Source: a virus | Taxonomy: Duplodnaviria; Heunggongvirae; Uroviricota; Caudoviricetes | Strand: one strand, 5' to 3' | Virus record (IMG/VR): IMGVR_UViG_2734482588_000007 | DNA length: 4,508 bases | Part shown: piece after piece, positions 1 through 4,508 of the stretch | Numbering within the stretch: position 1 is the stretch's first letter | Layout of the letters: every line of letters begins with the position of its first letter | Notes under the pieces: generated by a model | Database searches by the model: none | What the model was told of the DNA's origin: nothing | What the model saw: only the letters and a program-made list of their open reading frames with translations | Program-made: the position numbers and the translations under genes

Positions 1-61
1 GAACCGTTCTGACAGCTTCGGCTTTGAACTCTTTAGAGTAACGTTGGGTTTTTCTGCTCAT
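1..61 (-). CDS. IS3-family transposase OrfA, N-terminal 20 codons only (gene continues beyond the left window edge)
   Basis: Reverse complement of 1-61 reads ATG AGC AGA AAA ACC CAA CGT TAC TCT AAA GAG TTC AAA GCC GAA GCT GTC AGA ACG GTT = MSRKTQRYSKEFKAEAVRTV. The Y-S-x-E-F-K-x-E-A-V motif is the typical N-terminus of IS3-family OrfA (HTH) proteins; from memory it resembles IS600-type OrfA. A strong SD (minus-strand AGAAGGAG, plus 69-76) sits about 8 nt upstream of the ATG (plus 59-61). Partial, so absent from the ORF track. Confidence 0.6.
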   Translation of the reverse strand, partial: MSRKTQRYSKEFKAEAVRTV

Positions 62-125
62 TATTAGCTCCTTCTGATGCCATTCTATTTCAGGAAGGAG
101 TGTCCGTTAAACTCAGGCTACCTCA
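1..125 (-). mobile_element. Partial IS3-family insertion sequence (left end: terminal repeat, orfA leader and orfA start); boundary approximate
   Basis: About 64 nt lie between the orfA ATG and a candidate terminus. The minus strand read from position 125 begins TGAGGTAGCCTGAGTTTAACGGACAC, which has the TGA-start, CTGA-TTT-containing style of IS3-family terminal inverted repeats. An alternative end is TGAGTTTAACGG from position 115. The other IS end is outside the window, so the inverted repeat and target duplication cannot be confirmed. Confidence 0.45.
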
Positions 126-802
126 GGTTATTCGCTTCTGGGCATGGGCGGATCAACAAATGATAGACGGTAATGCAGATTGTAACGCTCGCGGCGTTAC
201 AAAAAGTGCAATAGATCGCATCACTTTTATGTCTGGTTTTGCTGATGCGTTAATTCAGGTTGGATGGCTGGTCGAAAATGACGGAGGGCTTTCTCTACCT
301 AACTTTGAACGTCATAACGGAAAAAGCTCTAAAAAAAACGGGCGGTTACAAACGAGCGAGTAACAAAAATACGCGAACTGAAACGAAAAGGTAACGCTGC
401 CAGCGTTACACAAACGGATCAAAAAGCGTTACCAGAGGAAGAGGAAGAGGAAGATCTAAATACTGATCTCCCCCTCGCCAAAAACGAGCGTCTAAAAAAT
501 TCGAGCCGGAGGCTATTGAGCTGCCCGATTGGTTGCCGGAAACACTCTGGCATGAGTGGGTCCGGTTCAGACAGGCATTGCGAAAACCGATTCGAACGGA
601 GCAGGGCGCTAACGGGGCGATACGGGAACTGGAAAAATTCCGTCAGCAGGGTTTTACACCTGAGCAGGTGATTCGACACAGCATCGCCAATGAATACCAG
701 GGCCTGTTCGCGCCGAAAGGTGTTCGGCCTGAGACGTTGCTCCGACAGGTTAACACCGTCTCGTTGCCGGACAGTGCGATCCCGCCAGGCTTCAGGGGGT
801 AA
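126..802 (+). pseudogene. Phage replication initiator (replisome organiser) with DnaT-like C-terminal domain; 5'-truncated by the IS and interrupted by two -1 frameshifts
   Basis: Protein-like coding runs in frame 1 (126-339, VIRFWAWADQQMIDGNADCNARGV...HNGKSSKK), then frame 3 (333-~497, RAVTNERVTKIRELKRKG...EEEEEEDLNTDLPLAKNERLK), then frame 2 (~497-802, FEPEAIELPDWLPETLWHEW...). The C-terminus VNTVSLPDSAIPPGFRG* closely matches the E. coli DnaT C-terminus as I recall it (NTVSEPDSQIPPGFRG). Frame switches coincide with A8 (331-338) and A6 (494-499). The gene sits directly upstream of a DnaC-like gene, as in the host dnaT-dnaC arrangement. No valid start: the ORF-track GTG at 100 lies inside the IS end and abuts the SD-like sequence. 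Confidence 0.6.
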
Positions 803-808
803 CGGACC

Positions 809-1555
809 ATGAAAAATATTGCGACAGGCGGCGTTCTGGAACGCATCCGCCGACTGACCCCGCCACATGTAACCGCCCCATTCAGAACGGTAGCGGAGTG
901 GCGCGAGTGGCAACTTGCTGAAGGCCAGAAACGTAGCGAGGAGATCAACCGCCTGAATCGCCAGTTGCGGGTGGAAAAAATTCTGAATCGCTCAGGCATC
1001 CAGCCGTTGCACCGTAAATGCTCGTTTGCGAATTACCAGGTGCAGAACGACGGCCAGCGATACGCGTTAAGCCAGGCGAAATCCATCGCCGATGAACTGA
1101 TGACCGGGTGTACAAATTTTGCGTTCAGCGGAAAACCTGGTACCGGGAAGAATCACTTAGCGGCAGCTATCGGGAATCGCCTGCTGAAAGACGGTCAGAC
1201 AGTGATTGTGGTTACCGTGGCTGATGTTATGAGCGCCCTGCACGCCAGCTATGACGACGGGCAGTCAGGCGAAAAATTTTTGCGGGAGCTGTGCGAAGTG
1301 GATCTGCTGGTTCTTGATGAAATTGGCATTCAGCGCGAGACGAAAAACGAGCAGGTGGTGCTGCACCAGATTGTTGATCGCCGGACAGCGTCGATGCGCA
1401 GCGTGGGGATGCTGACAAACCTGAACTATGAGGTGATGAAAACATTGCTCGGCGAGCGGGTGATGGATCGCATGGTCATGAACGGCGGGCGCTGGGTGAA
1501 TTTTAACTGGGAGAGCTGGCGTCCGAATGTTAGCCATTCGAGGGTTGTTAAGTAG
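809..1555 (+). CDS. dnaC: DnaC-like replicative helicase loader (AAA+ ATPase), prophage paralog
   Basis: 248-aa ORF with SD AGGGGG (794-799) 9 nt upstream of ATG 809. Walker A GKPGTGKNHLAAAIG and Walker B DLLVLDEIG are present. Roughly 50% identical by eye across the full length to E. coli DnaC as recalled (MKN...P.H..P.F.T...NRSGI.PLH..CSF.NY.V...GQ..ALS.A...FSGKPGTGKNHLAAAI...TVAD.MSA...DLLV.DEIG.Q.E.K.E.V...QIVDRR....R..GMLTN.N...M..LLGERVMDRM.....WV.FNW.S.R), with the same length. Confidence 0.9.
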   Translation: MKNIATGGVLERIRRLTPPHVTAPFRTVAEWREWQLAEGQKRSEEINRLNRQLRVEKILNRSGIQPLHRKCSFANYQVQNDGQRYALSQAKSIADELMTGCTNFAFSGKPGTGKNHLAAAIGNRLLKDGQTVIVVTVADVMSALHASYDDGQSGEKFLRELCEVDLLVLDEIGIQRETKNEQVVLHQIVDRRTASMRSVGMLTNLNYEVMKTLLGERVMDRMVMNGGRWVNFNWESWRPNVSHSRVVK

Positions 1556-1569
1556 TTTCAGGAGGATTT

Positions 1570-1992
1570 ATGGCGAAACCTTTTACTCCCGAACAGCGGG
1601 AAGAACTGAAGACGCGAATTGTGGAACTCGTGCATCAGGACGGTCGGGTCACGATTCGGCAGTTGTCAGATGAAACAGGTATCAGTCGTGCGTCTGTCGG
1701 TCGCTTATGCATAGAACTGGTCGCAAGTGGTGATGTATATAATTCTGGCTACGGCTTATTCCCGTCTGAACAGGCTCGCAAGGACTGGCAAAGCGCCCGC
1801 AAAAAACTCTCGAGAGTAAAGGTGAGGAAACCGGTTGTTGTTGATCCGGACCTTATCTGGTCATTACCTGACGGAGAAATACGCCGCTACGACAGGCGCC
1901 TGAATATAATCTGTCGCGAGTGCCGGAAGAGCGAAGCTATGCAGCGTGTACTGGCTTTCTATCAGGGTAATTTTCAGGAGGCGATACTGTGA
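1570..1992 (+). CDS. Hypothetical small HTH protein, tentatively Ren-like
   Basis: 140-aa ORF with SD GGAGG (1561-1565) 4 nt before ATG 1570. Predicted helix-turn-helix segment RVTIRQLSDETGISRASVGRLCIELVASGDV. The C-terminal motif ECRKSEAMQRVLAFYQG resembles the lambda Ren C-terminus as I recall it (ECRQSAAMKRVLAVYG), and the gene sits immediately after the P/DnaC-like gene as ren does in lambda. The family assignment is from memory and unverified. Confidence 0.6.
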   Translation: MAKPFTPEQREELKTRIVELVHQDGRVTIRQLSDETGISRASVGRLCIELVASGDVYNSGYGLFPSEQARKDWQSARKKLSRVKVRKPVVVDPDLIWSLPDGEIRRYDRRLNIICRECRKSEAMQRVLAFYQGNFQEAIL

Positions 1993-2406
1993 ATGAAATT
2001 AGCTATCAGGCTTCAATTACCGCTGGCATTCGCATCAAAGGAGAGGAGCATGGAAATAAAACCAGAAGATGAGTTAAGCAATATCGTTTTATTTCCGGTA
2101 AAAGAGGATGACCCTCGTAATCAGGTTAATTTTCTTTATGAGCCATCGGAAAGACCATATTGCCATCACGCCTCTGTACGGGTTGACGAAAAAGAGCGTC
2201 AGGTCCGCTGTAAAATCTGCGGTGCGGTTGTGGAGCCGTTTGACTGGATGCTCTCTGTGGCAAAAAGAGAAACCAGACTGGCAGATGATGTAAGGCTATT
2301 GCGCCAGGAGGAACAGGAAAGGCGGAGAAATATAGAAAAGCTGATACAGATTGAGCGTAACGCGAAAGCGCGGATACGCAGGGCGACAAAATCCAGAACT
2401 GAATAA
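1993..2406 (+). CDS. Hypothetical Cys/His-rich (putative zinc-ribbon) protein with basic coiled-coil C-terminus; alternative start at 2050
   Basis: ATG 1993 overlaps the upstream stop (TGAATG at 1990-1995), suggesting translational coupling. An internal ATG at 2050 has a stronger SD (AAAGGAGAGGAG, 2037-2047). Contains C-H-H...C-x2-C (YCHHASVRVDEKERQVRCKICG) followed by a charged helical tail (LLRQEEQERRRNIEKLIQIERNAKARIRR). No family recognised. Confidence 0.5.
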   Translation: MKLAIRLQLPLAFASKERSMEIKPEDELSNIVLFPVKEDDPRNQVNFLYEPSERPYCHHASVRVDEKERQVRCKICGAVVEPFDWMLSVAKRETRLADDVRLLRQEEQERRRNIEKLIQIERNAKARIRRATKSRTE

Positions 2407-2511
2407 TTAAATTTAGCACTGTTAAAAATTTAATCCTTAACCGGAGGGATTTCTGCACCCTCAAATCATCAGGAGACCACCCGAAAGGGCGGGGAGCAGT
2501 CACACATCTGT

Positions 2512-2540
2512 TTCCGATAGCCCCGTTCTAATGCTACACT
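2512..2540 (+). promoter_or_regulatory. Candidate sigma70 promoter with extended -10 upstream of the queH-like gene
   Basis: -35-like TTCCGA (2512-2517), 14-nt spacer, then TG-n-TACACT (2532-2540), i.e. an extended -10 pattern. The predicted start site would lie only a few nt before ATG 2554, and there is no recognisable SD upstream of that ATG. Weak match, sequence-only. Confidence 0.2.
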
Positions 2541-2553
2541 CTTTGATATTTTT

Positions 2554-3240
2554 ATGACCCCAATAAACATATTTATGACAGTTGCTGATTTCAAACGGCC
2601 CAAATTGGAGCTCCCAAACGGGGCAAACAAACTACTACTGCACTCTTGCTGTGCTCCATGTTCCGGTGAGGTGATGGAGGCGCTTCAGGCCTCGGGAATC
2701 GACTACACCATCTTTTTCTACAACCCGAACATTCATCCTCAGAAAGAGTATTTAATTCGTAAGGATGAGAATATTCGCTTTGCTGAACAACACGGCGTGC
2801 CGTTTATTGATGCTGATTACGACACAGACAACTGGTTTGAACGAGCCAAAGGAATGGAATGGGAGCCCGAACGAGGGATCCGTTGCACCATGTGTTTTGA
2901 CATGCGTTTTGAGCGGACAGCGCTGTACGCCGCTGAAAATGGTTTCAGTGTGATCAGCAGTTCACTGGGCATTTCACGCTGGAAAAATATGCAGCAGGTT
3001 AACGACTGTGGGCGGCGAGCCGTCGCGCATTATCCGGGCATGGTGTACTGGGATTATAACTGGCGCAAGCAGGGCGGCTCGTCCCGTATGATTGAAATCA
3101 GCAAGCGCGAAAAATTCTATCAGCAGGAATATTGTGGCTGTGTGTATTCTCTGCGCGATACCAATCTACACCGCAAATCTCAGGGACGCCCTCTTATCAA
3201 AATTGGTCAACTCCACTACGGTAAAGAAGAGAAGGAGTGA
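2554..3240 (+). CDS. queH: QueH-like epoxyqueuosine reductase (DUF208 family)
   Basis: 228-aa ORF carrying the N-terminal motif [12 protein letters not shown] (nt ~2634-2667) and a downstream YCGC motif (nt ~3129-3140). Size and cysteine pattern match the QueH/DUF208 family as I know it. Start could alternatively be ATG 2575; neither start has a clear SD. Confidence 0.8.
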
Positions 3241-3266
3241 TTTTATGGGGCACCTTTCTGATTGAT

Positions 3267-3582
3267 NNNNNNNNNNNNNNNNNNNNNNNNNNNNNNNNNN
3301 NNNNNNNNNNNNNNNNNNNNNNNNNNNNNNNNNNNNNNNNNNNNNNNNNNNNNNNNNNNNNNNNNNNNNNNNNNNNNNNNNNNNNNNNNNNNNNNNNNNN
3401 NNNNNNNNNNNNNNNNNNNNNNNNNNNNNNNNNNNNNNNNNNNNNNNNNNNNNNNNNNNNNNNNNNNNNNNNNNNNNNNNNNNNNNNNNNNNNNNNNNNN
3501 NNNNNNNNNNNNNNNNNNNNNNNNNNNNNNNNNNNNNNNNNNNNNNNNNNNNNNNNNNNNNNNNNNNNNNNNNNNNNNNNNN
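3267..3582. other. Run of 316 N (assembly gap or masked sequence); content unknown
   Basis: Uninterrupted n characters from 3267 to 3582. Every ORF-track entry spanning this region (poly-X translations) is an artefact. Confidence 0.99.
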
Positions 3583-3606
3583 CATCCTCAACGCACCCGC
3601 ACTTAA

Positions 3607-3649
3607 CCCGCCCATCGCTGTGATCTCTCAGCGTTTCGGCGGGTTTTTT
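3607..3649 (+). terminator. Rho-independent terminator candidate (plus-strand orientation)
   Basis: Two-part GC-rich stem: CCCGCC (3607-3612) pairs with GGCGGG (3638-3643), and CGCTG (3616-3620) pairs with CAGCG (3629-3633), around an 8-nt loop. It is followed by TTTTTT (3644-3649) and further T-rich sequence. No T-run follows on the minus strand. Confidence 0.5.
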
Positions 3650-3669
3650 GTTGTTTATTTCCGGTGAAT

Positions 3670-3697
3670 TTGATTCGCGCACCTTCGCAGATAGAAT
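3670..3697 (+). promoter_or_regulatory. Candidate sigma70 promoter
   Basis: TTGATT (3670-3675), 16-nt spacer, TAGAAT (3692-3697). It lies just downstream of the terminator and about 80 nt upstream of ATG 3779. Confidence 0.3.
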
Positions 3698-3778
3698 CGA
3701 CTCACTTAAGTAGCGCGCAGGGAGAAGAGGGATGGACCCCGAACAGGGGAGAGCTATTTATCTGGAAGGATTCTGAAG

Positions 3779-4066
3779 ATGAAAATCGAAGAATTGCGTG
3801 AAATTTTTAGTGAAAATGGCCTCTATGCTGTGCGCGTTGAGAATGGAGCGATTGTCAGCCATTGCCGCATTAGATGTTTGCAATCTCAACAAAGGAAGAG
3901 CGGTGCTGTGTTATTTTATTTTTGTAATGGACTTCTGACGGACGGTTTTATTTTGCGTGAGGACGAATTTGTCACATCATTACGGGTTTTGAAAGAGATT
4001 GGTTTTAAGGCTGGTTTTCTGCTTTTGCTGAAGAATAAACTCATCTACAATCTTGAGCAGGATTGA
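3779..4066 (+). CDS. Hypothetical small protein (95 aa)
   Basis: ORF with SD-like GGAAGGA (3764-3770) 8 nt before ATG 3779. The N-terminal half (MKIEELREIFSENGLYAVRVENGAIVSHCRI) looks protein-like; the C-terminal half is AT-rich and less convincing. No family recognised. Confidence 0.35.
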   Translation: MKIEELREIFSENGLYAVRVENGAIVSHCRIRCLQSQQRKSGAVLFYFCNGLLTDGFILREDEFVTSLRVLKEIGFKAGFLLLLKNKLIYNLEQD

Positions 4067-4104
4067 ACTCCTGCTGTGTAACACCGTGCCACCGGAGAAA
4101 GCCG

Positions 4105-4458
4105 ATGGCACATATACAACTGGTCAAACAAACCTCTTCCGGATTACTTCTCCCGGCGACGCCGGAGAGTTGCGATTTTCTGCATCAAATCAAAATAGGT
4201 GAGTGGATACACGCAGACTTTAAGCGTGTGTGTAACTACGCATTCCACAAGCGTTTTTTCAAACTCCTGCAACTGGGTTTCGATTACTGGACTCCGGTCG
4301 GTGGGGCGATCACGCCTCGCGAACGAAAACTGGTGTCCGGTTTCGTTGATTACCTGTGTGAATCAGTAGGCCGGGAACATACGCCAGCTCTGAGCGAAGC
4401 CGCAGAGCAATTGAGGTGTACTGGCAATAGCGGACACTACCATTTGTTCTTTTTTTAA
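4105..4458 (+). CDS. Hypothetical phage-associated protein (117 aa from ATG 4105); C-terminus possibly truncated at a T7 run
   Basis: ATG 4105 is preceded by SD GGAGA (4094-4098) with 6 nt spacing. The ORF-track TTG start at 4063 is less likely. Protein-like composition (MAHIQLVKQTSSGLLLPATPESCDFLHQIKIGEWIHADFKRV...). The ORF ends FFF* inside TTTTTTT (4450-4456). No family confidently recognised. Confidence 0.45.
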   Translation: MAHIQLVKQTSSGLLLPATPESCDFLHQIKIGEWIHADFKRVCNYAFHKRFFKLLQLGFDYWTPVGGAITPRERKLVSGFVDYLCESVGREHTPALSEAAEQLRCTGNSGHYHLFFF

Positions 4459-4508
4459 GCAGCCATCTGATGATATTTTTCCCTGAAGGCTGCCGGGGAG
4501 ATATTCCC

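What the first reader, a model, noticed from the sequence alone, without database searches (positions are those of the whole stretch)
1..125. IS3-family insertion sequence abutting and truncating the phage replication-initiator gene
Seen in sequence: a minus-strand orfA start (MSRKTQRYSKEFKAEAVRTV) with a strong SD, and a terminal-repeat-like sequence (TGAGGTAGCCTGAGTTTAACGGACAC on the minus strand) ending near 125. The replication-gene reading frame continues in-frame straight out of the IS end (…VIRFWAWADQQ…) with no plausible start codon. Inference: the IS inserted into, or deleted the 5' part of, the replication initiator, consistent with a defective (cryptic) prophage.
Basis: partly seen in the sequence, partly recalled or inferred. 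Interest (0 to 1): 0.5.

Follow-up and report, generated by a model that had tools for sequence, protein, structure and literature searches.

The report
IS600 inserted in dead prophage replication gene
The left edge of the window is the end of IS600, a well-known mobile element of Shigella, which has jumped into the replication-initiator gene of an already decaying Shigella sonnei prophage; this is ordinary and already present in annotated public genomes.

Summary
Window 1-125 is the left (IRL) end of IS600, an IS3-family element. It is 125/125 identical to annotated IS600 copies. The element lies in minus orientation and its last base is window 125.

The window is 100% identical to Shigella sonnei assemblies over its unmasked parts (1-3266 and 3583-4508). 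In six of eight retrieved loci the complete element is 1263-1264 bp. It is flanked there by a 3-bp target duplication (GGT), and the first 36 codons of the interrupted gene survive on the far side. This was therefore a simple transposition into codon 36, not a deletion of the 5' part. One assembly (L005) has since lost the 5' side.

The interrupted gene is a 262-aa lambdoid replication initiator. It matches PHROG 2509, has a YdaU-type C-terminal domain, and lies just upstream of an intact DnaC-like ydaV. Its remnant carries two further lesions: a +2 frameshift (A6 to A8, 331-338) and a 10-bp deletion (about 468-476).

A second IS600 in the same orientation (4412-4508) truncates a DUF1367 gene. 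It has no target duplication and is followed by an integrase fragment. The prophage is a rearranged remnant riddled with insertion sequences.

Nothing here is novel. IS600 expansion and gene loss through insertion sequences in Shigella are well documented.

The parts
1..125 (-). Left (IRL) end of IS600: the terminal inverted repeat, the 5' leader, and the first 20 codons of orfA. The element continues leftwards off the window.
   Evidence: 125/125 identity to annotated 'IS3-like element IS600 family transposase' loci. 100% identical to L004 9902-10026, where the full element is 1264 bp.
99..125 (-). IRL of IS600 (TGAGGTAGCCTGAGTTTAACGGACACT). It starts with the IS3-family TG dinucleotide at window 125.
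   Evidence: Alignment of the two IS ends: 19 of the first 27 positions match the IRR.
82..110 (-). Sigma-70-like promoter match (TTAACG-17-TAGAAT) reading inwards towards orfA. This is a candidate for the element's own weak promoter.
   Evidence: Consensus scan only. No outward, plus-strand promoter match was found in 1-900.
2..61 (-). orfA start, MSRKTQRYSKEFKAEAVRTV. The Shine-Dalgarno AAGGAG is at 73..68, 6 nt from the ATG.
   Evidence: The full 100-aa OrfA in L004 hits Pfam HTH_Tnp_1 at 1.5e-20.
126..128 (.). GGT, the right-hand copy of the 3-bp target-site duplication.
   Evidence: L004 and five other S. sonnei loci read ...GGGAAGGT|IS600|GGTTATTC. The uninterrupted gene reads GGGAAGGTTATTC.
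126..802 (+). 3' part (codons 36-262) of a lambdoid replication-initiator gene, now a pseudogene. It is O-like, with a YdaU-type C-terminal domain. It reads in frame 1 up to 338, frame 3 from 339 to about 468, and frame 2 from about 476 to the stop at 800-802.
   Evidence: Alignment to the intact 789-nt genes of E. coli FDAARGOS_944 and COL60J. PHROG 2509 'replication initiation protein': 1.2e-89 for the intact protein and 1.7e-36 for the window fragment, which matches profile positions 36-103. C-terminal 124 aa are 81% identical to a 285-aa DUF1376-bearing YdaU-type protein encoded next to Rac-type genes in L009.
331..338 (+). A8 run where intact genes have A6. This +2 frameshift creates the stop at 361-363.
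   Evidence: The resulting 87-aa hybrid ORF was seen with exactly this sequence on 492 contigs, so it is not a sequencing error.
468..476 (+). Site of a 10-bp deletion. One copy of the direct repeat TCCCCCT(AAA)TCCCCCT has been lost.
   Evidence: Present in all S. sonnei loci aligned.
182..200 (.). Perfect palindrome GTAACGC-N5-GCGTTAC inside the initiator gene. Candidate initiator-binding or origin site.
   Evidence: 2 in the window against 0.03 expected. A third copy lies 14 bp upstream of the gene's start, on the other side of the IS (L004 8624-8642). The function is inferred.
391..409 (.). Second GTAACGC-N5-GCGTTAC palindrome.
809..1555 (+). Intact ydaV, a DnaC-like helicase loader of 248 aa. 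It is the partner gene of the interrupted initiator.
   Evidence: NCBIfam PRK12377 at 8e-154, Pfam IstB_IS21, and PHROG 50 'DnaC-like helicase loader'. RefSeq annotates it as ydaV.
4105..4411 (+). 5' 102 codons of a DUF1367 gene, cut off by the second IS600.
   Evidence: Pfam DUF1367 at 9.9e-47, matching profile positions 1-101 of 198. Alignment to L001 stops at window 4411.
4412..4508 (-). Right (IRR) end of a second IS600 copy, in the same orientation as the first. It includes the 3' end of orfB (...GNISPAAFREKYHQMAA*).
   Evidence: In L004 this copy (14407-15670) differs from the left copy at 2 of 1264 nt. Its flanks are AAT and GTT, so there is no target duplication. An integrase fragment follows it.

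Best explanation
Window 1-125 is the IRL end of a copy of IS600. IS600 is an IS3-family element of 1264 bp. It carries orfA and orfB and makes a DDE transposase through a -1 programmed frameshift. This copy transposed into codon 36 of the replication-initiator gene of a lambdoid, Rac-like prophage in the Shigella sonnei lineage, duplicating the 3-bp target GGT. The insertion separates two parts of the gene. On one side are the promoter, the start codon, the first 36 codons and one of three GTAACGC-N5-GCGTTAC palindromes. On the other side are the remaining 226 codons and the other two palindromes. No initiator can be made, and the prophage cannot start its own replication. The gene remnant has since decayed further, or had decayed already, through a +2 frameshift and a 10-bp deletion. 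A second IS600 4.3 kb downstream marks a rearrangement of the prophage. Shown here: the identity of the IS, its exact end, the target duplication, the insertion point, the extra lesions and the second IS. Inferred: that the interrupted protein initiates replication (from family, position and domain sharing); that the palindromes are its binding sites; and the transposition chemistry (from what is established for the IS3 family).
For: IS identity and boundary. Uninterrupted homologues align only from window 125/126. The window is 100% identical to S. sonnei loci L004 and L005. The species comes from source names of all three junction-spanning ORFs. Full IS of 1264 bp (1263 in four assemblies), with GGT on both sides in 6 of 8 loci. 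orfA is open in one frame and orfB in the -1 frame, with an A7G slippery run at IS positions 316-323. Pfam gives HTH_Tnp_1 and rve; NCBIfam transpos_IS3 scores 334 bits against a cutoff of 160. Interrupted gene: PHROG 2509 replication initiation protein at 1.2e-89. Phage records annotate the homologue as 'DNA replication protein O' next to a DnaC-like gene. One RefSeq record names it 'phage replication initiator YdaU family protein'. Extra lesions. The junction is absent from 5426 complete E. coli genomes (0 places cover >=80% of an 80-nt junction probe). IS600 is one of five insertion sequences expanded in all Shigella species: PMC7373316.
Against: The window ends inside the IS. The target duplication and the retained 5' fragment are therefore seen only in other S. 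sonnei assemblies that are identical to the window, not in the window's own genome. One such assembly (L005) lacks the 5' side. The intact initiator has no Pfam or NCBIfam family hit: DUF1376, the N-terminal domain of K-12 YdaU, is not matched. Its function rests on PHROG annotation, gene order and the shared C-terminal domain, not on experiment. The order of the three lesions is unknown.
Confidence: 0.95

Rival explanations
1. In the particular genome the window comes from, the 5' part of the initiator gene is gone. After the insertion, an IS600-associated adjacent deletion removed the DNA next to the IRR end: the immunity region, ydaT and the ydaU 5' fragment.
For: L005 (GCA_965230885.1) is 100% identical to the window. 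Its IS600 IRR abuts DNA that corresponds to L004 position 6248, inside another IS3-family element. About 2.5 kb (L004 6249-8762) is missing. The 41-aa 5' fragment was seen on fewer contigs (344) than the 87-aa 3' hybrid ORF (492).
Against: Six of the seven loci with a readable left junction keep the 5' fragment and the GGT duplication. The contig-count difference may only reflect gene calling on short contigs. Even if true, the deletion is secondary to the same insertion, because the IRL junction is identical.
Confidence: 0.12
2. The IS-to-gene junction is an assembly artefact. The contig ends in collapsed repeat sequence that was wrongly joined to the prophage DNA.
For: Both window ends stop about 100-125 nt inside IS600, as expected for a short-read contig that breaks at a repeat. 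Most contigs carrying the 87-aa ORF are 2-5 kb (397 of 481 blocks). L009 has an N exactly at its left IS junction.
Against: The same junction, base for base, sits inside multi-megabase contigs of several independent assemblies, L004-L008, L010 and L011, with contigs up to 4.86 Mb. The matching target duplication is not something misassembly would create.
Confidence: 0.02
3. The hybrid ORF 100-363 is a functional new gene rather than debris. It has a GTG start inside the IRL, 9 IS-derived codons and 69 initiator codons, and ends 9 codons past the +2 frameshift.
For: The ORF is open and is called as a gene in many annotations as 'putative bacteriophage protein'.
Against: No plus-strand promoter-like site was found in 1-900, and no obvious ribosome-binding site precedes the GTG. 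The ORF ends because of a frameshift, and the rest of the gene is broken again. It has no family hit of its own beyond the initiator fragment.
Confidence: 0.03

Closest known systems
IS600 (IS3 family; first described from Shigella sonnei)
   Same: The left S. sonnei copy (L004) differs from an annotated E. coli IS600 at 3 of 1264 nt. It has TG...CA ends, imperfect terminal repeats, orfA and orfB in the 0 and -1 frames with an A7G run, and a 3-bp target duplication. From memory, not tested: ISfinder lists IS600 as 1264 bp with a 3-bp direct repeat.
   Different: Nothing of substance. Only 125 nt of one copy and 97 nt of another lie in the window. The ISfinder reference sequence itself could not be compared.
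Rac prophage ydaU-ydaV replication module of E. coli K-12
   Same: Same gene order: cro, ydaT, initiator, then the DnaC-like ydaV. ydaV is annotated as such. The C-terminal 124 aa of the initiator are 81% identical to a 285-aa DUF1376-bearing YdaU-type protein encoded next to Rac-type genes in L009.
   Different: The N-terminal ~135 aa, where the IS sits, are unrelated to that protein's DUF1376 domain; there is no Pfam hit. It is a mosaic initiator with a different presumed DNA-binding domain. The prophage lies next to modABC, not at the Rac site.
Phage lambda O/P with the origin inside gene O
   Same: An initiator gene directly upstream of a helicase-loader gene, with repeated binding-site-like sequences inside and just upstream of the initiator gene. 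Phage records annotate the homologue as 'DNA replication protein O'.
   Different: The loader is DnaC-like (AAA+), not lambda P. The repeats are three dispersed 19-bp palindromes about 190-210 bp apart, not four tandem iterons. Their role is untested.
IS-driven pseudogenisation and genome decay in Shigella (Hawkey et al. 2020, PMC7373316)
   Same: IS600 is one of the five insertion sequences expanded in every Shigella species. IS insertions create many pseudogenes and break short-read assemblies. This locus is one instance.
   Different: That paper's main text does not mention prophages: 0 occurrences of 'prophage'. This particular site was not looked up in its tables.

Membership tests
IS3 family / IS600 | Near-identity of nucleotide sequence to the named element | tested here: met
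   Window 1-125 is 100% identical to loci annotated 'IS3-like element IS600 family transposase'. The full copy in L004 differs at 3 of 1264 nt from the E2865 copy. The ISfinder reference was not available.
IS3 family / IS600 | Terminal inverted repeats ending 5'-TG...CA-3' | tested here: met
   TGAGGTAG... at window 125 (minus strand) and TGAGGTGT... at window 4412. 19 of the first 27 positions match between IRL and IRR.
IS3 family / IS600 | Two consecutive, overlapping ORFs in frames 0 and -1: orfA with an HTH and orfB with a DDE/rve domain, plus a slippery A-run for programmed frameshifting | tested here: met
   Seen in the full copy outside the window (L004). OrfA is 100 aa and hits HTH_Tnp_1 at 1.5e-20. 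OrfB hits rve at 8.7e-26. NCBIfam transpos_IS3 scores 334 bits against a cutoff of 160. A7G lies at IS positions 316-323. Only the first 20 codons of orfA are in the window. Frameshifting itself was not tested.
IS3 family / IS600 | 3-bp target-site duplication | tested here: met
   GGT on both sides in L004, L006, L007, L008, L010 and L011. The E2865 copy has GCG on both sides. It cannot be seen in the window's own contig.
Lambdoid replication initiator (lambda O-like / YdaU family) | Sequence membership in a curated initiator family | tested here: inconclusive
   PHROG 2509 'replication initiation protein' matches full length at 1.2e-89, and PHROG 678 'replication initiation O-like' at 7e-26. 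There is no Pfam hit, so DUF1376 is not matched, and no NCBIfam hit above cutoff. One RefSeq record uses the name 'YdaU family'; most say 'hypothetical protein'.
Lambdoid replication initiator (lambda O-like / YdaU family) | Position between the cro/immunity genes and a helicase-loader gene | tested here: met
   The order cro, ydaT, the initiator, then ydaV is seen in L001, L002 and L004.
Lambdoid replication initiator (lambda O-like / YdaU family) | Origin or iteron sequences bound by the protein, and replication activity | not testable with these tools
   Three GTAACGC-N5-GCGTTAC palindromes are confined to this gene and its leader. They are candidates only.

The most novel reading that the evidence does not exclude
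The two IS600 copies in direct orientation, together with the 4.3-kb prophage segment between them, might behave as a unit. The segment carries ydaV, a DUF977 gene, queH, hokD, rem and the DUF1367 fragment. The unit could be a composite-transposon-like module, or a segment kept from IS600-IS600 recombinational loss by the hok toxin-antitoxin locus. That would explain why it is identical across hundreds of S. sonnei assemblies.
Probability: 0.05. Interest if true: 0.3.

Novelty: already known. Interest (0 to 1): 0.08.

Why it matters
It matters little beyond bookkeeping. It is one of the several hundred IS insertions that mark Shigella genome decay. The exact junction (…CCTCA|GGTTATTCGC) is absent from 5426 complete E. 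coli genomes and present in hundreds of S. sonnei contigs. It could therefore serve as a lineage marker, and it explains why short-read assemblies yield a ~4.5-kb contig here. It also shows that the replication module of this prophage remnant is dead three times over.

Tried and rejected
- **Source contig:** a scan of genome contigs for the 35-nt junction found nothing. That collection holds one genome per species, and Shigella is probably merged with E. coli there.
- **Organism by accession:** a literature search for the assembly accessions gave nothing relevant. The species was obtained instead from protein source names.
- **Family of the intact initiator:** Pfam gave no family. NCBIfam gave only a weak, sub-threshold match of the last 19 residues to the C-terminus of DnaT (E 0.002-0.006). 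I do not build on it.
- **RNA families:** Rfam at gathering threshold found no RNA family in the window.
- **Composite transposon on plasmids:** no plasmid record holds more than 33% of window 126-3266 (the unmasked first 3.1 kb), so this gives no support for the idea.
- **Outward promoter:** no promoter-like site reads from the IS end into the gene remnant.
- **L009 as a second context:** the same IS junction appears preceded by a Rac-type ydaU-ydaV, but an N sits exactly at its left junction. I treat that join as unreliable.

Full report
**1. Observation**

The minus strand of window 61..2 translates to MSRKTQRYSKEFKAEAVRTV. AAGGAG (73..68) lies 6 nt upstream of the ATG (sequence). The string TGAGGTAGCCTGAGTTTAACGGACAC is on the minus strand and begins exactly at window 125.

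Window 1-125 is 100% identical to thousands of E. coli loci. 3209 records match at >=99% identity. Where they carry a specific name, RefSeq calls them 'IS3-like element IS600 family transposase'. An alignment with a complete annotated IS600 (E. coli E2865, flanked by a GCG/GCG duplication) puts the element's last base at window 125.

**2.

Window 4412-4508 is the opposite (IRR) end of a second IS600 in the same orientation. It includes the orfB C-terminus...GNISPAAFREKYHQMAA*.

The window is therefore 4286 bp of prophage DNA (126-4411) bracketed by about 100-125 nt of IS600 at each end. A short-read contig that breaks at a repeat looks like this. Most public contigs carrying the junction ORF are 2-5 kb (397 of 481 blocks).

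**3. Origin**

An exact-sequence look-up of the ORF that spans the junction (window 100-363, 87 aa) found it in 481 blocks of the collection; eight loci were retrieved for study, several on multi-megabase contigs. The window is 100% identical to L004 and L005 over 1-3266 and 3583-4508.

Source names for this ORF, and for the two other junction-spanning ORFs, all say Shigella sonnei. Examples are FORC11_0721 and strain 4822-66.

An 80-nt probe across the junction is covered at >=80% in none of 5426 complete E. coli genomes.

**4. The full element and the insertion event**

In L004 the IS occupies 8763-10026, which is 1264 bp.
- orfA (100 aa) hits Pfam HTH_Tnp_1 at 1.5e-20.
- orfB, in the -1 frame, hits rve at 8.7e-26. 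NCBIfam transpos_IS3 scores 334 bits against a cutoff of 160.
- An A7G run at IS positions 316-323 lies in the overlap of the two frames.
- Both ORFs are open.
- The copy differs at 2 nt from the downstream copy and at 3 nt from the E. coli E2865 copy.

The flanks read ...GCATTAGGGAAGGT|IS600|GGTTATTCGC.... Uninterrupted genes read GCATTAGGGAAGGTTATTCGC. This is a simple transposition with a 3-bp GGT duplication.

The 5' 36 codons, with their start codon, remain on the far side of the IS. Gene callers annotate them as a 41-aa ORF that ends in the IRR.

Six of the eight retrieved loci have this configuration. The other two differ:
- L005 has the same right junction, but its IRR abuts DNA equivalent to L004 position 6248, inside another IS3-family element. 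About 2.5 kb has been lost secondarily, including the immunity region, ydaT and the 5' fragment.
- L009 has an N at its left junction and is not trustworthy.

The window stops inside the IS. Which state its own genome has cannot be read from it.

**5. The interrupted gene**

The closest uninterrupted relatives are E. coli FDAARGOS_944 (99.1% identity, query 125-1600; 99.5% over window 125-3266) and COL60J (97.3% identity over query 125-1530). Both carry a 789-nt, 262-aa gene between cro/ydaT and the DnaC-like ydaV.

Evidence on its family:
- PHROG 2509 'replication initiation protein' matches it end to end at 1.2e-89.
- The window's first fragment matches profile positions 36-103 of that family. 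The last fragment matches the 'primosomal protein' and 'O-like' families.
- Phage records annotate the homologue as 'DNA replication protein O'.
- One RefSeq record calls it 'phage replication initiator YdaU family protein'.
- It has no Pfam hit.
- Only its C-terminal 124 aa resemble a 285-aa DUF1376-bearing YdaU-type protein encoded next to Rac-type genes in L009, at 81% identity. The N-terminal domain, where the IS sits, is different.

It is thus a mosaic initiator. Its function is inferred from family annotation, gene order and domain sharing, not demonstrated.

**6. Further decay**

The remnant carries two more lesions relative to intact genes.
- A8 replaces A6 at 331-338. This +2 shift causes the stop at 361-363.
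- One copy of a TCCCCCT(AAA) direct repeat has been lost at about 468-476, a 10-bp deletion.

The reading frame therefore moves from frame 1 to frame 3 to frame 2 and is never restored. Both lesions are in every S. sonnei locus aligned.

ydaV (809-1555, 248 aa) is intact.

**7. Candidate origin or operator sites**

GTAACGC-N5-GCGTTAC occurs as a perfect palindrome at 182-200 and 391-409. That is 2 found against 0.03 expected. A third copy lies 14 bp upstream of the gene's start codon, at L004 8624-8642, and there are no others in 20 kb.

By analogy with lambda, whose origin lies inside gene O (established knowledge), these are plausible initiator-binding sites. The IS separates the first from the other two. 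This is inference only.

**8. The prophage as a whole**

The second IS600 cuts a DUF1367 gene after codon 102; Pfam matches profile positions 1-101 of 198. Its flanks, AAT and GTT, are not a duplication. It is followed by an integrase fragment on the 'wrong' strand and then by the chromosomal modABC genes.

To the left in L004 lie lysis genes on the opposite strand, interrupted by another IS3-family element. An IS110-family element, a further IS3-family element and a partial IS600 are also there. This is a scrambled, IS-riddled prophage remnant.

**9. Mechanism**

IS3-family elements transpose by a copy-out/paste-in route through a circular intermediate, using an OrfAB DDE transposase made by -1 frameshifting (established knowledge, not tested here). 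The 3-bp duplication and intact ends seen here are the expected footprint.

The consequence is loss of the initiator, so the prophage cannot replicate autonomously. No outward promoter-like site was found that could express the remnant. The only match in 1-900 reads inwards towards orfA.

**10. Comparison and novelty**

IS600 is one of the five insertion sequences expanded in all Shigella species, and IS insertions account for much of their pseudogene load (PMC7373316). This locus is one such insertion. It is present and annotated in public S. sonnei genomes. It is already known in kind and in instance, and interest is low.

The least ordinary reading left open is that the IS600-bounded 4.3-kb segment acts as a mobile or hok-stabilised unit. 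It gets no support from plasmid searches.

Noticed in passing
window 3267-3582: A run of 316 N replaces 410 nt of the identical S. sonnei sequence (L004 13168-13577). In related loci that stretch holds the type I toxin gene hokD (Pfam HOK_GEF) and presumably its antisense RNA. The mask does not preserve length.
   Followed up: partly
window 435-452: (GAGGAA)n repeat inside the initiator pseudogene. It has 3 units here, in L004 and in the intact E. coli gene, but 6 units in L006 and 7 in L011, both S. sonnei assemblies. It is a variable tandem repeat, or a long-read assembly difference.
   Followed up: partly
window 4412-4508; L004 14407-15670: The second IS600 copy has the same orientation as the first and no target duplication (AAT versus GTT). 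A DUF1367 5' fragment lies on one side and an integrase fragment plus modABC on the other. This indicates an IS-associated deletion or inversion.
   Followed up: partly
L005 8723-8762 versus L004 6249-8762: One S. sonnei assembly lacks about 2.5 kb next to the IRR end of the IS600 copy: the partial IS600, the DUF1391 gene, the repressor, cro, ydaT and the ydaU 5' fragment. The IS there abuts the interior of another IS3-family element. It looks like an IS-adjacent deletion.
   Followed up: partly
L009 7176-10026: In assembly GCA_001248565.1 the same IS600/initiator junction is preceded by a Rac-type ydaU (285 aa, DUF1376) and a ydaV truncated at 241 aa. An N sits exactly at the left IS junction, so it is probably a scaffolding join across the repeat.
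   Followed up: partly
window 2554-3240: A prophage-borne epoxyqueuosine reductase QueH gene (Pfam QueH; RefSeq annotation in related loci) sits between the replication genes and hokD. Similar queH genes occur on E. coli, Salmonella and Klebsiella plasmids.
   Followed up: no
window 746-802 (last 19 codons of the initiator): Weak, sub-threshold similarity of the initiator's C-terminal 19 residues to the C-terminus of primosomal protein DnaT (NCBIfam PRK02854, E 0.002-0.006). It is curious because dnaT lies upstream of dnaC, just as this gene lies upstream of the DnaC-like ydaV.
   Followed up: no
window 182-200, 391-409; L004 8624-8642: Three perfect 19-bp palindromes GTAACGC-N5-GCGTTAC are confined to the initiator gene and its leader. 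They are candidate origin or operator sites, now split by the IS.
   Followed up: partly

Follow-up and report, generated by a model that had tools for sequence, protein, structure and literature searches.

The window, by which is meant the whole 4,508-nucleotide stretch of viral DNA analysed here, begins in one copy of the insertion sequence IS600 and ends in another. Between them lie a broken gene, an intact gene for a DnaC-like helicase loader (ydaV) and further prophage genes (Table 1). By sequence similarity, positions 126-802 are assigned to a lambdoid-phage replication-initiator gene of the YdaU family (PHROG 2509), of which they represent the 3' six-sevenths, and every unmasked base of the window agrees with Shigella sonnei GCA_000815825.1 (100% identity). 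In the initial annotation, this segment was described as a DnaT-like replication gene with two -1 frameshifts, both located at poly-A tracts, and it was proposed that the addition of one A to each run would restore a continuous reading frame. The analysis described below compares the segment with intact homologues, with other assemblies of the same locus and with known systems of decay and recoding.

Table 1. Features of the window, with positions counted from its first nucleotide.
Positions	Strand	Feature	Basis
1-125	-	Left end of IS600, with the terminal inverted repeat TGAGGTAGCCTGAGTTTAACGGACAC… and the start of transposase orfA	Megablast; comparison with locus L005
126-336	+	Pseudogene segment 1, frame 1, approximately codons 36-104 of the intact 262-aa predicted initiator	Alignment and tblastn
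331-338	+	A8 homopolymer, lesion 1, frame 1 to frame 3	2 bases longer than the intact A6
339-468	+	Pseudogene segment 2, frame 3, RAVTNERVTKIRELKRKGNAASVTQTDQKALPEEEEEEDLNTDLPL	Translation and tblastn
435-452	+	(GAAGAG)n run coding an acidic EEEEEE stretch	Length varies among the fetched assemblies
469-475	+	Single TCCCCCT, scar of lesion 2, frame 3 to frame 2	Alignment; 10-bp deletion (TCCCCCTAAA) between two 7-bp direct repeats
470-802	+	Pseudogene segment 3, frame 2, PPRQKRASKKFEPEAIELPDW…IPPGFRG and stop, C-terminal domain of the predicted initiator	tblastn
494-499	+	A6 tract, same as in intact genes, not a lesion	6 A in every sequence examined
809-1555	+	ydaV, intact DnaC-like helicase loader, 248 aa	NF009043 1-248 of 248, 510 bits against a cutoff of 389
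4412-4508	-	One end of another IS600 copy, oriented like the first, truncating a DUF1367 gene and bounding the window	TGAGGTGTACTGGCAATAGCGGACAC identical to the other IS600 end in L005; L005 gene table

Identity of the interrupted gene

Translation of the forward frames showed frame 1 to be open to approximately position 336, frame 3 from 339 to approximately 515 and frame 2 from approximately 468 to the stop codon at 800-802. When the intact 262-amino-acid homologue was aligned with the window by tblastn, residues 33-105 fell on 118-336 in frame 1 (97% identity), residues 104-162 on 333-512 in frame 3 and residues 152-262 on 467-799 in frame 2 (99% identity), with E-values from 1e-76 to 9e-63 for the three pieces. 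From this three-piece map, the frame order 1, 3, 2 given in the initial annotation is real and lies far beyond chance.

In a megablast search of 5,426 complete Escherichia coli genomes, the region 125-1600 was found at up to 99% identity in lambdoid/Rac-type prophages. In E. coli FDAARGOS_944 and COL60J, the counterpart gene is a single ORF of 789 nt encoding 262 amino acids and is situated between a ydaT-family gene and ydaV. The proposal that one continuous gene underlies the fragments is therefore borne out by the E. coli homologues, in which this 262-residue ORF is uninterrupted, and the DNA of the pseudogene is approximately 99% identical to these intact 789-nt genes.

The intact protein aligned with PHROG 2509, annotated as 'replication initiation protein', over residues 1-262 against positions 1-277 (E = 1e-89), and the RefSeq name for one close homologue is 'phage replication initiator YdaU family protein'. 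Pfam searches with the intact 262-residue protein and with both fragments gave zero matches, so the assignment to a family is based on PHROGs and a RefSeq product name; on this basis, the intact gene is predicted to belong to a phage replication-initiator family (PHROG 2509, YdaU family). The earlier label 'DnaT-like' is appropriate for the last 19 residues (…SLPDSAIPPGFRG), which resemble the C-terminus of the E. coli primosomal protein DnaT: residues 244-262 match positions 161-179 of the 179-position DnaT profile NF002770. The label does not extend to the whole protein, the remainder of which has no match to DnaT. Membership of the DnaT family was rejected, as the score of 16.2 bits is far under the curated NF002770 cutoff of 201 and concerns these 19 C-terminal residues only.

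The three lesions

A three-way DNA alignment of the window and the two intact E. coli genes contained exactly two indels within the gene: an insertion of two bases in the A-run and a deletion of ten bases at a direct repeat. The A8 and A6 tracts described initially are both present at their given positions, and alignment and tblastn agree in placing the first shift at A8, which is the longest homopolymer of the window. The intact homologues have A6 at this site, so that the run in the window is longer by two, and the peptide that they encode across it is …GKSSKKRAVTNERV… rather than …SSKKKRAV….

The second frame change had been assigned to the A6 tract, which is unaltered in the intact homologues, where it forms the codons AAA AAA for the two lysines of …RASKKFEPE… (SKKF). 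Homology in frame 2 starts at position 467, 27 nt upstream of the A6 tract, from which it follows that the site had been misplaced by about 25 nt; the true change lies at 469-475, 19-25 nt upstream of the tract. In the DNA alignment, the intact genes read GATC-TCCCCCT-AAA-TCCCCCT-CGCC, and the window lacks ten of these bases (TCCCCCTAAA), namely one copy of the repeat together with the spacer. The peptide '...LAKNERLKKFEPE...' reconstructed by adding an A to the run is consequently an out-of-frame artefact, the true sequence being '...DLPLNPPRQKRASKKFEPE...', also written 'LNPPRQKRASKKFEPE'. Likewise, the assumption of an ancestral A9/A7 state, with one A missing from each run, was contradicted by the aligned intact homologues, which have A6 at the first site and A6 plus ten extra bases at the second.

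A third lesion, an IS600 insertion, had been overlooked when the sequence was read on its own. Homology to the intact gene starts at 125-126, and a megablast search matched positions 1-125, at 98-99% identity, with plasmid records that carry the annotation 'IS3-like element IS600 family transposase'. In locus L005, the element is 1264 bp in length (TGAGGT…ACCTCA), is flanked by a 3-bp GGT target duplication and is inserted after nucleotide 107 of the coding sequence, with the first 107 nt, including the ATG, on its far side. Identity, terminal TG…CA inverted repeats and the 3-bp target duplication thus all agree with IS600. The start codon and 35 codons are cut from the rest of the gene in this manner, and the 5' fragment is called in L005 as a 41-residue ORF that runs into the element. 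The GTG at position 100 that had been taken as the start of the ORF ('MSVKLRLPQ') is located inside IS600, which has cut off the true 5' end.

At the other end of the window, the second IS600 copy shortens the DUF1367 gene to 117 aa, against 199 aa elsewhere. The presence of IS600 at both ends, together with the occurrence of the pseudogene ORF on contigs of 2-5 kb in 397 of 481 index blocks, gives the window the appearance of a complete short-read contig bounded by IS600 repeats.

In three short-read assemblies (L010, L013 and L014, at 7100-9962), the IS600 on the left side of the pseudogene is joined not to the 5' fragment of the gene but to a Rac-type module with a 285-residue DUF1376 YdaU and a truncated YdaV. 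This junction reflects either a recombination event between prophages, mediated by IS600, or a chimeric assembly.

Distribution and length variants

All ten fetched assemblies, which are of S. sonnei type and whose contigs range in length between 55 kb and 4.86 Mb (several exceeding 4.7 Mb), have A8, a single TCCCCCT and the unchanged A6. A diagnostic ORF of 87 residues (100-363), which covers the A8 frameshift as well as the IS600 junction, was found on 492 contigs, all of them named S. sonnei; a 67-residue version of this ORF was found on 73 further contigs, and the 41-residue 5' fragment fused to IS600 on 344 contigs. Among complete E. coli genomes, none of the 132 that matched the A-run region has a run longer than A6 and none of the 551 that matched the repeat region has the 10-bp deletion. 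A scan of genome contigs that allowed A6 to A9 returned two loci only (L003 and L004, an S. flexneri and an E. coli), both with A6 and undeleted. The lesions are therefore confined to S. sonnei-type sequences in the data examined, and the locus is a lineage-fixed pseudogene in a prophage remnant riddled with insertion sequences.

The A-run itself shows rare variants. Three contigs, one of them of 4.8 Mb, carry an A7 form of the IS600-fused ORF. An in-frame A9 (…SSKKKRAV…) occurs in three contigs labelled S. sonnei (L015 1755-2161, L016 1561-1967 and L017 1431-1868), which are without IS600 at nucleotide 107 and two of which are 99.9% identical to L005 upstream. After …GATCAAAAAGCG (approximately window position 428), L017 carries another IS600 insertion, oriented the opposite way, and L015 and L016 end at this point, as if the gene had been hit a second time independently. 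Exact look-up of the A9 and A6 versions of the IS600-fused ORF, and of a minus-strand ORF of 164 residues, showed these to be absent from the collection. The existence of A7, A8 and A9 variants indicates that the length of the run has been altered repeatedly and that the run is not perfectly stable. A path from A6 through an in-frame A9 to A8 is plausible. The initial suggestion of adding one A to the run is thus incorrect for the family, which has A6 and for which A9 was rejected as the ancestral state, and perhaps correct for the immediate precursor of A8, given the S. sonnei A9 contigs. The (GAAGAG)n run varies as well, around 10330-10380 in L007-L009, L011 and L012: the window and five of the assemblies have 15 nt, whereas four assemblies have 33 nt and the remaining one has 39 nt.

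A separate observation concerns the scar of the deletion. At least 27 S. sonnei short-read contigs (L018-L023, position 1) have their first base precisely where the TCCCCCT scar ends on its 3' side, at approximately window positions 474-477, and the downstream prophage contexts differ among them. These starts could be due to an additional copy, without the deletion, within the same genome or to another IS insertion.

Prophage context and candidate origin repeats

The downstream DnaC-like gene was described as intact in the initial annotation, and the full-length match to NF009043 confirms this. YdaV also matched Pfam IstB_IS21 (71 bits) and PHROG 50, and the identical protein was found on at least 1000 contigs. 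Its survival beside a dead initiator, which had been singled out as worth noting, needs no special explanation, as a target of 747 nt has yet to be hit. The surrounding 20 kb in S. sonnei form a prophage remnant that adjoins modABC/acrZ and contains several insertion sequences, namely more than one IS600 as well as other IS3-type and IS110-family transposase genes, together with truncated phage genes.

Two further features lie downstream. An intact gene for the epoxyqueuosine reductase QueH occupies window positions 2554-3240, between the replication module and hokD. At 3267-3582, 316 N stand in place of the 410 nt (L005 13168-13577) that carry the hokD (Hok/Gef, PF01848) toxin locus, in the identical S. 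sonnei contig, so that the N run falls short of the real sequence by 94 nt.

The heptamer GCGTTAC has six copies in the window against an expected 0.38, and five of the copies are inside the initiator pseudogene. These five, at 180-202, 391-409 and 426-432, make up the palindromes TTGTAACGC-N5-GCGTTACAA and GTAACGCTG-N1-CAGCGTTAC, plus a half-site, in a stretch rich in A-tracts; positions 344-351 and 359-367 are also of note here. The lambda ori is located within gene O and, by analogy, the GCGTTAC repeats may be putative origin repeats inside the initiator gene.

Discussion

The interpretation that best accounts for these data, with a probability of roughly 0.93, is that the locus is a dead initiator pseudogene in an S. 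sonnei prophage remnant and carries three independent lesions: the IS600 insertion, the two-base extension of the A-run and the 10-bp deletion. The 1264-bp IS600 is inserted after coding nucleotide 107 with duplication of GGT. Replication slippage would account for the change from A6 to A8, which shifts the frame, and slipped mispairing between the 7-bp TCCCCCT direct repeats for the loss of 10 bp, which shifts the frame again. In a prophage that no longer replicates, such lesions would have accumulated neutrally, and the pseudogene, carrying all three of them, is expected to give no functional product. One of the readings offered initially, namely that slipped-strand mutations have inactivated the gene and made it a pseudogene within a decaying prophage, was thus correct in kind and mistaken in detail, as one of the two lesions, not both, lies at a poly-A tract and the IS600 was missed.

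Two other readings were offered at the same time. According to the first, the gene is in reality intact and the frameshifts are homopolymer errors of sequencing or assembly; in its favour, A8 is the longest homopolymer in the window, and the three A7 contigs, one of which is as long as 4.8 Mb, do show that assemblies differ on the length of this run. However, the same A8 and the same 10-bp deletion recur in ten assemblies with contigs of up to 4.86 Mb, and the diagnostic ORF on 492 and 73 contigs; furthermore, the second lesion is a 10-bp deletion rather than a homopolymer miscall, and the insertion of IS600 alone has already broken the gene. An artefact of this type is therefore extremely improbable for the locus, although homopolymer errors at the run could be present in a small share of individual assemblies. 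According to the second, the A-runs serve for programmed -1 ribosomal frameshifting or for transcriptional slippage, by which a full-length initiator would be obtained from three frames. Both runs are part of formal X XXY YYZ heptamers, A AAA AAC (333-339, frame 1) and A AAA AAT (494-500, frame 3), -1 slips at which would produce the continuous reading of the initial annotation, and some slippage of RNA polymerase can be supported by A-runs. Against this, the homologues have one uninterrupted ORF with A6 in frame, and the shifted, two-frame arrangement is not conserved among the intact homologues examined, with none of 132 and none of 551 E. coli genomes showing the shifts. Were a slip to take place at 494-500, the conserved NPPRQKRAS would be exchanged for an out-of-frame AKNERL, the true change being at 469-475, and the start codon and first 35 codons would still be separated from the frameshifted part by 1264 bp of IS600. 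The predicted RNA structure downstream of A8 (340-415, -14.4 kcal/mol) is insignificant, with z = -1.09, and that downstream of A6 (501-576, -30.6 kcal/mol) is marginal, with z = -1.95 and 10 of 200 shuffles folding as well; the sequence downstream of A6 is, moreover, identical in the intact genes. Transcriptional slippage in enterobacteria generally involves an A/T run of about 9 or more, and a slippage site was rejected here, since the run is A8, the homologues have A6 in frame and a conserved, frame-restoring long run was not found. Programmed recoding therefore has next to no probability.

The variable tracts raise the question of whether the A-run and (GAAGAG)n are contingency tracts by which the initiator is switched on and off in S. 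sonnei populations. Related sequences do show A-runs of 6, 7, 8 and 9 and (GAAGAG)n runs of 15, 33 and 39 nt. However, A8 is overwhelmingly dominant, being found on 565 contigs, whereas the A7 form of this IS600-fused ORF is found on three, and the A9 ORF (P0003), on two to three contigs, is without that IS600 and belongs to contigs in which the gene has a different IS600 insertion. No run length could rescue the function while the IS600 insertion and the 10-bp deletion persist, and repeats of varying length are to be expected in a dead gene under neutral drift. Phase variation is accordingly considered very unlikely. A similarly small probability attaches to two more speculative possibilities: that the unstable tracts among the candidate origin repeats form a mutable switch, or that the surviving pieces, namely the 89-residue C-terminal ORF and YdaV, have a host-relevant activity through low-level -1 slippage at A AAA AAC.

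With the locus read as a pseudogene with three lesions, the analysis has some value for annotation, in that the S. sonnei 'hypothetical or bacteriophage proteins' of 87 and 89 residues are fragments of one dead gene, one of which begins within IS600. It also offers a lesson, namely that a reading of sequence alone may pin a frameshift on the nearest homopolymer when the true cause is the deletion of a nearby direct repeat. The biological weight of the finding is small, as it represents one more example of the well-documented decay of Shigella genes.

Comparison with known systems places the locus as follows. In the lambdoid/Rac-type replication module, which consists of a YdaU/lambda O-like initiator and a YdaV/DnaC-like loader, the gene order cro-ydaT-initiator-ydaV is identical to that found here, whereas the initiator gene is broken at the present locus; in addition, Pfam DUF1376 is present in the 285-residue Rac-type YdaU and has no match in the 262-residue protein. 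Heptamers of the A AAA AAG type are programmed -1 sites in E. coli dnaX and in the orfAB of IS911 and the IS3 family. The locus shares with these a formal slippery heptamer at both A-runs and two shifts that are both -1, but here the arrangement is unconserved, the second shift is off the heptamer, a convincing stimulatory structure is lacking and the start is cut off by IS600.

The closest parallel is provided by the IS and indel pseudogenes of Shigella. In S. sonnei, 50% of pseudogenes have been attributed to IS insertion, a further 12% of interrupted genes have both an IS and other inactivating mutations, and IS600 is among the five insertion sequences that have expanded in Shigella (Hawkey et al., 2020; PMC7373316). 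The present case shows no substantial difference from these; it concerns a prophage gene rather than a metabolic one, so that its loss has no obvious adaptive meaning. The host, S. sonnei, and the element, IS600, are the same, and the combination of an insertion sequence with frameshifting indels corresponds to the 12% class (PMC7373316), so that the feature is of a kind already known, namely the decay of Shigella genes through IS insertion followed by small indels.

Follow-up and report, generated by a model that had tools for sequence, protein, structure and literature searches.

The two genes and their setting

The window, i.e., the whole stretch of 4,508 nucleotides that was analysed, is taken from a virus record of the Caudoviricetes (IMGVR_UViG_2734482588_000007), and it holds two neighbouring small genes, designated A and B (Table 1). 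The prophage that hosts them is defective: IS600 ends bracket the fragment, the replication-initiator gene is frameshifted, and ninB is truncated. Both genes are ordinary, catalogued prophage content. In a scan of positions 1400-2700 the coding strand had no promoter-like or terminator-like site in the A-B interval, in keeping with a single transcription unit; one promoter-like and one terminator-like match were detected, both on the opposite strand and no more than in shuffled sequence, while Rfam and repeat scans of the interval gave no match and no repeat.

Table 1. Features of the locus, numbered from the first letter of the window
Feature	Positions	Strand	Basis
DnaC/YdaV-type helicase-loader gene, directly 5' of gene A	809..1555	+	IstB_IS21/Bac_DnaA ATPase matches; phrog_50
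Shine-Dalgarno AGGAGG of gene A	1560..1565	+	sequence reading; 4 nt 5' of ATG 1570
Gene A, Ren-like/DUF977 winged-helix protein, 140 aa	1570..1992	+	PF06163 E 1.1e-33; phrog_142 E 2.7e-44
Winged helix-turn-helix domain of A (residues ~7-66)	1588..1767	+	AF2, Foldseek
C-terminal Ren signature of A, NIICRECRKSEAMQRVLAFY	1903..1962	+	BLASTP to lambda Ren residues 73-92
Putative 27-codon relic of an ead/Ea22-like gene, VNEISYQASITAGIRIKGEEHGNKTRR and stop	1989..2072	+	translation; comparison with ArgO145 gp18
Supposed N-terminal extension of B (137-aa form), outside the conserved protein	1993..2049	+	variable start codon
Constant 5' leader of the B cassette, with Shine-Dalgarno AAGGAGAGGAG (2038-2048)	2021..2049	+	copy comparison
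Gene B, zinc-ribbon and long-helix protein, 118 aa, phrog_1621	2050..2406	+	phrog_1621 match, PGAP, conservation
N-terminal peptide motif of B, ELSNIVLFP (consensus acidic-N-V-V-x-F-P)	2071..2097	+	homologue alignment
Zinc ribbon of B, C38-x-H40…C54-x2-C57, then (D/E)PFD(W/Y)	2161..2247	+	alignments, AF2
Single long helix of B (residues 63-117) with invariant basic stretch NIEKLIQIERNAKARIR	2236..2400	+	AF2, alignment

Gene A and lambda Ren

Regarding gene A, the 140-residue helix-turn-helix protein that had been recognised in the sequence-only reading was recovered by the profile and structure searches. The DUF977 family (PF06163) matched it over positions 1-134 of the 134 of the model, with 116.5 bits against a gathering threshold of 22.1; HTH_24 matched at E 7e-6, and IclR and MarR profiles gave matches too. 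The AF2 model had a pLDDT above 90 over residues 1-82, with helices at 7-24, 29-36 and 40-53 plus a wing, and its best Foldseek matches were GntR, IclR and MarR winged-helix proteins, a resemblance at the level of the generic fold only. Sequence searches of PDB chains with both proteins, A and B, returned chance-level matches only, and in PADLOC-DB gene A had weak generic HTH matches only (E ≥ 0.0017). Gene A is a real gene, more conserved than expected by chance (pN/pS of 0.27); its variable, mosaic part is the region of the recognition helix. Across ~3,600 E. coli genomes the Megablast matches to A start only from its nucleotide ~141, and the type of HTH goes with the type of the upstream gene. 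An E. coli protein identical to A is named "DUF977 family protein" by PGAP, and "LygF" is an annotation label carried over onto DUF977 proteins in phage and prophage records. Literature searches found no paper on the function of a phage or prophage LygF, the matches to this name being unrelated and mostly to lysozyme g; for DUF977 they found no functional study, and the single DUF977 paper notes the winged-helix fold only.

As for lambda Ren, the likeness proposed in the sequence-only reading was borne out by profile comparison. The phrog_142 profile ("Ren-like exclusion protein") aligned residues 1-139 of A with its positions 1-115 of 116, and lambda Ren (NP_040633) matched the same profile over its full length at E 1.6e-41; hhalign of a DUF977 profile against lambda Ren gave a probability of 95.6% (E 1.3e-8) over 89 columns, end to end. 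The C-terminal block of A has 12 of 20 residues (60%) identical to Ren 73-92 by BLASTP (E 3e-7), and its motif ECRxSxAMxRVLAxY is nearly invariant across DUF977 alignments. These comparisons identify gene A as a member of the Ren/DUF977 family and as a remote homologue of lambda Ren. Its proposed location in the ren slot also held: the loader gene, which matches phrog_50 ("DnaC-like helicase loader") at E 1e-82 and is named ydaV at a near-identical E. coli locus, ends at 1555 and A begins at 1570, in the order of P and ren in lambda. Ren has been described as "likely involved in DNA replication", with two-hybrid contacts with Rex proteins (bioRxiv 10.1101/2021.04.19.439022). Gene A may be a DNA-binding accessory of the replication module and, by analogy with lambda Ren, might spare the development of its own phage from Rex-type exclusion. 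The uncharacterised DUF977 family is now linked to lambda Ren, a well-supported connection that could bear on thousands of prophage genes.

Gene B and its junction with gene A

The TGAATG at 1990-1995, in which the stop codon of A overlaps an upstream ATG, had been taken as the mark of a translationally coupled pair. The hexanucleotide is present, but it does not qualify as a functional junction, since across 91 related copies the codon at -19 of gene B is ATG, GTG, GTA or missing. The constant part in these copies is only the 30 nt 5' of ATG 2050, with its Shine-Dalgarno GGAGAGGAG, and the leader is the same or almost the same in 90 of the 91 regardless of the DNA further 5'; nucleotide similarity to the Stx phage ArgO145 starts at about the same point, 2021. 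Homologues of other genera begin MTTETE.ELSNVV.FP, aligned with MEIKPEDELSNIVLFP at 2050; the phrog_1621 profile matches residues 20-136 of the 137-aa form (E 5.1e-56, and E 3e-56 for the 118-aa form), and PGAP calls the gene as 118 aa. The variable -19 codon, the N-termini of the homologues, the start of the phrog_1621 match and the PGAP call together place gene B at 2050-2406, beginning from ATG 2050 with its own Shine-Dalgarno, 57 nt past A. Thus, of the 118-137 aa originally allowed for this protein, the shorter length stands and the longer does not; we judge the extension that is exclusive to the 137-aa form to be non-coding leader plus relic sequence. The annotation should be corrected to a start at 2050, the TGAATG "overlap" being most likely a coincidence from a deletion scar.

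The probable scar can be read in the putative relic, whose GTG overlaps the stop codon of A and whose own stop lies 21 nt within B. Its C-terminal 15 residues are those of ArgO145 gp18, an ead/Ea22-like protein that ends in AGIRIKGEEHGNKTRG, except for the last one, and its N-terminus, VNEISYQA, resembles the VSKIDYQE of Ea22-like proteins; with its 27 codons it lacks the length for a profile comparison. At 26 related loci full Ea22-like genes occupy the position of the relic, before B, and natural fusions of an Ea22 N-terminus with B, 254-264 aa long, occur on several contigs. Judging from these loci, the 57-nt spacer is probably what is left of a collapsed ead/Ea22-like gene, and the B cassette would always carry the last ~30 nt of such a gene with it. 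The adjacency of A and B would then be the product of a deletion and not a designed operon junction.

Regarding the protein, the Cys/His motif and the charged helical tail ending at 2406 were both confirmed. The Cys/His columns of the ribbon (118-aa numbering) are invariant or nearly so in close and distant alignments, and AF2 places two strands there, at 43-46 and 51-54. The AF2 monomer is of moderate confidence overall (pLDDT 75) and low at the N-terminus; the helix at 63-117 reaches a pLDDT of 89-94 across residues 81-110. This helix of ~55 residues bears the invariant stretch LIQIERNAKARIR, with columns I95 to R110 invariant and L98, E102 and R108 kept across the wider family. Near the N-terminus, L9, N11, F15 and P16 are invariant among 28 Enterobacterales homologues, and the NVVxFP motif is found in about 40% of 138 diverse representatives of the family. 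The beta-clamp-binding motif is QL[SD]LF; a clamp-binding reading of NVVxFP was rejected, as the hydrophobic register misfits it. A DksA/TraR-like reading of B was also discarded, given a reversed domain order, a CHCC ligand set and no Pfam match.

Gene B is a real gene under very strong purifying selection, with a pN/pS of 0.05 over 44 alleles; this coding signature, together with homologues across Enterobacterales and beyond, had been named as a check on the second frame, and it was found. A word-indexed search returned 148 homologues, homologues with 45-72% identity are found in at least eight genera, and an HMM search extended the family to 1,616 representative clusters (at 50% identity), high-GC sequences included. 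All 26 diverse relatives examined match phrog_1621 and phrog_8538, and 25 of the 26 match phrog_4865. Pfam and NCBIfam gave no family and no informative match for B, its score for Zn_Ribbon_TF (PF08271) being 21.1-21.5 bits (E 2e-4), below the cutoff of 29, and only 4 of the 26 relatives matching that entry at E<0.01. Foldseek of the model against PDB and BFVD gave nothing below E 0.19, PADLOC-DB gave no match of B to any defence-system model, and a literature search for phrog_1621 and the protein accessions found no functional study. Among 50,697 phage records B is present in 22, all of which annotate it as "hypothetical"; tblastn of distant family members against isolated phages yielded no named phage gene, and the metagenomic contigs, high-GC and others, that carry distant homologues are made up of unannotated phage genes and show no recurrent partner.

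The genomic distribution marks B as a self-contained cassette that travels independently of A. Roughly 31% of the complete E. coli genomes carry it, as do Stx-converting phages, and ArgO145 and vB_EcoS-640R1 are examples of phages with the cassette; out of 5,426 E. coli genomes, 1,679 have B, 3,617 have A-type DNA and 888 have the two contiguous, so the conserved co-occurrence of the pair that had been expected did not emerge. B lies directly 3' of a DUF977 gene in 50 of 92 sampled E. coli-type copies, with the adjacent A 54-100% identical where B is 97-100% identical. In ArgO145, B (gp17) follows an Ea22-like gene within the leftward early operon, and a DUF977 gene is missing. Likewise, B occurs without A in all six loci from other genera (5/5 when the count is restricted to those with 2 kb or more of DNA upstream), as in 9 E. 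coli-type loci with that much upstream DNA. In Kluyvera, Erwinia, Photorhabdus and Pantoea (loci L010-L016) it is the last nin gene, immediately 5' of a Q-like antiterminator and with no DUF977 gene, and on a metagenomic lambdoid contig a 39%-identical homologue lies between NinB and NinG/Q. Rare in-frame A-B fusions of 278 aa, formed by loss of the A stop codon, each make up a cluster with a single member and come mostly from one to four contigs.

Possible roles and comparison with known systems

Taken as a whole, A and B are probably two delayed-early genes, independent of each other, in a defective Rac/Qin-type lambdoid prophage, with the roles suggested above for A and those that follow for B. 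The latter would be a zinc-stabilised protein that oligomerises via its long helix and acts early, in infection or induction. Its conservation suggests that its target is shared by bacteria at large; this may be nucleic acid or some core machine of the host, which B may contact through the invariant basic helix, the N-terminal peptide, or both.

The sequence-only reading had instead joined A and B in a dedicated, translationally coupled module, a Ren-like HTH protein with a zinc-ribbon partner, for superinfection exclusion, anti-defence or regulation. Such a module is rather unlikely. It is consistent with the adjacency of the genes in about half of the sampled copies, with their common strand and the absence of a coding-strand promoter or terminator between them, and with their common reading frame, from which the rare fusions arise; however, the coupled start is unconserved and the true one has its own Shine-Dalgarno, the spacer is a probable deletion relic, the fusions are singletons, B is found without A in ArgO145 and in all the other-genus loci, and genomes with A-type genes outnumber those with B about two to one. 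Moreover, the divergence of A down to 54% identity beside B at 97% or more argues for recombinational shuffling, not co-evolution. A toxin-antitoxin reading of the pair was rejected because each gene occurs alone. In view of the adjacency and of the fusions, some functional link between A and B may still exist, but screens for co-occurrence or for defence islands should treat them as separate genes, not as one module.

As for B on its own, one could see it as an anti-defence protein that inhibits a host anti-phage system, its gene being a mobile accessory cassette of the variable nin and exo-xis regions; this is unlikely. Several traits would suit the role: the protein is small and non-essential, being missing from most isolated phages and, in lambda, from the rightward region that was examined; it moves between two hotspots of accessory genes; and its neighbours are methyltransferases, the Ren-like gene and Ea22-like genes. 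On the other side, the very strong purifying selection and the motifs invariant across phyla point to a conserved target and not to an arms-race partner, PADLOC and the literature offer no link, and the fold does not resemble those of known inhibitors. A role as transcription factor, docked on RNA polymerase via a TFIIB-like ribbon and tuning the passage from early to late expression, would agree with the weak Zn_Ribbon_TF similarity, with the TFIIB N-terminal ribbon as best Foldseek match (E 0.44) and with the position of B immediately 5' of the Q-like gene in the six other-genus loci. This role is quite unlikely, considering that the Pfam score is under the gathering threshold with few relatives matching, small zinc ribbons match each other generically, B is far from Q in E. 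coli, and no DksA/TraR or other family of RNA polymerase binders matches it. Finally, the decay of the prophage could suggest that the frame of B, or that of the 137-aa form, is spurious, an explanation that is scarcely credible: the constraint over 44 alleles, the homologues in at least eight genera with invariant Cys/His residues and the 1,616 clusters refute it for the 118-aa gene, which is also intact in inducible or isolated phages.

Beyond the account of A and B as independent early genes, it is conceivable, albeit doubtful, that B represents a large unnamed family of temperate-phage early proteins, all acting on one universal bacterial machine or nucleic-acid structure, and at the same time a detachable effector of the Ea22 scaffold. 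The family would then consist of an acidic NVVxFP docking peptide, a CxH…CxxC ribbon and a helix with an invariant ERNAKARIR-type stretch. If this were true, these proteins would form a novel class of factors for host takeover or for a developmental switch. The useful lead from this locus is in any case the B family, which is widespread and very strongly constrained, yet has no Pfam entry, structure or function.

Compared with known systems, gene A is a clear member of Pfam DUF977, with no structural difference from it. With lambda Ren it shares the full-length family profile, the N-terminal winged HTH, the C-terminal block N-[IL]-[IV]-x-[KR]-E-C-R-x-S-x-A-M-x-R-V-L-A-x-Y and the position just 3' of the helicase-loader/P gene in the rightward early operon. 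In contrast, Ren has 96 aa and A has 140, with ~45 additional residues separating its HTH from the C-terminal motif; the overall identity is ~25%, Ren itself fails to reach Pfam DUF977, and the loader 5' of A is of the DnaC type and not lambda P.

Gene B adds no new architecture to PHROG 1621, 8538 and 4865, the catalogue clusters of "unknown function" to which it belongs. The TFIIB-type and S27e-type zinc ribbons have, like B, a two-strand metal-binding knuckle of similar size, and they show weak profile and fold similarity to it; B is, however, below every curated threshold, its ligands are CxH…CxxC and not C4, and those ribbons are not followed by a 55-residue helix.

As for the ead/Ea22-like proteins (PF13935), lambda Ea22 has been reported as favouring lysogeny. 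These proteins resemble B in being early, non-essential and coiled-coil-rich; in E. coli, B always comes behind the 3' end of an Ea22-like gene, and the natural fusions consist of an Ea22-like N-terminus, a coiled coil and the whole B domain. B has no PF13935 match, so that the link is one of position and fusion, not of homology. Ea22 is tetrameric and its C-terminal domains are exchangeable, that of lambda having a mixed alpha-beta fold in place of the zinc ribbon of B (PMC10834534). B, which in nature is at times fused to an Ea22-like protein, may be comparable to such exchangeable effector domains at the C-terminus of these proteins.

The early region of a decayed prophage

The window covers the rightward early region of a Rac/Qin-type lambdoid prophage in decay. 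One IMG/VR contig (L020) matches it at 100% identity outside the masked bases, and E. coli FDAARGOS_943, with ~99% identity, has the intact arrangement.

Features of the window
Feature	Position	Strand	Remarks
IS600 ends	1-125 and 4412-4508		same orientation
Replication-initiator pseudogene	100-802	+	
DnaC/YdaV-type helicase loader	809-1555	+	
Gene A	1570-1992	+	DUF977, Ren-like
Gene B	2050-2406	+	118 aa
QueH homologue	2554-3240	+	PF02677, E 2e-65; phrog_3217, 'unknown function'
Run of N	3267-3582		316 bases
phrog_340 ORF, 95 aa	3779-4066	+	E 6e-20, unknown function
Truncated NinB/DUF1367 gene	3' of phrog_340 ORF	+	

Two IS600 copies flank the 4.3-kb prophage fragment, resembling a composite element: the left piece comprises one IS end with the beginning of the transposase, and the right piece the opposite IS end. 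The left insertion cuts the replication-initiator gene at 125, and the right one cuts ninB/DUF1367 at residue ~103 of ~198. The replication-initiator pseudogene also has a frameshift, with two additional A's in a poly-A run at 331-332 (the reference, FDAARGOS_943, has an intact 260-aa gene), and a GAA/GAG (poly-Glu) repeat rearranged at 449-468.

The QueH homologue, full-length relative to epoxyqueuosine reductase, lies among the nin genes, where the phage carries this enzyme of the tRNA queuosine pathway as cargo; PGAP places its start 21 nt farther in, and an Rfam scan detected no preQ1 or other riboswitch 5' of it. The run of N stands for 410 bases in L020 (6218-6627), so that the masked length differs from the real one; this stretch holds a HokD-type type I toxin (MKQQKAMLIALIVICLTVIVTALVTRKDLCEVRIRTGQTEV…) and its upstream regulatory region. 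The phrog_340 ORF is hypothetical in the annotation of the E. coli relative, and it has no Pfam family match.

The start of gene B and its neighbours

The sequence-only reading had described A and B as translationally coupled through a stop/start overlap; the TGAATG is present at 1990-1995, and both ORFs are where it had placed them. As a functional A-B junction, the overlap did not hold up, the start codon there being variable or absent among copies: the codon 19 positions upstream of 2050 is ATG in the variant of the window, GTG in many copies and GTA in several, and it is absent where different DNA precedes the B cassette. In 91 E. coli-type copies, the constant part is only the 30 nt before the ATG at 2050, AAGGAGAGGAG included. 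In Kluyvera, Klebsiella, Erwinia, Serratia, Yersinia and others, the homologues have the N-terminus MTTETE.ELSNVV.FP, in alignment with MEIKPEDELSNIVLFP at 2050; the phrog_1621 match starts at residue 20 of the 137-aa form, PGAP annotates 118 aa, and nucleotide similarity to the Stx phage ArgO145 runs from ~2021 on. Taken together, these data place gene B at 2050-2406, 57 nt 3' of the stop codon of A and with its own ribosome-binding site.

The spacer probably contains the relic of an Ea22-like gene. Its third-frame translation (1989-2072) reads VNEISYQASITAGIRIKGEEHGNKTRR, followed by a stop, and the C-terminus is that of ArgO145 gp18 (…AGIRIKGEEHGNKTRG, then a stop), an ead/Ea22-like protein, last residue excepted; in this phage, the gp18 gene overlaps the start of gp17, the B homologue. 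The N-terminus of the relic is similar to the usual Ea22-like start (VSKIDYQ…), and in the window the gene would have shrunk to 27 codons. In 26 related loci, the A-B gap holds at least one full gene, 0.6-1.6 kb in total, often a DUF4406 gene with an Ea22-like gene; A adjoins B in the window probably because of a deletion.

The position of DUF977 was counted for 92 E. coli-type B copies in the sampled loci: it was directly upstream in 50, upstream but separated by an insert of 0.6-1.6 kb in 26, farther upstream in 4, and not found in 12, of which 9 have 2 kb or more of DNA upstream. DUF977 is absent from all six loci of other genera carrying B; there, the nin genes end with B, which directly precedes the Q-like antiterminator and whose start overlaps the stop of the preceding gene, whichever gene that is. 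On a metagenomic lambdoid contig, the B homologue lies between NinB and NinG/Q, and in ArgO145 B belongs to the leftward early operon. Of 5,426 complete E. coli genomes, 1,679 have the B cassette, 3,617 have A-type DNA and 888 have the two contiguous; adjacent A varies from 54 to 100% identity while B holds at 97-100%, a signature of mosaic shuffling. Conserved co-occurrence of A and B was largely not found and the 'coupled pair' is not right, while the sequence description was largely right and the lead to Ren was sound. A-B fusions of 278 aa (database proteins P0385, P0386, P0388 and P0390) are rare, in single-member clusters; they are possible because A and B share a reading frame, with the TGA stop of A replaced by W or R.

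The gene B family and its proposed role

The Cys/His pattern noticed in gene B is conserved (C38-x-H40…C54-x2-C57, 118-aa numbering), and L9, N11, F15, P16 and all of the block I95-R110 do not vary among 28 Enterobacterales homologues. In the AF2 model (pLDDT 75), the N-terminus has low confidence and is followed by a two-strand ribbon and a single helix at 63-117; pN/pS is 0.05 over 44 alleles, indicating purifying selection. For the 118-aa gene, the reading as a spurious ORF was excluded. Searched with a profile, 1.84 billion representatives gave 1,616 proteins at E <= 1e-3, of which 251 reach E <= 1e-10; family members are typically of 100-190 aa, some apparently high-GC as judged by amino-acid composition. 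Conserved across the family are the CxH…CxxC ribbon, together with a (D/E)PFD motif and a stretch of the L..ERNAKARIR type, and the acidic NVVxFP N-terminal peptide occurs in ~40% of the representatives.

Some prophages have a second, distant B paralogue (25-29% identity) in the same nin region, 1-3 kb downstream (loci L055, 5976-6302; L056, 7793-8125; L077, 5929-6174), so two diverged copies of the family can coexist in one phage. Moreover, an Ea22-like N-terminus with its coiled coil is found fused to a complete B domain, naturally and recurrently, on several contigs (P0002, P0122, P0383, P0389 and P0391; 202-264 aa), the two parts meeting at an 'EAREIKP' stretch that they share or being linked through read-through of the leader of B.

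Most likely, the product of gene B would be a zinc-stabilised oligomer joined via its long helix; produced early, it may bind a target conserved across bacteria via the invariant basic helix and/or the N-terminal peptide. The Ea22-B fusions suggest that an Ea22-type scaffold can carry B as its effector domain, and Ea22 is reported to be tetrameric and to favour lysogeny (PMC10834534). A module made of A and B has less support than this reading, as do B as an anti-defence inhibitor and B as an RNA-polymerase-binding factor. PADLOC, a search of PDB sequences and Foldseek comparisons with PDB and BFVD were uninformative for gene B; it has no Pfam or NCBIfam family, its three matching PHROGs are each of 'unknown function', and its relatives are labelled hypothetical in 22 of the 22 phage records holding one. 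Both A and B belong to catalogued families that carry no assigned function, and novelty is low; the modest interest comes from how large and how strongly constrained the unnamed family of gene B is.

Gene A and lambda Ren

The 140-aa HTH protein proposed for gene A was recovered, with a DUF977 match of 116.5 bits (cutoff 22.1) and further matches of HTH_24, IclR and MarR type. In its model, the winged HTH (residues 1-82) is confident and the C-terminal part is poorly defined, and the fold matches are generic GntR/IclR/MarR domains. The gene is under purifying selection (pN/pS 0.27), and its variable part is the first ~47 residues, recognition helix included. A mosaic boundary lies within gene A (the variable part being window 1570-1710, the first ~47 codons), with ~3,600 E. 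coli genomes matching from nt ~141 onward only; the N-terminal part comes in discrete types, each tending to accompany particular upstream genes, and the type of the window is preceded by a DnaC-like gene in 25 of 25 copies. This tie to the upstream gene fits a replication-module accessory. Most likely, gene A would bind DNA via its winged HTH, working together with the replication module, and the analogy to Ren suggests that it might shield phage development from Rex-type exclusion. One paper describes lambda ren only as 'likely involved in DNA replication' and reports that the Rex proteins contact O and Ren in two-hybrid assays (bioRxiv 10.1101/2021.04.19.439022); P-lethality/replicative killing do not require Ren (PMC3640518).

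The resemblance to Ren proposed in the sequence-only reading was borne out by phrog_142, matched end to end by both proteins. Between a DUF977 profile and Ren, the alignment spans 89 columns (probability 95.6%, E 1.3e-8), and pairwise BLAST of gene A with Ren aligned the C-terminal block only (60% identity, E 3e-7). The two differ in their assignment: gene A is a clear DUF977 member, whereas lambda Ren falls short of this Pfam family.

Follow-up and report, generated by a model that had tools for sequence, protein, structure and literature searches.

The window (the whole 4,508-nucleotide stretch of tailed-phage DNA that was analysed) contains a gene for a bona fide member of the QueH (DUF208) family, carried as cargo by a Rac/Qin-type lambdoid prophage. 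This gene probably encodes a functional enzyme within a promoter-bearing accessory unit, and would provide the lysogen with a B12-independent route from epoxyqueuosine (oQ) to queuosine (Q).

A QueH family protein in a decaying lambdoid prophage

The ORF at 2554..3240 (+ strand, 228 aa) is uninterrupted and represents a real gene. Its product matches Pfam PF02677 (QueH/DUF208) along nearly the full length of the profile (positions 1–174 of 175, E=1.9e-65), with a score of 220.6 bits that is far above chance, the gathering score being 23.5 bits; among PDB sequences, it matches the QueH of T. maritima (7LC5, E=5e-22), and a search of NCBIfam returned no model matching the protein. The QueH hallmarks from which the preliminary description had assigned the ORF to this family, namely, an N-terminal stretch of 11 residues and the C-terminal YCGC, are both present. 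The start codon given there, ATG 2554, has to be replaced: translation probably begins at ATG 2575, 21 nt downstream, because the two ATGs are separated by an in-frame stop in L005, a related prophage copy, the intervening seven residues differ freely from copy to copy, the chromosomal homologs start at the equivalent of M8 (MTTADFKRP...), and PGAP places the start at the equivalent of ATG 2575. By eye, no purine-rich motif is seen upstream of either ATG, in agreement with the earlier statement that the gene has no SD.

All columns that are invariant across 40 aligned, diverse QueH sequences (Table 1) are present in the prophage protein, as are the motifs CCxPC (N-terminal), RCxxC (middle) and YCGC (C-terminal). 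When T. maritima QueH is added to the alignment, C29 and R111 fall to at least 90% conservation; T. maritima has Asp13 at C29, i.e. CCAPD versus CCAPC in the prophage protein, Cys being the family consensus at a level of at least 90%. Roles as metal ligands are suggested by the invariant columns together with the titles of PDB entries for the C9S and D13N mutants of T. maritima QueH, which concern equivalent positions. The AF2 model (pLDDT 95.5, pTM 0.91) matches 7LC5 in a Foldseek comparison with E=3.7e-15, a target-normalised TM of 0.92 and an rmsd of 1.2 A over 179 columns, whereas the next-best folds, TtuA-type tRNA thiolases, reach a TM of ~0.5 or below; the protein thus has the QueH fold of the solved structures, with its core of the adenine-nucleotide alpha-hydrolase-like type. 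Both the profile search and the structure prediction proposed in the preliminary description bear out its assignment, with the conserved cysteines aligned with those of the family. The protein resembles T. maritima QueH (7LC5/7LC7/9DEU) in family, domain extent, fold, invariant residues and the predicted cobalamin-independent reaction but is only ~30–33% identical to it, has ~20 extra C-terminal residues and, in contrast to the chromosomal T. maritima gene, is prophage-encoded.

The prophage in the window is an IS600-riddled, decaying remnant that is no longer able to replicate. Positions 1..125 are 100% identical to two IS copies in a Shigella flexneri locus (L008), the reverse strand of 1–60 encodes MSRKTQRYSKEFKAEAVRTV, and 4411..4508 retrieves, by megablast, ‘IS3-like element IS600 family transposase' matches in 2,964 genomes. 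L001, a locus 99.5–99.9% identical to the window and part of a full 40-kb prophage that extends from int/xis through the tail genes and adjoins ybhA, diverges from the window left of 125, and the homology stops at 4411. The O-like replication gene is whole in L001 (789 nt; the alignment with the window has two gaps); the ORFs that remain of it in the window match phrog_2509 at 34–102 and 193–277 of 277 and also match phrog_6451 and phrog_678. The queH ORF is whole although IS600 has destroyed the adjacent phage genes. As previously described, it follows the replication module (O-like remnant, DnaC-like ydaV, DUF977) and precedes the small genes of the nin region. Scans of the window found no tRNA, and no riboswitch or other RNA family of Rfam at E ≤0.1.

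The same slot holds queH in O157:H7, ST131, a wild-bird isolate and the isolated phage HannyBb, and in 59 distinct loci of IMG/VR, in 56 of which the ORF is intact. The commonest upstream neighbour is the DUF977 gene (39 of the 59 loci); the 118-aa protein, with a weak Zn_Ribbon_TF match (2e-4, below the Pfam cutoff), is found upstream in a subset of prophages only (10/59). Downstream, queH is followed by hokD in 40/59 loci, by Dcm and NgoMIV in 9/59, and by an AIPR/AbiU protein in the lineage of locus L179; the slot, which follows the replication genes and precedes the nin/Q region, also houses hok/sok, restriction-modification and abortive-infection genes. The neighbourhood survey suggested in the preliminary description (the 59 IMG/VR loci, E. 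coli strains and HannyBb) thus reveals a recurrent slot with varying neighbours and, together with the profile match, the residues and the fold, supports the proposal that QueH is cargo at the replication/nin junction of a lambdoid prophage. In E. coli, the location within a prophage, the sharp breakpoints and the variable neighbours identify queH as accessory cargo rather than a part of the core chromosome.

The run of N beside queH had been suspected of hiding partners with a 7-deazaguanine-related function, a suggestion that is refuted by the corresponding segment of L001. The flanks of the run map to L001 positions 20867 and 21278, and this interval of 410 nt contains a sok RNA (Rfam RF01794, 117 bits, 20899–21074) and a PGAP hokD CDS (21069–21224). 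The hok/sok locus is not part of the function of queH. Genes for Tgt/DpdA and for preQ0 synthesis (FolE, QueD, QueE, QueC) are absent from the whole 40-kb L001 prophage, and no transglycosylase of the DpdA/Tgt family is annotated either in this prophage or in loci L003–L005.

Table 1. Features of the window and invariant residues of the prophage QueH.
Feature	Position	Strand	Evidence and remarks
IS600 (IS3-family) end	1..125	-	truncates the phage O-like replication gene; OrfA start leftward from ~60
O-like replication-initiation gene remnant	126..802	+	5'-truncated; split into ORFs 100–363 and 533–802
ydaV, DnaC-like helicase loader	809..1555	+	NCBIfam PRK12377 8e-154; Pfam IstB_IS21; phrog_50 DnaC-like
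DUF977 winged-helix protein	1570..1992	+	Pfam DUF977 1.1e-33; phrog_142 (PHROG label: Ren-like exclusion protein)
Hypothetical 118-aa protein	2050..2406	+	phrog_1621 5e-56; PGAP CDS in L001 at 19651–20007
Upstream region travelling with queH	2504..2574	+	homology breakpoints; putative extended -10; AT-rich (35% GC)
queH CDS (probable start)	2575..3240	+	221 aa; predicted cobalamin-independent Fe-S epoxyqueuosine reductase; Pfam QueH, PDB 7LC5 match, fold
Run of N	3267..3582	+	corresponds to hok/sok type I toxin-antitoxin locus (sok antisense RNA and hokD)
Small nin-region ORF, 95 aa	3779..4066	+	phrog_340 6e-20; PGAP hypothetical protein, L001 21474–21761
DUF1367/NinB-like gene	4105..4411	+	3'-truncated by IS600; Pfam DUF1367 1.5e-46, profile 1–102 of 198; phrog_319 NinB/Orf
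Second IS600 copy, end	4411..4508		matches L008 10014–10110
Invariant QueH columns	C25, C26, C29, C104, C107, C187, G188, C189		40-sequence alignment
Invariant QueH columns, continued	N52, E58, R62, E99, R103, R111, K137, Q184, S192		40-sequence alignment

The mobile unit and its promoter-like element

The mobile unit consists of ~740 bp, i.e. the ORF and ~65 nt upstream of it with a conserved extended -10, and has its borders at ~2504/2511 and 3244/3247. Homology between prophages with differing neighbours starts at 2504 and homology to the chromosomal copy of E. hormaechei at 2511; equal borders are found in chromosomal E. hormaechei and in IncF plasmids of Klebsiella and Salmonella, and the unit occupies variable chromosomal sites in Enterobacter and its relatives. 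Chromosomal QueH proteins with 78–92% identity and an equal start are encoded by Enterobacter (E. hormaechei), Scandinavium, Kluyvera, Erwinia, Serratia, Pectobacterium, Proteus, Providencia and others, and in the closest genera the upstream extended -10 element and the unit borders are equal as well. These genes reside in ordinary, non-phage neighbourhoods that differ by genus, whereas the copy in the window is prophage cargo. In the tree, the chromosomal QueH proteins track Enterobacterales taxonomy, and the prophage clade is nested among the chromosomal copies of Enterobacteriaceae. The unit was probably captured from an Enterobacteriaceae chromosome; in Rac/Qin-type prophages of E. coli, Shigella and E. 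albertii it now occupies the variable slot that separates the replication genes from nin/Q. By independent events, queH has been mobilised into phages of several lineages, into IncF plasmids and into chromosomal sites that vary. ‘Acinetobacter phage MD-2021a' (78% identity), considered as a second phage carrier, was rejected as a mislabelled 328-kb fragment of a bacterial chromosome. Most of the other ‘Bacteriophage sp.' matches to QueH in tblastn are short unannotated metagenome fragments.

The putative extended -10 element TGCTACACT (TG-C-TACACT), at 2532–2540, is kept at a fixed distance across the prophage, plasmid-boundary and chromosomal copies of queH. The pattern TGnTAnnnT is found in the loci of 27 out of 80 species, compared with 10.1 expected, and 16 of these 27 share one distance. 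From this element, transcription in the uninduced prophage would be predicted to start at about 2547–2549. The ‘own weak promoter' of the preliminary description is therefore plausible on the strength of this conserved element, whereas a generic scan for sigma-70 -35/-10 promoters detected none on the + strand at queH. Scanning of the window and of the ungapped L001 revealed no intrinsic-terminator-like site 3' of queH and, for this reason, the unit is moron-like cargo, not a textbook moron. It shares with lambdoid morons (PMC3594210) the presence of a single non-essential gene that is inserted, with sharp breakpoints, between conserved modules and has a promoter-like element of its own and a plausible benefit for the lysogen; it differs from them in that no terminator was detected, queH does not stand out from its flanks in composition, and its expression in the prophage state is putative.

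In the E. coli lineage, queH is oriented like the early-right operon and might be expressed mainly in lytic growth. It could, then, be an auxiliary gene of the lytic cycle that is transcribed by early-right read-through after induction and tunes the Q-tRNA status for the translation of phage late genes. The genes of E. coli, Shigella and HannyBb are indeed co-oriented with the replication genes and lie directly 3' of them, no terminator having been detected that would separate the two, and the lambdoid prophages that carry queH have tRNA genes near Q, so that tuning of translation is a theme. Nevertheless, this explanation is unlikely, for several reasons: the promoter-like element is common to the chromosomal and plasmid copies, in the L179 phage lineage queH and the early operon are on opposite strands, so that queH cannot rely on the transcription of that operon, the gene is intact and under strong purifying selection in a remnant incapable of replication, the prophage tRNAs are those for Ile, Arg, Thr and Gly, with none of the Q family, and tRNA turnover within a 1-hour lytic cycle would give a last-step modification little scope to make a difference.

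A probable role in completing queuosine in lysogens

Q occupies position 34 of tRNA-Asp, -Asn, -His and -Tyr, and E. coli, which does not synthesize cobalamin de novo, has to scavenge this cofactor. Prophage QueH would reduce oQ to Q at position 34 without cobalamin and would thus most likely be a B12-independent second route beside the cobalamin-dependent QueG, given that every E. coli has QueG but lacks de novo cobalamin synthesis. Provided that the enzyme is active and expressed in the lysogen, as appears probable, lysogens would finish Q-tRNA whatever the corrinoid supply, which would amount to lysogenic conversion of the tRNA modification status. A benefit would be expected under B12 limitation but is hypothetical because, to our knowledge, there is no established physiological difference between oQ- and Q-tRNA.

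Among the 5,426 complete E. coli genomes, queH is present in 995 (18%), in 985 of these at near full length, and queG in all 5,426, so that all queH carriers are included. FDAARGOS_944, APEC O1, 042 and ST131 isolates are among the natural carriers of queH. E. coli QueG (yjeS) carries out the same last step in the synthesis of queuosine (PMC5372724), and does so in the same cells as QueH, but belongs to an unrelated protein family, depends on cobalamin (PMC13443448) and Fe-S, and is core, in contrast to the accessory queH. QueH itself is iron-dependent and cobalamin-independent (PMC13443448, PMC5615194, PMC6461909). The earlier assertion that enterobacteria normally use QueG is correct for E. 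coli, though not for the order as a whole, given the chromosomal QueH of many Enterobacterales. The coexistence in one cell of two redundant reductases with different cofactors, as in the E. coli carriers, is characteristic of dual QueG and QueH organisms, but in those both genes are chromosomal, whereas here the second enzyme is encoded by a prophage or, in Klebsiella and Salmonella, by an IncF plasmid. Acinetobacter baylyi is said to have been described as a dual organism by Zallot in 2017. In S. aureus, QueG and QueH are differently expressed, which the authors of that work take to track cofactor availability (PMC13443448).

The dN/dS among the prophage copies of queH is ~0.03–0.05, with dS up to 0.44, which indicates strong purifying selection. 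This pattern is difficult to reconcile with queH being a neutral hitch-hiker that spread with successful prophages and benefits neither phage nor host. Such a neutral spread would fit with the presence of queG in every host, the occurrence of queH in less than a fifth of E. coli and the lack of a known phenotype for queH, but is quite improbable in view of the low dN/dS, the intactness of the ORF in nearly all viral loci and genome matches, its persistence in an IS-degraded remnant, and its independent mobilisation, described above, to phages, plasmids and chromosomal sites.

Phage 7-deazaguanine clusters (FolE-QueD-QueE-QueC with DpdA) modify phage DNA and have been reported without QueA, QueG or QueH (Hutinet et al. 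2019, PMC6884629). These clusters are likewise phage-borne sets of queuosine/archaeosine pathway genes, whereas here a Q-specific last-step enzyme stands alone, without a transglycosylase and without preQ0 genes. A QueH-QueA-QueF-QueC-QueD-QueE-FolE cluster on a further, 77.8-kb contig (L168) is a candidate for a more complete pathway in a phage genome. Recruitment of the QueH fold to another substrate (a 7-deazaguanine DNA base or a free nucleoside), or to a defence or counter-defence system, might be suspected because the slot is a defence/moron hotspot (hokD, Dcm with NgoMIV, AIPR/AbiU) and because QueC-family proteins are known to have been recruited to defence systems (PMC13639016), but is the least probable explanation: no PADLOC-DB family matches QueH at E ≤0.01, the 40-kb prophage lacks Tgt/DpdA and preQ0-synthesis genes, the segment corresponding to the run of N contains hok/sok only, the protein shares 78–92% identity with chromosomal QueH proteins, which branch in accordance with Enterobacterales taxonomy, every catalytic column is retained, and queH is constant while its neighbours change, which implies no fixed partner.

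Implications for queuosine biology

The enzyme family, its reaction, the moron concept and the RefSeq name are known; the under-described part is the prophage carrier. The RefSeq/PGAP name ‘epoxyqueuosine reductase QueH' is already attached to the gene in ~1,000 E. coli genomes, and queH is also an annotation gap: PHROG 3217, which covers it with a profile that begins at residue 41, is labelled ‘unknown function', and in HannyBb, the sole isolated phage with queH, the gene is annotated as hypothetical. No paper on phage carriage of QueH was found in the literature covered, which does not extend to the primary reports on the enzyme (Zallot 2017, Li 2021), and such carriage appears not to have been discussed before. 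A proposal from 2012 that links DUF208 to RuvABC/YebC (PMC3403352) predates the QueH assignment and has no bearing on the queH locus. Temperate phages and IncF plasmids would carry a host tRNA-modification enzyme as cargo, in contrast to the 2019 survey of viral genomes, which explicitly reported no Q-specific enzymes (PMC6884629).

Queuosine influences how codons for Asp, Asn, His and Tyr are decoded, and links to biofilm, virulence and metal/oxidative stress phenotypes have been described (PMC10570037, PMC9508795). A more far-reaching possibility, put forward only tentatively, is that carriage of queH by prophages (Escherichia, Shigella) or by IncF plasmids (Klebsiella, Salmonella) is under selection as a trait that uncouples the completion of Q-tRNA from the corrinoid supply. 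If so, where B12 is scarce, for example in the competitive or inflamed gut, in the intracellular environment or on aerobic surfaces, lysogens would carry Q rather than oQ, with measurable effects on NAU/NAC decoding, stress/metal phenotypes or virulence; this would be the first lysogenic conversion via a host tRNA-modification step, and tRNA-Q phenotypes would differ between K-12 and the ~18% of natural E. coli. With a mobile reductase that needs no cobalamin in about one-fifth of E. coli, conclusions on queuosine biology drawn from K-12 would not apply to many clinical and veterinary strains, e.g. ST131, O157:H7, APEC O1 and 042, and, if QueH is active, deletion of queG would be without effect in queH-positive backgrounds.

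Identity and start of queH

The product of queH is a predicted QueH by all the features of the family that are open to computation. The sequence motifs that first suggested this assignment lie in an uninterrupted ORF, which matches Pfam PF02677 (QueH, formerly DUF208) along almost the whole profile (positions 1–174 of 175; E=1.9e-65; 220.6 bits, cutoff 23.5). A phmmer search of the PDB retrieves Thermotoga maritima QueH (7LC5) over the entire domain (E=5e-22); no NCBIfam model matches the product. An exhaustive search of representative sequences yielded 4,755 family members (E <= 1e-3), from which 39 diverse sequences (35–86% identity) were aligned with the query. The query has all the residues in the invariant columns, both the cysteines (C25, C26, C29, C104, C107, C187, C189) and the others (N52, E58, R62, E99, R103, R111, K137, Q184, G188, S192). 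When T. maritima is added, the odd one out at the CCAP(C/D) position is its Asp13, not the Cys of the query; PDB titles record T. maritima QueH mutated at C9 and D13, which correspond to C25 and C29 of the query, and a queuosine complex of QueH. The confident AlphaFold2 model (pLDDT 95.5, pTM 0.91) superposes on 7LC5 with a TM of 0.92 and an rmsd of 1.2 Å, and the runner-up folds, TtuA-type tRNA thiolases, are far weaker.

The preliminary description had the protein start at the ATG at 2554, which is not borne out. The gene almost certainly starts at 2575 because the L005 copy, in a related prophage, has an in-frame stop between the two candidate ATGs, the seven N-terminal residues of the longer version vary freely among the copies while the remainder is near-invariant, and both the chromosomal QueH homologs (MTTADFKRP...) and the PGAP call start at the equivalent of M8.

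Features of the window
Feature	Coordinates	Strand	Remarks
IS600 (IS3-family) end	1-125		truncates phage O-like replication gene
O-like replication-initiator remnant	100-802 (ORFs 100-363 and 533-802)		upstream of queH; 5'-truncated, frameshifted
ydaV, DnaC-like loader			upstream of queH; NCBIfam PRK12377 at 8e-154
DUF977 protein			upstream of queH
118-aa zinc-ribbon-like hypothetical	2050-2406		directly upstream of queH; phrog_1621, unknown function
queH ORF as first called	2554..3240	+	228 aa, uninterrupted
queH, revised start	2575..3240	+	221 aa
Masked N run	3267-3582		316 N; corresponds to L001 20868-21277, 410 nt
Small phrog_340 ORF			downstream of queH
DUF1367/NinB-like gene			downstream of queH; cut by IS600
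IS600 (IS3-family) end	4411-4508		cuts DUF1367/NinB-like gene

Prophage setting and the masked gap

Because the IS600 ends disrupt the O-like and NinB-like genes, the prophage in the window is a degraded, non-viable remnant, of a type common in Shigella and some E. coli; queH is intact although its surroundings are degraded. The lambdoid location proposed for the gene holds, with replication genes upstream and the NinB-like gene downstream, and the full 40-kb prophage, from int/xis adjoining ybhA through to the tail genes, is seen in E. coli FDAARGOS_944 (L001), which is 99.5–99.9% identical to the window, lacks the gap and has the O-like initiator as one 789-nt gene rather than two ORFs. The 118-aa protein has a strong Shine-Dalgarno sequence and a TFIIB-like zinc-ribbon match below threshold. 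The window contains no tRNA, riboswitch or other Rfam family. Clusters of tRNA genes (Ile, Arg, Thr, Gly) lie near the Q/lysis region of queH prophages (L001 23430–23740; L004 and L005, from further prophages, 12451–12703 and 11275–11428), none of them of the queuosine family (Asp, Asn, His, Tyr).

The suggestion that 7-deazaguanine partners are hidden in the gap is refuted, because the 410-nt L001 segment, bounded by positions 20867 and 21278 (window 3266 and 3583), contains the sok antisense RNA (Rfam RF01794, 117 bits) and the hokD CDS; no Tgt/DpdA-like, QueC, QueD, QueE or FolE gene is present in the full L001 prophage. Either the mask alters the length of the gap or the hok/sok locus of this genome is shorter. 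Past the gap, at 3600–3660, CCCGCC...GGCGGG followed by TTTTTTG resembles the 3' stem and terminator of hok mRNA; its loop is longer than the terminator scan can call.

A mobile unit, its origin and its carriers

Homology among prophages with unlike neighbours, and with chromosomal Enterobacter hormaechei, starts at 2504–2511 and ends at 3244–3247. These boundaries recur in 20 plasmid records; the mobile unit therefore consists of ~65 nt of upstream sequence and the queH ORF. The element (A/G)ATGCTACACT at 2532–2540, conserved in prophage and chromosomal copies, reads as a putative extended -10 promoter (TGnTAnnnT). Among the loci of 80 species, this pattern occurs in 27 (10.1 expected from shuffles), in 16 of them at one fixed distance, ~40 nt upstream of the ATG; a generic -35/-10 scan did not call the 2532–2540 element. 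As first described, queH has no Shine-Dalgarno sequence; the scan found no intrinsic terminator 3' of the gene, and its base composition is no different from that of the flanks.

Among the 80 best relatives, taken as one genome per species, only those of E. albertii and Shigella flexneri are in a prophage context. Near the other 78 no lambdoid markers are found, and the neighbours are ordinary chromosomal genes, which vary by genus; identities among these 78 are 87–92% in Enterobacter, 91% in Scandinavium and Kluyvera, and 78–86% in Erwinia, Serratia, Pectobacterium, Dickeya, Proteus, Providencia, Rahnella and Pantoea. The premise that enterobacteria use QueG is accordingly valid for E. coli (queG in 5,426/5,426 complete genomes) but not for the order, where QueH is chromosomal in many genera. 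The neighbour-joining tree of QueH tracks the family structure of Enterobacterales. Its Escherichia prophage clade falls within the Enterobacteriaceae, where the copies of E. hormaechei, Scandinavium and Kluyvera form the sister group; the remaining phage lineages branch separately among Enterobacter copies. The prophage queH was apparently captured from the chromosome of a member of the Enterobacteriaceae, probably more than once. A 328-kb record labelled 'Acinetobacter phage MD-2021a' (CAKLQH020000001.1), with a 78% identical queH annotated as 'putative prophage protein', was rejected as a phage carrier: it is a mislabelled fragment of a bacterial chromosome (soxR, tadA, cynX, T6SS genes).

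With the ORF alone as the query, queH is found in 995 of the 5,426 complete E. coli genomes (985 near full length), nearly always in one chromosomal copy (95–99% identity), labelled 'epoxyqueuosine reductase QueH' in RefSeq; since queG is universal in this set, the carriers all encode both reductases. The slot is the same in O157:H7, ST131 and a wild-bird isolate: queH lies behind the replication genes and DUF977 and is followed by hokD, a Dcm+NgoMIV restriction-modification pair or a DUF1971 gene. About 216 IMG/VR viral contigs contain a relative, and 139 of the 149 fetched are >= 95% identical. The neighbourhood survey of this lineage covered 59 distinct loci, 56 with an intact 221-aa ORF, and placed queH mostly behind DUF977 (39; 118-aa hypothetical, 10; small HannyBb-type ORF, 7) and before hokD (40; Dcm, 9; DUF1971, 3). 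In O157:H7 Z1768 (L003 7872–9882), a Dcm-type cytosine methyltransferase and an NgoMIV-family restriction endonuclease lie directly 3' of queH; the partly kept sok-region homology suggests that the pair replaced hok in such prophages.

Other temperate-phage lineages have queH at 87–89% and at 83% identity. In the former, represented by L179, the flanking replication and RusA genes are on one strand, whereas queH and the gene of a 573-aa AIPR/AbiU abortive-infection protein are paired on the other (L179 7947–10524; likewise L171, L180, L187, L196, L199 and L203). A 77.8-kb contig classed as viral (IMGVR_UViG_3300045988_139995, 7932–13417) has a cluster of genes on one strand that begins with a distant QueH (41% identity) and continues with DUF4406, QueA, QueF, QueC, QueD, QueE and FolE. 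This is a complete tRNA-queuosine pathway, with the queuosine-specific QueA and QueH, in a contig of uncertain viral status, its flanks matching only a sigma factor and, weakly, a tape-measure protein in PHROGs. Of the 20 plasmid records with the unit of promoter-like element plus queH, 16 are from Klebsiella pneumoniae and 15 are predicted to be conjugative; in the two examined, a K. pneumoniae IncFIB/IncFII plasmid (L237 6001–6740) and a Salmonella IncFII plasmid (L238 6001–6744), the unit lies within IS-flanked cargo regions, in the latter near the fecC/fecE iron-dicitrate transport genes.

Selection, function and annotation

The low dN/dS among five prophage copies (0.03–0.05 at dS up to 0.44; pairwise Nei-Gojobori), the intactness of the ORF and its persistence in a remnant riddled with IS elements together point to an enzyme that is kept functional. 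E. coli lacks de novo cobalamin synthesis, and epoxyqueuosine builds up when none is supplied. QueG needs cobalamin, and QueH is its iron-dependent, cobalamin-independent replacement (PMC13443448, PMC5615194, PMC6461909). The best-supported reading is that the prophage queH is an accessory gene with its own putative promoter which, if expressed in the lysogen and active, would offer it B12-independent conversion of epoxyqueuosine to queuosine, and so a possible benefit. The pairing of prophage QueH with host QueG parallels the chromosomal, differentially expressed QueG/QueH pair of S. aureus (PMC13443448).

A role in the lytic cycle, via read-through from the early operon, is possible given that queH is co-oriented with this operon in the E. 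coli lineage; however, the antisense arrangement in L179 and the retention of the gene in a dead prophage make this role less likely. The neighbourhood of queH is suggestive of a recruited enzyme that acts on a different substrate or in defence, but QueH has no PADLOC match and no fixed partner, retains all catalytic columns and is 78–92% identical to housekeeping-type copies. Neutral hitch-hiking is contradicted by the low dN/dS and the repeated mobilisation of the gene.

The QueH family, its reaction and prophage cargo genes are already known, and RefSeq names the gene correctly in ~1,000 genomes. In the searchable literature, no paper was found that discusses prophage- or plasmid-borne QueH, and a 2019 survey of viral genomes did not find QueA, QueG or QueH homologs (PMC6884629). 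The queH gene is a known enzyme in an under-described carrier, whose function is missed by phage-oriented resources: in Escherichia phage HannyBb, the only deposited phage genome with queH, it is annotated as hypothetical (L002 6050–6736), and its PHROG, 3217, is of 'unknown function'. The PHROG profile starts at residue 41, past the CCAPC motif; by implication, the queH ORF is called too short in many phage annotations. The hypothesis that prophages may provide B12-independent queuosine formation could be tested at low cost and is relevant to differences in queuosine biology between strains.
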